From contig OY969559.1 of assembly GCA_963701075.1 (NCBI GenBank), forward strand, positions 1 to 64,000: a DNA stretch of 64,000 bases, in the 5' to 3' direction. This document shows positions 1 to 64,000 of this stretch, in pieces. The DNA is from an uncultured Nitrososphaerota archaeon. GTDB lineage: Archaea; Thermoproteota; Nitrososphaeria; Nitrososphaerales; Nitrosopumilaceae. A model generated the notes under the pieces. That model was not told the origin of the DNA and made no database searches. It saw only the letters and a list, made by a program, of their open reading frames with translations. Every line of letters starts with the position of its first letter. The first letter of the stretch is position 1. The translations under genes were made by a program, and so were the position numbers.

Positions 1-35
1 GGAATTAAGAGAGGAGTTAGTTCAATGACCTTCTT

Positions 36-436
36 GTCAAAAAGACAAATCCATCATAACAAGGATTGAAACCATTAGACCTTTAGAACATGAAAATGCG
101 TTGATTTAGTCAAAAAGACAAATCCATCATAACAAGGATTGAAACTTATGTCAAACCTTTCTTCTATGAATCTACAAAGAAGTCAAAAAGACAAATCCAT
201 CATAACAAGGATTGAAACTCCAGCCTTGAGTGCATTGTAAACAGACTTTTCATCGTCAAAAAGACAAATCCATCATAACAAGGATTGAAACTACATACCA
301 AGTTGAATTGTTTGGACTTTCTTCTGTCAAAAAGACAAATCCATCATAACAAGGATTGAAACCTCCAATAGGATCCATCTTCAATGTAGGAGTTTTCTTG
401 TCAAAAAGACAAATCCATCATAACAAGGATTGAAAC
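36..436 (+). CRISPR. CRISPR array end: six identical 37-bp repeats with 34-37 bp spacers; continues beyond the window start
   Basis: GTCAAAAAGACAAATCCATCATAACAAGGATTGAAAC at 36-72, 109-145, 182-218, 255-291, 326-362 and 400-436. Spacers are unique, and 1-35 is a further (possibly partial) spacer. The 3' ATTGAAAC handle and ATCC/GGAT mini-stem imply + orientation and a class 1 (type I/III) repeat. Confidence 0.98.
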
Positions 437-689
437 TAGTTTATTGTTCCAGAATTGAAAACTAGAAAAAGAAAGCAAATGAAGATTAAGAGTGTATCAA
501 CGAATTAAAAAGTTCTAATAAAGACGAAATGATAATGAATTCAAATATTAAAAACCAACAGAAAATGACAATCTAAAAACTATAGGATTCTCTGATGATA
601 AAAAACAAAGGCAATGCAGAAGATCAGACAAAAAAAGAAAAGAAAAAATATGATGAAAATAGAAAGCAAATTACAAGTATAATAAAAGG

Positions 690-733
690 GTGCAGTCTTG
701 TGCAGTTTGAATATAATTGTGCAGTCTTGTGCA
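690..733. repeat. Iteron-like direct repeats, GTGCAGTCTTGTGCA x2 (four GTGCA units)
   Basis: Exact 15-mer at 690-704 and 719-733. GTGCA units are spaced 10, 19 and 10 bp apart in an AT-rich region upstream of the AbrB gene. Confidence 0.7.
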
Positions 734-957
734 ATCATTTTATCAAGTCACTCAAGCTTCAAGATTTTATGGGAATTGAACTACCTTAGATTTCAGTCTG
801 ACTGAGAACATAATGTCTGTTTTAACAAATTATGGAATAATAGTACTTTTGAGATAAGAGGTGAATAAAATAGAGTAATGTAACTGCATATCAAAAAGTA
901 ATATAACTTTTCATGATTCCAAAAAGATCTTTATTTCTTTTCAATTTTGCATAAAAG

Positions 958-1353
958 ATGAAAAGATATCAGAAAAGGCCGGAAAATTCTGCCTTAAATT
1001 CTACATCACATCATCATACCATGACAGAAGAGAATGAAAAGAAAACAGGATGCAAACATTATTCCAGGAAAGCGCAAAAGTACGGGCCAAAAGAAAAAAA
1101 CACATTGTCAATTACAATACCTTCAGAGTATGCAAGACATCTTGGCATAGTCAAGGGCATGAAGCTTTTCTTTAGGCTTGAGGATAACAAGATCATCATA
1201 TCAAAAGAAGAACCTGTTAGATGGAACCATGAAAAGATCTGCAATGACTTGGACAGCAGGCCAAGCTCAGGTCTTGATGCCTTGAATGAAAAAAGAGATG
1301 TAATGACAGAAGATATTGCTGAACAGTACCTAGAATCCCAGTTTGAAGTATAA
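958..1353 (+). CDS. AbrB/MazE/SpoVT-family DNA-binding protein
   Basis: Swapped-hairpin motif TLSITIPSEYARHLGIVKGMKLFFRLEDNKIIISK followed by an acidic C-terminal tail. Confidence 0.85.
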   Translation: MKRYQKRPENSALNSTSHHHTMTEENEKKTGCKHYSRKAQKYGPKEKNTLSITIPSEYARHLGIVKGMKLFFRLEDNKIIISKEEPVRWNHEKICNDLDSRPSSGLDALNEKRDVMTEDIAEQYLESQFEV

Positions 1354-1367
1354 TGATATCATCACTG

Positions 1368-2270
1368 TTATTTTTCTGCCACGATTTCAAGTAAGCGACT
1401 CATGCCAAGCACATTGCTAAAGACAGGATCCTGTGAGATGACAAGGTTTGTGTTCCGCACTCTGTGCTGCAGCTCCTGATAAAGCCCATCAATGAGGATG
1501 CCGCCACCTGAGATTATCACGTCTGGTTTTCCCGTAGACTGTCTTGGAATCATCTTGCTGATATCATCAAGCTCATCAGATATCAGGTCTGCCAAGGCGC
1601 ATACTCTAGTTCTTGATATCTTGCAATTTTTGATATCAACATAGGCAAGCTTGTCAGTTATATCATCAAACAGTAAAAAGTCAACTGCGTTCTTGAGCGA
1701 CCTGCCAAACTCTGCCCTAAGGTCTCTGTAGCAGACAATCTCTGTCGTGCCCTGCCCTATCGATATCACTATTCCCTCACTCTTGCCTTCGCATACAAGA
1801 GTACCAATGCTTTGGCTTACCACCAAACATCTTGCTGGTTTGATGGCAGATTTTACAAGCCTTCGCATCTCTTCTTTTTGAGACCTGTTTCCGTACGGTA
1901 TTCCTGTTATGACTGTCACACTTGAAAGATCCTGTTCTGACATATCCAGCCTTTTTACGGACTCGTGTACCAGTGCCTTGAATGGTTTCTCCAAGAGAGG
2001 CATTCCTTCTGAGACTCCGCGCAGAACCACTGCAGTAGGATAGACCTGCATCTCAATTGCCTTTTCCCCAACGGCTTCTATGATCTTGTTTCTTTTTTCG
2101 TCTACATTTCTACCCATTATATCATCATCCAATCTGGATGGTTCCCTGTATCCATAAAGAGATGGAAACTTTACCTTTCTGTCACCATAGGATGCCTTGA
2201 CAAAACCGCTGCCCATATCAAGTGCAAGTACAGGCTGCTTTTTGTTTGGGATTGTTTCGTTCTCATTCAT
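1368..2270 (-). CDS. ParM/StbA-family actin-like ATPase
   Basis: Phosphate-1 LALDMGSGFVK, FPS motif, ITGIP, phosphate-2 ISIGQGTTE, adenosine IISGGG, connect-2 DPVFSNVLG. Confidence 0.88.
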   Translation of the reverse strand: MNENETIPNKKQPVLALDMGSGFVKASYGDRKVKFPSLYGYREPSRLDDDIMGRNVDEKRNKIIEAVGEKAIEMQVYPTAVVLRGVSEGMPLLEKPFKALVHESVKRLDMSEQDLSSVTVITGIPYGNRSQKEEMRRLVKSAIKPARCLVVSQSIGTLVCEGKSEGIVISIGQGTTEIVCYRDLRAEFGRSLKNAVDFLLFDDITDKLAYVDIKNCKISRTRVCALADLISDELDDISKMIPRQSTGKPDVIISGGGILIDGLYQELQHRVRNTNLVISQDPVFSNVLGMSRLLEIVAEK

Positions 2271-2379
2271 TGTTTCTCAGATACACAAATGTCTGAAGTT
2301 TATAAGGCATAAAATGAGGGAACCGGCACGGATGTACTGTATAGATAGAATAGTTCTTTTCTGATATTGCAGAGATAAA

Positions 2380-3258
2380 TCAAGTCAGAGACTTGCAAAG
2401 TTGGACAAGTCTCTGTTTCTCGTCCTCTTCTTTTCTTACTATCTTATCGTATTTTTTTAGGTTGAGGTATTGTTTTATGCTACATTCCAGTATCTCGCGC
2501 AAGACCTCAGGTCCTAGGGCATCAAGCTCCCATGATTTATCGCCATGTTCTGCCCTGTATCGAGGAGATCGTGTATCGGACCTTTTGGTAGGATTTGGTG
2601 GAAGCTTGTATTCTTCTACTTGGTTTCTTGTGAGTGCTATCTTTTCCACTTTGACATTGACATAAAAGCGATTCAGTCTTTCCTGTATGTCTCGTACCAT
2701 GTCTTCACCACTTGGGTCATGGTCTCCAAGGTATAGAATAACGCAGTTCTTGTGTATGCCATATGCCTGTCTTGTCATACGTTGGGCAGACTCGAATATT
2801 GCACTTGCAGAAGAATAGCCGCGATTTACAAGAAGATTGACATGATATTTTCTGGTTATTGGCTCTATCACACCAGACAATGCATCTTTTTCTACCCAGA
2901 CCTCGATGTAGTAATTTTGATTTTTCCACCTGTCGAGTCTGTATGAATTTGCAGCTGCCATTGCAAACTCTTGCAAGTTTTCAAAGTGAGCCGGAATCCT
3001 TGACACTCTCCCTCTGTCCTCTATTGCCTCCCAGTCAACCATTCCTGCCATCCTTGCATCTGTAAGTAATCGGCTGAGTTTTTTGTATTCCCTGGGCAGA
3101 TTTTCCACGATATTTTTTGAAACAAGTTGATAATACAGCTGCCTTAGTGTCAGCGAATAGCCCTTGTTTTGGTACTCGGCAATTACTTGGGTTACTTTGT
3201 CTAGCAAGGCTGCGGTCCTTCCACTGAATCTTTTTTTAATAAAATTAATTCTTGTCAT
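2380..3258 (-). CDS. TopoVI-A/Spo11-like winged-helix + TOPRIM domain protein
   Basis: TLRQLYY (WH tyrosine), IEVWVEKDAL, NRGYSS, ILYLGDHDPSG (DxD) and WELDAL motifs. Start placed at ATG 3258. Confidence 0.85.
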   Translation of the reverse strand: MTRINFIKKRFSGRTAALLDKVTQVIAEYQNKGYSLTLRQLYYQLVSKNIVENLPREYKKLSRLLTDARMAGMVDWEAIEDRGRVSRIPAHFENLQEFAMAAANSYRLDRWKNQNYYIEVWVEKDALSGVIEPITRKYHVNLLVNRGYSSASAIFESAQRMTRQAYGIHKNCVILYLGDHDPSGEDMVRDIQERLNRFYVNVKVEKIALTRNQVEEYKLPPNPTKRSDTRSPRYRAEHGDKSWELDALGPEVLREILECSIKQYLNLKKYDKIVRKEEDEKQRLVQLCKSLT

Positions 3259-3479
3259 AAAAATATTGCAGGTTACATTACCACAACAGGCTATTAGCAT
3301 TTTTGAAGTCACCAAGCTTGACTGGATGTTGAGAGTCATTACACCAAGCGATCTAGTAAATAACGATCTCTTGACTATAAAATAATTTCTGAAAAAGATA
3401 AGAGAAATTTGGAATGTTGATAGGTAAATTTCATTAGCTGAGCAAGATACACTATACCTCTGAAACTGCCTTTGGTTTT

Positions 3480-4805
3480 TCAGACAAGCTGCAGTGCCAT
3501 CTCAAGTGTCTCCCTGCATGCCTTCTCTGCCGCAGAGTCGCTATCAACTAACGCAAGTGGAGTTGTGATGCCCCTAAAGTCTTTGAGATTCTCAGTAGAT
3601 ATTACCGTAGCCCAGACTCTACCGTTTGCAACGTTTCTGACAAAGAGAATCATGGATACGCCAAACTTTTTTGCAGTCTTGATCTCGGCCAGCAGCTTGA
3701 TCTTTCCAATCCACCTCTGCTTTGCCGAGCCATAGACTGAGAGGGTCAGAGACTTGAAGGCACCTACGCACTTTATTGTACCATCAATGTGAAATTCAAA
3801 GTCAGGTGTTCCATTGAGCAGGCTGCACTTGTGATTCTTGCCTTGCAATGAAAGATATTCTGAGAACCGTAACTGCTCCTGATTTCCCATCTCCCTGTTA
3901 CGAAGACCGTCTTCCCGTGTCAGTTTATGTGTGTGATTAGACTTTTGGCCACTTTGGTAGATTTGTGGTTGTGTATCAAGTATATCCAAAGGCTCTATTG
4001 CTTGTGTTTCTTTTGACCCCGATACTGCATCATCTTTGTTTGCTGCACTAGTTTCATGCAAGTCAGATTCTAGATCAAGAAGATCCAAAAAGACATCCAG
4101 TCTGTCCAAAAGTAATTCTGCTTGTTGCGCAAGTTTTGTTTGTATTTCGGAGCTGTCCTTGTGCTCGTTGAGCCATTTGTCATATTGGCCAACAATCATT
4201 TTGTACTTTTCATCGCTTGATGTCATATCAGATGTCATCTCATTCAAGGCCTGTTCTGTATGATCTACACTTTTTTTCAATTCAGCTAGTGAGGTATCAT
4301 TAGTGGTCATAGCCCACCCCAATAAGCGGACAAATGAGGTATGGGTATGCATATCTTTCCGCATGACCGACAACTCATTTTTTAGAGGCTTGAGCATCTC
4401 TTCTGATTGCCTATTTGCTATTTTTATGACATCAGACTCTCTGTCTCTGATTAGACTGGAATGCTCTAGCATCCTGTGATATAATTTCCAGGATGCAAGC
4501 AATGAGGCTGCCAGTGAGCCAATCCAGATTACCACAAAAGTAGACAGGGCTGTTGATTGGTCAAATAACTGTACATAGATTAACAACAACACAAATGAAA
4601 CGGCAATAAATATTCCTGCAATCGAAAGTATTCTTCTTAGAGATTCTTTCAATGTATCTTTGCTTAGATGGCTTCCAACATCCAGTATGACATAGAATGT
4701 GATAATGCCGACCAGTCCTTCTGTCGCTATGTTCAATTGGTTTGCATCCAGAAATGTTTCACCACCTTGAAAATATGTGTACCATTTAAGGAGAAAAAAT
4801 CTCAT
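3480..4805 (-). CDS. Membrane protein: about 3 N-terminal TM helices, coiled coil and a C-terminal PD-(D/E)xK-like domain
   Basis: Hydrophobic segments in aa ~25-105, heptad-rich aa ~120-245, and C-terminal GNQEQ..L...G..GTPDFEF....VGAFKS resembling an Hjc/restriction-endonuclease fold. Confidence 0.6.
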   Translation of the reverse strand: MRFFLLKWYTYFQGGETFLDANQLNIATEGLVGIITFYVILDVGSHLSKDTLKESLRRILSIAGIFIAVSFVLLLIYVQLFDQSTALSTFVVIWIGSLAASLLASWKLYHRMLEHSSLIRDRESDVIKIANRQSEEMLKPLKNELSVMRKDMHTHTSFVRLLGWAMTTNDTSLAELKKSVDHTEQALNEMTSDMTSSDEKYKMIVGQYDKWLNEHKDSSEIQTKLAQQAELLLDRLDVFLDLLDLESDLHETSAANKDDAVSGSKETQAIEPLDILDTQPQIYQSGQKSNHTHKLTREDGLRNREMGNQEQLRFSEYLSLQGKNHKCSLLNGTPDFEFHIDGTIKCVGAFKSLTLSVYGSAKQRWIGKIKLLAEIKTAKKFGVSMILFVRNVANGRVWATVISTENLKDFRGITTPLALVDSDSAAEKACRETLEMALQLV

Positions 4806-4900
4806 CTAATTTCTAAAAAAACCATTGTAGACAATGCAGACATTCCTTGAGATGCATAATACTCAACAGGAATACAGAATAGATAACCACTAAGATCCAT

Positions 4901-4942
4901 GGTAAACAAGGGTAAACGTTTTTTTGTTTATCATTATTCACC
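4901..4942. repeat. Imperfect 17-bp inverted repeat containing tandem GGTAAAC (operator-like)
   Basis: GGTAAACAAGGGTAAAC (4901-4917) versus the reverse complement of 4926-4942 (GGTGAATAATGATAAAC): 13/17 match. Confidence 0.5.
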
Positions 4943-5074
4943 TTCACTGAAATGTCTATCCTTTCATGCCTGGAAATGGTATACAACCATCCCTTCCCAG
5001 CAAGATATCATGAATATTTGGAATTATTTGTAAAATCGCAATAAAACATACTCTATAGTATATGATGGGCTGTT

Positions 5075-5099
5075 ACTAGTAACTAGCGGTGCCACTAGT
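5075..5099. repeat. Direct repeat copy 1, just after the ATPase stop codon
   Basis: ACTAGTAACTAGCGGTGCCACTAGT, 21/25 identical to 6235-6259. Confidence 0.8.
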
Positions 5100-5103
5100 C
5101 ATA

Positions 5104-6226
5104 TTAACTTAGGAAGGAGAAACGCAAAAGCGGATCAGAAATAAAATATTCTTCAGAAGTTTTTTCAATAAAACTTGACTTTAGAAGGCTGTCTAGCAGG
5201 TCATTAAAGTTCTTGTCGTATATTGTCTCTCCTGATTTCAACTCTAGATAATCTTTCAGAGATTTCCAACCAGATCGCCTGGTGGCAAGTGCTGTCATTA
5301 TTGTTTCATATCTTGACTTGGCAGTTCGGTTTTCCAAGAATTTGTCAAATTCAGATCTGGCAAGTATGGCACCATCTTTTTTTGTTTCCAGGATGTATTT
5401 AGAACTGATTTGTTTTTTTCTAACGCAGGTCAAACCAAACTTGATCAGCCAACCAATTATTCCTCCTAGTTCCTCTGATGCCTCTGAGATTACATGAGAA
5501 TCTTTTTGTGTTATCTTGATTTTTTCTTGTGCAAAGCCCTGTACTAGAAAATTCTCACTCTGGGTCTTGTCTAACGGTTTTATCTTTATCTCCCATGCAA
5601 TTCTGCCAAAAAGAGGTGATTTTGGGTTTTGTAATCCTAGAAATTCATGCAACAATCCAATTTCAGAGCCAGTAAGAATCAATATTATATTTTTACAGTC
5701 TATCATAAATTGAAGCAAATATGCTATTCATGTCAACGTGTTGTGATTTTCTAAATTCCTGTGCTTCGTCAACTGCTACTAAAATAATCGTGTTGTTATT
5801 TTTTGCCCATGTGTTTAGCTTGTCAAATAGACTTCTAAAGTCTAATTCATTTTTTGATTGCCAGTCAAAATTTACTCCCAAGGGACCAACAGTTACTCCC
5901 CTCACAGATCTAAATATGTCAACAAACTTGGCTTTCATGGACTCGTGTGAATCAAGAAATTGTTGAATGCTACTTTGAAAAAGGTTTACTACATCTTTTC
6001 TTGTTATGTGTTTCTTTGATCCCAAATCACGAAGATCAATTATTATGTTGAATTTAGATCTCTTGGTGATTACCGTTTTCATGACTGAAGTTTTTCCTAC
6101 TCGTCTAAGCCCCGTGATAATTATCAGTGGGGACGGTCTGCTTATGGCATCTTCTAATTCTGCAACCTCGTTTTTTCTTCCAAAGAGATACTTGAGGTTG
6201 TCTTTGGGTCGTTCATCAAACAGCAA
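5104..6226 (-). CDS. Archaeal ATPase (P-loop ATP-binding protein with C-terminal wHTH); +1 frameshift near 5699 is probably an assembly error
   Basis: N-terminus MLFDERPK..LFGRKNE, Walker A GLRRVGKTS, Walker B VAVDEAQ, then ILTGSEIG and PLFGR in the second ORF. The two ORFs join at the AGTCT at 5697-5701. Confidence 0.88.
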
Positions 6227-6234
6227 GTGTTATC

Positions 6235-6259
6235 ACTAGTTACTAGTGGTACAACTAGT
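6235..6259. repeat. Direct repeat copy 2, just before the ATPase start codon
   Basis: ACTAGTTACTAGTGGTACAACTAGT; includes the palindrome CACTAGT-T-ACTAGTG. Confidence 0.8.
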
Positions 6260-6541
6260 TAAAGTAATCGGGATTGTAAAAGGCGTTTGTAGATACAGAT
6301 TCTAAAATTTCTGATAAGTTCAAATAAAGATTCTGACTCAAAATTGATTCCCATTCATACTTTTAGTTTATTTTCATAAACCTTTTGATCCTACAAAAAT
6401 AATTTTGACAAGGTGTAGATCTTGTTTTCTAAAGATTATCCATATAATGCTAAAGAATTGAAAATATCGTTTAGCCTTTTAGTGTCTTTTATTTCTCCAT
6501 TTGTGATTTTTTAACTCAAACACATCTGATCTAGTCTTTAA

Positions 6542-6919
6542 ATGGAAACTAGATTTTATCCTGTAATGAAGACAGAATATATCAAATCATTACAAGATGA
6601 GCTTGACAGGCTCAAAACAATTACAGGAATCAAAAAAGAGTTCAAAATAGTCTGGTCTCCAAGACAGAATGGACAAAAAGAGGGTGAAGTCATAGGCAGT
6701 ACAATCTACATCTATTCCACAAGCCCTCATATTGCACTGCAGACTCTGAGGCATGAATTTTTCGATCTAATTGTTAGCAATGCCATCAAACCATACATGA
6801 ATCTGGTAAATGCTCTATTGTCAGTTATAGGAGAGAGCACTTACAAGAACAAAGAGGAGGCTGTAGAGTCCTTGTTGTTGCTGTGTAAATCTACAGCAAA
6901 TGAACACCTTGCATCTTGA
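6542..6919 (+). CDS. Hypothetical protein with a zincin-like HExxD motif
   Basis: IYIYS...LQTLRHEFFD resembles SprT/M48-like minimal metalloprotease folds with the second His replaced. Confidence 0.6.
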   Translation: METRFYPVMKTEYIKSLQDELDRLKTITGIKKEFKIVWSPRQNGQKEGEVIGSTIYIYSTSPHIALQTLRHEFFDLIVSNAIKPYMNLVNALLSVIGESTYKNKEEAVESLLLLCKSTANEHLAS

Positions 6920-6959
6920 AATATTCCTAGTCCATCCAAGTTCCAGTTTTAATGAATTC

Positions 6960-6994
6960 ATTACGCCAAAAGGCGTTACGCCAAATGGCGTAAT
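6960..6994. repeat. Tandem overlapping palindromes downstream of the integrase
   Basis: ATTACGCCAAAAGGCGTTACGCCAAATGGCGTAAT: two 15-bp units, each with a TACGCC..GGCGT inverted core. Confidence 0.75.
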
Positions 6995-7045
6995 ATGTGA
7001 ATTAGAAATATCCTGTATGCAAAATTGCATGCTTAAATTATTTTG

Positions 7046-8365
7046 CTAGACGAGCTTGCGGATTAGGATCCTGCCACTTGAAAGCTCTTTTACCACGTCC
7101 CAGCCTTTTTTGACATACAGTACAAGATTGTCTTCATCGACCAGTAGACTGTCGTATTTTTCGTTCTCTTTTTCTTTCATTGATTCCTGGATTGCAATTT
7201 TGATTGCCTCAATCTTGTTCTCGACTGGAACCGGGCCATCATTTCTTTGCTTTTCTATTTTTATCTTCAGTGGATCTATTCCATAGAGCGTGGCCTGCTC
7301 CTTCCACATCTCAAGCAAGAATTCTTTTTTGTCTTTTTCTTGAATCTCTTCTGTGGATACAAACTGCTCGCTTTGCTGGAAAGCTCGCCTCATGTCTTCA
7401 ATCATTTCATCTGATAGTCTTCCCTTGTTTGTGGTATACCTTGCCTCCATGTCGCCCTTGTGACCCATAAAGAACTGCCTGTATGCATGTGCGATTTTTC
7501 CGTGACTTTCTGCCAGGAGCAGCTGCGTGTCAAAGTACGATCGTAGAACATACGGTCTTGCCTTCTTTACAGACCAGATTGCTTTTCTTATCTCTGCCGT
7601 GATTGCTTTGGTTGTAAGAATTGGATTGCTTGATCTATTTCCTTTCTGGTCATATCCCCTGCTTACTGATATGACAGGAGAATCGCTTGCAAGAGATTCG
7701 CCGTCGGTAATGCGGGCCCTGAGATACCCAAGAAGATACTGGCACCCCTGGTCTGTAAGAAAAGTGATGTACTTGTGTCTTGCCTTGCTAAGCGATGGCC
7801 TGACTAGAATCATTGCAGGGATTCTTTTGAAATGTATCTCGTTTTGTTCCATGACAAGATCTGAAATATCTGATATCCTCAATGCGTCAGAGCCATCATC
7901 TTTTCCAAGCACCTGTGGCCTCAGCCCTGCAAATGCCATGAGGCTGATGCTTGCCCTGCCTCTTCTTGTTGCGGCATTTAGGATATCTTTTAGCTCCTGT
8001 TTTGATGGTATCTTTTCATTTTGTAGTGTGACTGCAATGTCAGAGTTTGCTATCTTTATCTTTCGTCTCAGCTCGATGTAGTTGTAGAAAAGCCATGACT
8101 TGATTGCCTTTAGTATGTCATCAATGTAGCTTGGAGCATACTGTTTTGATTCAAGGTATGATACATGATCATGCAGGAGATCTTCAAGCTTTCTTGCATC
8201 CTCTTTTCCAATTGATACAAGCTCCTTCGGAGTTGTCTTGTACTGGATACAGAAGAGGTTCAATCTTCGCAGTCTTACGCTTGCAGTCAGCTTGCTTCCC
8301 CTGCAAAGGTTCTCGTACCATCTCCTAACGTCTGCATCTTCAAGGAGTCTTGTACATTTTTGCAT
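7046..8365 (-). CDS. int: Site-specific tyrosine integrase
   Basis: AGLRP (R), RPYVLRSYF (YxxR), MGHKG and ARYT (catalytic Y), with an N-terminal core-binding domain. Adjacent to the tRNA; the frame stays open upstream into the tRNA (track ORF to 8455). Confidence 0.93.
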   Translation of the reverse strand: MQKCTRLLEDADVRRWYENLCRGSKLTASVRLRRLNLFCIQYKTTPKELVSIGKEDARKLEDLLHDHVSYLESKQYAPSYIDDILKAIKSWLFYNYIELRRKIKIANSDIAVTLQNEKIPSKQELKDILNAATRRGRASISLMAFAGLRPQVLGKDDGSDALRISDISDLVMEQNEIHFKRIPAMILVRPSLSKARHKYITFLTDQGCQYLLGYLRARITDGESLASDSPVISVSRGYDQKGNRSSNPILTTKAITAEIRKAIWSVKKARPYVLRSYFDTQLLLAESHGKIAHAYRQFFMGHKGDMEARYTTNKGRLSDEMIEDMRRAFQQSEQFVSTEEIQEKDKKEFLLEMWKEQATLYGIDPLKIKIEKQRNDGPVPVENKIEAIKIAIQESMKEKENEKYDSLLVDEDNLVLYVKKGWDVVKELSSGRILIRKLV

Positions 8366-8414
8366 ATCTACAAAATTTTTCTTGTTTTTAAGGGGTTTCG
8401 AACTGTATAGTAGG

Positions 8415-8486
8415 TGGACTGGAGGGGATTTGAACCCCTGACCCCCCGCGTGCAAGGCGGGTATTCTACCGCTGAACTACCAGCCC
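8415..8486 (-). tRNA. tRNA-Ala(UGC)
   Basis: GGGCTGG..CCAGTCCA acceptor with G3:U70, anticodon arm CCCGC-CTTGCAC-GCGGG, GGTTCAAATCC T-arm. Confidence 0.97.
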
Positions 8487-8570
8487 ATTGCATGAATTGA
8501 AAAGTGTGCAGATTTTAATTGTTCCCTTTAGGTGGCAAAGATTTTATTGATATTGCACATCAAAATCATC

Positions 8571-9119
8571 ATGGTCTTACTCAAATCCGAGATCGTTTTA
8601 AAAACAGGCGACAAGGCGCCAGAGTTTAATCTACTTGGAATAGATGACAAGAAACATTCCTTGTCAGAATTCAAAGAACAGCCAACACTGGTTGTTTTCA
8701 TGTGCAATCACTGTCCATATGTCCAGGCCAAAGTTACTGCCATGAACGAAATTTATGAAAAGTTCAAGGGCAAACTAGCAATGATAGGGATAAACAGCAA
8801 CGACCCTACAAATTATCCTGATGATAGTTTTGACAGCATGAAGAAATTTGCAAAAGAAAAAGGCATAAAATTCACGTATCTAGTAGATGAGACACAGGAA
8901 GTTGCAAAAAAATACGGCGCAGTCTGCACTCCAGATCCGTTTCTCTTTGACAATGACAGAAGACTAGTTTTCCATGGCAGAATAGACAATGCAATGAAAC
9001 CAGAAGACAGCCCTACGGAAAAGACAATGATTTCCAATGTAGAAAAACTGCTTGCAGGAAAAAAGATAGAGCGAGACTTTGACCCATCCATGGGTTGTTC
9101 CATCAAGTGGAAAAGCTAG
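8571..9119 (+). CDS. Thioredoxin-fold (AhpC/TSA-like) protein
   Basis: FMCNHCPYV, AVCTPDPFLF and C-terminal SMGCSIKWK signature. Confidence 0.9.
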   Translation: MVLLKSEIVLKTGDKAPEFNLLGIDDKKHSLSEFKEQPTLVVFMCNHCPYVQAKVTAMNEIYEKFKGKLAMIGINSNDPTNYPDDSFDSMKKFAKEKGIKFTYLVDETQEVAKKYGAVCTPDPFLFDNDRRLVFHGRIDNAMKPEDSPTEKTMISNVEKLLAGKKIERDFDPSMGCSIKWKS

Positions 9120-9305
9120 TCCCAATAGATGTGGTTTGCACATTGACCGAGATGTCAATGCAGCCAAGAATATCTTGGCTAGAGGGATGCAGTTCGTCCC
9201 CGACGCAGTACAAAGTGAAGCAATGAAGCAGTTCAAAGATGTTCAAGCAGATTGCACCAAGCTTGTTGGTAAACCCCGATAAGTAATGGAACTGAACTGA
9301 AAAGC
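9118..9305 (+). pseudogene. 3' remnant of an IS200/IS605 TnpB gene with probable omega-RNA/right end
   Basis: Translates to xRCGLHIDRDVNAAKNILARG, the TnpB zinc-ribbon/RuvC-III signature. No upstream coding part is present. Confidence 0.8.
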
Positions 9306-9343
9306 CAGCAGACTTAAATGGCAGTTGAATCGGAAAAATTCTT

Positions 9344-9431
9344 GGGCCGATAGCTCAGCTTGGCTGGAGCGTTCGACTGATAAAATTATTCAGATATCGA
9401 AAGGTCGTGGGTTCGAATCCCATTCGGCCCA
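9344..9431 (+). tRNA. tRNA-Ile(GAU) with a 13-nt canonical intron (9383-9395)
   Basis: GGGCCGA..TCGGCCCA; TTCGA-CTGATA[AAATTATTCAGAT]A-TCGAA. Confidence 0.95.
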
Positions 9432-9560
9432 CTTTTGTTTTAAGCTATTTTGGATAAATATTCACGTAAGAGATCTCGATAAATAGTTGTGATTTCTATA
9501 CCATCTCGTTGCCAGGAATCAATCTACCAGCGCATAATTTTAGCAATAGGATGACAAGCC

Positions 9561-9911
9561 ATGGATTATGAAAAAATATGCAAGAAAGTAATGGAACTTG
9601 ATCCCAAGATTAGGTTTGCTGGCATCATAAATGAAAAAGGAAGATTGTTTGCAGGAGGAATGAGAAATGGGCTCAAATCTCTTGAGGATTCAAGAGACGA
9701 TGAAATGTTGTACATGGAACTGGTACTTAGGGCAAAAATGAGGCGCGAGTTTGACAAGGTATTAGGACCAGTAAAGTTTGCCATGTCATACAGGGAGAAA
9801 GTTATAATCATGAGTTTTCCTGTGAATGACAACGTTCTGTTATTGTCTACCGAGAAAGGGATTGATTTCTCAGACATTCCGTTTAAGATAATGAAAATGC
9901 TGTCTCATTGA
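9561..9911 (+). CDS. Roadblock-like thaumarchaeal protein (DUF6659-like)
   Basis: DPKIRFAGIINEKG..GGMR..MRREFD..LG...SYREKV pattern. Confidence 0.75.
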   Translation: MDYEKICKKVMELDPKIRFAGIINEKGRLFAGGMRNGLKSLEDSRDDEMLYMELVLRAKMRREFDKVLGPVKFAMSYREKVIIMSFPVNDNVLLLSTEKGIDFSDIPFKIMKMLSH

Positions 9912-10804
9912 TTCTGCGAACTTTCAAAAACGGTCTGTGACCATTGCAGTAGTGTTTCCAAGTCGTCTGAGATAAAATCTGCTGCAATCTTTGGCTTTTT
10001 TGCAATTTTGCTGCATAACGCAAGATAGAGATTCTTGCCAAATTTCTCCTTGCTTGCAGTAACTGCTTGAGAGAAGAACTTGATTGCCCCCTCTGTGGAA
10101 GAAAATATAGCAACGATCATCATTCCCTCTCTTTTGATCCAGATCTTGTTAAGAAATCTCTGCAAATCTATATCAAATAACACATCTATTGCAGAAGACA
10201 TATCCCCCAAAAGCGATACTTTCCATTCCTCAGTCTGAAATGCTGATGAGGCAGCTTGTGCAAGAAGGGAGTTTTGATAGTCAGTTGAAATAATGACTAT
10301 GTTCTTTTTTGAATTTACCTCTTTTTCTGATAATCTAATTAGGTATATTGACGACGATATTATCTCGTCAAGAAAGTTCTTTTCAGATTTTCCTATCTTT
10401 CCATCTTCATACGAGTTTGCTACAGCATCTATGGCAGGTACGATGACCTCATTTACCAGTTTAGACGGATTTGCCCCAGAGTGCAGCGATGTTCTTACAA
10501 GATTGTGTGCTTCATGACTCGCTGCAGACAGTACATATTCCAGATACCTGTTTTTTACCTGAAAAAGATCTGCGGGAAAATCTAGATGATCTACGCCTTT
10601 TTCAACAAACCACAGATTCACCATACCAATATTTTTTTGTTTGATTAGGCCTTCTGCTGCAAAAACTTTAAGATATTTTGACATTGTTACTCGGTTAACA
10701 CGAAGTTTTTTGGCTATCTCTATACCAGTAAGACCGGTTTTAGATTTACTTAGGACATCGATTAATTTTTCCTTTATTTCTTCCGGATTGTATCCTCGTG
10801 TCAC
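9905..10804 (-). CDS. HTH transcriptional regulator with B12-binding-like domains
   Basis: N-terminal wHTH (GIEIAKKLRVNRVTMSKYL), cap helices (VIVPAIDAVANSYEDG) and a Rossmann-like C-terminus. Confidence 0.75.
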   Translation of the reverse strand: MTRGYNPEEIKEKLIDVLSKSKTGLTGIEIAKKLRVNRVTMSKYLKVFAAEGLIKQKNIGMVNLWFVEKGVDHLDFPADLFQVKNRYLEYVLSAASHEAHNLVRTSLHSGANPSKLVNEVIVPAIDAVANSYEDGKIGKSEKNFLDEIISSSIYLIRLSEKEVNSKKNIVIISTDYQNSLLAQAASSAFQTEEWKVSLLGDMSSAIDVLFDIDLQRFLNKIWIKREGMMIVAIFSSTEGAIKFFSQAVTASKEKFGKNLYLALCSKIAKKPKIAADFISDDLETLLQWSQTVFESSQNQ

Positions 10805-10946
10805 TGGTTGATTCTTAATCTCAAGCTTTTAAGTATTTTTAGCATTAAGACACTGGTAAATTAGTGTGAGATTTCCTGCCCTGTTTTGATAAGAAATTGG
10901 AAGTTCTAACTATAAAGTGTAAATACTACTATATCCTGCTTAGGAT

Positions 10947-11204
10947 ATGATTAACCTAGGTACAGCAAAACTGTCTGGAATCATGCTAGTAGGCATACTT
11001 GCTATTGCAGGTACCGACTTGGCCTTTGCACAGAACGCAACATCAACAACACCACCAGCATGTGGATCAATGCCATACGCATTCGTTGCATGCAGCACTA
11101 CAACAGGTACAGCGCAAATGGAAGGATTCATCATGGTGGGAGCTGTAGTTGCTTTCTCGGTAGGATGCGGAGCAGCGGGTTTGAAATACAGATCTTACCC
11201 ATAA
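10947..11204 (+). CDS. Small secreted/membrane protein
   Basis: Signal peptide (..AFAQ), Cys pair and a C-terminal TM helix. Confidence 0.6.
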   Translation: MINLGTAKLSGIMLVGILAIAGTDLAFAQNATSTTPPACGSMPYAFVACSTTTGTAQMEGFIMVGAVVAFSVGCGAAGLKYRSYP

Positions 11205-11549
11205 CTGATACAATTCCAATGATTAAAACCAGAGTGGCGTCAGGTCTAGCGTTACAAGCCACTCGACTATTTTTTACGGAGAGAAAAACCGAATGGAGAC
11301 GATAGAATTCATGTCCCGACGGAAAACATGTTAAACTATGTCCCAGCATTTGAACAAAACCCAACTTAAGATAAATGACATGTTAGTTTCTCAGTACATC
11401 TTCTAGCTCAAAACCAAGTTTTGCAAATATATTGTAATTTGTAATGAGTAGATCTGTCACATTTGTAACCCTAGTTGACTTGAAGTTAACAATTCCGTGT
11501 TCAGAAACGTTAAATATCAGTACTTTAAAGTACGGTATAGGTACATAGT

Positions 11550-11936
11550 TTGCCAAAAGCAGGTTTCAAATCCATAACAGTTTCAGAAGAAGTCTACAAC
11601 AGATTCCACGATATCTACAAGAAGAATAGACACGAACTTGCAATGAAAGGCGTCAACAGCTTTGCAGGATACATAACATTCATGATGGAAGACTTGATGC
11701 AAAAGGATGAAACCTTTGCAAGATTTGCTCCCAAGCTAGAAAAAATATCAGCCGATGATAACAGAGTGGTGATAAAAGATAATATCAAAAACAGAATTGC
11801 AGAAGTTGCTGTTCAGAATGGAGAACTTTATTGTTTATTGTGTGAAGAGAAAGACTGTGTCCACGTTGGATTTGTATTTTCACTTTCTGAAGTATACGAA
11901 GTTCTAAATGCTAGAGGAATAAAGCACCAAAGATAA
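11550..11936 (+). CDS. Conserved thaumarchaeal protein: RHH-like N-terminus, SWIM-like Cys/His C-terminus
   Basis: MPKAGFKSITVSE and LYCLLCEEKDCVHVG. Confidence 0.75.
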   Translation: MPKAGFKSITVSEEVYNRFHDIYKKNRHELAMKGVNSFAGYITFMMEDLMQKDETFARFAPKLEKISADDNRVVIKDNIKNRIAEVAVQNGELYCLLCEEKDCVHVGFVFSLSEVYEVLNARGIKHQR

Positions 11937-11940
11937 AAGG

Positions 11941-12059
11941 TGCAGGAGGTGGGATTTGAACCCACGAACCCCTAAGAGACGGGATCACCCATTTTTATGA
12001 TCTTAAGTCCCGCGCGTCCAAAGGCCATGCCTTCTTTGGCCAGGCTCGGCGACTCCTGC
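11941..12059 (-). tRNA. tRNA-Leu(UAA) with two introns (D-arm 12016-12033; canonical 11986-12001)
   Basis: Removing the 18-nt and 16-nt inserts gives a complete Leu cloverleaf with a long variable arm and CTTAAGA loop. Confidence 0.9.
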
Positions 12060-12157
12060 GTTTTATTAGCACAAGTTTGGAGAAATTAAACGTTTTATGA
12101 AAAAAATTTTAAAAACCAAGTAAGATTAATAAGGATTCACAAGGGCGAGCATGTCAT

Positions 12158-12231
12158 GCTTCGATAGCTCAGCCTGGTAGAGCGTTACCTTGGTAAGGTA
12201 AAGGTCGCGGGATCGAATCCCGTTCGAAGCT
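12158..12231 (+). tRNA. tRNA-Thr(GGU)
   Basis: GCTTCGA..TCGAAGCT; TTACC-TTGGTAA-GGTAA. Confidence 0.95.
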
Positions 12232-12255
12232 TAATGTTTTTTGGCAGATTTTATA

Positions 12256-13587
12256 TTATTTTGGAATTGTAAAATAAAATGTTGTGCCTTCTGCTTCTTT
12301 GCTTTCAAACCAAATTTTTCCTCCAAGATTTTCTACAATTCCCTTGCAAATGACCAAACCAAATCCGCTTCCGCCATATTTTCTCTTAAAAGAGAGATTA
12401 ACTTGGTAAAATTTCTTAAAAACCAATTCTTTTCTCTTCTCAGATATCCCTATTCCGTTATCTTTGACATAAAATAAGATGGAATCTCCTTCCTCACGTC
12501 CTGCAATCTCAATCTTTCCCCCCTCTTGCGGTACAAAGTCAACTGCGTTTTGTACCAAATTGTAAAATACCTGTTTCAGGCGCGTTTTGTCGCTAGTAAG
12601 CGCATATTTTGTAGAGGAACGAGCGACAAATTCAATCTTCTTTTCGTCCATCAGGGGGGAGAAAACATCATCTATATTGTGCATAAATTCATCAACTTGC
12701 AACAGCTCCTTTTTAAATTCCATTTTGTTGCTGTTGAGTTTTTGTACGTCAATTATATCTTGTATTAGTTGTTCTAATTTGTCAGCATTGTTTTGAATCT
12801 CGTTTACTGTTTCAAGTTGTTTGACGTCTAGTTTTCCAGCTGCAGAATCCTTTAGAATATCACAGTATTTTTTTACTCGTTCTACAGGTATTTGGCATTC
12901 TTTTGAGACCATCATATAAAACTCCTCTTTTAATGCATCCATTTTCTTCAATTCATCGAGTTGGATTTTTTGCCTTTCATGATCCTCCACAATTTTGTGC
13001 GCGTGGTAAGTTTCAGAAATATCCCTTATCAGGGTATTACTTCCAATTAATCGCCCCTTGTTATCGTATATGTTATTGGCACTAAGCAAGGTTGGAAATG
13101 TACTGCCGTCTTTTCGTTTAAGCCAGACCTCCGCATTTTCAATTCTGCCACTTTGCTTCCAGCTTTCAAACGTTTTTTGCATATTTTCCCTGCTCTGTTC
13201 AGCCGTATGCTCAAAGAGAGACTTTCCAATAATGTCACTTTTTTCATTACCAAAATTCTTTACGTATATTTGGTTGCACTCAATTATTATTCCATCAGTG
13301 TTAACAGTTCGCTGCATCACAGGAGACCCTTCATAAAGATTCTTGTATTTTATCATTTCCTCAAAAGAATCATTCTTTGAAGATTTATTTCCAGATTGTT
13401 GAACAAGGATGTTTTTGCTTGGTTTCCTACTACTTTGCCAAACAATGATACCGCCAGCTGCTGCGCCCACAACACCTACCGAGAAGGCCTGACTTGCATA
13501 AGGTATCGCAGGAGCTAAGCCGTAAGCAACAGCTAACAAACCAAAAATTCCTAGCAAAAGGCCGCCGATAGAACCAAACGAGCTCAT
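12256..13587 (-). CDS. PAS-domain sensor histidine-kinase-like protein lacking the H-box His
   Basis: Two TM helices, PAS/PAC, HisKA-like helix VSKECQIP, and intact N/G1/F/G2 boxes. Confidence 0.88.
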   Translation of the reverse strand: MSSFGSIGGLLLGIFGLLAVAYGLAPAIPYASQAFSVGVVGAAAGGIIVWQSSRKPSKNILVQQSGNKSSKNDSFEEMIKYKNLYEGSPVMQRTVNTDGIIIECNQIYVKNFGNEKSDIIGKSLFEHTAEQSRENMQKTFESWKQSGRIENAEVWLKRKDGSTFPTLLSANNIYDNKGRLIGSNTLIRDISETYHAHKIVEDHERQKIQLDELKKMDALKEEFYMMVSKECQIPVERVKKYCDILKDSAAGKLDVKQLETVNEIQNNADKLEQLIQDIIDVQKLNSNKMEFKKELLQVDEFMHNIDDVFSPLMDEKKIEFVARSSTKYALTSDKTRLKQVFYNLVQNAVDFVPQEGGKIEIAGREEGDSILFYVKDNGIGISEKRKELVFKKFYQVNLSFKRKYGGSGFGLVICKGIVENLGGKIWFESKEAEGTTFYFTIPK

Positions 13588-13799
13588 ATTTTCCTTTTCT
13601 TGGCATCAAAAATTTGGCCAATAGTTGCTAAATGATCCGAGTCTAAAAGTGCAACTGGAATCAGTAGATCATGACATAATATTGAATCCTTGCCAACCCC
13701 TGACAATGGTAGTATAAGGTGAAACCACAAGATTAACTTTTCATAAGTTACTTGAAGTAAATCACTGAGCTTAGAAATCAGTCAAGTATGGATATTACA

Positions 13800-14348
13800 C
13801 TATTTACCAAATTCAAGAATCGATATAACAACATCAAGAAATTCCTGAGTTCTATTCTTCAATCCTGATAACACCTGGTTTATTTCATTTTTTGAGACTT
13901 TTGCCTCATGTATTCTTACATTTTTTGATACGTAATCCATCCCATGATCGGTGATGAATTTATTGAATTTTTCAAAAAACTGATTCCCTATAACAATCTG
14001 GGTACTGTTTTCCAGCTCTGTCACAGAGTGATATACGACTGATTTACCAAAAAGATCCGCAATGTCAGGCGGCAGGGATATCATGTTCCCGTATAGATCA
14101 TAGAACTTCCAGTCAGTTTTTCGGTAGTTTGGCAGGTTATCATAAAGTTGGTCCCTAGTCTTGTATCTAACCAGATATCCACTTCACTCAAGTTCTATCC
14201 AATAGTTCTCATCAGAAATCTGAAGCGTTTTGCATATCTGTTTGCACGTTAACAGTATGTCATGTAGGGGTTTTTTTTCCTCCAAGAGTTCCACACTTGC
14301 AGATTCGGCAAGTCGTAAGAGATCCCCTTTTTCATCGTTATTGCTCAC
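13800..14348 (-). CDS. AbiTii-like domain protein with an in-frame TGA at 14184-14186
   Basis: A GTG start at 14348 is in frame with the track ORF and gives WIELE*SGY...LPNYR, similar to the AbiTii ELxGY..LPxYR motif. Confidence 0.65.
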
Positions 14349-14405
14349 ACTTATCAAGTCTAAAACATCTCTGATTTTACTTTATCTGATTACAGTGCCC
14401 AAGAA

Positions 14406-15263
14406 TTAGTAATTTTTGATCAAAAGTTCAGTGTGGCCAGTTCTTTTCTGCGATATAGAGTTTATGAATCGATTTGCGTTTATCTCTATTACTCCATCAG
14501 AGAACTCTTCGAAGAGATCTATTATTTCAGGAGATTTCGAGTTTGACAGTAACACCTTGACCCCCTTTCTGTCAAGGGTCTTGAATTTAGCATATAGTCT
14601 TTCTTGGTCCTCATAACCAAAATCTCTGCCTGTGTAACTTGTAAAATTTGCAGTCTCGCTTACTGGCTGGTATGGCGGGTCAAGATAGACAAAGTCTCCA
14701 TTTGTAGCATTTTTGAGCGCTCTTTCAAAATCTTGACATTTAATTGAGATATCTTTTGATTGAAGGATTTCGCTTACTGCAAGAAGATTTTCTTTGTTTA
14801 CAATATTTGGATTTACGTACTTGCCAAGAGGCACATTGAATTTTCCCTTACTGTTTACCCTATACAGTCCGTTAAAACACGTCTTATTGAGAAAGACAAG
14901 TTTTGATACCTTATCAATCTGGCCTTTTGGGTTGCTCTCGCGAATCTTGTAATAGTATGAACTTGGATTCTTGAAATAGTTTGTAGAATGCAGTTCCAAG
15001 GCAGAGATTAATTCTTTTACCCTATCTCTTATTGTGACATAAGACAAGACTAGATCAGAATTCAAATCAGATACAAACCATTTGGCATCTCGGTCTTGAG
15101 AAACCAAGCTGAAAAAAACTGCGCCGCCACCCAAGAATGGTTCAAAGTATCGTTCAAACTTTGGAATGTGATTTGCGATGATAGGTAAAAGCTGTCGTTT
15201 CCCTCCAGCCCACTTTACAAAGGGCTTTGGTGTTGATGAAATTAATCTATATTCTTGCTTCAA
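14406..15263 (-). CDS. dam: Dam-family N6-adenine DNA methyltransferase
   Basis: KWAGGK, EPFLGGG, CFNGLYRVN and YLDPPY motifs. Confidence 0.93.
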   Translation of the reverse strand: MKQEYRLISSTPKPFVKWAGGKRQLLPIIANHIPKFERYFEPFLGGGAVFFSLVSQDRDAKWFVSDLNSDLVLSYVTIRDRVKELISALELHSTNYFKNPSSYYYKIRESNPKGQIDKVSKLVFLNKTCFNGLYRVNSKGKFNVPLGKYVNPNIVNKENLLAVSEILQSKDISIKCQDFERALKNATNGDFVYLDPPYQPVSETANFTSYTGRDFGYEDQERLYAKFKTLDRKGVKVLLSNSKSPEIIDLFEEFSDGVIEINANRFINSISQKRTGHTELLIKNY

Positions 15264-15398
15264 TATAGACTAATTTCGAAATTGAATTTCCTCTATGATG
15301 ATAAAAAAAGCTACACAGTGTGTGATCTTTTTTTAATCAAATGATATTGAGGGAGACCTCTAGGTCTTAATAAAATAAAGTAAAAGGAAAAGGGGGTT

Positions 15399-16049
15399 TT
15401 AGTCCCATTTAGACCAAGCTGCCATCCATCTGTAAGTCCAGGTTGTTAATTTGCAGCCTAATGCAGTCATTGTGACTGTCAAAACTGCGCCAGCACCTGC
15501 ACCTAACGCTACAGGACTATCATAGAACTTACCCACTTGGGGTTCTATAGGAGTCATGTATGGAGGCAATGTAGTCCTTGGATACTTGAATGCAGTCTCC
15601 AATGGATCATCTATTGTCAATAGATTAACCATGTTAAACATCGACATTGACATTCCACACAGCACACCTCCAACCAAGATAAGCATGTGCTTGTTTCTCT
15701 TGGTTGCCCAATACGTCAGATCCATCAGTATTGCCGATGGTATCCATATTGGTACAACGATGAAGCTGTACGGATATCCTAACGAGAACCACGCACCTTT
15801 TGCAATCCATGTATACACTGTCATTATCAGTGCATAGTAGGTTGCCGTTCCTGGTACACCAGTGAACGTAAGGTAATATGCTGCACCGACTGCGAGCATC
15901 AATGATTGTCCTAAAGTGAATATCACATAGGATGTCCATGCCCAGTCAGTATAGAACTCGTAGTCTCCAGTGTTGATTGTCAACAAGGTCGAGTTTACTG
16001 CTACCACTACTATGAATAAGTAGTGAGTACATCGTCTTAGCCAGACCAT
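15399..16049 (-). CDS. amoA: Ammonia monooxygenase subunit A
   Basis: 216 aa, MVWLRRCTHYLF...WMAAWSKWD. Confidence 0.99.
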   Translation of the reverse strand: MVWLRRCTHYLFIVVVAVNSTLLTINTGDYEFYTDWAWTSYVIFTLGQSLMLAVGAAYYLTFTGVPGTATYYALIMTVYTWIAKGAWFSLGYPYSFIVVPIWIPSAILMDLTYWATKRNKHMLILVGGVLCGMSMSMFNMVNLLTIDDPLETAFKYPRTTLPPYMTPIEPQVGKFYDSPVALGAGAGAVLTVTMTALGCKLTTWTYRWMAAWSKWD

Positions 16050-16162
16050 TAGCTACTAATGATATATGTGATGTATATAAAATTTTATGATATCTGAGAT
16101 CAGGTTACAAATAGAGCCTCGGCTGGGGACCTATTTAATAAAAGAAAGGAAAAATGGTAGTT

Positions 16163-16525
16163 CTATCCGAAGAAGAAGCAATCTGTTAGGACTGTTGCGA
16201 TAGCAATCGCGGTAATTATACCTGCGATAAGACCATTGTATGTCTTTGCCTTGGATGTGCCTTCTGTTGCTACTTTGACACAGAATAGGTATCCAATAGA
16301 CTCAATGATGGTCAACACAGTCAGTGCAAAATGTGCACTTGGCGGTGGATATGCCCACGGATAGTAGGTAACTGCAACGGCAACTCCTCCCCATGTGCCT
16401 GCCCACAAGGCAACAAACATGCCTGTGATTATGCCTATGTAGTCCTCTATACGTCTACCAATCATCTTGGAGACATCAGAACTTGAGGCGCCGCCACCTG
16501 AACCGAATCCTTTTGGTAAGGTCAT
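16163..16525 (-). CDS. amoX: Ammonia monooxygenase-associated subunit X
   Basis: MTLPKGFGSGGG N-terminus, TM helices, located between amoA and amoC. Confidence 0.9.
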   Translation of the reverse strand: MTLPKGFGSGGGASSSDVSKMIGRRIEDYIGIITGMFVALWAGTWGGVAVAVTYYPWAYPPPSAHFALTVLTIIESIGYLFCVKVATEGTSKAKTYNGLIAGIITAIAIATVLTDCFFFG

Positions 16526-16684
16526 TTGGCTTAATTAGAAAGGCATTTGCTTTTAAGTTTTTCCTGAATAAAAGCACAAATTTCTCATTTAGATCGCAAA
16601 AATGCTGCAAGTTATGGAATTTAGTCCCTTATATGACTTGACAGTATTTGCAAAAATAAGAAAAAGTGCGCGTTGTGCGCTTGT

Positions 16685-17248
16685 TTATGGGATTGATCTG
16701 CTGTACAATTTGCCCTCTAAGGCCATCTTGTACATCTCTGCAACGTATGGGTTCTCACCTGGTGTTTCTGCGCCAAGTTCGACAAGACGTGCGTAGACTC
16801 TTACTACATAGGCAAGTGCGCCCATGAATGCTACGACTACACCCATATTGAACATCCAGTGGTTTGGAACTGCAAAGATTTCCTCTACATACCAAAAGTG
16901 CCACAGCTCATTAACACCGATTGTAAACATTGTTGCTAGATAACCTAGAATAGTCATCTTAAGACCAGTGTTCATCGAGTTGTTTGGACCTCTCAGGATT
17001 GGTACCTTTCTGTCATACATTGCTACTGAAGCCCAACCTAATGGTAGAGCGATAAAGTGGCTGTATAACCACCAGTGTGCTGGTGTGAAGGCACTGTCTC
17101 TGATGGATGTTTGATGTAAAGAGCCGTCAACAAAGTTGTCGACCTCTACTGATGCAGCGACAGATCCCATTGCGATGATGATCATCCAGATCTTCTTCAG
17201 TCTCTGGATCTCAACTTCTTTTGGAATAAGTGCCGGCATTTGTGCCAT
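16685..17248 (-). CDS. amoC: Ammonia monooxygenase subunit C
   Basis: MAQMPALIPKEVEIQRL, VDGSLHQ and TPAHWWLYSH motifs. Confidence 0.99.
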   Translation of the reverse strand: MAQMPALIPKEVEIQRLKKIWMIIIAMGSVAASVEVDNFVDGSLHQTSIRDSAFTPAHWWLYSHFIALPLGWASVAMYDRKVPILRGPNNSMNTGLKMTILGYLATMFTIGVNELWHFWYVEEIFAVPNHWMFNMGVVVAFMGALAYVVRVYARLVELGAETPGENPYVAEMYKMALEGKLYSRSIP

Positions 17249-17513
17249 GTATGATGAGTTGTTAATTGTTTATTTAAAGTATGAGTTCTAGAAATTATAA
17301 TATTTATTATATTTTATTACATATTTAGTCTAAAATTATAAAATATATTTAATTTAATCAGACACTAACATAACTAATTAGACACTAAATAATCACTAAA
17401 TCCATGATTAACGTCAATGTCAATCATCATTTGCCTCACGTTTGCTTTTTATCGACTGCAAAAAGGGCAAAACATATATCATTGTTGTTTGTCATTTGGA
17501 TTAGTTAAGCGAT

Positions 17514-18080
17514 ATGGTCGATAAGAAGTTTATTGTAGCTGCAATAGGTGTGATAGTAGCACTAGGAGCAGTTGGACCATCATTTGCACAAATGTTCCAA
17601 CATGCAGAAGCTCACGGTGTACAAGCACAGCTGCAAAGCCGTTTTGTTAGGATAGACGATGAGACTTGGTCTAAACAATCTGTCCAAACAGGCGATACTC
17701 TGACAGACTCTGGCAAGTTTACGAGCCTCGTAAACAGAGATCTCAGAGGCTGGTACACTGTATACGGTGACTCTCCTAACGCAGGTAACAGATGGGAGAT
17801 TGTCGCAAGAGACCCACCAGGAAACGTAATCACGATTCCAGCAAACGGTGTGGTTCCATACAAGCTCACAATTAGAGCTCTAGAGCCAGCAGTATATCAC
17901 ATGCATACACAGCTCAACATCGCAAGCATCGGTCCAGGTCTTGGTCCAGGACAAACAATAGTCGTAACAGGCGACCCAATCGTAAAGCCAATTCCATATA
18001 CAAACATTGTATATCAATCAATAATCATCGGAATGGGTTATGCGGTTACATTTGCAACAAGACCCTGGCAAGTGATTTAA
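17514..18080 (+). CDS. amoB: Ammonia monooxygenase subunit B
   Basis: Signal peptide, then HGVQAQLQSRF, YHMHTQ and TRPWQVI. Confidence 0.99.
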   Translation: MVDKKFIVAAIGVIVALGAVGPSFAQMFQHAEAHGVQAQLQSRFVRIDDETWSKQSVQTGDTLTDSGKFTSLVNRDLRGWYTVYGDSPNAGNRWEIVARDPPGNVITIPANGVVPYKLTIRALEPAVYHMHTQLNIASIGPGLGPGQTIVVTGDPIVKPIPYTNIVYQSIIIGMGYAVTFATRPWQVI

Positions 18081-18131
18081 AAAAATCACCCCCTCTCTTT
18101 TCATTTTCTTAAGTCATCTAGTCCAAAGACT

Positions 18132-18425
18132 TTATTCGAATAAGCCTTTATTTGTTCGATTAAACTCCAGAGTCCACTTTCGGATGTAATATACCGGCAC
18201 TCCAACTGTTATGGGCAAAGCGATTATCATCCCAACAGGCCATGATATCACCAAATTGATTATCAACGCAATAAAGAAGATCACAATTTCCAGCATGATT
18301 CCATAAAGCAGTTTTCTAATCCTGTAAAAAGCAATTATCTGCGAAATAAAACTTGGAATTAATGCCAGAACCAGCTGACTTTTGAGACTAACTCTTTCAG
18401 TGCCACCAGCATCATTAGAACTCAC
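18132..18425 (-). CDS. Small membrane protein
   Basis: Three hydrophobic segments. Confidence 0.7.
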   Translation of the reverse strand: MSSNDAGGTERVSLKSQLVLALIPSFISQIIAFYRIRKLLYGIMLEIVIFFIALIINLVISWPVGMIIALPITVGVPVYYIRKWTLEFNRTNKGLFE

Positions 18426-18492
18426 AGAAAATCTCTTGTCTTTGCCATACTAATTCCTGCCTATTCAGGCAAATGAAAACATCATACAATGC

Positions 18493-18801
18493 TCAGTTTT
18501 TAGATGCTAAGCGCTTTACAGTTTCTTTAAAGTCGTTCATAGGTACAATTTTCACCGTACTTATAGATGAGATTCCAGTAGCGATGCAAAGTTGTTCTAT
18601 ATCATGTGCACTTTTTGCATCCAAGACAATTATCCACTCATGTTCAAGTACAGACATGTAGAAGGCAACAACCTTTGATACATGGAATTTCTTGATGTTC
18701 AGTTTCATTTTATTTTCAATTTCAAGAAAAATTTTTTTACTTCGGGTATTATTCAACGGACATGATTCTGGACTGTGTACAGCAAAGATACCAAACAGCA
18801 C
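18493..18801 (-). CDS. Hypothetical ferredoxin-like fold protein (GYD/DUF3303-like)
   Basis: HSPESCP motif and alternating beta/alpha pattern. Confidence 0.65.
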   Translation of the reverse strand: MLFGIFAVHSPESCPLNNTRSKKIFLEIENKMKLNIKKFHVSKVVAFYMSVLEHEWIIVLDAKSAHDIEQLCIATGISSISTVKIVPMNDFKETVKRLASKN

Positions 18802-18868
18802 ATTTGGTTTTTAGATAATCGTTTAATTAAACTTTCAACTTAAGTTCGGTATCAAAACAATTGAAATA

Positions 18869-19561
18869 TCAATAGTTGATTGACAGGTCATCAAAATATG
18901 CTTCAGTATTATCCTTAGTCCATAATCCAACTTGCCCTGTTAGATAGTATTGGTTGTTGGCTTTGATTATCTCTTTACCATCCAGCCATCCACCTATACC
19001 CTGTGATGATATGGTGGCTTCCAAGGTATGCCACTCTCCCACACTAATTTGAGCATGAGCTTCGTAATTACAAATTAGGAATTCAGTGTCGGATTTACAT
19101 AACGAGATTCTATTATTTGTCGGGTCTAGCACCAGAACAAAATAGTGACTTGGATCCATAAAGCGTACTACTAGACCTGCCTGTTCCGTAGTGTTGCCTG
19201 GAAGTATCTTGATTTTCACGCTTATTGATGCATCAGACACTACAGGAGAATCGGGCATTATTTGCATATGATAGCCCGAGCTGTTCGCTGCAGGTAATGA
19301 TGCCAGTACATTAGGTTGCGATGGTGCCGAATCATCAGACTTTACCATCCACAATCCTGGCGGGGAATCTAATTGAAAAGCTGTATAGTCCGTAGGCAAT
19401 GTATTATTTTTATATGAATCGAAATTCCAATCTTTGGAATGTGTATAACTGAAGCCATTTAATGCATTATAAAGTGCAAACGTTACTCCTATGGCGGTAA
19501 TAATTGCAAAAATTATCAATCTTCGTTTTTTGCTCAAACGAATTGATTGGTTTTTAGACAA
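18869..19561 (-). CDS. Membrane-anchored LamG/DUF1080-like beta-sandwich protein
   Basis: N-terminal TM, AGLVVRF, GEWHTL, GQVGLWT and AYFDDL. Confidence 0.75.
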   Translation of the reverse strand: MSKNQSIRLSKKRRLIIFAIITAIGVTFALYNALNGFSYTHSKDWNFDSYKNNTLPTDYTAFQLDSPPGLWMVKSDDSAPSQPNVLASLPAANSSGYHMQIMPDSPVVSDASISVKIKILPGNTTEQAGLVVRFMDPSHYFVLVLDPTNNRISLCKSDTEFLICNYEAHAQISVGEWHTLEATISSQGIGGWLDGKEIIKANNQYYLTGQVGLWTKDNTEAYFDDLSINY

Positions 19562-19650
19562 ATAATATCAAGAATACTCATGATGTGGTTGATATAAACA
19601 AACCTAATTCATAAAAAAATTATTTTAAATGATAGTAAAGTTTGAAATTT

Positions 19651-19845
19651 TTATTTGCGTCGTCTTGGTTTTTGTTTTGACTTCCATCTATCATATCCCC
19701 ATCGTGTTATGGCAAATACACCAAGTGAGAAAAAGAATCCTCCCACAAACATGAAGATTGGAGTTCTCGTGTAAAACGACCACAAAAATCCCAATATTCC
19801 ACTTATGAATTGCAAGCCGCAAAATGCTAGCCATCTATCGACCAT
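19651..19845 (-). CDS. Small two-TM membrane protein
   Basis: Two hydrophobic helices and a basic tail; lies downstream of amt. Confidence 0.6.
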   Translation of the reverse strand: MVDRWLAFCGLQFISGILGFLWSFYTRTPIFMFVGGFFFSLGVFAITRWGYDRWKSKQKPRRRK

Positions 19846-19966
19846 CGTTTGAGTCTAAGCCCCCATCCTTTTTACCGTTTCTAAAATCAATACAAACTCA
19901 TCTCATTTTTTATCATATTTTAGTTAATAGAAATAAACAGAAAAATAAAAGGGGTTCTTGAAAGCG

Positions 19967-21472
19967 CTACTCCGCAAACTGCGAGTATGCCCTTTCTCCG
20001 ACTTGTGATAAGTCTAAGCCTATCTCTTCTTCTTTTGGCGTTACTCTTACACCACCAGGCCAGATTGCATCTTGTATTCTCCATATGATGTATGTAATAC
20101 CAAATGACCATGCTGCTCCGAATCCTGCACCTTCACAGTTTATCACAAACTGCATCGGGTTTCCGAAGAACAGTCCATTGTGACCATACGGATTGATTCG
20201 TGTTTCGCTGAATGCACCTGTCAAAAGGGCACCTACTACACCGCCCATTCCGTGTACACCCCAAGTATCTAGTGCATCATCTATTCTTGCTCTGTTCTTT
20301 ATTAGAACACAGTAGAAGCAGACTGTTGCGCATGCAAAGCCTACAATTATCGATGCCCACGTACCTATGAATCCAGATGCTGGCGTAATTGCCACAAGTC
20401 CGGCTACTGCTCCGTTACAAGCACCAATCGCACTCGCTTTCCCTGTGTGAGCCCAAGCCAAAAACATCCACCAAATTGCTGCAACAGCTGTTGCAAGGTT
20501 TGTGTTTTGGAATGCTTGAGTTTCAAGGAAACCTGCAAATCCTGCACTTCCTGGGTTGAAACCGAACCAACCGAACCAGAGGAGTATAGCACCTAACATG
20601 ATCAGTGGAATTGAATGAGGTTCAAATGGAGCCTTTCCATAACCGATTCTTCTTCCAAGGAACATTGCTGCAGCCAGTCCAGCAAAACCTGATGTAATGT
20701 GGATGACCGTTCCTCCTGCAAAGTCTTCAGTTCCAATGTTAGCAAGCCAGCCTACTGCTGTACCCTGACTTCCAAGTGACCAGTTTGCATGTCCCACAAA
20801 GTCATAGATGAATGTAGTCCATAGTACGATGTGTATTAGGAACGCACTCATCTTCACTCTATCAGCGTACCCTGCTATTGCTAGCGCAGGAGTGATAGCA
20901 GCGAACATGAGCTGGAACATCACATATGCCAAATGTGGAATTGTTGGTGCATAAACATCAGCTGGTGCATTATGGAAGACGTTATTGAGTCCAACCCAAT
21001 CCAAGTTTCCAATGAAACCGTATGGATCTGCAGAGGGACCAAACATTATTGAGTAGCCCCAAATGACCCACTGAACGCTGACAATTGAGTATACCATGAA
21101 GTTTTGTAAGATTACCATGAGTGCTTGTTTTCTTCGTGATAAACCACCGTACAGAAAACCGACACCTCCAGGAGTCATAATCATGACGAAGGAAGCTGCT
21201 GCGTACATGAAGGTCGTGTCTCCAGTATCAATACATGGTGCTTCACTACCACCAAAGGTTCCGTTACCAGGTGGGGTCATCGGTTGACCACAGTGAATCT
21301 CATTTGTCTTTTGTGGATTGGCTAGTTTGTTTATAGGACCAAATTGTGCATTTGCGTCTTGCAATGCAGTCAGTCCTGACATTGTAACAACCAAAGCTGC
21401 TAGTGCAAAAACGAGCGGCCATTTGTGCTTAGATAATATCTGTAATGGCATTCTCGAGATTGTTTCCGACAT
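19967..21472 (-). CDS. amt: Ammonium transporter
   Basis: FQLMFAAIT, DFAGGTVIHI, LWFGWFGFN, DALDTWGVHG (twin His) and EEEIGLD. Confidence 0.98.
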   Translation of the reverse strand: MSETISRMPLQILSKHKWPLVFALAALVVTMSGLTALQDANAQFGPINKLANPQKTNEIHCGQPMTPPGNGTFGGSEAPCIDTGDTTFMYAAASFVMIMTPGGVGFLYGGLSRRKQALMVILQNFMVYSIVSVQWVIWGYSIMFGPSADPYGFIGNLDWVGLNNVFHNAPADVYAPTIPHLAYVMFQLMFAAITPALAIAGYADRVKMSAFLIHIVLWTTFIYDFVGHANWSLGSQGTAVGWLANIGTEDFAGGTVIHITSGFAGLAAAMFLGRRIGYGKAPFEPHSIPLIMLGAILLWFGWFGFNPGSAGFAGFLETQAFQNTNLATAVAAIWWMFLAWAHTGKASAIGACNGAVAGLVAITPASGFIGTWASIIVGFACATVCFYCVLIKNRARIDDALDTWGVHGMGGVVGALLTGAFSETRINPYGHNGLFFGNPMQFVINCEGAGFGAAWSFGITYIIWRIQDAIWPGGVRVTPKEEEIGLDLSQVGERAYSQFAE

Positions 21473-21494
21473 CTTTTCGTAGAGAAGGTTCCCG

Positions 21495-21520
21495 TCTATA
21501 AAAGGTATTTTATCCTAAAA
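21495..21520 (-). promoter_or_regulatory. amt promoter/operator (26-bp element, copy 1)
   Basis: TCTATAAAAGGTATTTTATCCTAAAA; minus-strand TTTTATA TATA box plus AGG-N8-CCT dyad; identical to 24773-24798. Confidence 0.8.
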
Positions 21521-21635
21521 AATTTTTTTTGTGATATAATATGAACTGATCGCCTTTTTGATCGTGATTATGGTATCATAAAATTCCAAAAAATCTTAAA
21601 AAAAATTATTATACAAGCTATAATGTATGTCTGCC

Positions 21636-21797
21636 ATGGCAGAAGCCGGTATTGAAATATTCATTGCAACTGCAGCGTGGCTTGCAGGCACCACTGCTAT
21701 CTACTTTGGTGAAAGAGCATACAGATACAAGAGAATCAAAGAAGGCAAACACGTTGGAACTTATGGAATGACGTTTGAAGGCGAAGGACATCCATAA
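21636..21797 (+). CDS. 53-aa single-TM protein divergent from amt (not in ORF track)
   Basis: MAEAGIEIFIATAAWLAGTTAIYFGERAYRYKRIKEGKHVGTYGMTFEGEGHP; upstream TATA-like sequence and downstream T-tract. Confidence 0.7.
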   Translation: MAEAGIEIFIATAAWLAGTTAIYFGERAYRYKRIKEGKHVGTYGMTFEGEGHP

Positions 21798-21865
21798 AAT
21801 CCATATTATTTTTCATACTTGATTACAAGATAGATTGATTTACTATAACAGGTTGCGTTCTTTTA

Positions 21866-22351
21866 ATGAGAATTAATTTAGATGATGATGAATACATCAC
21901 AGCTTCTCTTCCTAAGATTTGGGACATTGCTCATGGATTATCAGGTTTCTTCCATAAAAGTAAGGAAGGAGTTCTTGCATTAACAAACAAGAACCTAATC
22001 TTTGTACCAAGATTCTTGCAACTCATGTCTAAAGAAAGAGAAAAGTACTTTGGAGATGACAAGGCCAGAGTAACAAAACTTGCTCATTATTCCGAGTCGG
22101 ATCTAGATGAGGACATCTCCAAGAATTCCAAGAGCTGGATATGTCCATTAAATTCTCTAGTAAATGCAGAAAGTGTTACAATAAGAAAAGTAAATTTTCT
22201 AAGAATAACGTTCAAGGGTGAAAAAAATCAGCTAAAAAAATATGATTTTGCAATAACAAGATCAGTGATAAGCTATCCACAGAGACAGCCATTAATGTAT
22301 TATAGCTTGGATTGGACTGATTGGATAAATTTGTTAAAATCACACATGTAG
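21866..22351 (+). CDS. Hypothetical protein (PH/GRAM-like)
   Basis: EGVLALTNKNLIF motif. Confidence 0.65.
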   Translation: MRINLDDDEYITASLPKIWDIAHGLSGFFHKSKEGVLALTNKNLIFVPRFLQLMSKEREKYFGDDKARVTKLAHYSESDLDEDISKNSKSWICPLNSLVNAESVTIRKVNFLRITFKGEKNQLKKYDFAITRSVISYPQRQPLMYYSLDWTDWINLLKSHM

Positions 22352-22363
22352 GGTTGGCAAAAT

Positions 22364-22855
22364 CTATTTCAGATCTTCGCCATCAATATTTGCGGGTCTG
22401 CTATGAAGCTTCTCAATTGTCCTTGACAGTATGAAATCTTGTTCTACCTCAGATTCCGTGGGAAACTTGAGATCCGTGATTCTTTTCATATAGTTGAATA
22501 TCTCAAGTTCATACGTATCCTTTTTTGGAACATACAGTGCAATCTTCAGATTAGCAGCCCCCTCATAATCTTCTTTGAATTGTGTATAATGTTCAGAAAT
22601 CTTGAGGGTTTTTAAGAAAACCCATGTGGTTGATAATATACGTGATTGACAGTAAAGAACAAAGTCATAGTTAGGCGCTTTTTCTACAAATCTGATTTTT
22701 ATCTCATCGTCTGGAAAATATTTTATTATTTTGTTCCAAGTGGTGCCAATCTTTTTTCTTCCATCAAACATTAGAAAAATGGTAGGTTTAACATCATACA
22801 TATGGTATCCAAGTCCTAGGAAATCATCAAACCAATCTATTTTAGTGTCAACCAT
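22364..22855 (-). CDS. Hypothetical protein
   Basis: 163-aa ORF with host-like composition. Confidence 0.65.
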   Translation of the reverse strand: MVDTKIDWFDDFLGLGYHMYDVKPTIFLMFDGRKKIGTTWNKIIKYFPDDEIKIRFVEKAPNYDFVLYCQSRILSTTWVFLKTLKISEHYTQFKEDYEGAANLKIALYVPKKDTYELEIFNYMKRITDLKFPTESEVEQDFILSRTIEKLHSRPANIDGEDLK

Positions 22856-22972
22856 ACAAAACGTTTGAAACCATTTACCGTATTTAACATTAGACCTGCT
22901 GAATTATGTTTCATTATTTGTAATGAAACATTAGAAAGCTACATTATATACGGGAGTTGAATTTTTTACATA

Positions 22973-23182
22973 TTGAAACCAAGCAGAAAAAGGATAGATG
23001 AAATTCTCAGTATGTCTGAGAGAGAACTGAGCCAATATCTTAGAGAGACTGACAATACTTTACAACCAACAGACTCGATTAAGATAATGACTTTTGAACA
23101 TGGAGTTAAGGCGCTCTACTATCACAAAGACCTGCCAAAACCGTACAAAACTCGTGTTTTCCTCAAGAATACTGAAAGTTAG
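22973..23182 (+). CDS. Hypothetical protein
   Basis: 69-aa ORF filling an intergenic gap, with a TATA-like sequence upstream. Confidence 0.5.
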   Translation: MKPSRKRIDEILSMSERELSQYLRETDNTLQPTDSIKIMTFEHGVKALYYHKDLPKPYKTRVFLKNTES

Positions 23183-23238
23183 GATTTATTGAAATAGATT
23201 ATAGAAGTACATAATTTCTACTCTGCGTTATTAGATCT

Positions 23239-23976
23239 GTGGGAAATAAACAGCATACAGAAGATAGATGGTTTTTTATTGAAAAAGTTCAAGATTGGTT
23301 TCAACGTAAAACCCATTTTTGGCTTGTAATTGGCATTTTATCGTTGACCTCAGTTTTGGTTCTACAGTATATTTTCAATTTCACGTCACAAACTAATCCT
23401 TCTGTGAGACAACAAGCAGAATTTCTAGTTATGCCCATTCTTTCACTTTTTGTCTTCAGTGTTTTTTGGAGAAATATTGTATGTGCATTCCTCTCGCTTG
23501 TAGGAGCCATGATGACCAATGGTGGAATGGTCTTCTTTCATAGGACCGATGTAACAGCACAATTGGCAATCCCGTATGTAGCTAATCGATTAGGGTACGG
23601 AATAAAACATGCTGCTGTGATTTCGCCAAATTCTGTTGCGGATGTTTATTTTATTGCGGGTGTACTTGCCCTGGCCTTTTGTCTTGTAATTGCAATCAAA
23701 CCAAATTTTTTCAAACCAAAAGATCCTGATGTTCTTCCCTATCCCATATGGAAATACAGCAAAAACTTTGAAATGAGTCAAAAGTCAGGTACGGTCAGAT
23801 TAATTCCAGTATCTGCATTATTGAGTTATGCAGAGCAACATCTAGTTACAAGATACAAGTATGTTGCACTGGCAATTGGCGGCAGAGAATATCTAGTTAC
23901 ACCCTATGAATGGATTCCAGAAAATTCAGTTGTGATTAGAGATGAAAAATCAAATACAATTATTGGGATTCCATAA
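23239..23976 (+). CDS. Hypothetical membrane protein
   Basis: About four TM segments and a soluble C-terminus. Confidence 0.7.
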   Translation: MGNKQHTEDRWFFIEKVQDWFQRKTHFWLVIGILSLTSVLVLQYIFNFTSQTNPSVRQQAEFLVMPILSLFVFSVFWRNIVCAFLSLVGAMMTNGGMVFFHRTDVTAQLAIPYVANRLGYGIKHAAVISPNSVADVYFIAGVLALAFCLVIAIKPNFFKPKDPDVLPYPIWKYSKNFEMSQKSGTVRLIPVSALLSYAEQHLVTRYKYVALAIGGREYLVTPYEWIPENSVVIRDEKSNTIIGIP

Positions 23977-24002
23977 AATAAAAATAGAATAAAAAAGTGT
24001 AG

Positions 24003-24750
24003 TTATAGGATGCTGTCTTTGGGTTTAAGTTCGCGCCATTTTCCACGAGCCCAGAATCCCCACTTTACCTTGTCCTCAGATGTGTAGTAACATTTTTCGT
24101 TGTGAGGACATTCGAGGCATCTCTCTGATGGTTCGATAGTAGGAGCTATGTTATTTTTCAGCAATGTGTTCAATATACGAGCTCTACGCTTGGTTTCACC
24201 CATGAGTCGGTTACTTCTTGGAACTTGGAATTCCATTTCATTTCCTTCTCTGTCGAAGTAAACAATCACTCCTTCTGGTTTGTCAAACATGTGCAGATAC
24301 GAATTCAGTTGTATGAAGTGTTCTGGATATGGCATTTCTGGTAATTCATCTACTGCCTTGAACACCATCGCTACATCATCTTCAACTCTTTCTGCTCTGC
24401 CAACTAGTTTTACGCCAGAACCTGCATCAAGCTTGTCCCTCTACGGGTTTTTCCATAATGCTCAATGCACTTCTTTGCATAATTTTTGACATCATCTGTT
24501 TGTGACTTTTCTCAGATGGAGACTTTCTATCGAGATACGAAGCTCGCAAACAACCGCTGACCTCATCCACTGTTACTTTGCCTTCTTCAGCTATTGTTGG
24601 ATTAATTGCTGCAAAAACCTCGTCTATCACATCATAGACATCAAATTTTGGTGCTGCGTCACCTGCTGCTCTGTAATTATCTATTCCCTGCTTGAGCTTT
24701 TCTTGAACCTTTCCTACGATTGGAACCTTTTTGATTTTAGATTCGCTCAT
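24003..24750 (-). CDS. Solo Cas4-like Fe-S PD-(D/E)xK-fold protein, catalytically degenerate; +1 frameshift near 24433 is probably an error
   Basis: SGCLR (Cys1), QLNSY (QxxxY) and CLECPHNEKC (Cys2-4). The joined frame reads LVGRAERVEDDVAMVFK. Confidence 0.8.
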
Positions 24751-24772
24751 TCTTTCAAAATTGGGATTTTGT

Positions 24773-24798
24773 TCTATAAAAGGTATTTTATCCTAAAA
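24773..24798 (-). promoter_or_regulatory. 26-bp promoter/operator copy 2, between the Cas4-like gene and PII
   Basis: Identical to 21495-21520 and the same 22-bp gap to the start codon. Confidence 0.8.
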
Positions 24799-24874
24799 TT
24801 ATTGTTTTATGATATTATTTCTTCTTGAATATACTTCCAAGCAATAATTTTAATAAAAGCATTTGATAGTTGCA

Positions 24875-25228
24875 ATGAATCTAGCTATGAAGAAAATAGA
24901 AGCTGTAATTCCAGAAGACAAGTTAGAGCCAGTCTTTAGTGCATTGACGCAACTTGACATCGGTGGCTTTACATATTTCACAGCAAAAGGCAGAGGAAAG
25001 AGACCCAGAGAGATGGTATCATCGGGTAGAAGCGGACGATTCCAATCTGCATATAATGTGAACATAAACATCTATGTTGTTGTACATGATAACATGGTGG
25101 ACAAAGTCGTTGATGCAATAACATCTCACGCAAGTACTGGCATGACAGGAGAAGGCAAAATATTCATCTATACAGTAGATGACGCCATAGATGTAGGAAC
25201 GAAGAAGCGCGGCGAGTCTTCACTCTAA
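24875..25228 (+). CDS. glnB: PII nitrogen regulatory protein
   Basis: MKKIEAVI, KGRG T-loop, TGMTGEGKIFI and DVGTKKRGE. Start could be 24887. Confidence 0.95.
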   Translation: MNLAMKKIEAVIPEDKLEPVFSALTQLDIGGFTYFTAKGRGKRPREMVSSGRSGRFQSAYNVNINIYVVVHDNMVDKVVDAITSHASTGMTGEGKIFIYTVDDAIDVGTKKRGESSL

Positions 25229-25313
25229 ATTTCTTTTACATATTTTCACGAAATTATTTTAGCAGCACATACAAGATGTCAATGTATATAACTCGATCAA
25301 CCTAAACAATCCC

Positions 25314-25842
25314 ATGATCTGGCCTGGAATGGGGGATCCTCAAAAACGAAGGAAAACTCTCAGGTTCCTTGCAATTACGGCTGCCATAGGAATTGGAATA
25401 GCGCTAACCAATGTCTATGTAATACAAAAAGTAGTGAAGGCAGACGATCCTCTTTACCAGTGCATAAACGGTCTTGATGTAACCTACCAATTATCTACTA
25501 CTTTTGAGATTTACGTAGACGGAGTAAAACAAAACATACCTGCGGGCATTGGAATTACGCCAAACTGTCAACGGTCCATGTACACCCTATCAGATGATGG
25601 AGTAGTTCATGTGGCATGGACAAAACCATATGCATTTACGGTTGGTCAATTCTTGTGGATAAGTGGGTTTGATTATCGCGATACGGACGATAAAGCATCC
25701 ACGATATACGTCAACGGAGTAGAGTCACCTGATTTCATAAATACCGTCTTACAAGATGGTGCCCATTACAGAGTCTGAATTTGCCACAAAGAACAGCCAG
25801 GGAGCCCCAACCTTTACCCCACCTAGTCAGAACAATCAGTAA
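25314..25842 (+). CDS. Conserved AOA membrane-anchored protein; +1 frameshift near 25774
   Basis: MIWPGMGDP, TM helix, IPAGIG..C..YTLSDDGVVH. The alternative frame continues to the TAA at 25842. Confidence 0.7.
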
Positions 25843-25887
25843 TCTTACGATAATTAGTGTTAATTAAAAAGGAAAAAGGATGGAATT

Positions 25888-26157
25888 CTACCAGTATTTG
25901 CCGTTGTCTGGTATGAGACCAATGCCTTCGCGCTCAAAGTGTTTATCGAGTTCGGCTACCCATCTTTCTCGGATAGCACTTTGACCCAATCCGTGTGCCC
26001 TGAGCCAGAAAGCAATGACGCCGAGTAAGAATACTGCGAACATCATAGTTGCAAATATGTAGGTCATGACATCGTAAAAGAGCGGGTCATAGTTTGGACC
26101 TATTTGACCTGCAAAGTTAGACAACACGCCTACGAGCATGAATATCGCGCTCATCAT
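25888..26157 (-). CDS. amoY: Probable AMO accessory subunit AmoY
   Basis: Small TM protein paired with 26249-26560, just before rps15 and near the amo cluster. Assigned from recalled synteny; the Y/Z labels could be swapped. Confidence 0.6.
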   Translation of the reverse strand: MMSAIFMLVGVLSNFAGQIGPNYDPLFYDVMTYIFATMMFAVFLLGVIAFWLRAHGLGQSAIRERWVAELDKHFEREGIGLIPDNGKYW

Positions 26158-26248
26158 AATTCAAAACAATTTATGTACGATATATACATTTCTGTGGCAT
26201 TTGGCAAAATGGGTTTCCAAGTAATAAATAAAATAAGAAAAAGAAGAT

Positions 26249-26560
26249 CTAGTGCTGTTTTCTCGCTTTTTCCACTTGCTTTGCTCTTACGACGAAAGCA
26301 ATGAAGATTCCGCCGAATATTGCGCCAGAGATGATTGTTGCGCCAACGACACCGTTAGCATCAAGGTATGGCGTGCCAGAACCGGCGTGTGGATTTGCTT
26401 GTACATCAGCTATTCTTGCTCGCGCTAGCTTCAGTTGCTCTTCTAGAGTAATCTGACCACCGCCTCCCACACCTGCGTACTGTGCCGCAGCGAATGGAGC
26501 AAATGATGATACTACGAAGAGAGTGAGTAGTGCAGCTCCAACAATTATTGGTTTGTTCAT
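26249..26560 (-). CDS. amoZ: Probable AMO accessory subunit AmoZ
   Basis: Signal peptide (..AAAQY), helical TLEEQLKLAR, GSGTPYLDA and a C-terminal TM helix; synteny with rps15. Confidence 0.6.
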   Translation of the reverse strand: MNKPIIVGAALLTLFVVSSFAPFAAAQYAGVGGGGQITLEEQLKLARARIADVQANPHAGSGTPYLDANGVVGATIISGAIFGGIFIAFVVRAKQVEKARKQH

Positions 26561-26667
26561 TCTATAGCACCTACTCAAAATGACTTCTGTTTATATTTAA
26601 CTCTTATGCAATTCGGAGCTTCCGATCTGCAAGTAACATTTATGTTTGCTGAAAAAACAAGCGCTTC

Positions 26668-27117
26668 GTGGGCCGACTCCATTCACATAGACACGGAAAA
26701 TCTCATTCTATAAGACCTGTTACTCCTAGTCCACCAACTTGGGTAAAGCAGACTCCAGACGAGATAGAGGAGCTCATAGTAAAGTATGCAAAAGAGGGAC
26801 TCAAGACAAGTGAGATCGGCATAAAGTTACGAGATCAGTATGCTATTCCAATTACCAAGCAGATTGTTAAAAAATCAATAGTGCAGATTTTGGAAGAGAG
26901 AGGAGTCAAGCCGGATATGCCAGAAGATCTCAATAATCTTGTTACAAAGGCATTAGGTCTACAAAAACATCTAAAGGCTCACAAGTCCGATAGGAGAAAC
27001 GTCAGATCGCTTGAATTGCTAGAGGCCAAAGTTCACAGGTTGTCCTCATATTACAAGAAAATTGACCGCATTCCCAAAACTTGGAAATATAAGGCAGTCA
27101 TTGCTCAACTTGAGTAA
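26668..27117 (+). CDS. rps15: 30S ribosomal protein S15 (uS15)
   Basis: MGRLHSHRHGKSHS and PEDL..L. Confidence 0.97.
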   Translation: MGRLHSHRHGKSHSIRPVTPSPPTWVKQTPDEIEELIVKYAKEGLKTSEIGIKLRDQYAIPITKQIVKKSIVQILEERGVKPDMPEDLNNLVTKALGLQKHLKAHKSDRRNVRSLELLEAKVHRLSSYYKKIDRIPKTWKYKAVIAQLE

Positions 27118-28535
27118 TGAGTAAGCTTGACCAAGCATTATCCTATTTTCATGACAAAGTTTCTGATTGCATAAGGTCTGGCAAGAACATTTCTGTAATT
27201 ACTCACCTAGATTGTGATGGAATTACATCTGGAAGCATTGTAACAAAATCGCTTATCAGATCTGGAGCAAAATGTACTGTTAAAACAGTCAATGAGTTTA
27301 GCAAAAATTTGATTGACAAACTCAAAAATGATTCAAGACAATTTCACATCGTAACTGATCTTGGAGGAGGATTTGCAAAAGAATTGGATAATGTTCTTGA
27401 TGATAATTGGATGGTTGTTGACCATCATCAGATTCCACAAGAAGAGTTGGATAATGAAAGAGTCATCAATGCTTGGAAGTATGACCTAGATGGCGGATTA
27501 GACGTATCAGCTGGCGGTATGGCATATCTAGTTTCAAACGCTTTGCATAAAGAAAATACTGATTTAGCATGGATTGCAGTGGTAGCTGCACTAGGAGATC
27601 GACAGGATCAGGGAGAGAAAAAATCTTTTACTGGCATCAATCTTGAGATTGCAGCAATAGCAAAAAAGAATTATCAAGTCGAAATTGATCTTGACATACT
27701 TCTTGTAGGAAGAGAGACAAGACCCCTCCCCGATGCTCTTGCCTTCACTTCACAACCTTTCATAGAAGGTCTTACGTGGAATCGTGATGCATGCCTTTCA
27801 TTGTTAAATTCGTCTGGGATAAAACTAAAGGATGGCGGAAGATGGAGGGTGCCATCAGAGCTTACTGAAGATGAAAAAAGAACTCTTTTACAAACTATTT
27901 CAAAATTCATTCCAAGCAAGAATGCTAGCGATATTATCGATGAGCTTGTTGGGTACACATACACATTGGTAGGAGAGGACAGGCGAAGCTTCTTGCGCGA
28001 TGCAAGAGAATTCTCTACAATGCTAAACTCATGTGGTAGAATACGCAAGGCTGGTGTGGGCGTTGCAATATGCATGGGAGATAGAACCAAGATGTTGCAA
28101 GAAGGAGAGAGCATTTTGGTAGAATATAGGACATTTTTGAGAACATACATGAACACATTATCAAGCGAGAGATGGAGGATAACAGACAATGGTTCGTACG
28201 TGCTTGTAAATGGTGAAGGCCTGGTACCAGAAAACATGACAGGAGCTGTATCTTCACTTCTTGGAGGCTCACAAAAAAATACTGGAAAGATAATAATACT
28301 TAGAACAAACGGTGAGGAAGGCACTATAAAATTCTCTTCACGAAAATCAACAGGATGCAAATCTGAAGTAAATTTGGGGTTACTCATGAGAGAATGCGCT
28401 GCAAGAGTTTCAGGAGTAGGCGGCGGACACAATGCAGCTGCTGGTGCCAGAATTACCAAGGATAAATTAGATGAATTCCTAGATTACCTTCAAGAAAATG
28501 TCTCTAGAATGCAAAGTGCAAGTATTTCTAAATAA
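27117..28535 (+). CDS. DHH/DHHA1 RecJ-like phosphoesterase
   Basis: HLDCDG, DLGGG, VDHH and GGGHNAAAGA. Confidence 0.92.
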   Translation: MSKLDQALSYFHDKVSDCIRSGKNISVITHLDCDGITSGSIVTKSLIRSGAKCTVKTVNEFSKNLIDKLKNDSRQFHIVTDLGGGFAKELDNVLDDNWMVVDHHQIPQEELDNERVINAWKYDLDGGLDVSAGGMAYLVSNALHKENTDLAWIAVVAALGDRQDQGEKKSFTGINLEIAAIAKKNYQVEIDLDILLVGRETRPLPDALAFTSQPFIEGLTWNRDACLSLLNSSGIKLKDGGRWRVPSELTEDEKRTLLQTISKFIPSKNASDIIDELVGYTYTLVGEDRRSFLRDAREFSTMLNSCGRIRKAGVGVAICMGDRTKMLQEGESILVEYRTFLRTYMNTLSSERWRITDNGSYVLVNGEGLVPENMTGAVSSLLGGSQKNTGKIIILRTNGEEGTIKFSSRKSTGCKSEVNLGLLMRECAARVSGVGGGHNAAAGARITKDKLDEFLDYLQENVSRMQSASISK

Positions 28536-28740
28536 TATCTCCGAAAAAAAGGCAGAAGCTATTCACAAAGCTTTGGAACCTGATAATGTAGATTTTCCAA
28601 AAGACCTATCCTTTAAAATTGAAAATGGCAAAGAAGCGCTGATTTTTACATTTGAAGGTAAAGGAAATATACGAACACTAATCTCTACTATTGATGAAGT
28701 TCTTGAACAAACTCAAGTTATTCTCAGAGTGACTAGCTAA
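28498..28740 (+). CDS. pcc1: KEOPS subunit Pcc1
   Basis: ALEPDN motif, size, and conserved position between DHH and serS. Confidence 0.8.
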   Translation: MSLECKVQVFLNNISEKKAEAIHKALEPDNVDFPKDLSFKIENGKEALIFTFEGKGNIRTLISTIDEVLEQTQVILRVTS

Positions 28741-30002
28741 TGCTCGATCCAAAACTCGTCAGAGACAATCCTGACAAAATAAGAAATATGCTCAAAGCAA
28801 GATATGTGGATTTCCCGCTTGATGATCTCATAAAATTAGACAAAGAAAGAAGAGAACTGATAATAAAAACAGATGAATTAAGAAAAACAAGAAATCAGAT
28901 ATCGGTTGAGATTTCAAAGAAAAAGAAATCAAGCGAAGATGCATCAAGCCTTATCGAACAAATGCACTCAGTCTCAGAGGAGTTACAGAGACTAGAAGAG
29001 ACACAGGTCAGAGCTGAAGATTCCTACAAGGAACTTTCTCTAACATTACCTAACTTGATTCATGAATCTGTCCCTACTGGAAAGGATGAAACGGCAAATA
29101 AAGAAATAAAAAAATGGGGAAGCATTCCCGTGTTTGATTTCAAGATACGGGATCACATAGACTTGACACAAAGTCTTGATCTAGTAGATCTTGAAAGAGC
29201 TGCAAAAGTATCTGGTGCGAGATTCTACTATCTGAAAAATCAACTTGTCAAGCTAAACCAATCATTAATCCAGTTTGCACTAGACTTTCTATCTGAAAAA
29301 AATTACACTCCCATTCAAACTCCCTACATGATAAACAAAAGTTCTATGGAGGGGGCGATAATCGCACATGATTTTAAAGATGTCATTTACAAGGTTGAGG
29401 GAGAAGATCTTTACTTGATTGGCACATCAGAACATGCAGTTGCTTCAATGCATGCAGATGAGATAATAGAAGGAAAGAGCTTACCTCTCAGATATGCAGG
29501 GGTCAGCCCATGTTTTAGAAAGGAAGCAGGAGCTCATGGCAGAGACCAAAAGGGAATATTTCGAGTCCATCAATTTGAAAAAGTAGAACAATTTGTTTTT
29601 TCAAGACCTGAAGAATCTTGGAATGAGCATGAAAGAATGCTAGCAATTGTAGAAGAATTTTATCAAAAAATGGGGTTACCATATAGAGTCATGTTGCTTT
29701 CAAGTGGCGACATGGGAAAGATTTCTGCAAAAACATACGATCTAGAGGCATGGATGGCAGGACAGAGTAATTACAGAGAGATAATCTCTTGTTCGAATTG
29801 TCTTGACTTTCAGGCAAGAAGGCTCAAGATAAGGTTCCGTGATAAGACCAATGAGCAACCACAACACCTGCATACGCTAAACAGCACTCTTGTTGCAACT
29901 ACAAGGACAATGGTTGCAATACTAGAAAACTTTCAAACAAAGGATGGACACATATCCATACCAAAGGCTTTACAGAAATATGTTGGTACTAGTACAATCT
30001 AA
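28740..30002 (+). CDS. serS: Serine--tRNA ligase
   Basis: LIGTSEH, CFRKEAG, RVHQFEKVE and SCSNC. Confidence 0.98.
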   Translation: MLDPKLVRDNPDKIRNMLKARYVDFPLDDLIKLDKERRELIIKTDELRKTRNQISVEISKKKKSSEDASSLIEQMHSVSEELQRLEETQVRAEDSYKELSLTLPNLIHESVPTGKDETANKEIKKWGSIPVFDFKIRDHIDLTQSLDLVDLERAAKVSGARFYYLKNQLVKLNQSLIQFALDFLSEKNYTPIQTPYMINKSSMEGAIIAHDFKDVIYKVEGEDLYLIGTSEHAVASMHADEIIEGKSLPLRYAGVSPCFRKEAGAHGRDQKGIFRVHQFEKVEQFVFSRPEESWNEHERMLAIVEEFYQKMGLPYRVMLLSSGDMGKISAKTYDLEAWMAGQSNYREIISCSNCLDFQARRLKIRFRDKTNEQPQHLHTLNSTLVATTRTMVAILENFQTKDGHISIPKALQKYVGTSTI

Positions 30003-30155
30003 AATATTGTGCGACTCATATCCTGATGGCATCATTTAAGCCACAAAAAGTATACTTAAAGTCTTTAACGACGGTTTGAGGGGAATTTTGGATCTTGTTT
30101 TGAGTACAAAAAGTATTGACATAACTTATATTTTGGCTTCAAAGGTTGGTTTTAG

Positions 30156-30773
30156 TTGGCACGCCAAAAGACTACAAGGGTCAAAGACAAATGGAGAGAG
30201 AAAAAATGGGTTACGGTTATTGCTCCTTTAGCATTCAATAGTGCGCCAATTGCGTATATTCCTATAACTGATGATGAAAGTGCTATCGGTAGAGTTGTTG
30301 AAGTTACCTTATTTGATATTGTAAAAGGTGATCCTTCTCAACATCAATTCAAGCTTTACTTCCAGATAAGCAAAGTAGAAGGAGAGATTGCAACTTCAAT
30401 TTTTAAACGATATGAGTATGCTAAGGAATTTCTCAGAAGTCTCGTACGACGTGGCTCTTCTTTGATTACTTTGATCGGAGATGTAAGAACTAAGGATGGA
30501 TATCTTTTCAGAATCAAGATTATTGCCTTGACTCAGAAAAAGCTTAACACCTCAAGAAAACATGCCCTGAGGTTGATTGCAAAAGATGTAATGTCAAAAA
30601 CGATACCAGAGATGACAATAGACCAGTTTATCCAAGCTACGGCGTTCGGTAAGATAAATTCTGACATAATGGCAGCAGTTAAGAAAGTAATTCATGTAAG
30701 GCACGTAGGAATCGAAAAGGCAAAACTCATCAGAACTGCAGAAGCAGAAACTGTTCTGTTGCAAGCCAAATAG
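30156..30773 (+). CDS. rps3ae: 30S ribosomal protein S3Ae (eS1)
   Basis: KDKWREKKW, IGRVVEVTL and LRSLVRRGSS. Confidence 0.95.
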   Translation: MARQKTTRVKDKWREKKWVTVIAPLAFNSAPIAYIPITDDESAIGRVVEVTLFDIVKGDPSQHQFKLYFQISKVEGEIATSIFKRYEYAKEFLRSLVRRGSSLITLIGDVRTKDGYLFRIKIIALTQKKLNTSRKHALRLIAKDVMSKTIPEMTIDQFIQATAFGKINSDIMAAVKKVIHVRHVGIEKAKLIRTAEAETVLLQAK

Positions 30774-30803
30774 ATTTAATCGTCATACAAGATACTTATT
30801 GCG

Positions 30804-31227
30804 ATGGCAAACCAAGTAGAAGTCAGTATTGAGATAATACTTCACGCTACTGAAGATAGCAAGAAAATTTTCGTGCCCATCTCTGAGGTATTTCAGGTAA
30901 AAGAAGAAGAATTTTCACGAGAGGAAATCATAGGTCATTATGGAAATACAATCCTGTTTTTTAGGATCACACTTACAAAGAAAAGGGCAGAGGGATTTGT
31001 AAAGATGCTAGTTTCCAAAATTTCAAAATTACAGTTAGATGAAATTCTAGATAACATTGACATGTACTTTGAAGATTCTTCTCTATTTCTCAGAATAGGG
31101 AAAGGAGAACTTGTGAGGAAGAACATCAGTCTTGCAACAAAATAATGCGATAAAAATCAGGATAAAAGTTCCAATTTACAAAAAAGCAGACATTACAAAA
31201 ACATATACCGAATTATTAAGGGCCTAA
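30804..31227 (+). CDS. Archaeal RNA-binding protein (PAB1135-like); +1 frameshift near 31130
   Basis: HATED..K, GHYGN, and LFLRIGK. The alternative frame gives the conserved IKIRIK tail. Confidence 0.8.
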
Positions 31228-31289
31228 ATTACAAAATTTGCCTGTCTTTGAAGCATAGTTTAATAGTATTTGAAGACCAAAGACAAAAG

Positions 31290-31372
31290 GGAATGAGGTA
31301 AAATATTTTGCCGCTCCAGTCTGAGCATACGCTGTGAGGAAGCCGCGACGAACCGACCCAAAAACCTGATCT
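31290..31372 (+). ncRNA. Putative C/D-box small RNA
   Basis: GC-rich intergenic island with C-like ATGAGG (31293), D' CTGA (31321), C' GTGAGGA (31334) and D CTGA (31366). Confidence 0.5.
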
Positions 31373-31412
31373 GTATCGATACGGTTCTTTTAAATAGAGT
31401 AGATCCTGTTTT

Positions 31413-32880
31413 TTGGCTGTGAAAACTGATTACGACATCATAGTAGCAGGAGGAGGTTTGGCTGGAATGATTGCAGCACAGTCAGCCGCTTTCTATTCAA
31501 ATCAAAAATTATCAATCCTAGTCATAGATAGAAATCAAGAACCAACCGTAGGTAAAAAGACAATAAACGGTTGGATTTGCGGAGATGCTGTAGGCAAGAA
31601 CACTGTCGATTACATGACAGAGAGAATAAAGATCAGTTGGGGAAATCCAGAGATCGAACATCCTGTCAAAGGAGTGATGGCTTTTTCACCAGATAGAGAA
31701 ACTTCAATTCCTTTTGATGGCGAAGGTTTTATGTTAAATAGACAACAACTTCCCAAGCGTCAACTTAGCGATTCTAGGAAGATGGGAGTTAACATGCAAT
31801 TTTCTGTAGCACTAAGAAGTCTCATATATGAAAACGGCGCCGTCATAGGAGTAGAAGGAACTAATCTTCTCTCAAATGAACCATTTAAGAAAACTGCAAA
31901 GATAGTAATCGATGCCACAGGCGTTACATCGATGCTAAGAAATGGACTGTCCATAAATTCAAAAATTGAAAGAAAGATTGACCGTGACGATTTAGAATCT
32001 ACAGGAAGGCACATAATGAAATTTGAGCACGGTATAGATGATAAGAAAGATTTTGACCCAGATTATTGCATCATACATTTAGACCAAGACATTGCTCCTG
32101 GAGGATATGGCTGGGTCTTTCCCAAGGGCCAAAATAAAGTAAACATAGGATTGGGGGTACAGCAAAAAGAGCTACAGAAAAGGAATCAAAGATTAGGAAA
32201 AAACGATGATGTTACCAAATTGATAAACGATTATGTCAAGATTAACAAGGCGATGAAGAATCCCAGATTATCTGACGACCCAAGCGATTCAGTAAATGTA
32301 ACAGGCAATTGGCAAGTCTCAGTAAGAAGACAAAATGATTGCTTGGTTGCAAATGGATACATGTTGGTAGGCGATTCTGCGTGGATGCCAAAACCACTAG
32401 ATGCGGGAGGAATCGGTCCTGCAATAGTTGCTGCAACAATAATTGGAAAGAATGCTGTCGAGTCAATCGAAGCAGGAGACGTCAGTGAACGAGGATTATG
32501 GCAATACAACATAGATTTCATTAATGATTACGGCTACAAAACTGCAGGACTGGAGATCTTCCGAAGATTACTTCAAACTCTTACAAATGAACAGATAAAC
32601 TATGGAATGAAACACTTTTTGTCAAAGACTAGATGTTGAGGCCATAAGTAAAGGAGAGCATCCCGACTTTGGAACAGTTGGAAAACTTGGAATGATGATA
32701 AGAGGAGCTTTGAACAAGAAATTAGCCGAAGGGTTGAGGTTTACTGCGCAACAAAACAAGGCTTTGACAGAGCATTACCGCAGTTTTCCAAAGACGCCAG
32801 ATGGTTACGATGTATGGCATAAGACGCTACATAAGATCCTAGATGAGTCTTATGCAAGACTTGAAAATCAGATTCAGTGA
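31413..32880 (+). CDS. Digeranylgeranylglycerophospholipid (geranylgeranyl) reductase; +1 frameshift near 32628
   Basis: GGGLAG, IDATG, APGGYGWVFPK and VGDSA..PLDAGGI. The C-terminal part is in ORF 32692-32880. Confidence 0.88.
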
Positions 32881-32927
32881 TAATTATTTAAGACAGTCTT
32901 AAATTAAGGAAAAAAGAGTTACTAATT

Positions 32928-33725
32928 ATGCTAGCAGAGCAGTTGTATATAGATTGGAATAATTCCTTTGAAGTTTTAGATAAAGCCTATGCCTCGGGTC
33001 TGTTTGTTCTCATAATAGGTCCAAAGGGAACTGGCAAAACTACACTTGTAAGAGAATTTGCTGCAAGAAAAGGAATGAAGCTTGAATCAATTAACTTTAG
33101 TTTAAGAACTCGTGAGAGTCACCTAGTAGGTTCAAAAACTCTAGAAAGTGGGACAGTAGGCTTTGAAGAAGGCATACTGGTAAAATCCATGAAAGAAGGC
33201 AGCATGCTTTATCTTGATGAAGTAAACTCGGCTGAAGCAGATGTATTGCTTAGACTAGATGAAGCGTTGGATGATAGAAGACAGCTAGTACTCAAAGAAG
33301 CCAGTGGTGAGTTAATTGAAGCAGCAAAGGGATGGTTTGTGATTGCAACTATAAATCCACTATCACATGTCGGTACCAAAGAACTTCCGCCCCAATTGCT
33401 CAGTAGATTCCCAGTAAGGATCAGGCTTGATTACCCGCCAGAAGAGGTTGAGTTGCAGATAGTAAAAAAATATGTAAAAGGCTCTCATGAAAATGAGATC
33501 TCTCAAGGAATTAGGCTTGCAAGTACCTTGCGACAAGCAGCCGCAGTTGAAGAACTGTATTATTCACCCAGTTTACGTGAAACCATAGCATTTGGCAAGA
33601 TACTTGATTCTGGCATGAAACCAAGACAAGCTGCTGATATTGTCTTTGCAAATGTATACGCACAATGGGGCAATGTTGAATATCAAAAGGTAAATGATAT
33701 CATAACATCGATGTTTGGAAATTGA
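32928..33725 (+). CDS. MoxR/CbbQ-type AAA+ ATPase
   Basis: GPKGTGKT, LYLDEVN, ATINP and LLSRF. Confidence 0.92.
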   Translation: MLAEQLYIDWNNSFEVLDKAYASGLFVLIIGPKGTGKTTLVREFAARKGMKLESINFSLRTRESHLVGSKTLESGTVGFEEGILVKSMKEGSMLYLDEVNSAEADVLLRLDEALDDRRQLVLKEASGELIEAAKGWFVIATINPLSHVGTKELPPQLLSRFPVRIRLDYPPEEVELQIVKKYVKGSHENEISQGIRLASTLRQAAAVEELYYSPSLRETIAFGKILDSGMKPRQAADIVFANVYAQWGNVEYQKVNDIITSMFGN

Positions 33726-35290
33726 TGCGTTCACTGCAACTAAGAAATGACACAATACTTGAAATAGGCACTTTTCTAGTTCGACGATGGTCTGGAAGAG
33801 AAAATATTACTTTAAACATAAGAGATCAAAAAGAAATCCAAACAAAGTTGCGGGAAAACAAAGTTACGATTTTTCCATTAGAAAAATATCAAGGCACAGA
33901 TTTTCAAAAATATAGACAGTTCAGAACTGCTCTCTGGTATGAATCAATGAGGATAAGACATTCAAGCAAAATTCTAAGCAATGACCACGCATTTGGGTTT
34001 ATACTAAATACATTAGAGACAAGGAGGATAGAGACCATAGGCAGAGATTATTGGCAAGGAATGGATGAAGAAATAATATTCAATTACGGATTTGCGTGGT
34101 TGTACAGACCATTACTCAATTCATTATATGGTCATAATAGAATTGTCGAGGGATTCATACAGTATTTCCTGCTTGGTGACATGAAGGGAGAAATCCCCCC
34201 AAGCGCATTTGAGAAAATTCAGAAGGCAGTCAAAATAGCTAATGAGGCAGTAAAAGAAGCGGTAGAGAAAAAATATGGAACTGACTGGCTTGAAAAGAAA
34301 GTTTCCGAAATTATCAAGGCTTTAGAAATTGATCCGCTTCTTACCATTCCCATCTCTATACCAAAAATTTCTTCAGGAATTGCCATGTCTGAGCAGGAAT
34401 TCATGAGAACACTGAACAAAATTTCAAAATACAGAGAAAGCGATTTTGGCGAATTAGATTCGACAAAAATCACAGAAGGAAAGCAGATATTTGATGAATT
34501 CAAGGTCTTGCTTGAAGAAGCAAAAAGGAGCGAAAACAAGGGCCTAACAACTGATGTGGTAGGCATTAGCATTCCAGCTTTAACAAATGTAGATGAAACT
34601 AAGATCTACGATACCGATTTAATCAATAATCTAAAAGCTAAATTCAAGGAATGGAAATCAGGTTGGAAAGAACAGCATTTGATTACAGGAGACGAATTTG
34701 ACCAAGAGACTTACATTGAAGGACACAAACCGTTCATGACAGACAAGAAAATAGCAATCAAGACAAGAATATTCATACTTCTTGATCACTCTTCTAGCAT
34801 AGCTGAACAAGAAACACAGTACAAAAAGGCAACGTTGGCGCTTTGTGAAGTTTTAGACTTTTTGAAAGTAAAGTTTTCAGTGTATGCGTTTAACACAGAA
34901 CAAAAACAAGTAACGTGTTGGCTGATAAAACCTGAAAACTTGCAATGGAACAATACAGCTGCAAAGAGGCTTGCACAAATAAGGGCCAACGGTAGTACTC
35001 CATTAGCTGAAGTTTACAATCTCTTATTGCCCACAGTACGTTCAAAAAAACCTGACATCTTTCTTACACTGACCGACGGAGAACCATCAGATCCAGATGC
35101 TGTCAGATCAGTAATGAGAGATTTCAAGCTACTAGGCATAAAGATGGTGGCAATAGGTGTCGGTCATGACACTGGATATGCAATCACAATAGCAAACAAC
35201 TTGAGAAGGTTGGGCTACGAACGTACCCTTGCCGTGAGCAGGTTAAATGAGATTCCAAAGCGAGTCCTAAACGTGCTAGGAACGGACTGA
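33722..35290 (+). CDS. VWA-domain protein (CbbO/NorD-like partner)
   Basis: MIDAS DHSSS, GSTP and TDGEP. Confidence 0.9.
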   Translation: MMRSLQLRNDTILEIGTFLVRRWSGRENITLNIRDQKEIQTKLRENKVTIFPLEKYQGTDFQKYRQFRTALWYESMRIRHSSKILSNDHAFGFILNTLETRRIETIGRDYWQGMDEEIIFNYGFAWLYRPLLNSLYGHNRIVEGFIQYFLLGDMKGEIPPSAFEKIQKAVKIANEAVKEAVEKKYGTDWLEKKVSEIIKALEIDPLLTIPISIPKISSGIAMSEQEFMRTLNKISKYRESDFGELDSTKITEGKQIFDEFKVLLEEAKRSENKGLTTDVVGISIPALTNVDETKIYDTDLINNLKAKFKEWKSGWKEQHLITGDEFDQETYIEGHKPFMTDKKIAIKTRIFILLDHSSSIAEQETQYKKATLALCEVLDFLKVKFSVYAFNTEQKQVTCWLIKPENLQWNNTAAKRLAQIRANGSTPLAEVYNLLLPTVRSKKPDIFLTLTDGEPSDPDAVRSVMRDFKLLGIKMVAIGVGHDTGYAITIANNLRRLGYERTLAVSRLNEIPKRVLNVLGTD

Positions 35291-35291
35291 C

Positions 35292-35747
35292 ATGAAATGC
35301 CTGTCAGTTTCTCAACCATATGCTGATCTCATAATTCAGGGCAAGAAAACTATCGAGTTGAGAACGTGGAATACCAAATTCAGAGGCGAATTTCTTGTTC
35401 ATGCCCCACTTAGAATAAAAACAGAGGTTTGCAAAAAACTAGGAATTGACAAAGAAAATCTTAGGACTGGAGTAATAATAGGCAGAGCAGAACTTTATGA
35501 TGTTAAGGTATACAGTACCGCAAATGAGTTAAAGTCTGATTATAGTAAGCACTTTGCAAGTAAAGAATTTCTTGACCACAAGTACGGGTTTTTATTGAAA
35601 AACCCAAAAGAGCTTAGAGTACCAATCCCATACAAAGGAAGTCTAGGATTTTTTGAGGCCAAGCTGCATTCCAAAACAGACTACAATGACATCAAATCAG
35701 AATTGTTTGACGAAGAATATCGATATCAATGGATTGGAAAACACTAA
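35292..35747 (+). CDS. ASCH-domain protein
   Basis: LSVSQPYA..I..GKKTIELRTW. Confidence 0.9.
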   Translation: MKCLSVSQPYADLIIQGKKTIELRTWNTKFRGEFLVHAPLRIKTEVCKKLGIDKENLRTGVIIGRAELYDVKVYSTANELKSDYSKHFASKEFLDHKYGFLLKNPKELRVPIPYKGSLGFFEAKLHSKTDYNDIKSELFDEEYRYQWIGKH

Positions 35748-35767
35748 CAATTGTCTATTAGTTCTAT

Positions 35768-36433
35768 CTAGATTCTGATGCTTGGGTTTTCTTTCTTGAG
35801 TTTTTCCCAGTCTGCAAGAAAATTCTTTAGTCCTATGTCAGTTAGAGGATGTTTCAACATCTTTCCTAATACATCTGGAGGTAAGGTCACTACATCTGCT
35901 CCAATCTTTGCTGCCTCTACAACATGCATAGGATGCCTTACACTTGCAACTAGAATCTGTGTGCTGAATTTGTAATTTTGAAACACTTCATGAATTTCTT
36001 TAATTAGATGAATTCCATCCTGCCCATTATCATCTAATCTTCCTATAAACGGACTCACATATTTTGCACCTGCCTTTGCAGATAATATGGCCTGATTTAC
36101 GGAAAAACATAGAGTCACATTAACAGGTATTCCCTCAGATGTTAGAATTTTGCATGCCTTGAGCCCTTCTGCAGTTAATGGACATTTTACAACAACATTT
36201 TTGCCATATTTTTGAAGACGTCTTCCTTCTTCTACCATTCCCAGAGTCTCCGTGCTAACTACCTCCAGGCTAACATCACCTTTTATGATTCGAACAATCT
36301 CTTCCATAGTTTTTTGTGGATCTCCTCCCTCCTTTGCCAAGAGTGATGGATTGGTTGTGATTCCATCTACAAGACCCATGTCATTGTACATTTTTATCGA
36401 AGCAAGATTTGCAGTATCAAGGAATATTTTCAT
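35768..36433 (-). CDS. tal: Transaldolase
   Basis: FLDTAN, GITTNPS, VVVKCP and YVSPFIGR. Confidence 0.95.
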   Translation of the reverse strand: MKIFLDTANLASIKMYNDMGLVDGITTNPSLLAKEGGDPQKTMEEIVRIIKGDVSLEVVSTETLGMVEEGRRLQKYGKNVVVKCPLTAEGLKACKILTSEGIPVNVTLCFSVNQAILSAKAGAKYVSPFIGRLDDNGQDGIHLIKEIHEVFQNYKFSTQILVASVRHPMHVVEAAKIGADVVTLPPDVLGKMLKHPLTDIGLKNFLADWEKLKKENPSIRI

Positions 36434-37398
36434 TGTTTCTTACTCCTGATATCCTTAACAGCATTAGATATATGAATTGATGTCATGCCATGTTTTTCTA
36501 ATAATAGCGAAATTTCGCTGTCTCGAGCAGATTCACCAAATTGGTCTCTTACACCTATTCGTCTCATGTGTACAGGATATTTCTCAGAGATGACCTCAGA
36601 GACGGCAGAACCAAAGCCTGCCATAATATTGTGCTCTTCGCATGTAACAATACCGCCCGTCTCACGTGCTGCTTTTTCCAAAAGATCAGAATCTATCGGT
36701 TTTATTGAGAACATGTCTATTACTCTGCATGAGATTCCTTCCTGTTTTAACGCATCAGCGGCATCAAGTGCCATCTGTACTGTTATTCCACACGCTGCAA
36801 TGGTACAATCAGAGCCATCGCGCAATACAATTCCTTTGCCCAGTTGAAATTCTTGTTCTTGTGAATGTATGATTGGCGTTTTTGACCTTGTCATTCTCAT
36901 GTAAAACGGTCCATATAGTTGTGAAATTAGTCGTGTGAGTTTCTCTACGGCAATTGTGTCTGCCGGAATTAGGACCTTAATGTTTGGGATGGCTCGCATT
37001 ATTGCAATGTCTTCAATTTGTTGGTGAGATCCTCCATCAGCGCCCACGCTCAGACCACCGTGAGAAACAACCATCTTCACATTTAGTCCATTTTTTCCAT
37101 TTCTTGTAGGATATGCAATTGCATTTCTTATCTGATCAACACACCTGCCAGGCAGAAAGGCAGCATATGTACTGGCAAAAGGAATTTTTCCTTCATTGGC
37201 AAGACCTGCGGCGATGGTTACCAGGTTTCCTTCTGCAATACCCACATTGAAGAATCTATTTGGAAATTTTTTACCAAATGGCTTGGTTTTAAGCGAATCA
37301 GTAGTGTCTGCGCCTACCACAACCACGTTTGGGTTTTCTTCTCCAATCTTGATCAAAGTTTCTCCGTAAACTGTTCGCATATCTGCAAACTCTGTCAC
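36430..37398 (-). CDS. Transketolase C-terminal subunit
   Basis: FFNVGIAE, DGGSHQ and CEEH. GTG start overlaps the upstream stop. Confidence 0.93.
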   Translation of the reverse strand: MTEFADMRTVYGETLIKIGEENPNVVVVGADTTDSLKTKPFGKKFPNRFFNVGIAEGNLVTIAAGLANEGKIPFASTYAAFLPGRCVDQIRNAIAYPTRNGKNGLNVKMVVSHGGLSVGADGGSHQQIEDIAIMRAIPNIKVLIPADTIAVEKLTRLISQLYGPFYMRMTRSKTPIIHSQEQEFQLGKGIVLRDGSDCTIAACGITVQMALDAADALKQEGISCRVIDMFSIKPIDSDLLEKAARETGGIVTCEEHNIMAGFGSAVSEVISEKYPVHMRRIGVRDQFGESARDSEISLLLEKHGMTSIHISNAVKDIRSKKQ

Positions 37399-39062
37399 GT
37401 AAAGCCTGCCTCCTTTGCAATCTGAAGAAGTTCTGTTTTCTTCTTTCCCACTTCGTGTAGATCTATCCATTTAGTTACAAGTTCTGTACCGCCAAGACTG
37501 TGAGCTTTATTTATCAAAAGTTTTCTCCTTGCATGCATCAGGTGCTTTCGGAATTCCATCATGGTTAAACGCACATCTTTTTGTCCGATTATGGCGCTGC
37601 CTCCAACAAACACCCTAGCACCGTCCAAGAAGCACGATTCCACGTTTGATAAATCCACGCCACCGTCTGCCTCAATCAGGCCTTGGAAGTTTCGTTCTGC
37701 AAGGAATTTCGATATTCTTTGAGTTTTTTCGTGAGTTGATTCGATGTATTTTTGGCCTGACTTTCCAGGAATGACTGACATTATTACCAATTGATCCAAA
37801 TCTAGAATGAACTTTTCAGCCCAAGAGGGCAATTCTGTGTCAGGATTAATTGCAAGACCAAGACCTACCTCATTTGATCGTAGAATGTCATGAATTTCTC
37901 CAAAGCTTGATTCATCACAAACTTCTGCATGGACTGTGATAATATCGCTGCCAGCATTAGCATAGTCTCTAACATGCTTTACTGGTTCATTTATCATGAG
38001 ATGAGTGTCAAATGGAATTTGAGTGATTGGTCTTAGTTGCTTTATTTTTTCATGATCAAATGTTTTGTTAGGAACAAACTGGCCATCCATTACATCAAGA
38101 TGTATAAAGTCAGCTCTGCCATGAGATGCTCTTTTTACTTCATTTTCTAGATTGGCCATGTATCCTGCAATAATAGACGGCGCAATAAGAAACTGACAAT
38201 CAAGTTCGAGTTCAATTATTGGAGAGATTTTCGGATTTGGTGCAACACCATGCCATTTTGGATTATCCTCCATATGTTCAACGGATTTTCCTTTAATGGT
38301 TCGTGCCACAATTAGTGACGGTGTACCTCTAGTCTGTAGTGCAGAGTGTATTGCCTTTACAACCTGTTCTATGCGATGACCATCTATTTCTATAACATTC
38401 CATCCAAAGGCTCTCCATTTATCACCCACTTTCCATCTTGCTGCGTTTTTCCACATTTCAGAAATATCATCACCGACTAGTTCTTCGTCAAGGGGCATGA
38501 CTCGTTCAGTGTAATCGTCTTGTTGGATGAAATTTCTGTCCAGGAAAACTGTCAAGTTATCAAGCTTAAATTTCGAGCCTGCCATGGCTGCCTCCCATAC
38601 TTGTCCCTCATCGGATTCGCCATCGCCGACTATAGTGTAAATGTGATGAGTTTTGCTGTCCATTTTTGCTGCAAGTGCCATACCAATTGAAAATGACAGT
38701 CCCAAGCCAAGCGAACCACCACAGAACTCAACTCCAGGACACTTGAAATCTGGATGGCCTTGCAGCCTGCTTCCAAATTTTCGTAAAGTTTCCATTTCAG
38801 GTTTATCAAAGTATCCTGCAACTGCTAAATTTGAAAAGAGTCCAGGAGACGCATGGCCTTTTGATAGGACTAACCTATCCCTGTCCTGCCAAAGAGGGTC
38901 TTTTGGATCATAATGAAGGAACTTGGAGTACACACATCCCATGATTTCGGCCATAGAAAATGACCCTCCAGGATGACCAGAACCTGCAGCTGTTGTCCCT
39001 TTGATAACAAGTTTTCGGGCTTCTCGTACTCTTTTGAGAATATGATAGTAATTTAGGCCCAT
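37395..39062 (-). CDS. Transketolase N-terminal subunit fused to ribulose-phosphate 3-epimerase
   Basis: SGHPGGS, LSKGH and GDGE..EG (TPP), then IAPSI, HLDVMDGQFVPN and EADGG. Confidence 0.93.
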   Translation of the reverse strand: MGLNYYHILKRVREARKLVIKGTTAAGSGHPGGSFSMAEIMGCVYSKFLHYDPKDPLWQDRDRLVLSKGHASPGLFSNLAVAGYFDKPEMETLRKFGSRLQGHPDFKCPGVEFCGGSLGLGLSFSIGMALAAKMDSKTHHIYTIVGDGESDEGQVWEAAMAGSKFKLDNLTVFLDRNFIQQDDYTERVMPLDEELVGDDISEMWKNAARWKVGDKWRAFGWNVIEIDGHRIEQVVKAIHSALQTRGTPSLIVARTIKGKSVEHMEDNPKWHGVAPNPKISPIIELELDCQFLIAPSIIAGYMANLENEVKRASHGRADFIHLDVMDGQFVPNKTFDHEKIKQLRPITQIPFDTHLMINEPVKHVRDYANAGSDIITVHAEVCDESSFGEIHDILRSNEVGLGLAINPDTELPSWAEKFILDLDQLVIMSVIPGKSGQKYIESTHEKTQRISKFLAERNFQGLIEADGGVDLSNVESCFLDGARVFVGGSAIIGQKDVRLTMMEFRKHLMHARRKLLINKAHSLGGTELVTKWIDLHEVGKKKTELLQIAKEAGFT

Positions 39063-39188
39063 ATCTGTTCTAAAATTTGAATTTCTAGACAATCATTGTG
39101 CGAACTCAAACCCATGATTTTTAACGTACTTGGAGCCAATAAAAAGTTATTTCACAAAATTTTAATCTAAAGCAAGTCAATTAAAGAC

Positions 39189-39581
39189 ATGAAGATCAGA
39201 GATCTCTTGCCTATATTGATTTATGACGATAGTTGTTATCATTGCTCAAAATTTGCAAGTATTGCCAAGTCTCTTGCGGGAAAAAATATCCTAATTGTCG
39301 GTCACTATACTGATATCGGTAAAGAAATTAAATCAGAGATCTTTCCAAAGGATTATGATTCAACAAGAATGTTTTGGTTTGTGACAGACAAAATAGCATA
39401 TGGAGGAAGAGCAGGAGTTTTACCATTAATTTCCTTCATCCTCACGGGAAAATCTAGAAAAATTCCTGTGAAGGATATTCCTCTAATATACGGAAACGAT
39501 TGCAAGACTACAAGGGCGTTTTTTATGCGAGTAAGAACCCTTCTTTCAAACAGCCAAAAGATACCATTAAAGCAACTTTAG
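39189..39581 (+). CDS. DCC1/DUF393-like thiol-disulfide protein
   Basis: LIYDDSCYHC. Confidence 0.7.
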   Translation: MKIRDLLPILIYDDSCYHCSKFASIAKSLAGKNILIVGHYTDIGKEIKSEIFPKDYDSTRMFWFVTDKIAYGGRAGVLPLISFILTGKSRKIPVKDIPLIYGNDCKTTRAFFMRVRTLLSNSQKIPLKQL

Positions 39582-39588
39582 AATTGAA

Positions 39589-39717
39589 CTAGTATCCCCG
39601 ACTGTTTCTATCAGTAGTGCCAACATTTGGATTCCTAAATCCGTGTTTTTCCATCATGTGGTTGAGAAATCTGATATCATCAGTAAATTTTTCGCCGCAG
39701 ATTGCGCAGTTGGTCAT
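39589..39717 (-). CDS. 42-aa C2H2 zinc-finger microprotein (not in ORF track)
   Basis: MTNCAICGEKFTDDIRFLNHMMEKHG..., a CxxC-x12-H-x4-H pattern. Confidence 0.65.
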   Translation of the reverse strand: MTNCAICGEKFTDDIRFLNHMMEKHGFRNPNVGTTDRNSRGY

Positions 39718-39768
39718 AGATCTATCAAATAAACAGAGATCTTTTTAGTCTTTGTTACAATATAGAAT

Positions 39769-40029
39769 ATGATGGTAGGAATTCAAAAGTTACCTAAACT
39801 AACTTTTACCATAGATCCTAACGCCAACGGATACGTAGTAGGTTGCAACGAGATACCATATCTTTTCACGGATACGGATTCGGTCGAAGAGATTGACCAG
39901 ACTATAAGGGCGCTGATATCAGATTACGTAGAAAACTTTCCTGATGACGCCCAAAAGAGAGGCATTGACAAAAGTATTGCTACACAGGCAGTATGGAAAG
40001 GCTCTCCCAACTCGGTTGCATTAGAATAG
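39769..40029 (+). CDS. HicB-like small protein
   Basis: NGYVVGCNEIPYLFTDTDSVEE pattern. Confidence 0.55.
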   Translation: MMVGIQKLPKLTFTIDPNANGYVVGCNEIPYLFTDTDSVEEIDQTIRALISDYVENFPDDAQKRGIDKSIATQAVWKGSPNSVALE

Positions 40030-40032
40030 AAA

Positions 40033-40151
40033 GGGCGCCAGCACTACTGCTTCCCAAGGGCTCTCGCACCTTAGTAACACAGTAGCGACATTGGGTTTGA
40101 CTTCCGGGTTCGGAATGGGACCGGGTCGGACCCCAACGCTATGGCCGGCTT
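40033..40151 (-). rRNA. rrf: 5S rRNA (solitary)
   Basis: GCCGGCCATAGCG...CCCGGTCCCATTCCGAACCCGGAAGTCAA...GGGAAGC..GCTGGC. Confidence 0.96.
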
Positions 40152-40225
40152 GATAGTTTGGCAAATAATGTCCTGTATTAATCTTGCTTGATAGAGATAT
40201 AAATTCAGGATGGCGTTTGTTAGTC

Positions 40226-42010
40226 ATGACTCATCGAGTAGCAGTTCTTGATAAGGAAGCCTGCCAGCCAAAAAAGTGCGGGCTTGAGTGTATCAAATAT
40301 TGCCCCGTAAACAAATCAGGGGCAGACTGCATAATACAAAATCAAGAGACTGGAAAGGCCCAGATCGATGAGAACATCTGCAACGGATGCGGAATTTGCG
40401 TAAAGGTTTGTCCTTTTGATGCAATAACAATTGTCAATCTTGCAGAGGAATTAAAATCTGATAAGATTCATCAATATGGATTAAACTCATTTAGACTATA
40501 TCGAATTCCTGCCTTAAAGAAAGGCCAAGTGATGGGCTTACTTGGAAGAAACGGAATAGGAAAAAGTACTGTGGTGAACATTTTGTCTGGAAATCTCAGG
40601 CCAAATCTTGGTAATTATTCTTCACCTCCAGAATGGAGCGATGTTTTGAAACATTTCCAAGGTACGGAATTAAAGTTGCATTTCGAAAAAATTTCAAATA
40701 ATGATTTAAAGGCTTCTATAAAACCACAACAAGTCTACAATCTTGCAAAGGTCTTTGATGGAACTGCAAAAGAGTTGCTTGAAAAATATGATGAACGAAA
40801 TAAGGTTCCTGAGCTTGTGCAAGAACTTGGTTTGCAAAATGCTCTTGATACCAGGATAGCTGAGTTGAGCGGTGGAGAATTACAGAGGATTGCAGTAGCA
40901 GTAGCAGCCTCAAGAGAGGCCGATTTTTACTTTTTTGACGAGCCTTCTTCATACAATGATGTTTTTCAGAGAATGGGTGTAGCACGCGTTATACAGAACC
41001 TTGCAAAGATTGAAAAAAGCGTCATGGTAGTAGAGCACGACCTGACCTTGCTTGATTATCTCAGCGACTTTATTGAGATCGTCTATGGAGAGCCTGCAGC
41101 ATATGGAATAGTTGCAAACATGCTTTCAACAAAAGTTGGGATAAACGTCTTCTTGGACGGTTACTTACCCAACGAAAATGTAAGGTTTAGAGATGTAGCA
41201 TTTAGATTCGATGCATCCACATCAGCAGATGAATTTGTCATGATAGAAAATATTATTGAATATCCTGTCTTGGAGAAGAAATTTGCTAATTTTTCTCTAA
41301 CAATTGATGCAGGCAGAATCCGAAAGAGCGAAGTACTTGGAATAGTAGGTGCAAATGCGTTAGGAAAAACAACTATGATGAAGATGATAGCTGGTGTTGA
41401 GAAAATAGATTCTGGAGTGATCGATACCAAAATCAAGATAGCATACAAGCCACAATATCTTTCAAACGATTATGACGTTGAGGTGGTTTCATTATTAGAA
41501 AGGGCAAACAATGGAGGTATCGACGGAACAACAGAGGAAGAACTTATTGTTCATCCTATGAAAATAAAAAAACTATACAATAAATCAGTTAAAAACTTGT
41601 CAGGCGGTGAACTTCAGAAAGTAGCAATTGCCACATGTTTATTACAAAAAGTTGATCTGTATGCACTTGATGAGCCTTCTGCGTTTCTTGATGTAGAAGA
41701 TAGAATTGCAATAGCAAAATTAATTCAGAGATTTGTTCGTTCTTATGGAAAATCAGCAATAATAATTGATCATGATATACAGCTTATGGATTTGATTTCA
41801 GATTCTCTTGTAATATTCCATGGTAACCCCGGTAGAGAAGGACATGCGACATCCCCAATGTCAAAAGCTGAAGGAATGAATCAATTTTTGAGGTCACTAG
41901 ATATTACTTATCGAAGAGATGAAACAAGTATGAGGCCACGAGTAAACAAATCAGAAAGCAGATTAGATAGAGGACAGAAACAATCGGGGCATTTCTATTA
42001 TAGAAATTGA
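40226..42010 (+). CDS. ABCE1/RLI ribosome-recycling ATPase
   Basis: Two Fe-S motifs (CQPKKC..C..YCP; CNGCGICVKVCP) and two ABC domains with LSGGELQ. Confidence 0.97.
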   Translation: MTHRVAVLDKEACQPKKCGLECIKYCPVNKSGADCIIQNQETGKAQIDENICNGCGICVKVCPFDAITIVNLAEELKSDKIHQYGLNSFRLYRIPALKKGQVMGLLGRNGIGKSTVVNILSGNLRPNLGNYSSPPEWSDVLKHFQGTELKLHFEKISNNDLKASIKPQQVYNLAKVFDGTAKELLEKYDERNKVPELVQELGLQNALDTRIAELSGGELQRIAVAVAASREADFYFFDEPSSYNDVFQRMGVARVIQNLAKIEKSVMVVEHDLTLLDYLSDFIEIVYGEPAAYGIVANMLSTKVGINVFLDGYLPNENVRFRDVAFRFDASTSADEFVMIENIIEYPVLEKKFANFSLTIDAGRIRKSEVLGIVGANALGKTTMMKMIAGVEKIDSGVIDTKIKIAYKPQYLSNDYDVEVVSLLERANNGGIDGTTEEELIVHPMKIKKLYNKSVKNLSGGELQKVAIATCLLQKVDLYALDEPSAFLDVEDRIAIAKLIQRFVRSYGKSAIIIDHDIQLMDLISDSLVIFHGNPGREGHATSPMSKAEGMNQFLRSLDITYRRDETSMRPRVNKSESRLDRGQKQSGHFYYRN

Positions 42011-42015
42011 CAAAG

Positions 42016-42844
42016 ATGCTAAAACAAGCAATGGCAAGCATACTGACATCAGAGGAAACTGAAGAGTCTATACGGTGCATTTGACCAGATAGGAAGCATA
42101 ATAATATTAAGAATTCCAGACACCCTACTTTCCAAAAGAAAGCTAATAGGTGAAATTCTCTTGGAAAAGGTAAAAACTGCCAAGTCAATCTTTTATCAAT
42201 CATCGCCAGTAGAAGGAGATTACCGAATTCGTCAACTAGAATTGCTTGCCGGAGAAGACAATACGGTAACAGAGTACAAAGAACATGGTTGCAGATTCAA
42301 GGTGGACGTTGAAAAGACATTCTTTTCACCCAGGCTTGCAACGGAACGTCTCAGAATAGCGGATTTAGTAAAAGAGGGCGAAATAATCATCAATATGTTC
42401 GGTGGAGTAGGGATGTTTTCCATAGTAGCTGCAAAAAAGAAAAAATGTCATGTCTATAACATAGACATAAACCCACATGCAGCAAAACTCTGTTCAGAAA
42501 ATGTCATTCTTAACAAGTTAAAGGGCACAGTAGAGTCAATAGAAGGAGACGCTGTAGACATTATAGAAAAAAAACTAGTTAACAGTGGAGATAGAGTTCT
42601 AATGTTACTTCCCGAGAGATCAGACGAATTCTTGGATGTTGCCATAAAGGCATTAAAACAAAAAGGGATTCTGCATTATTATTGTCACATACATTCAGAT
42701 AAAAAAAGTCAGGTCTCAGAAGTAGTCACTAATCATTTCTTATCAGTTGTAAAATTCAAATCAGAAATACTTGGTGCAAAAATTGTCAGACCAGTAGGTC
42801 CAAGGTTTTACCAAGCCGTAGTAGATGCTGTAATATCTAAATGA
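42016..42844 (+). CDS. Trm5/Taw2-family tRNA methyltransferase; +1 frameshift near 42067
   Basis: FDQIGSI, YKEHGCRF, FFSPRL..ER, NMFGGVG and DINP. Confidence 0.88.
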
Positions 42845-43081
42845 TTATTTTTTATCGTCGGTAATAAAAGAAGATGGTGACGGCCGAGATGTTGCCATGT
42901 TATATCCTATCCAAGATATTACTCCCAAAATTCCTCCCACTGCCATAAGTACTGAGAGTTGAAGCACTATTGGGCTCCATTCTGAAAGCATCAACAGATA
43001 TGCATATACAAAGAATCCCCCTATTGATAAGACGAAAATCATTATTCCCATAGAACGTCGTTTTGCCATAACGCTAAACAC
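42845..43081 (-). CDS. Small two-TM conserved archaeal protein
   Basis: Two TM helices ending WIGYNMAT. Confidence 0.7.
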   Translation of the reverse strand: MFSVMAKRRSMGIMIFVLSIGGFFVYAYLLMLSEWSPIVLQLSVLMAVGGILGVISWIGYNMATSRPSPSSFITDDKK

Positions 43082-43105
43082 TTTTGCAGAGTTATTTATT
43101 TTAAT

Positions 43106-43606
43106 CTAGTATGAGAATTCAATTGTCATAAGATAAGCGTCCTCGCCATCTCGGTAGTATGCCTTCAGCCTCTGTTTTATTATAAAACCAAGTTTCTCAT
43201 ACAGTTTTATTGCTTCATTATTACTACATCTCACCTCAAGATACAGTTCGTCTGATTTCTTTAGTTTTACACCTACTATGGCCTCTTCAACTAGTGCCCT
43301 ACCAATTCCCTTCTGCCTATGTTCAGGCAAAACTGCAATAGAGACAACATGGCCTTTTTTCACAAACCCGAGTTTTTTGAAATTTGAAAAGCCATATTCA
43401 ATTTTACACATTATGTATCCAACTAATTTTTGCTCAGCCTCAGCCACAAGAAATGCCTCTGGCAACTCAGCAAGTAGGCTTTCATAGAAATAATCCGAAT
43501 AGTGTTCGGGGAGGGTTTTTAGGTTGATCTCCATTACAGGGATTATATCAGAGGGATCACATCTTCGAATTACGCAGTTACCAATGTCTCTGAGAGCCAC
43601 TTGCAT
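43106..43606 (-). CDS. rimI: N-terminal acetyltransferase Ard1/RimI
   Basis: LPEHY, GHVVSIAV..RQKGIG, YLEVRCSN and YYRDGEDA. Confidence 0.93.
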   Translation of the reverse strand: MQVALRDIGNCVIRRCDPSDIIPVMEINLKTLPEHYSDYFYESLLAELPEAFLVAEAEQKLVGYIMCKIEYGFSNFKKLGFVKKGHVVSIAVLPEHRQKGIGRALVEEAIVGVKLKKSDELYLEVRCSNNEAIKLYEKLGFIIKQRLKAYYRDGEDAYLMTIEFSY

Positions 43607-43684
43607 ACGAGAATACTTGAATTATTAATTATTTAACTTTAAGCAAATAAAAGAATTAATGTAAATGGATTATAGTAGTATTGA

Positions 43685-44767
43685 TTGAGCGCGCCAACTA
43701 TAGATGAAGTCATATCTACTGTTTCTACTTTTTGCACCATAAAAGGAATAAACCAAACTACTGCATCTTTGGAAATTGAGATAAATGAAACAATTGTAAC
43801 AGAAAAATTCAGAGATCTTGCACAAAACATGGAACAGAGAAATCTCATTGCAAGACTAGAGAAAAATTCGAAAGGTACGTTTATCATAATATCAAGATTC
43901 CAACCTCCTACAGCTAGAAGGGCATGGATTCCCCGTGTACTGTTTGCTGGAACCATCATGACGGTAATGATAGATGGATACTATCGTGCAGTATCAACAA
44001 ATTCGATCGCAAAGGTTGGAGACCCGCTTTCCATAGCAATTTTTTATACAATATCATTGATGGGAATTCTTGGCATCCATGAATTAGGCCACATCATAGC
44101 ATCAAAAAAACATAAACTCAAAGTAAGCTGGCCATATTTTATTCCAGGAATTCCAATAATTGGATTCATTCCTACATTTGGTGCTCTTATCATGTCACGC
44201 GGCCTAATCATAAATAGAAACATGCTCTTTGATGTTGGAATATCAGGACCCATAGCAGGTCTTGTTGTTGCGATACTTGTTTCAACCTATGGTGCATCCA
44301 TTTCTCCTTTGATACCAATTTCGTCTGTTCAGGAATTATCCGCAAAACAAGGACTTGTGGATATCCACTCAAGTGTTCTCATGGATGCGACAATTGCTCT
44401 TGCAGGCAAACACATACCAGGAAAAGAACTCGTCATGTCACCAGTTTTGTTAGCAGCTTGGTTTGGATTTCTCATTACTTTCTTGAATCTTCTTCCAGCA
44501 TGGCAGCTTGATGGTGGTCACATGGCACGAGCAACGTTTGGAATAAAATGGCACCGGCTTCTCACTTATGTTAGCATAGGAATACTTGCAGTTACTGGGT
44601 ATTTCATAATGGCATTTTTGGTATTGACGTTGAGCATGAGAAGTCCAGATGCAAAACCCCTAGATGACATATCACCACTTTCCTCAAAAAGAAAAAAAAT
44701 ATTTGTATTTGTTATGATTCTAGCTTTTCTTTGTGCGCCTCTTCCGTTTTCAATATTACCTCAGTAG
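43685..44767 (+). CDS. Site-2 protease (M50)
   Basis: HELGH and NLLPAWQLDGGH. Confidence 0.93.
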   Translation: MSAPTIDEVISTVSTFCTIKGINQTTASLEIEINETIVTEKFRDLAQNMEQRNLIARLEKNSKGTFIIISRFQPPTARRAWIPRVLFAGTIMTVMIDGYYRAVSTNSIAKVGDPLSIAIFYTISLMGILGIHELGHIIASKKHKLKVSWPYFIPGIPIIGFIPTFGALIMSRGLIINRNMLFDVGISGPIAGLVVAILVSTYGASISPLIPISSVQELSAKQGLVDIHSSVLMDATIALAGKHIPGKELVMSPVLLAAWFGFLITFLNLLPAWQLDGGHMARATFGIKWHRLLTYVSIGILAVTGYFIMAFLVLTLSMRSPDAKPLDDISPLSSKRKKIFVFVMILAFLCAPLPFSILPQ

Positions 44768-45844
44768 AACACGCGAGCCATCTGATACTATGACGGCTTT
44801 TTGTCTCTCACCATATGTTTTGAGCACATATTCCATTGATTCTTTGGTTCCTCCAAACGGAATCATTGCAAGCTTGTCTTTGCTATAGTAATGCGGCAAT
44901 ACAGAGACGATCCCAATTTTGATTAGTTTTTGAATCTCAGTTAAGAAAAGAAGGTTTTCCATACCATCAACATACTTGGCAGGACTCTTTAGCCGGTCCA
45001 AGCTCATACTGCCTTCGGCATATTGAAGAAGGGCTTCTGCCCCCAGTCCATTTTTACACTCAGCCAATAGTATTGCAAGACCTTCTTCTTTTACAGCATT
45101 TGCACAATTCCATAATGCAGAAAGTGATCTGCTCAATGTTTCATTGCTTGCTTCCTTGCCAGTGCTGATAAACAACACTCTATGTTTACCTACGTCATTT
45201 ATCATTGCAGAAGACAGAGATTTGGAGAGTGCTATTGTAGAAGATGGATGTCCTACAGATACATCAACTACCCCTGATGAATTTGCAACCACTTCAAGTG
45301 ATGATATCTCAAACCCATCTGTGAATTTTTTTGCCACCTCAATAGTTGACAAATCCTCTCCTGGATGTGGCATGTTTCCAGTTTTCTTTTCATATGCCTC
45401 CAACATCTGTTCTTTTCCAAATCTTCGCAATAATTTTGTAGATACTGTGCTATATCCAAATAATCCATCAAATTCCATTTCACCAACAAACATAAGATTG
45501 GTACCTGTTAGCTGAGAATTGTTAAATTCAGAAATTAATATGGAAGGATCGGAGAACATGTTTTTGACAAGATGTAGATTTGATTTATCTACAAGAATTC
45601 GGGGTTTGGGAAGTGATTTTTGATTACAAATTTCCAATAGACCAGAGATTACTTTTTGAACAGCTTTTGTGGATTCCAAAATAACAATCTCGGTTGGTTT
45701 TGTAAGATCTATTGACTGCAATTTTGAGGCAATGCCAGAATCACTCAAATTTGTGCCCTCTAGTCCTATTTGTCTCTCAAGGTTCTCAGCCTTTATGTCC
45801 AATACAACCTCTGTTGGACCGTAGCTAAGCCAAATCTCAGGCAT
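44756..45844 (-). CDS. LarA (lactate racemase)-like domain protein, conserved in AOA
   Basis: MPEIWLSYG N-terminus and VKEEG.AILLAECKNGLG. Confidence 0.7.
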   Translation of the reverse strand: MPEIWLSYGPTEVVLDIKAENLERQIGLEGTNLSDSGIASKLQSIDLTKPTEIVILESTKAVQKVISGLLEICNQKSLPKPRILVDKSNLHLVKNMFSDPSILISEFNNSQLTGTNLMFVGEMEFDGLFGYSTVSTKLLRRFGKEQMLEAYEKKTGNMPHPGEDLSTIEVAKKFTDGFEISSLEVVANSSGVVDVSVGHPSSTIALSKSLSSAMINDVGKHRVLFISTGKEASNETLSRSLSALWNCANAVKEEGLAILLAECKNGLGAEALLQYAEGSMSLDRLKSPAKYVDGMENLLFLTEIQKLIKIGIVSVLPHYYSKDKLAMIPFGGTKESMEYVLKTYGERQKAVIVSDGSRVLLR

Positions 45845-45893
45845 ACCATACCGATGGGACAGTTAAAATAAATCTAGTTCGGTAAATTTTGCT

Positions 45894-46503
45894 GTGGATT
45901 TTGTCAAAGAATTTGCAATATTTTTACAGGAAAGTACTGCCATAAAGTTTGGAGATTTCAACCTTTCTAGCGGAAAGAAGAGTGCATATTACATTGATCT
46001 TCGAATAATACCGAGTTTTCCACACCAATTTAGGAAGATGATAAAACATCTTCAAAACACCATTGCTGAAAAAATCGGCCTGGATAGCTTTGATTGTATT
46101 GCATCAGTACCAACATCTGGACTTGTGATAGACTTCTGCATTAGCAATAGAAACAGTGAAGCCACTTGTATACATCAGACAAAAACCAAAAGACTATGGT
46201 ACAGGCAGCCTAATCGAGGGGAAGATAATGCAAGGAACAAAGGTATTACTTGTTGATGACGTGGGAACAACAGGACAGTCCCTAGTTAGTGCCATCAGAG
46301 CACTAAAGGATGCTAAAATGATCGTAACTGACGCGTTTGTGATAGTAAATAGATTCGAAGGCGCAAGAGAACTTTTGGCATCAGAAGGTGTAAGATTACA
46401 TGAAGTCATGGATGTGATACAGATCTCAAGTATATTATATCATGAAAAATTACTTGACGAACAAACGTTTGAACGAATTAAAAAACAAATGAATGTGGCC
46501 TAA
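45894..46503 (+). CDS. pyrE: Orotate phosphoribosyltransferase; +1 frameshift near 46132
   Basis: FGDFNLSSGKKSAYYIDLR, RQKPKDYG and VDDVGTTG. Confidence 0.93.
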
Positions 46504-46523
46504 TCCAAAAAAAACTTGTACAT

Positions 46524-47087
46524 TTAGCTTTCATAGATCATTAGTTCTTTTTCTTCAAGTAGTGTGTGTAGATTATGTACCGCACGGTATACATCAGACT
46601 CTTTCTTTGCTCCGGTACAGACCAATTTTCCTGATGCAAATAACAAGATAACTGTCTTGGGATCAAGCATTCTGTGTATCAGACCAGGAAATTGTTCTGG
46701 CTCATACATGCTCCTAGACAAGCTTCTTGCTGCCTGTTCTAGATGTATTCTTCCTCCAAGACTGGCTGAGGCCACTATGTTTTGGATGACTATTACCGCA
46801 TCTTTTTTTATCTTGATTCCTCCTTTTCTTAATTTTTGGACTACACTTCGCACTGCTTTGATTGCCTGTTCTTCAGATTTTGCACCGGTGCAAACCATTT
46901 TACCTGAGCTAAAGATCAGTGTTGCAGTCTTGGGAGATTTTATTCTAAAGACAAGACCTGGAAATTGATCAGGATGATATTCAACATCAGGAAAAGTTTG
47001 AGTGATAACGTTAAGATCAATGCGTTGATCAACTGAAGCAGAAGCCACAACATTTTCAATGCTAACGATAGGTTTTGTTTGAGGCAT
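46524..47087 (-). CDS. tbp: TATA-box-binding protein
   Basis: Duplicated NVVAS..QFPGL..LIFSSGKMVCTGAK. Confidence 0.98.
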   Translation of the reverse strand: MPQTKPIVSIENVVASASVDQRIDLNVITQTFPDVEYHPDQFPGLVFRIKSPKTATLIFSSGKMVCTGAKSEEQAIKAVRSVVQKLRKGGIKIKKDAVIVIQNIVASASLGGRIHLEQAARSLSRSMYEPEQFPGLIHRMLDPKTVILLFASGKLVCTGAKKESDVYRAVHNLHTLLEEKELMIYES

Positions 47088-47367
47088 TCCGCTGTTTATA
47101 TATGGGCTTTATATATACTCTGTAACGTTTCATGACGGTGTTCTTTGTGTCAAATTTATCAGATCACTTTTAGATTTTTGGCAGCTCAGACAAATGCCTT
47201 TACATCATTCATTTCAGCCATAACTCTGATTCCTCATTGCAGCCAAATCAAGATAGTTAACTGATTATTTTAAAATTGGTTTCATGGTTTAAACAAGTGT
47301 GAAAGTAGAATTACTAAACCGAGTTTTCCTTTAGAACACAACAAAAATTGATTGAGAGTTAAATTGA

Positions 47368-47441
47368 TGGGCCCAAAGGGCTTCGATCCCTTGGCTCACC
47401 GGTTATGAGCCGGTTACTCTACCAAGCTGAGTTATGGGCCC
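47368..47441 (-). tRNA. tRNA with CAU anticodon, probably tRNA-Ile2 (agmatidine-modified)
   Basis: GGGCCCA acceptor (Ile-like; not the initiator A1:U72) and ACCGG-CTCATAA-CCGGT. Confidence 0.9.
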
Positions 47442-47483
47442 AACGACAGAACAATTCGGTATGTAATATAAAATGGTATAGAG

Positions 47484-48134
47484 CTAGCAATATGCTTGAT
47501 AGCAACTGTCCAGTAAGAGATTCTGAGCTTCCATTGACTTGCTAGCAATTTGAACTAGATCATCTTCTTTGGATGCTGATGACTTTTCAAGGACTTTTCT
47601 CCATAATGCCGCGTGTCTAATATCGGCCTCAGTATGAATTCTGAAATATTCAATTGCGTCGTCATCTGATATACCATAGAATTTCCTCAGACCATCAATC
47701 TTTGAAAGGCTGATCTTTGGAATTTCTTGTTCTAGCGCATACATTGCTGCTGCACCTTCTTCAAAGGGAGTCATCAATGCAGATAGATTAGATACTGCCT
47801 GTCTTGTCTTATCAAGACCCACGTAATTTTGTATTTCGTCATGTGAGATTCCTAAGGAACCTGCAAATTTTGTCCAAGGTTCAATATGCTCATATTCTTC
47901 ATTTTGGTTTACTGATATTTTTCCCCTTAGGTCAGATGGGCTGTTTTTCATTATTGCTCCAACAAAGGAAGGAACAGATTTTACTAACTGAAAGTATTCT
48001 TTGGAATAACCACTAAGGGATTCAAGTGATAATTGGCCCTCATTCCACATTACATAGAATTTGTGTTTTAGGAGACTTTGTTCTTCAATGATTTTATCAA
48101 TTCTTTGAATGAGGGTGCTCATGCGATTTATCAA
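47484..48134 (-). CDS. CADD/PqqC/TenA-family heme-oxygenase-like di-metal protein
   Basis: LLKHKFY..W..G.L, EE..H and YF.IH.EAD.RH. Confidence 0.85.
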   Translation of the reverse strand: MINRMSTLIQRIDKIIEEQSLLKHKFYVMWNEGQLSLESLSGYSKEYFQLVKSVPSFVGAIMKNSPSDLRGKISVNQNEEYEHIEPWTKFAGSLGISHDEIQNYVGLDKTRQAVSNLSALMTPFEEGAAAMYALEQEIPKISLSKIDGLRKFYGISDDDAIEYFRIHTEADIRHAALWRKVLEKSSASKEDDLVQIASKSMEAQNLLLDSCYQAYC

Positions 48135-48206
48135 AATTCAGTACTAAAAAAATCTTTTGAATGACTCCAAAAGGATTTTATGGATAAGAAACAGGATGCA
48201 GGTCAG

Positions 48207-48297
48207 GCTCCAGTGGTGTAGACCGGTCAAGCATGGGGGACTTTCAATCCTCCGACCCGGGTTCAAATTCTATTCGATGAAAATCCCGGCTGGAGCA
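48207..48297 (+). tRNA. tRNA-Glu(UUC) with a 16-nt T-loop intron (~48268-48283)
   Basis: GCTCCAG..CTGGAGCA; GGGGA-CTTTCAA-TCCTC; GGGTTCAAA[TTCTATTCGATGAAAA]TCCCGG. Confidence 0.9.
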
Positions 48298-48352
48298 CCT
48301 ATACAAAAGCATTAATATTCTTACCATTTCCTACGCACGATAGTGCAGTTTT

Positions 48353-49204
48353 TTGGATAGAAAAAACTTTGAGATCAATCCGTTAATCAAAGACTACAAA
48401 AACTATATTGATTCAATAAATCAAGCACTTAAAAAAGAACTAGAACTTTATTCCGCTTCAGAATTTTTTGAGCCTCTGCAATATGCACTTGAGGGAGGAA
48501 AAAGAATAAGACCCATCATTCTTGTCTTGGCTGCTGAAAGTGTTGGCAAGTGTAATGAACATGCGTTCATTGCTGCTTGCGCAGTAGAACTATTACACAC
48601 TGAATCCGTAATTCACGATGATATAATCGATAATGAGATTCTAAGGAGACGAAAGGATCCATTTCACATCAAGTATGGATATAATACAAGTATAATGACT
48701 GGCGATTTTGTTCTTGGATTGATTCTGAACATATCTTCACGTCTTGACAACTCACGAATAGCAAGAGAACTTGCAAATACAGCCATGATGATGAGCGATG
48801 GTGAGATGATAGAAACGAGACTAGAGACAAGCGAGGATATCACCTTTGATGACTATCTCAAAGTCATTGAATACAAGACTGCAACCGCATTTGAGGCAGC
48901 AACAAAGATTGGCGCCATTCTAGGAGGCGGCAATGAGGAGCAGATCATGGCATTTGCTGAATATGGCAAGAACATGGGAATTGCCTACCAGATTCGTGAT
49001 GATTTACAGGATTGGAATAACGAGGATAAGCTATTCAATACGCTGATTAAGAAAAGCTCAGATCCACGCAATGTTTTTGATCACATGGACATGTTACTAA
49101 ACAACTACTCAAAGAAAGCCAAGATAGCACTTAGGAAAATGGATGACGGTCCAGCAAGAAGAAGACTCGATAGTCTACTAGATCTTACTATGCTTAATGT
49201 ATAG
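48353..49204 (+). CDS. Polyprenyl diphosphate synthase
   Basis: GGKRIRP, HDDIID..RR, YKTA and YQIRDDLQD. Confidence 0.93.
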   Translation: MDRKNFEINPLIKDYKNYIDSINQALKKELELYSASEFFEPLQYALEGGKRIRPIILVLAAESVGKCNEHAFIAACAVELLHTESVIHDDIIDNEILRRRKDPFHIKYGYNTSIMTGDFVLGLILNISSRLDNSRIARELANTAMMMSDGEMIETRLETSEDITFDDYLKVIEYKTATAFEAATKIGAILGGGNEEQIMAFAEYGKNMGIAYQIRDDLQDWNNEDKLFNTLIKKSSDPRNVFDHMDMLLNNYSKKAKIALRKMDDGPARRRLDSLLDLTMLNV

Positions 49205-50681
49205 TAGAAAGATTTGCGAGAACTGGAACAGCTGATTTTGCAAATTCAATAAATGGACCTGGATACACTCCAATTCCAACCATGAAGATTATTGAAAATA
49301 TCATGACAGCTATTATGGATCTTGGTTCTTTTACTCTCTTTTCAGATTCGCCTTCTTCAAAGTACATCTTTCGTATTATCCAACCATAGTATGCAAGAGA
49401 CAGCGCACTGTTTAGTACTCCTGCCACAGCCAAGTATGGCGCCCATGGTATAGAGGCACCAGCATTTATCGCGGCACCAAATAACATGAGCTTACTCCAA
49501 AATCCATTGAGGGGTGGAACTCCTGCCAAAGCTAAAAGCGATATGACTAGTCCAAGCGAAGTAATCGGCATTCGTTTTCCAAGTCCACGAAGCTTGTCAA
49601 TGTGAGTGATAGATAGTGTTACAGCTATTCCTGCTACAGCTATGAACGCAGCAGCTTTCATGACAGCGTGATTTAGAATATGAAAGAGTGCAGCTGCAAT
49701 ACCAATTGCAGAAAATGGCGCGATACTCAAACCAATCAGAATGTACCCAGCATGGCTGATGCTAGAGTATGCAAGCATTCTTGAGATATTCTTCTGCCTT
49801 ATGGCTGCCAAGTTTCCCCAAGTCATAGTGACTATAGCTATTACAGCAAGGGCAAGAGACCAGTTGAGATTAAGGGCTATTGCGCCCATTACTATTACAC
49901 GCAGGGCTGCGGCAAAGCCAGCTTTTTTCGTTCCTGCTGCAAGCAATGCAGCGATTGTTGGTGGCGCTCCCTCATACGTATCTGGAAGCCACATGTGGAA
50001 AGGCACCAAGCCAATTTTGAATCCAAATCCAGCTATGAACATTCCAACTGCGAGTATGGCCAGTGGTGCCATGTCTGGGCTTAGATGTGAAAAGCCAGCT
50101 ATCACTTGTCCTATGTTAGTTGAACCCGTAAGGCCGTATGCTATTGATATTCCCCAGAGTATTATTCCTGAAGATAGGGCTCCAAATAGAAAGTATTTGA
50201 TAGCTGCTTCGTTTGAACTTGGATCTTTTTTGTTAAATCCAGCCAGTACATAAGTTGGAATACTCATCAATTCCCAGGCAACAAACAACATTACTAGATC
50301 AGTAGAATATGCAATCAGTACCATTCCTATTGCCGATAATATTATCAGGGAATAGTAGACAGCAGGATTTGCTTTTCCTCGCATGTAGCTGAATGAACCA
50401 ACTGTTGTCATTACACTGACTATCAACATTGCAATTGCAAAGAAAGATCCAAACATGTCGTTTGAAAGCACGCCTTTTGAGAAAATTGCTCCAGGCGTAA
50501 CATGGTTTGAAACTATTTGATATACAACAAATGCGATTGCTGCAGCCAGTGCGGCAAATGCAATCCCACCATAAAGGGAATCATTCTTCTCTTTTCTTAC
50601 TACACTAATTACTGGAATTATTACTCCGACGGCTCCTAGCATCAGAGTTAGAATGATTGGTGTTGAGGTAAAGTCCATCAT
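49194..50681 (-). CDS. nuoN: Complex I subunit N
   Basis: NEAAIKYF, PFHMWLPDTYEGAP and RMLAYSSISH. Confidence 0.95.
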   Translation of the reverse strand: MMDFTSTPIILTLMLGAVGVIIPVISVVRKEKNDSLYGGIAFAALAAAIAFVVYQIVSNHVTPGAIFSKGVLSNDMFGSFFAIAMLIVSVMTTVGSFSYMRGKANPAVYYSLIILSAIGMVLIAYSTDLVMLFVAWELMSIPTYVLAGFNKKDPSSNEAAIKYFLFGALSSGIILWGISIAYGLTGSTNIGQVIAGFSHLSPDMAPLAILAVGMFIAGFGFKIGLVPFHMWLPDTYEGAPPTIAALLAAGTKKAGFAAALRVIVMGAIALNLNWSLALAVIAIVTMTWGNLAAIRQKNISRMLAYSSISHAGYILIGLSIAPFSAIGIAAALFHILNHAVMKAAAFIAVAGIAVTLSITHIDKLRGLGKRMPITSLGLVISLLALAGVPPLNGFWSKLMLFGAAINAGASIPWAPYLAVAGVLNSALSLAYYGWIIRKMYFEEGESEKRVKEPRSIIAVMIFSIIFMVGIGVYPGPFIEFAKSAVPVLANLSTIH

Positions 50682-50691
50682 ATTTTTTCAC

Positions 50692-52770
50692 CTAAATAAA
50701 CAGTAGTAACACTACTATCAATATGCCAGCACCAAATACATACAAGTAAGATTGAGAAATTCCTGTTTGTGTAGATTGTAATATTCTTGCACCGCCTGCC
50801 ATAGTTTTTTCAGGTATCAGGTTAAACCCTTCCATTACTTTATCTTCAAAGTAGCGATAGGCTCCTCTTGCAAGATACAATGGGCCTACAACAAATGTCC
50901 AGTTGATCAGTGCGTCAAGATACCACCTGTTGAGGAAAAACTTGTGTATTGCGTAAAATACAATATTTGAATTTACAAATTTTGCAGGATCTACAAATCG
51001 TCCAATGTAGAAAATATATCCTAGCACAAATCCAATCGCAAATGCGGAAAGAGAGGCGACTAGTGCAATTGGGTTAACGCCCTCTAGAAATCCCCCAAGT
51101 AGTTGCGAGGATCCAGTAGCAACTGCTCCTACTTGAGACTGGATTCCAAATGTTGAGGATAGATATGCTGTGAAAATGCTGTGTAGTTTACGTTCAAACG
51201 CCAAGCCCAGAACACCAACTCCAATCGTAAGAGCTGCTAGAATGCCATATGGAATCCACATCACAGGACTTGCCTCGTGTATATGGTATCCTTCCTTCTC
51301 CAAGTGCTCTACGTGTTTGCTCTTGTTACCAAAAAAGACCATTCCAATCATCCTAGTAGTGTAGAATGTTGTCATCACAGCAGTAATCACTGCCATGATA
51401 AATATCGGCATAGCCCAGGTATTACCCGATTGATATACAGCTGCAAAAATGGCATCTTTGCTCCAGAAACCTGATGTAATAAACGGAGCAGCCATTAATC
51501 CTAGTCCTGCGGCCCACATGAAGACATACGTCTTTGGCATGAGTCTTCGAAGTCCTCCCATGTCAGTCATAAATCTAGACCCAACTACATGCAGTAATGA
51601 GCCTGCGGCCATGAACAAGGAAGCTTTGAACATTGCATGTGAAATAAGCTGGAAGAAACCTGCAGTATAACCATCTACAAATTGCCTTGAAAGCCCAGCT
51701 ATGCCAAAGGCCATCATCATGTAACCAATTTGTGAGCCTGTTGAATATGCAAGTACTTTCTTTATTTCGGTTTGAACCATTCCTTGAGTAGCTAGAAGAA
51801 ATGCAGTGATTGCTCCAACCCAGGTTATTACTTCGAAGAATTGATCCATACTGATGCCAGCTGCTGCCAAGGCAAAGAACAGTGGACCTAACCTTGCTAC
51901 CAAAAATACACCAGCCTTTACCATTGTGGCTGCATGAATGAGTGCAGAAACTGGAGTAGGACCAGTCATTGCCTCAAGTAACCATTCGTTTAGTGGAAAT
52001 TGTGCTGATTTTCCTATAGCTCCTCCAAATAACAAAATTGCAGCCGGGACCAACAGGTTTTGAGAAGACATGGCAGTTGCCCAGCCTGTATTTGCCGCCA
52101 ATTCTTTAAATCCAAAAGTTCCTGCAAATGCAAAGATTAGGAACATTCCAGCTAACATCATAACGTCTCCAACTTTGGTCATGATGAATGCCTTCATTCC
52201 CGCTTGAGTAGGAGAGTAATAATCCAACAAGCCAAGAACTGTACGCCCTTCGATTCCTACATGATCCTTCTTTTTGTCCCTATACCAAAATCCTACTAGC
52301 GCGTATGATGCAAGACCCACACCCTCCCAACCAAAGAAGAGTTGCAGGAAATTGTCTGATAATACTATTAGTTGCATAGAGCCAATGAAGAAAGACATCC
52401 AGAAAAAGAACCTCATTAGATCCTTGTCGCCTTTCATGTAACCCGTGCTGTATATGAAAATCAAAAGTGATATCCATGCAACTACGTTGGTCATTATTGC
52501 AGCCAATGGGTCTGCCAAGATACCGGCTTTCAGTCCGATTGACGATATCCATGGAATTTGATTATGAATTTCTTGATTATGTAATGCAAGTGGAATTAGT
52601 GTTGCAGCTGAAATAGCGCTGACCAGAGCAAATGCTACTGCCACATATCCTGGAGATTTTTTTGATACTTTTGCCACAGCAGGTATTACCAATGCGCCAA
52701 CAAACGGCAATATCCAAATTGCCCATACGTTTAACGCGCTAGCACTAAGACCAAGAGAACTAAAATCCAT
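50692..52770 (-). CDS. nuoL: Complex I subunit L
   Basis: GWEGVG, GKSAQFP..WL..AM.GPTPVSALIHAATMV. Confidence 0.96.
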   Translation of the reverse strand: MDFSSLGLSASALNVWAIWILPFVGALVIPAVAKVSKKSPGYVAVAFALVSAISAATLIPLALHNQEIHNQIPWISSIGLKAGILADPLAAIMTNVVAWISLLIFIYSTGYMKGDKDLMRFFFWMSFFIGSMQLIVLSDNFLQLFFGWEGVGLASYALVGFWYRDKKKDHVGIEGRTVLGLLDYYSPTQAGMKAFIMTKVGDVMMLAGMFLIFAFAGTFGFKELAANTGWATAMSSQNLLVPAAILLFGGAIGKSAQFPLNEWLLEAMTGPTPVSALIHAATMVKAGVFLVARLGPLFFALAAAGISMDQFFEVITWVGAITAFLLATQGMVQTEIKKVLAYSTGSQIGYMMMAFGIAGLSRQFVDGYTAGFFQLISHAMFKASLFMAAGSLLHVVGSRFMTDMGGLRRLMPKTYVFMWAAGLGLMAAPFITSGFWSKDAIFAAVYQSGNTWAMPIFIMAVITAVMTTFYTTRMIGMVFFGNKSKHVEHLEKEGYHIHEASPVMWIPYGILAALTIGVGVLGLAFERKLHSIFTAYLSSTFGIQSQVGAVATGSSQLLGGFLEGVNPIALVASLSAFAIGFVLGYIFYIGRFVDPAKFVNSNIVFYAIHKFFLNRWYLDALINWTFVVGPLYLARGAYRYFEDKVMEGFNLIPEKTMAGGARILQSTQTGISQSYLYVFGAGILIVVLLLFI

Positions 52771-52773
52771 GTT

Positions 52774-54333
52774 CTAAACTCCCACCAGTCCTTTCATGAA
52801 CGGAATTATTTGATTGAAAAATATATCGGGATCTATTCCAATAACAACTGTAAATCCTGACAATACCATCATAGGACCTGTTACGTACCAGTTTGCTTCT
52901 TTAGTATTTTCAAGATGCACTGGAAGTTTTCCAAGGAAGACTCTTTTTATCATCCACAAAGAATATGCCATGGTAATAACGGTCGCAATCAGCCCAAGCC
53001 CAAAGGAGATCATCCTAATTGTTGACCCTTCTTGAATTGCTGTCTGTAATGCACCATTGAACATAGTCCATTCTGCCATGAATCCACTTGTTGGAGGAAC
53101 GCCCACTATGGTGAGTACTCCAATCATTGCACAAGTTGCAGTGATTGGCATTTTTCCTGCAAGTCCACCCATCTTTGTAATGCTTCTAGTGCCAACCTGA
53201 AGAATAATTGCGCCAACCATCATGAAGAGAATTACTTTACCCAAGCTGTGCGATACAAACAACATTTCAGCGCCAGAAAGTCCCAAGGCCGAGGCAGAAC
53301 CTATTCCAAAAAGGATATACCCCATTTGACTAATACTTGAATAAGCAAAGAATTTTTTGATGTCATCTTGGACTAGTGCCATTATTCCACCATAGAGCAT
53401 GGTTCCAACTCCCCACAGGTTCAAAAACAAAGCAAAATGAGCATACTCTCCTGGCAAGAGCGCTATTAACAGTCTGAAGAAACCGTAAGCACCAACACCT
53501 AGCATTGCTCCAGATGATAGTGCGTTAAGTGGAGTCGGAGCTGCCCTATACGTATGTGGCAACCAGATATGCACAACAAATGCAGCCATCTTTACACCAA
53601 GCCCCACAATTATTGCCACCGCAGCAAGTGCCAAAAGACGATGTGGTATTCCATGTTCATGAATGTCAGCATAGTTGAAGCTGCCTGCATTGAATCCTAT
53701 TGTAAGAAAGCCAAGAAGTAGAATTACTGCTCCAACATGAGTCCAGAAGAAGAACAGTAGAGCAACCCTTCTTTTTGCCTCATAGCCCCAGAGTGCAATC
53801 ATAAAGAATCCTGGAATCAACATAACCTCAAAGAAGACATAAAATTCAATCAGATTTGTTGCAAGTATTGAGCCCAGCATGCCCATCGCCATAACAAGAA
53901 GAAGTGCATAGTAAATGCCGATCTGATGATTCACATAATTTTTCAATGATGATGCTTCTACCATTGCAGTTGGTCCATCACCAACTACCTGTTTTTGGGC
54001 ATGCATTTTTTCTTCATATTGTGCTGTGAGCTTGGCAACCATGTAGGGTTTTGAAAATAGAACCACGACTGTAGAGATTACATATATTATGATTGCAAAT
54101 GGTGATGCAAGACCATCCAACAATAGTCCAAATTCTCCAAATTGTTGTGTCCATGGATAATGTTCTTCGTATGTACCTGATAATGACGCCAGTGTAACTA
54201 GCGCAGTGCAATAAGTTAGTATTCCAAAACTGAACCATGTTGCAGCGTTTGGTCCTGATTTTTTTCCAAGATAATATGCTATTGGAGACAGTAACAGTGG
54301 CAGAAAAATTGCCTGAAGTAAAAGGTACTGCAT
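52774..54333 (-). CDS. nuoM: Complex I subunit M
   Basis: FYVFFE..LIP, HIWLP and DIKKFFAYSS. Confidence 0.94.
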   Translation of the reverse strand: MQYLLLQAIFLPLLLSPIAYYLGKKSGPNAATWFSFGILTYCTALVTLASLSGTYEEHYPWTQQFGEFGLLLDGLASPFAIIIYVISTVVVLFSKPYMVAKLTAQYEEKMHAQKQVVGDGPTAMVEASSLKNYVNHQIGIYYALLLVMAMGMLGSILATNLIEFYVFFEVMLIPGFFMIALWGYEAKRRVALLFFFWTHVGAVILLLGFLTIGFNAGSFNYADIHEHGIPHRLLALAAVAIIVGLGVKMAAFVVHIWLPHTYRAAPTPLNALSSGAMLGVGAYGFFRLLIALLPGEYAHFALFLNLWGVGTMLYGGIMALVQDDIKKFFAYSSISQMGYILFGIGSASALGLSGAEMLFVSHSLGKVILFMMVGAIILQVGTRSITKMGGLAGKMPITATCAMIGVLTIVGVPPTSGFMAEWTMFNGALQTAIQEGSTIRMISFGLGLIATVITMAYSLWMIKRVFLGKLPVHLENTKEANWYVTGPMMVLSGFTVVIGIDPDIFFNQIIPFMKGLVGV

Positions 54334-54638
54334 TATCCTTTCAAGCTCCTAAAGTCCTCGATATCGATATTCTTGTACATTCTATACGCGACAATAATTA
54401 GTGCAAGTCCAACTGCAACTTCGGCTGCCGCAATTGCGATGGAAAAGAGGGCCAGTGTTTGACCTTGGCTGTTTGGAATGAATCTTGCAAATGCTACTAA
54501 ATTTAGATTTGCAGAATTGATTATCATTTCTATTCCAAATAACATTCTAATTGCATTTCGCTTTACTGCCATGCCATAAATCCCAATGGCCAAAAGAGCC
54601 ACTGAAACTAGAACAAAATCAATTAGCCCGTTGGTCAT
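54333..54638 (-). CDS. nuoK: Complex I subunit K
   Basis: IAAAEVAVGLA. Confidence 0.95.
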   Translation of the reverse strand: MTNGLIDFVLVSVALLAIGIYGMAVKRNAIRMLFGIEMIINSANLNLVAFARFIPNSQGQTLALFSIAIAAAEVAVGLALIIVAYRMYKNIDIEDFRSLKG

Positions 54639-55140
54639 TTGTTATATCCTCCCTTTTTGCCAAAGTCAGAGCACCAATTACTGATGCAGCCAAAACCAGC
54701 GCCATAACTATAAGGGCTGGTGAATAATATGTAAGAAAGTCTGAGCCTATTTTCTTGTAGTCTACTGTCGGAGAGTTTGTTTCCATTGATTTTATACCAG
54801 AGCCAATAATTATCATACCAATGCCAAGCATCAATGCAAGCATGAGTCCTATTCCTGCATATCGCCTTCGCTTATCCTCGATCTTGTTGAATATCAGCTC
54901 ACGTCTTACTAACATCACAGTGAACAAAATTAGTACTGCAACAGAGCCTACATAAACCGAGAGTTGAAACATTGCTACAAAAGGCGCATCAAGTAGCAAG
55001 AAAAATCCAGCTATGCCAGATAATGTTATCATGAGCGCTATTGAACCATAAATCAGTGAACGAATCTCAAGTGCCACTATAGCACTGCCAATTGTTAAAA
55101 CAGAAAGAGCGAGAAATACCGCATCAACCATGTGTTGCAC
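54619..55140 (-). CDS. nuoJ: Complex I subunit J
   Basis: QLSVYVGSVAVLILFTVML. Confidence 0.93.
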   Translation of the reverse strand: MQHMVDAVFLALSVLTIGSAIVALEIRSLIYGSIALMITLSGIAGFFLLLDAPFVAMFQLSVYVGSVAVLILFTVMLVRRELIFNKIEDKRRRYAGIGLMLALMLGIGMIIIGSGIKSMETNSPTVDYKKIGSDFLTYYSPALIVMALVLAASVIGALTLAKREDITNDQRAN

Positions 55141-55621
55141 CCCTGTCAGTGATTTTTATTTCCACATCCTGTGATATCTTTGGCTTGAGAGCAAGCTGAG
55201 CAGGGGTGTAAATCAAAGCAGACTTGGTAAAAGATGAAAGCTCGTAATCATTTGTCATGTATAACGCATAGAACGGGCATGCATCAACACATAGACCACA
55301 AAATACACATTTGCCATAATCTATCTGTGGCATTATTGCCTTTTTGTTTTGTTTCCAAGTTTCATTTACCTTGACCATGCCAATGGCCTCTGCTATTCCT
55401 TCACATGCCACTGCACAAAGCTGACAACCTGTACAGTGTTCGTGGTACAGTATATGTCGACCTCGCAGCCCGGCTATTCCTACTCCTGTCTCTGGGTTAA
55501 ATTGAAAGCCATCACCTACGAATTTTAGCTTCTGCTCAGGATAGCGTAGCGTAAATCTTCTAACTGCAAGGTGTTTTACTCCTGAATTCAGTGCTTTTAT
55601 AATTCCGCCAGCAGTGCTCAT
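55124..55621 (-). CDS. nuoI: Complex I subunit I
   Basis: CTGCQLCAVAC and CVFCGLCVDACP. Confidence 0.95.
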   Translation of the reverse strand: MSTAGGIIKALNSGVKHLAVRRFTLRYPEQKLKFVGDGFQFNPETGVGIAGLRGRHILYHEHCTGCQLCAVACEGIAEAIGMVKVNETWKQNKKAIMPQIDYGKCVFCGLCVDACPFYALYMTNDYELSSFTKSALIYTPAQLALKPKISQDVEIKITDRGATHG

Positions 55622-56919
55622 TGAATCAATCCTCCAGGCCCCAAGACACCTGCGTATAGCAATCCAAGAGCTATAAAGATGTTAATGAAGGCCAGACCTA
55701 TCAATTTGTACCAGCCAGTATGCAGTAACATGTCTATTCTAATTCTTGGGAACACACCACGTGGTAATAGAATTACAAGTATAACTCCGACAGTTTTTAT
55801 TACAAACCAGAGGGTTCCGTTGAGCATCTCTTGATCAAAGAGAGGAAGACCAGCTATCTTTGCTGTTATTGGCCCTATAGTGATTCCATTGGTTATCAGA
55901 TCTGGTGAAAGCGGTGGCCAAACCGAAGGTCCATTCCATCCGCCAAGGAATAATACGGTAAACAGTCCAGCGAATGCATATAACTTCAGGTATGTTCCAA
56001 GCTGAATAAGTCCATACATCATACCTGAAAATTCAGTTAACCATCCTGCTACTATCTCACTTTCTGCTTCTGGAAGATCAAATGGAACTCTCTCAAGCTC
56101 CGCAATTATACAAATGAAAAACACAATAGCGCTAATAGGTGCAAAGATAATCCACCAGTAATGTTGCTGTGATTCAACAATTTGTGAAAGATTCAGTGTG
56201 CCTGTTAAGATAACAATACTGAGCAAAGAAAGAATCAATGGGATTTCAAATGCGATCATTTGATGTAGTGCTCTCAGGCCACCAATGAACGTCCACTTGT
56301 TATTTGCAGCCCAAGCGGTAAGAACAGTGATTATTGGAAAGAATCCTATTGTAGCAAAAACTGCAAGTAATCCTACACTGGGATTTGCAACGACCCATCC
56401 AGGTGCAACTGGAATTAATGATACAAAAGCTGCTGCAGTGCCAAGAAACAGCAATGGCCCCACCCAGAAGATGGGCTTATCTGCTTTCGCCGGAATTATG
56501 ATTTCCTTTGATATCAATTTCAAGCCATCGCCCATCAGCTGAAGTATACCCTCTATTTTACCACAATAAAGAGGCCCAACCCTAAGCTGTATTTTGGCCA
56601 AGAATTTTCGCTCAATAAATATGGTAGCTGCTGCAAGAAGTGCAGCGAACCCAAATCCTGGAAATGCAACAACATGGAAGAATGTAGTGTGAAGTAGCGT
56701 CTTGATTATAGGCAACGTACGTGAGGGATCGGCCATCCACGTCATGGCCAGATACGGCGTCAATAATTGATGATTAACGATTGGCATTTTGATGTAAAAT
56801 AGTATGATAAAGACAATTGGAAGTCCAACAAGCGAGAATAGCAGTAGAATCCAGAATATTATATCAAATAGTGAACCAACGAATCTGCTGAATCTAAACT
56901 GCGGTGCAATTGTTGACAT
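55618..56919 (-). CDS. nuoH: Complex I subunit H
   Basis: ERKFLAKIQLRVGP and ERVPFDLPEAESE. Confidence 0.96.
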   Translation of the reverse strand: MSTIAPQFRFSRFVGSLFDIIFWILLLFSLVGLPIVFIILFYIKMPIVNHQLLTPYLAMTWMADPSRTLPIIKTLLHTTFFHVVAFPGFGFAALLAAATIFIERKFLAKIQLRVGPLYCGKIEGILQLMGDGLKLISKEIIIPAKADKPIFWVGPLLFLGTAAAFVSLIPVAPGWVVANPSVGLLAVFATIGFFPIITVLTAWAANNKWTFIGGLRALHQMIAFEIPLILSLLSIVILTGTLNLSQIVESQQHYWWIIFAPISAIVFFICIIAELERVPFDLPEAESEIVAGWLTEFSGMMYGLIQLGTYLKLYAFAGLFTVLFLGGWNGPSVWPPLSPDLITNGITIGPITAKIAGLPLFDQEMLNGTLWFVIKTVGVILVILLPRGVFPRIRIDMLLHTGWYKLIGLAFINIFIALGLLYAGVLGPGGLIQ

Positions 56920-58053
56920 TTACCTGTCTGCCTCCACAGGCCAATAGTTAAGTCCCCAGTAAACAGCTGGCATGTTTCCCAACAGCTCGCCTTTTAACAA
57001 GTATGGCATACAAATCAAATTTCTAAAGGAACCAACACTAATCTTGACTCTGTACGGTTCTGGTCTGTTGTTTGACACTATGTAATATCCAAGTGATCCT
57101 CTGCCAGATTCTACCCTTTTGTACACTTCGTCGTTTCCGCCTTTTGGGTTTGGTTTTAGTTTTGTGCGTACAGAGCCTGACTTTGGCATCTTTCTTATTG
57201 CGTCTCTAATTATTCTACAACTTTCAAACATCTCAAGGTATGGAATGTAAGACCTTGCGTAAGAGTCACCTTCCTTCCTTACTACAGTTTCAAAATCCAA
57301 ATTTTCATAGACATCATATGGTTCCTTCTTTCGTAAATCAAAGTCCACACCTGAGGCCCTCAGAACAGAACCAGTAGTGCCAAGCCTTATTGCATCCGTT
57401 CTTGATAATATGCCGGTTCCTTCTGTTCTGCTTATTAAAAGTGGATTTTTGTAAAATATAGCTTGATACTCTTTCAATCTCTTTTCAAAATAGTCTACTT
57501 GTCTGAGGCATCTTTCTTCAAAGTTAGCAGGCAGATCATTTCGTATTCCACCTGGCACAAGATATGCATGAGTTACCCGTGCACCAGACATTGCCTCCAA
57601 AAGATCAATGAATAACTCACGATCTCCGGCTGGCCACATGAACATTGTAGAGTGACCCAAGAAGATGCCATAGATTGCAAGCCAGTAAAGTGTATAGACA
57701 CACCTATTGAGCTCAGATGCTATGACCCGAATGTACTTTGCTCGCTCCGGAACTTCAATTCCCAATAGTTCTTCAACAGCTAGACAATACGGATACAAAA
57801 TATTACATGAATCGTGAATTACTGGTCTTTCGAGGTGGGGAATGTTTTGAATGTAATTTCTGTACTCTGCCATTTTTTCTTCGCCGCGATGAACGTATCC
57901 TGGATCTGGATCGCATGAAACGATGTAATCCCCGTCTACCTTTATGATAAGTCTCATGTGACCTGAACCTGGATGTTGTGGTCCAACGTTGAGCGTCATT
58001 ATTCTATCATCTACTTTTTCAAGTTGGATTCCTGGAGGCAGTGGTGTTGTCAT
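56920..58053 (-). CDS. nuoD: Complex I subunit D
   Basis: NVGPQHP..GHMR and GYVHRGEEK. Confidence 0.96.
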   Translation of the reverse strand: MTTPLPPGIQLEKVDDRIMTLNVGPQHPGSGHMRLIIKVDGDYIVSCDPDPGYVHRGEEKMAEYRNYIQNIPHLERPVIHDSCNILYPYCLAVEELLGIEVPERAKYIRVIASELNRCVYTLYWLAIYGIFLGHSTMFMWPAGDRELFIDLLEAMSGARVTHAYLVPGGIRNDLPANFEERCLRQVDYFEKRLKEYQAIFYKNPLLISRTEGTGILSRTDAIRLGTTGSVLRASGVDFDLRKKEPYDVYENLDFETVVRKEGDSYARSYIPYLEMFESCRIIRDAIRKMPKSGSVRTKLKPNPKGGNDEVYKRVESGRGSLGYYIVSNNRPEPYRVKISVGSFRNLICMPYLLKGELLGNMPAVYWGLNYWPVEADR

Positions 58054-58054
58054 C

Positions 58055-58699
58055 TTATCTTCCCTTTATCTTGAAATCTTTTCTAAATGGAGGAATGTCT
58101 GCCCAATCCTCTGGTAAAAGTAATCTCCTATTATCGGGGTGACCTTCAAAGTATACACCAAACATTTCAAAACATTCTCTTTCATGAAATTCAACGCTGT
58201 AAAACACCTCTCTTAGTGATGTCATTCTCGTGCTATCTTTTCCCGGATTTGGAATTTCCTCGCGCGGTACGCGGGTAGCAAGTGTTAGAACATGAGTAGC
58301 GAGTTTGTCATCGGTGTAAGACCCCAGATGATATACAACTTCAATTTCTTTCGAATCGGGATAATCTACACCAGAAACTGATTCAGCGTGATCATATCCT
58401 AATTCATCACGGATGAAAAAGGCTACATCTAAGATATTTTCTTTCTTTGTAGAGATTCGAATTCTACTTGATCTTACATAGTCTACATTTATTTTTGAAC
58501 CAAATTTTGAAGCAATTTTATCAGAAATAGATTTTTCAAATTCAGGTATTGGCTTAGGGCGAACGGGAGAGTCTGGAGAGAAATCGATGCCTTGTTCTTC
58601 ATACGATTTTTTTGTTTCATCTTTTGATAGAGACTCGGCATCTTCAGATGTCGCCGCAGTCTCACTGGGCTGTTCGTCCTTTTCAGTCTCCGAGCTCAT
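58055..58699 (-). CDS. nuoC: Complex I subunit C
   Basis: ERECFEMFGVYFEGHPD.RRLL..PFRKDF. Confidence 0.95.
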   Translation of the reverse strand: MSSETEKDEQPSETAATSEDAESLSKDETKKSYEEQGIDFSPDSPVRPKPIPEFEKSISDKIASKFGSKINVDYVRSSRIRISTKKENILDVAFFIRDELGYDHAESVSGVDYPDSKEIEVVYHLGSYTDDKLATHVLTLATRVPREEIPNPGKDSTRMTSLREVFYSVEFHERECFEMFGVYFEGHPDNRRLLLPEDWADIPPFRKDFKIKGR

Positions 58700-58701
58700 T
58701 T

Positions 58702-59229
58702 TTATGCGCCCTTCATCCGTTTAATTTTTTCTTGAAGCAACATACATCCTTGAATGAGAGTTTCTGGTCTTGGTGGGCAGCCTGGAACATAGACGTCTAC
58801 TGGAAGTACACCGTCAATGCCAGGAAGCACATTGTATGAATCAAAATATAATCCTCCAGTAATTGCACATGCGCCCATAGCTATTACGTACTTTGGATCA
58901 GGCATTTGATCATAAACCATTCTTAACCTGGGCGCCATTTTTCTTGTAATAGTCCCCATTACTACGATTAGATCACATTGTCGAAGAGAACCAAATGCCT
59001 CTATAATCCCAAATCGCTCTACGTCATATCTAGGGCTTGAGGCAGCGCCGAATTCTACACTACAACATGCAGTCTCAAGGTGCACAGGCCATAACGACCA
59101 AATTCTGCCCCAATTTATAGCATAATCCAAAGGTTTGCCAATAGCCTTCACAAGTACTTCGCCTAGTTTTCCAACTAGCACATTAGTAGCATGCGGCGCA
59201 GTATCTTGATTAAAGAATTCTTTTAGCAT
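58702..59229 (-). CDS. nuoB: Complex I subunit B
   Basis: TACCSVE, GACA and VYVPGCPPRPE. Confidence 0.96.
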   Translation of the reverse strand: MLKEFFNQDTAPHATNVLVGKLGEVLVKAIGKPLDYAINWGRIWSLWPVHLETACCSVEFGAASSPRYDVERFGIIEAFGSLRQCDLIVVMGTITRKMAPRLRMVYDQMPDPKYVIAMGACAITGGLYFDSYNVLPGIDGVLPVDVYVPGCPPRPETLIQGCMLLQEKIKRMKGA

Positions 59230-59272
59230 TTCTCTTTCCTACCTCGAACTTCTTCAATATTTGATTTAAGAG

Positions 59273-59689
59273 TTACCAAATGTTTTTCCTTCCTGCTTGA
59301 TTCAAAGCATAGGCAAAAGCCGCAAACATTATCCCAAGAAAAGCAATAATTGGAAGAGTTGCCGTTTTTGGCAACCCAATAAGACTACTGCCCCATGCAT
59401 ATAGAAAAATCGACATCACGTCAAAGACAACAAACATCAAGACATAGGAATAATATTGCATCATGAAATGTGTACGTCCTTCTTCTTTTGGAACTTGACC
59501 GGATTCCATAGGAAGGAACTTCACTGGACTGCTAGTTTTTCTAGGCGCAATCATTCGAGAAAGAATCAAAGCTGGTCCTGTTGCTACAACTGCAAATCCA
59601 AACATTAGTAGAACTGGACTAAAACTACTCGCAACTTCTCCTACCAAAGTAGCTAACAAGCCAATCGGAGAGTATAAAAAGCTATGCAC
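59273..59689 (-). CDS. nuoA: Complex I subunit A (start uncertain)
   Basis: PMESG, QYY..LMFVVFDV and YAW. Confidence 0.92.
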   Translation of the reverse strand: MHSFLYSPIGLLATLVGEVASSFSPVLLMFGFAVVATGPALILSRMIAPRKTSSPVKFLPMESGQVPKEEGRTHFMMQYYSYVLMFVVFDVMSIFLYAWGSSLIGLPKTATLPIIAFLGIMFAAFAYALNQAGRKNIW

Positions 59690-59851
59690 ATTCTGCGATC
59701 ATTATTTTAATTTGAGAGGAATTTTTCATCGATTTTTTATAAATTAATCAATAATCTCTATTAATTAATTGGATAAAAATTTCTAAAAAAATTAAGCATG
59801 CATATGAATTCTTGAAGATGATTGATATATGACCATGGTCGAATTCTTTTC

Positions 59852-60322
59852 ATGGTAAACGTTGGAGACAAAGCACCATCTTTTACCTTGGTAGACACAA
59901 ACCTTAAGATGCAAAATCTAGACGACTTTAAAGGAAAGAAAGTAGTTCTTTCATTTTTTGTTGCTGCAAGTTCTCCTGTATGCACCAAAGAAATGTGTAC
60001 TTTCAGAGACAGTTGGGATGAGATCTCAAAACTTGGCGCCCAAGTAATTGGCATAAGCAATGATGGACCGTTTGCCAATAAGGCATTTGCAGAAATACAT
60101 CATCTCAATTTTCCTGTGCTTGGAGATTACAAAAGCCAAACTATCCGAGACTATGGAATACTAATGCCTGATTTGTTACATGTCAAAGGATACGATGCAG
60201 CTAAGCGATCTGTCTTTATTGTAGACGAGAAAGGGAATATTGTGTACAAGTGGGTTTCTGACAATCCCTTGATAGAACCAAACTACCAAGAAATAATTGA
60301 CTTCCTAAAGAAAGGAAAATAA
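59852..60322 (+). CDS. Peroxiredoxin (BCP/PrxQ-like)
   Basis: VGDKAPSF, SPVCTKEMC and KRSVFIVD. Confidence 0.9.
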   Translation: MVNVGDKAPSFTLVDTNLKMQNLDDFKGKKVVLSFFVAASSPVCTKEMCTFRDSWDEISKLGAQVIGISNDGPFANKAFAEIHHLNFPVLGDYKSQTIRDYGILMPDLLHVKGYDAAKRSVFIVDEKGNIVYKWVSDNPLIEPNYQEIIDFLKKGK

Positions 60323-60360
60323 TTTTTCCTTAATTTTATTTTCGGATTTTTAACAATACA

Positions 60361-60873
60361 TTATTCTATTTCTGCAAGAACATCATTTTTTGCAACTGAT
60401 GCCCCTTGTTTTATTTTTAGAGATTTTACCACACCATCCTTGTGTGATTTAATTGAAACCTGCATCTTCATGGACTCTAAAACGCACACTACATCACCTT
60501 TCTTTACATTGTCACCTTGAGATACATTTATCGAAACAACCCTTCCAGGAATTTGGCTTTTCAAACTCACTTGTGAATCAGTAGCAGACTCTATACCAGA
60601 ATTTTTGTAAACGACCTTGTCTAAATCTGGATGTTTGTTAAAGGTTAGTTTGACTCCGTCTACCACCACCGTAATCTTTGATGTACTGTTTTCCAAGTAT
60701 TTTGTAATATGAAATGAATTATCTAGCATGAATTCAATTTTATCATGACCCATGTTTAGGATCTTTAGGTTGCGTTCATTATTTCCGAGTTTTATAACAA
60801 ATTCGTTATTTCCAAGCGACTTTACTATTGCGCCCTCTAGAGTTTCACCAGTATTTTCAAGTTTGAATTTCAT
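60361..60873 (-). CDS. accB: Biotin carboxyl carrier subunit of acetyl/propionyl-CoA carboxylase
   Basis: ESMKM biotinylation motif. Confidence 0.92.
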   Translation of the reverse strand: MKFKLENTGETLEGAIVKSLGNNEFVIKLGNNERNLKILNMGHDKIEFMLDNSFHITKYLENSTSKITVVVDGVKLTFNKHPDLDKVVYKNSGIESATDSQVSLKSQIPGRVVSINVSQGDNVKKGDVVCVLESMKMQVSIKSHKDGVVKSLKIKQGASVAKNDVLAEIE

Positions 60874-60875
60874 CT

Positions 60876-62376
60876 CTAATTCCTATCCAAATGTGTTTTC
60901 CAGTGAGGGCTGTGTTCTTTGTGTGATCTTATCCTATTTTTTAGAAATTCAGAGTGTATTAGTGTAGCGGCTAGGGCAACCTCAGATTTTTGTGACGCTT
61001 CTTTTTTAAGATCATCGCGCAACCTGTCAAGAATCTTGAATCTATCAAGGAAATCAGTTGATAGATCTCCTGAAATGAATTCTTTACTATCAAGTATAGT
61101 CCTATAGAGCGGAATTGCAGTTTCCACTCCCTCTATGTAAAAGTCAGCGAGCGAAGTTTGCATTCTTTGTCTTGCCTCCTCAAAGTTTTGCCCCCATGTG
61201 ATAAGTTTTCCCATCAATGAATCATAATATGGCGAGACAGTGCATCCCGGATATAGGTAAGTATCCACCCTAACTCCCGGACCTGATGGAATGTTGACGT
61301 CGTAAATCCTTCCTGTGGATGGAGCAAAGTCAAGAAATGTGTCTTCTGCATTTATCCTACATTCTATTGCACAGCCATTTACCTTCAGGTCTTTTTGTTT
61401 GAATGGAATTTCTTTTCCATTTGCAATATCAATTTGCAATTTTACAAGATCAAGTCCCGAAACAAACTCGGTTACTGGGTGCTCTACTTGAAGTCTGGCA
61501 TTTATTTCTATGAAATAAAATGTACCGTCATCCAGTCTAAGAAATTCGGCAGTACCTGCATTAAGATAATCTACAGCAACTGCAGCGTTTACAGCTGAGC
61601 TGGCCTATTTCGTCACGTACTTTTTGATCAACCACGGGAGATGGCGACATCTCGATTAATTTCTGATGTCGTCTCTGAATAGAACATTCTCTTTCAAAAA
61701 TATGTACTGCGTTTCCGTGTTTATCTCTAGCTAATTGAAATTCAATATGTCTTATTTTTGGCAGAAACTTTTCAACAAAAAGTGCAGACTTGCCAAAGGC
61801 AGCTTTTGATTCACCTGACGCAAGTTCAAACGCCTGCTTGAGTTCATTGTCATCATGTACAAGTCTAATTCCCCTACCTCCACCACCAAATACTGATTTG
61901 AGCATAACTGGGTATCCTATATCATGTGCTATGTCAAGAGCTTTTTCTACCTCTTCAACAATTCCTGGGCTACCTGGAACGGTTGGCACTTTTGCTTTTA
62001 TCATTGCTGCTTTACACAACATCTTGTCTCCACAAAGCCTCATTGATTTTCCAGAAGGCCCTATGAAGTTGAGCTTCTTTTTTTCACAAAGATCAGCAAA
62101 GTCAGCATTTTCTGAGAGAAACCCATATCCCGGATGAATTGCATCAGCTCCACAACTTAATGCCGTCTCGACTATCTTTTCCATGTTAAGATAACTTTGT
62201 GCTGGAGAGGGAGGACCTATGTGGTATGACTCTGAAGCCATCTTGACATGTTTTGAATTTACATCTTCATCAGAATAGACTGCTACTGATTTTATTCCTA
62301 GAGCGTTACATGTCTTGATTACACGGATGGCAATTTCTCCCCTGTTTGCGATAAGAATTTTTTCTATCATATCCAA
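60876..62376 (-). CDS. accC: Biotin carboxylase subunit; +1 frameshift near 61597
   Basis: ANRGEIA, HPGYGFLSEN, GGGGRG, RECSIQRRHQK, and after the shift AIECRINAED and YYDSLMGK. Confidence 0.95.
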
Positions 62377-62377
62377 G

Positions 62378-63925
62378 TCAGAGATTTATGTTTCCATGTT
62401 TACGTGGAATTCTTCTCTCGCGTTTGTTTGCAAGAGCTTCTAAAGCACGAATGATAACAGGCCTGGTTTCAGCGGGATCAATCACCGTATCAATGGTACC
62501 ATAGGATGCAGCCACATATGGATTTGCAAATTTTTCAGTGAAATTATCAACAAGTTGCTTTTTGAGTGCCACGGGATCCTTTGCAGTCTCAATCTCCTTT
62601 CTATTCATAATTCGTACTGCGGCTTCCGAACCCAATACTGCGATTTGAGCCGTTGGCCATGCATAATTCATATCAGTGCCCAAGTTCTTGCTGCCCATCG
62701 CAATGTAAGCACCTCCATAGGCTTTTCCAATTATAATAGTGATTTTAGGTACGGTCGCTTCACAATATGCATACAAGAGTTTGCTTCCATGTCTGATTAT
62801 ACCGCCATGCTCTTGATGTGTTCCAGGCATGTATCCTGGCGTGTCAACAAGAGTGATAATTGGAATGTTGTAACAATCACAAAGTCTAACAAATCTTGAT
62901 GCCTTGTTTGATGAATCAATATCTAGTGCACCTGCCAACACCATGGGCTGGTTTGCTACAATTCCTACAGTTCTTCCATGCAACCTGCCAAATCCCACAA
63001 CAACGTTTGGAGCAAACAGTTCGTGAATTTCAAAGAACTGGTGATTGTCAACAATTGAGTGTATGATTTCTTTCATGTCATAAGGTTGCAATGCATTCTC
63101 AGGAACTATGTTTATCAAATTATTATCAAGTCTGTTTGGATCATCACCAGTATCTACTACAGGTGGTTCTTCAGTACTGTTTTGAGGCATGTATGACAAT
63201 ATGGATTTGACAATATCCATGCATTGATATTCATTCTTGGCAACGAAATGGGAAACACCGCTAATTTTTCCGTGCGACATTGCACCCCCAAGTTCGTCAA
63301 ATGAGACTTCTTCTCCAAGAACAGTCTTGACTACTTCTGGACCAGTTACAAACATGGTTGCAATCTTGTCTACCATTATAACAAAATCTGTCATGGCAGG
63401 AGAATATACCGCCCCACCAGCAGAGGGGCCTACACTACAAGTAATTTGAGGAACTACACCGGAAGCAAGTTGATTGCGATAGAATATACTGGCAAATCCA
63501 TCGAGACTTAGAATTCCTTCCTGAATTCTAGCACCTCCTGAATCTGCTATTCCAATTATTGGGCACCCTGCACGTATTGCATGTTCCATGATTTTGGTTA
63601 TTTTTTTGGCTCCCATCTCGCTTAATGTTCCACCAAGAACTGTAAAATCATAGGCAAAAAGGAAAACTTTACGACCATTTATTGTTCCATAGCCAGTCAA
63701 TACACCATCTCCAAAGAATTTTTTATTTTGCATGTCAAATTCATGATAATGGTGTGTCGCAAGAGCATCAATCTCTGTGAAACTGCCTTCGTCAAGTAAA
63801 AGATCTACTCTCTCTCTTGCAGTAAGCTTACCTTTTTCATGCTGAGATTGAATTTTTTCTTCTCCGCCACCCTGTTCTGCTTTTCGCTTCTTCTGTAAAA
63901 AATTTTTCAATTTTTCAGAGTGCAT
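62378..63925 (-). CDS. pccB: Carboxyltransferase subunit of acetyl/propionyl-CoA carboxylase (3HP/4HB cycle)
   Basis: GKLTARER, DSGGARIQEG, GKAYGGAY and RKHGNINL. Confidence 0.96.
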   Translation of the reverse strand: MHSEKLKNFLQKKRKAEQGGGEEKIQSQHEKGKLTARERVDLLLDEGSFTEIDALATHHYHEFDMQNKKFFGDGVLTGYGTINGRKVFLFAYDFTVLGGTLSEMGAKKITKIMEHAIRAGCPIIGIADSGGARIQEGILSLDGFASIFYRNQLASGVVPQITCSVGPSAGGAVYSPAMTDFVIMVDKIATMFVTGPEVVKTVLGEEVSFDELGGAMSHGKISGVSHFVAKNEYQCMDIVKSILSYMPQNSTEEPPVVDTGDDPNRLDNNLINIVPENALQPYDMKEIIHSIVDNHQFFEIHELFAPNVVVGFGRLHGRTVGIVANQPMVLAGALDIDSSNKASRFVRLCDCYNIPIITLVDTPGYMPGTHQEHGGIIRHGSKLLYAYCEATVPKITIIIGKAYGGAYIAMGSKNLGTDMNYAWPTAQIAVLGSEAAVRIMNRKEIETAKDPVALKKQLVDNFTEKFANPYVAASYGTIDTVIDPAETRPVIIRALEALANKRERRIPRKHGNINL

Positions 63926-63961
63926 GTTTCGAATTAGAAGCGACTTTCAACCTATATTAAT

Positions 63962-64000
63962 TTACTCAGGTTTGACTTCTCGAATTCCGTCACGGCCACC
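63962..64000 (-). CDS. 3' end of a gene truncated by the window edge
   Basis: Open frame ..GGRDGIREVKPE* ending just upstream of pccB. Confidence 0.45.
   Translation of the reverse strand, partial: GGRDGIREVKPE

Follow-up and report, generated by a model that had tools for sequence, protein, structure and literature searches.

Paired repeats around an archaeal ATPase_2 gene: predicted operators and boundaries of a candidate rearranging gene module in Nitrosopumilaceae

Why should a single archaeal gene be closed off at both ends by nearly the same short sequence? The question is raised by a minus-strand ATPase gene, here called ATPase_a, in a stretch of 64,000 nucleotides (the window; positions 1 to 64,000 of contig OY969559.1, assembly GCA_963701075.1) from an uncultured archaeon of the Nitrosopumilaceae. 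An earlier note on this DNA had proposed either that the repeats are recombination sites of a mobile gene cassette or that they are paired operators bound by the winged helix-turn-helix (wHTH) at the C-terminus of the ATPase itself. We see about an even chance that the repeats close off, at either end, a self-contained module about 1.2 kb long (element, gene, element), serving as predicted operator and module boundary, and that the module is also a unit of rearrangement.

The repeats, the gene between them and the island

Site A (ACTAGTAACTAGCGGTGCCACTAGT, 5075-5099) and site B (ACTAGTTACTAGTGGTACAACTAGT, 6235-6259), both given on the plus strand, lie 4 nt from the stop codon (5104-5106) and 8 nt from the TTG start (6226-6224) of ATPase_a, respectively. 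Alignment confirmed the description of them in the earlier note as two 25-nt repeats in the same orientation with 21/25 identical positions, a match that occurred in 0 of 100 shuffles. Because the sites are partly palindromic, they can also be aligned in inverted orientation (17/20 and 18/22), but the direct alignment is the best. A genome-wide search (1,915,938 bases, at most 3 mismatches) returned only sites A and B; the 11-nt core CTAGT[A/T]ACTAG occurs exactly twice, and two of the six clusters in the genome of at least two ACTAGT hexamers within 30 bp are these sites. The shuffles and the genome-wide uniqueness rule out a chance origin of the repeats, and a genome-wide repeat or general regulon is ruled out by the presence of only two copies of the a-type motif in the genome. 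Both sites belong to longer elements, each made of two units that repeat every 19 nt (about 5064-5103 and 6224-6261), and the parts of the cassette are as follows.

6224-6261, minus strand: 5′ element (E_a, holding site B, 6235-6259), two 19-nt units, each with a terminal ACTAGT
5064-5103, minus strand: 3′ element (E_a, holding site A, 5075-5099), the second copy, 4 nt past the stop codon
6259-6264, minus strand: TATA-like box CTTTAA (gene strand), at -33 to -38 from the start codon, as read from the sequence
5104-6226, minus strand: ATPase_a, a predicted ATPase_2 (AAA+/STAND-like) NTPase with a C-terminal MCM_C-type winged helix

The 5′ element, which contains the dyad CACTAGT-T-ACTAGTG and whose two units align at 82% identity (6226-6242 against 6245-6261), occupies the gap between the CTTTAA box, which would act as a TATA-like promoter box, and the TTG start. 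In the 3′ element the right half (ACTAGCGGTGCCACTAGT) matches site B and the left half is degenerate, and the two sites are imperfect copies in this respect as well as in their four mismatches. The shared element score of the 5′ and 3′ copies at the window locus is 13, and the 99th percentile of the non-cognate null is 12. Folded as single-stranded DNA, both sites give -4.9 to -5.3 kcal/mol on both strands (z -1.1 to -1.8), a stability equalled by 12 to 34 of 200 shuffles; such weak folds are in line with the earlier remark that the sites are unlike attC. No T-run follows site A in the sequence.

The protein encoded by ATPase_a would be 373 aa long if intact. The assembly splits the gene into two overlapping frames (5693-6229 and 5104-5727) through one extra base at about 5699, which is missing in 4/4 metagenome runs and in the metagenome contig L087, and the TTG start aligns with the ATG of homologues that begin with MLFDERP. 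The N-terminal half matches Pfam ATPase_2 (PF01637; E 2e-9) with 38.0 bits, above the cut-off of 33.2 bits, the C-terminal half (E 1.3e-6, 28.9 bits) alone falls below it, and the intact relative L016 reaches 60.2 bits. The MCM_C wHTH is recognized with an E value of 4.3e-10. A homologue profile (query 1-373) aligns with residues 2-356 of PDB 2FNA (E 3.8e-72) and residues 1-348 of PDB 2QEN (E 3.5e-60), which are SSO1545 and the Walker-type ATPase of Pyrococcus abyssi, respectively, both solved members of ATPase_2/COG1672. By sequence comparison, ATPase_a is a member of this 'archaeal ATPase' family. No catalytic domain was detected in ATPase_a, whose full-length alignment is to AAA+ plus wHTH structures only. 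The primary paper on SSO1545 is Xu et al. 2009, as cited in PMC5760070; our search of the literature on ATPase_2/COG1672 found no report of a function for 2FNA or 2QEN, a start-codon element, gene-bracketing repeats or mobility. Two further candidates were rejected. A family of ATPase_a paralogues in the genome is ruled out, as a second copy is absent and the PF01637 cut-off is passed only at ATPase_a, and site A is not the operator of a deleted tandem paralogue, as no ATPase-like coding remnant follows it.

The cassette lies in an island for which four further features matter.

7046-8362, minus strand: Z, a predicted divergent tyrosine recombinase, just downstream of tRNA-Ala and 0.8 kb from the cassette
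8413-8486, minus strand: tRNA-Ala(TGC), called by ARAGORN
7000-7040, no strand assigned: second hot spot, where relatives hold the 1.27-kb ATPase_b cassette
4826-4842, no strand assigned: half d-type element TGTAGACAATGCAGACA, the left edge of the segment missing from the empty alleles

The earlier claim of a tyrosine integrase some 0.8 kb from the cassette holds by predicted fold only. An AF2 model of Z built on a 30-sequence alignment has a pLDDT of 80.5 (38 for the single-sequence model), and in Foldseek its best match is XerA 5HXY (E 2e-7), followed by IntI 2A3V (E 3e-6), XerH and Cre. The motifs RPYVLR and GHKGDIEARYT are conserved and two homologues are named site-specific integrase; Pfam, PHROG and NCBIfam models gave zero matches to Z, and BLASTP against the PF00589 integrase of the second island gave an E value of 0.27, the two proteins being unalike. 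The tRNA-Ala is probably the island's attachment site as well as its right border, judging from the conservation in most same-genus genomes of the sequence from 8414 onward and the variability to the left of it. Loose ends at 7000 and 7038-7046 (runs X1, X2, X5 and X13) read into the terminal repeats of ATPase_b. The window's island also carries a ParM-like partition gene, the second island contains tRNA-Pro, the PF00589 integrase and an array of elements, and a scan of the viral contig collection turned up no relatives.

Elements at homologous loci and in sister cassettes

Homologous loci were drawn from Nitrosopumilaceae, Vulcanisaeta, Pyrobaculum, Hadesarchaea and Ignisphaera, and a 5′ element was called where the self-repeat score was at least 9 within -50 to +3 of the start codon, with two control regions scored alongside. 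A two-unit repeat or dyad abutting the start codon was found at 31/48 distinct loci versus 1/48 in each control region. The dominant period of these elements is about 19 nt, and their sequences vary by lineage while their position is kept across the ATPase family. Site B is not peculiar to the window locus, and this pattern makes it most likely the predicted operator of ATPase_a itself; the comparison thus supports, for site B, the proposal of paired operators for the wHTH, since family-wide a lineage-dependent element is found between the start codon and a TATA-like box. By eye, and uncounted, A/T boxes such as TTTATAA or CTTTTAA stand immediately upstream of the element in many homologues. 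One relative (L011/L017) has a perfect 25-nt palindrome (ATGACCGCTAGT-A-ACTAGCGGTCAT), with the half-site ACTAGYGGT in common with the window.

The 3′ copy has a narrower distribution. It is also present in the closest relatives L016, L086 and L087, and the type of element differs between these loci for both copies together: ACTAGT in the window and L087, TGGTACTACTACCAGTAA in L016 and a 33-nt identical pair in L086, where the 3′ copy repeats 33 nt exactly, running into the start codon. The proteins at loci with such concerted elements are only 52-57% identical, and the 5′ and 3′ copies change in concert between lineages. Flanking repeats at homologues, for which the earlier note had called, are borne out for the 5′ element but not for the 3′ copy, which among 49 loci whose gene is intact and whose flanks are long enough exceeds the null only in L016 and in the window and L087, and is not a family trait. 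Extra element copies occur upstream, at -100 to -320, in L014, L015 and L017, and solo a-type elements occur in three other genomes of the family (G241, G157 and G137). Matches to the L016-type element with 0 or 1 mismatch form five units in three elements, confined to the L016 locus; a wider regulon of this motif is ruled out, the remaining matches being equal to the reversed-pattern control. L016 also carries a C-terminal ATPase remnant upstream, and the idea that L028 is a rearranged L016 was dropped, as L028 matches the left part of L016 (remnant, element and HNH gene).

Although the a-type motif stands around no other gene in the genome, the same layout does, with unrelated elements: two further cassettes in the window's genome and neighbouring island alleles have the order element, gene, element. 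Against a null 99th percentile of 12, the element-pair scores are 25 for the d cassette and 17 for d2, both in the window's genome, 32 for c (direct, in G321:C6) and 32-58 for b (inverted); the e-type claim rests on the sequences themselves and not on this score. In a survey of the genus outside the window's own locus, scores of at least 12 were obtained at 6/11 loci above the Pfam cut-off versus 0/10 P-loop loci below it. The repeats are direct in the a, c and e cassettes, about 55 nt including an ATG are repeated at ATPase_c, and in the b and d cassettes one end overlaps the stop codon. The a, b, c, d and e elements make up at least five unrelated sequences, each paired with its own ATPase lineage. 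Solo elements without a cognate gene stand in arrays beside integrases. About 110-135 nt separate the 3′ element of d2 from the start of the gene that follows it on the same strand, which encodes a SIR2_2 protein; the neighbours of d2 are defence-type genes, with no mobile-element genes in view, and no integrase was found in the stretches examined around L016 and d2.

Rearrangements in the sister cassettes are bounded by the elements. The d and d2 cassettes are 80% identical over 1252 nt, and the edges of their homology are the outer edges of the elements; at 80% identity such sharp edges could reflect decay outside selected elements. G305 holds an element, ATPase_e and an element where the window's genome has one solo element, and the adjoining integrase region is 95% identical. 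The ATPase_b cassette (1.27 kb, ending in inverted repeats that are 25 to about 55 nt long) is opposite in orientation in G035 and G298 versus five other genomes, and ATPase_b is about 99% identical between genomes, with flanks at 82-97%. Rearrangement at the elements is concluded from this combination: homology bounded exactly by the elements, a solo/full allele pair, two orientations, and a cassette far more conserved than its flanks. ATPase_b is single-copy, with one site and one pair of b-type repeats per genome, and no target-site duplication was found at the ends of its cassette. It need not be actively mobile, since homologous recombination between 55-nt inverted repeats could produce the inversions. 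Insertion of ATPase_b in the middle of the palindrome TATGCA-AAAA-TGCATA was considered and dropped, as in G304, G035 and G298 the right repeat is complete, at about 55 nt, and an undisturbed palindrome lies outside it; alleles of the G321:C4 type arose by secondary deletion.

Movement of the window cassette and rival readings

Mobility is where the earlier proposal divides: the sister cassettes support it, through element-to-element homology, a solo/full pair and two orientations, whereas the direct tests on the window cassette were negative. Compared with L087, the window shows 5 differences over the 1198 nt of 5064-6261 and 96 over the 2922 nt beyond them (0.4% versus 3.3%; Fisher p 1e-9), none of them in either site or element. 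Homology to L086 starts at 6258, the outer edge of site B, and the same a module occurs in other contexts in L016 and L086. Empty sites with a single repeat, an expectation of the mobile cassette, did not appear: the empty alleles G321:C4 and G317:C2 carry no a-type repeat, 79 bp replace 4843-6531 of the window, and the indel extends 232 and 272 bp past the repeats. At its left edge, the half element at 4826-4842 matches the element found on either side of d and d2 in the window's genome, and G321:C4 and G321:C6 carry the full d-type palindrome, with homology to the window stopping at 4842. The circles of about 1.16 kb were not seen either, as contigs from 4 metagenome runs, which cannot show rare forms, contain no circle, deletion or inversion joints, and none of the loose ends listed in these runs falls on site A or B. 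By analogy, the a-type cassette would move by the route of its sisters.

In the explanation that we prefer, site B, between the TATA-like box and the start codon, would be an operator for the winged helix of the protein itself, and the ATPase on it would repress its own promoter. Site A would be a second binding site of the same ATPase as well as the other boundary of the module, and with the ATPase on both sites the module ends would be drawn to each other. In islands of Nitrosopumilaceae, near tyrosine recombinase genes, modules are lost with a solo element left behind, inverted and re-sited, probably by recombination between element copies, for which the tyrosine recombinase of the island, XerA and general recombination are candidates. 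Both the binding of the ATPase to the elements and the repression of the promoter by this binding are inferred here.

Much of this evidence can also be read without a role in movement. If the repeats served regulation only, sites A and B would be the auxiliary and main operators of an autoregulated ATPase-wHTH factor, the auxiliary site acting in a repression loop over the gene, as a roadblock to read-through or in control of the next gene, and the gains, losses and inversions would be ordinary island turnover breaking at repeats. That the 5′ element keeps its place over the presumed start site throughout the family agrees with this, as do extra copies at variable places (upstream in L014, L015 and L017, downstream in the window, L016 and L086), which is how auxiliary operators behave, the distance of the d2 3′ element from the SIR2_2 gene, and an indel in the window that ends away from the sites. 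However, the exact 33-nt copy of L086 and the copy of about 55 nt at ATPase_c look like duplication by descent rather than convergent sites, and regulation alone does not account for solo elements without a cognate gene in arrays beside integrases, for both orientations at one site or for cassette DNA far more conserved than its flanks; we consider this reading unlikely. The opposite reading, that the elements are only core sites of the island integrase or of host XerA and that the ATPase is cargo which does not touch them, is in our estimation decidedly improbable. At least five unrelated elements, each with its own ATPase lineage, could hardly all be read by one recombinase, and in each module its own wHTH protein is the one factor specific to the lineage; moreover, the 5′ element abuts the start codon even where neither a 3′ copy nor an integrase is seen within 2 kb, L016 and d2 lack an integrase in the stretch examined, and the dyads show a 12-1-12 arrangement or two 19-nt units in place of 11-6-11. 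What speaks for recombinase sites is that tyrosine recombinase genes adjoin both arrays, that the elements are dyad-symmetric and 25-40 nt long, and that a solo/full allele pair and an inversion are observed; pdif modules, according to PMC13141974 and PMC6449649, likewise occur in both orientations and in shuffled sets.

Two other roles deserve mention. The ATPase could be an Orc1/Cdc6-like initiator of an integrated element, with the repeats as origin recognition boxes or iterons, given its AAA+ core with an MCM_C-type winged helix and the ParM-like partition gene in the island. In archaeal orc-origin pairs the initiator co-varies with its site, as the ATPase and its element do here. The sites, however, bracket a coding sequence and not an A/T-rich unwinding region, a single island holds several cassettes and solo elements, d2 stands among defence-type genes with no mobile-element genes in view, and relatives are absent from the viral contig collection. 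We regard a replication role as very improbable, even if for many thaumarchaeal integrated elements, according to PMC6563490, a replication protein is not known. It is hardly credible that the repeats act in RNA or single-stranded DNA, as hairpins of the 5′ and 3′ UTRs (in stability or termination) or as folded attC-like substrates: each site holds short dyads, and site A, 4 nt past the stop codon, is in a possible place for a terminator, but the folds are weak, no T-run follows site A, and most of site B would lie upstream of the start site expected from the TATA-like box.

Beyond this locus, we tentatively suggest, as a possibility that we would not call probable, that the ATPase_2-wHTH genes of Nitrosopumilaceae form a new class of self-specifying mobile gene cassettes, each encoding the DNA-binding NTPase by which its own pair of boundary elements is recognised. 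These elements would be operator and recombination or synapsis sites in one, and solo elements left by cassettes would be landing pads in arrays near tyrosine recombinases. If so, Archaea would have their own equivalent of integrons and pdif modules, with site specificity provided by the cargo. Several cassette neighbours are conflict-type genes (SIR2, HEPN/ApeA, HNH and Fic), and the cassettes may therefore be immune sensors or their switches. To our knowledge, ATPase_2/COG1672 is among the commonest uncharacterised paralogous families in Archaea; a conserved, lineage-covarying cis element at the start codon provides a predicted DNA target for each member and thereby makes its function directly testable. 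The layout of element, gene and element, the solo arrays by integrases, and loss, inversion and re-siting bounded by elements suggest a shuffling of single genes in archaeal islands, of which no description was found in the literature searched, and point to a little-known kind of shufflable gene module. If the ATPase itself synapses both ends, this would be a new principle of cassette mobility and a compact part for tools in ammonia-oxidising archaea, for which we know of no genetic tools. If the repeats have a regulatory role only, a clear family-wide autoregulator of the NTPase type with defined operators would still remain.

Comparison with known systems

ATPase_a resembles ATPase_2/COG1672 proteins in the PF01637 match of both halves, the C-terminal wHTH and the full-length match to 2FNA and 2QEN. 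Its cassette invites comparison with mobile elements. The terminal repeats of insertion sequences overlap the promoter and stop codon and are bound by the protein of the element itself; the cassette is likewise a compact single-gene unit with one end over the promoter region and the other abutting or overlapping the stop codon, and the sister b cassette is bounded by inverted repeats as long as about 55 nt. It differs from insertion sequences and MITEs in having neither a transposase or catalytic domain nor a visible target-site duplication, and in being present as one copy at one site per genome. The a-type sites align best as direct repeats (21/25), the inverted alignment being weaker.

Integron cassettes are also single-gene units, with solo sites in arrays beside a tyrosine recombinase gene, and the model of Z matches the integron integrase 2A3V (E 3e-6), although it matches XerA better. 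Integron cassettes are promoterless and are expressed from the common Pc promoter beside intI/attI. The cassettes described here have a TATA-like box and their own element at the start codon, for which we propose a promoter-like role, both of their ends are of the same type, and sites A and B do not fold as an attC-like single strand. The sites of pdif modules are 28 bp long, with 11-bp arms and a 6-bp spacer, and share one design read by one Xer pair, whereas the dyads here are 12-1-12 or two 19-nt units, the element sequence differs completely between cassette types, and the modules encode a co-varying protein predicted to bind DNA. The likeness to the pdif modules of Acinetobacter, which XerC/XerD move, lies in small modules between short dyad sites, in varied contexts, in both orientations, in shuffled arrays and in the lack of an internal recombinase (PMC13141974, PMC6449649 and PMC7399989).

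The resemblance to autoregulatory operators lies in a site that overlaps its own promoter and start, in a position kept at 31/48 loci versus 1/48 in controls. Autoregulated or looping repressors with auxiliary operators are represented by lac O1/O2/O3 and lambda OL-OR, and the window locus resembles them in having a main site over the promoter and a second, weaker site about 1.16 kb away, with extra copies at variable places in relatives. It differs from them in that the predicted regulator is an AAA+/STAND-like NTPase, and in that the second site coincides with a module boundary of the kind at which the sister cassettes have been rearranged.

Two repeats and the gene between them

The island under study extends leftward from tRNA-Ala (8413 to 8486) and is mosaic in other genomes of the genus.

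Features of the island and its surroundings in the window
958 to 1353: island gene, MazE/AbrB-like protein
1368 to 2270: island gene, ParM/ALP-like partition protein
2380 to 3339: island gene, 319-aa protein (phrog_6247 'DNA topoisomerase', E 5e-93)
5075 to 5099, plus strand: site A, 25-nt repeat
5104 to 6226, minus strand: ATPase_a gene
6235 to 6259, plus strand: site B, 25-nt repeat
-33 to -38 from the ATPase_a start codon: TATA-like box CTTTAA, found by eye
6947 to 7007: near-palindrome of 30+30 nt, TTACGCCAAAAGGCGT-T-ACGCCAAATGGCGTAA, between a 125-aa gene and the recombinase gene; recurs at 982,996 in a second island
7046 to 8362, minus strand: ORF of a predicted divergent tyrosine recombinase
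8413 to 8486, minus strand: tRNA-Ala
9905 to 10804: 299-aa protein beyond the tRNA; HTH and B12-binding Pfam matches weak and below cut-off (E 3e-4 to 5e-3)

The claimed pair of 25-nt repeats is present, both copies reading on the plus strand and agreeing at 21 of 25 positions, and the gene is bracketed as closely as was stated: the minus-strand stop codon lies 4 nt from site A, and the TTG start, which aligns with the ATG of homologues starting MLFDERP, lies 8 nt from site B. A chance origin of the repeats is ruled out by several counts. Shuffles of the window gave no match to the repeat; the proposed motif search of the window's own genome (1,915,938 bases) returned only sites A and B at up to three mismatches; the 11-nt core CTAGT[A/T]ACTAG occurs there exactly twice; and two of the six clusters of at least two ACTAGT within 30 bp are sites A and B. 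Each site is part of a longer, a-type element of two units with a 19-nt period (repeat family D20), and because these units are partly palindromic, an inverted alignment of the sites is also possible (17/20, 18/22).

By Pfam, the ATPase_a product is an NTPase of the ATPase_2 family (PF01637) and has an MCM_C-type winged helix at its C terminus. The profile of its homologues matches 2FNA (SSO1545) and 2QEN, proteins of solved structure with no assigned function, over the full length, and therefore there is no space for an additional catalytic domain. No paralogue was found in the own genome. As assembled, the gene falls into two overlapping frames because of one surplus base at about 5699, in a conserved YDNCKN stretch. 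This base is absent from contigs of all four metagenome runs (four studies) and from L087, a metagenome contig with 97.6% identity to window 3606 to 7725 and an intact gene of 373 aa; therefore, the break probably arose during assembly or is a private mutation.

The nearby ORF at 7046 to 8362 has no match in Pfam, PHROG or NCBIfam and more than 1900 thaumarchaeal homologues. Its structural model (30 homologues, pLDDT 80.5) matches tyrosine recombinases, XerA best (E 2e-7), which is consistent with the tyrosine integrase that the earlier note had placed here.

Elements at the start and stop codons across the family

Homologous loci were collected from 300 further genomes of the same family (5 with a match), from Bacteria and Archaea at one genome per species (27 loci, among them Vulcanisaeta, Pyrobaculum, Hadesarchaea and Ignisphaera), and from metagenome contigs (62 loci). 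Most of them carry a two-unit direct repeat or dyad of 35 to 45 nt abutting the start codon. An ungapped self-match score of at least 9 within -50 to +3 of the start was obtained in 31 of the 48 distinct loci, as against 1 of 48 in each control stretch (-160 to -107; inside the gene), a comparison whose p-values overstate independence because the loci are related. The commonest period is again 19 nt, and the sequence varies by lineage, for example AGTAGTGGTACTACTTAA twice, CTTGTGCTACCCCAAG with its complement, or ACAGGGGGGTAAC twice. One Nitrosopumilaceae relative (L011/L017) has four upstream copies of a perfect 25-nt palindrome, ATGACCGCTAGT-A-ACTAGCGGTCAT, which has the half-site ACTAGYGGT in common with the window element. 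An A/T box such as TTTATAA stands directly upstream of the element in many loci, as judged by eye and uncounted. Because the element fills the gap between TATA box and start codon and changes alongside the encoded DNA-binding protein, the element of site B looks like an autoregulatory operator, for which we consider it a candidate.

The 5′ copy is widespread, but a copy beyond the stop codon is rare among these loci and is seen in L016, the window with L087, and L086. Forty-nine loci had an intact gene and sufficient flank to be scored; the null for 5′/3′ sharing, set by non-cognate pairings (99th percentile 12), was exceeded in L016 (score 22) and the window with L087 (13) only. Locus L086, whose short flank placed it outside this count, scored 38; its two ends carry the same 33 nt without a mismatch, and the similarity extends into the start codon. 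These three are the window's closest relatives (proteins 52-57% identical), and their elements are unlike one another, yet the 5′ copy resembles the 3′ copy within each locus. In other Nitrosopumilaceae relatives, the additional element copies lie on the upstream side, between -100 and -320. L013 and L018 have a different repeat family downstream of their ATPase gene, in which each unit, about 100 nt long, consists of tandem CCGGCCCACGCACGG copies enclosed by GACTAGTCGTAAC and its complement.

Sister cassettes and rearrangements at their elements

Other ATPase-wHTH genes are bracketed by elements of their own types. In two genomes (G321:C4, G317:C2), 79 bp stand in place of window 4843 to 6531, and a different ATPase_2 gene (b) lies between the next two genes; inverted repeats of 25 to about 55 nt form the ends of b, and one unit recurs in direct orientation across its stop codon. 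At the window's position, G321:C6 has a third gene of the P-loop-wHTH kind (c), bracketed by about 55 nt of its own 5′ element, repeated in direct orientation (score 32). A survey of 33 further genus genomes with PF01637 yielded 11 non-own loci above the Pfam cut-off with enough flank, six of which have a shared 5′/3′ element (score at least 12; one, L178, from an unpublished genome), whereas none of the 10 P-loop loci below the cut-off has one.

Cassettes and second island in the window's own genome
981,300 to 983,300 of contig C1 (L158, L161): second island; tRNA-Pro, PF00589 integrase, then an array of solo e-type, b-like and c-type elements
Rest of the second island: bracketed d cassette, two TATGCAAAA(A/T)TGCATA palindromes, copy of the window 6947-7007 palindrome
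981,541 to 982,789: cassette d, between copies of the palindrome ATGTAGACATTGTAGACA-ATATT-TGTCGACATTGTCTACA
1,228,766 to 1,230,014: cassette d2, between copies of the palindrome ATGTAGACATTGTAGACA-ATATT-TGTCGACATTGTCTACA

Cassettes d and d2 share a 1252-nt stretch of 80% identity that runs from one outer element edge to the other, and a third such cassette with the same limits occurs in an unpublished genome (G077). Cassette d2 sits between conflict-type genes, which encode a 719-aa SIR2_2 and a 484-aa ApeA-NTD/HEPN protein (L160, C1:1,226,500-1,232,500), in what looks like a defence island, and its flanks are not conserved among 60 genus genomes; the neighbours of L016 (HNH_2, Fic) are also of conflict type. 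The viral contig collection yielded no relatives.

Beside the tRNA-Pro integrase (PF00589, E 3e-12) of the own genome lies a single e-type element, TAGTACACCCCCGTGTACT-TAGTACACCCACATGTACT, a solo copy without a gene. Where it stands, G305, whose integrase region is 95% identical, has element, ATPase_e and element; a b-like palindrome follows in both genomes, after spacers unlike in length and sequence. The cognate genes of the solo c-type and b-like elements in this array are absent from the own genome. In G268:C2 (L173, 1880 to 2000), an e-type solo element and a b-like palindrome occur in reversed order and orientation relative to the own genome, and another wHTH-ending gene has an additional palindrome, TCATGATATATCATTTGATATATATATCAAATGATATATG, at its 3′ end.

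In 6 of 60 genus genomes, plus G298 with a single match, the b cassette (1.27 kb) separates the 125-aa gene from the recombinase gene (window 7000 to 7040; L071, L074-L085). It is single-copy in every case; between genomes, its identity is about 99%, as against 82-97% for the flanks, and its orientation relative to the common flanks in G035 and G298 is opposite to that in G321, G094, G169, G304 and G317. G321 has two copies of the island type, at tRNA-Ala and tRNA-Val (L071, L073), with different cassette contents.

Movement or regulation at the window locus

Relative to L087, the window has 5 differences in 1198 nt within 5064 to 6261, none of them in site A or B, and 96 in 2922 nt outside (Fisher p 1e-9), the latter being partly gap columns of one indel. 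Homology with L086 starts where site B has its outer edge, at 6258. Solo a-type elements occur in three genomes. That of G241 (L005, 1470 to 1565 of C115) is an intergenic array of about 3.5 tandem copies of a 22-nt unit, ACTAGTTACTAGTGGTACCAGT, with 18 nt in common with site B, beside a 137-aa PIN/VapC-like ORF (by eye) and with no ATPase within 1.5 kb; those of G157 and G137 (L003/L004, 1501 to 1525) are a-type-like sites, ATTAGTAACTAGTGGTAAAACTAGT, flanked by a divergent TFB-like gene and an ORF of 280 aa that resembles a B12-binding-domain protein (both by eye).

The earlier note had proposed to look for empty sites with a single repeat. Empty alleles were found, but they lack any a-type repeat, and the two ends of the indel lie 232 and 272 bp beyond the sites, the left one midway through a d-type element. 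No joint at the sites was seen in contigs of the four runs, which are blind to rare forms, and none of the loose contig ends listed for these runs falls on site A or B. One loose end at 4988 reads into the apparent start of another ATPase, and therefore further alleles exist at this hot spot. The results on empty alleles, indel, joints and loose ends speak against sites A and B as points of precise movement.

A purely regulatory role, with site A as an auxiliary operator acting by a loop or roadblock, is thus a serious rival, and one that accords with the operator-like 5′ element; set beside the solo, inverted and re-sited sister cassettes, we nevertheless consider it rather unlikely. That the elements are simply sites of a recombinase is more doubtful still: a recombinase gene is close by, but this reading is weakened because the element types are many and unrelated, each bound up with its own ATPase lineage. 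The picture that fits best, and to which we give roughly even credence from sequence comparison, is a compact module of element, gene and element, whose boundary elements would be read by the module's own winged-helix NTPase. The 5′ copy would be the operator, and the pair of copies may delimit a unit that is lost (down to a solo element), inverted and re-sited.

The literature searched, including passages of PMC6563490 and PMC4158269, gave no account of such elements or cassettes. With regard to integron cassettes, the sites had been described as unlike attC, and the weak single-strand folds of both are in line with that difference.
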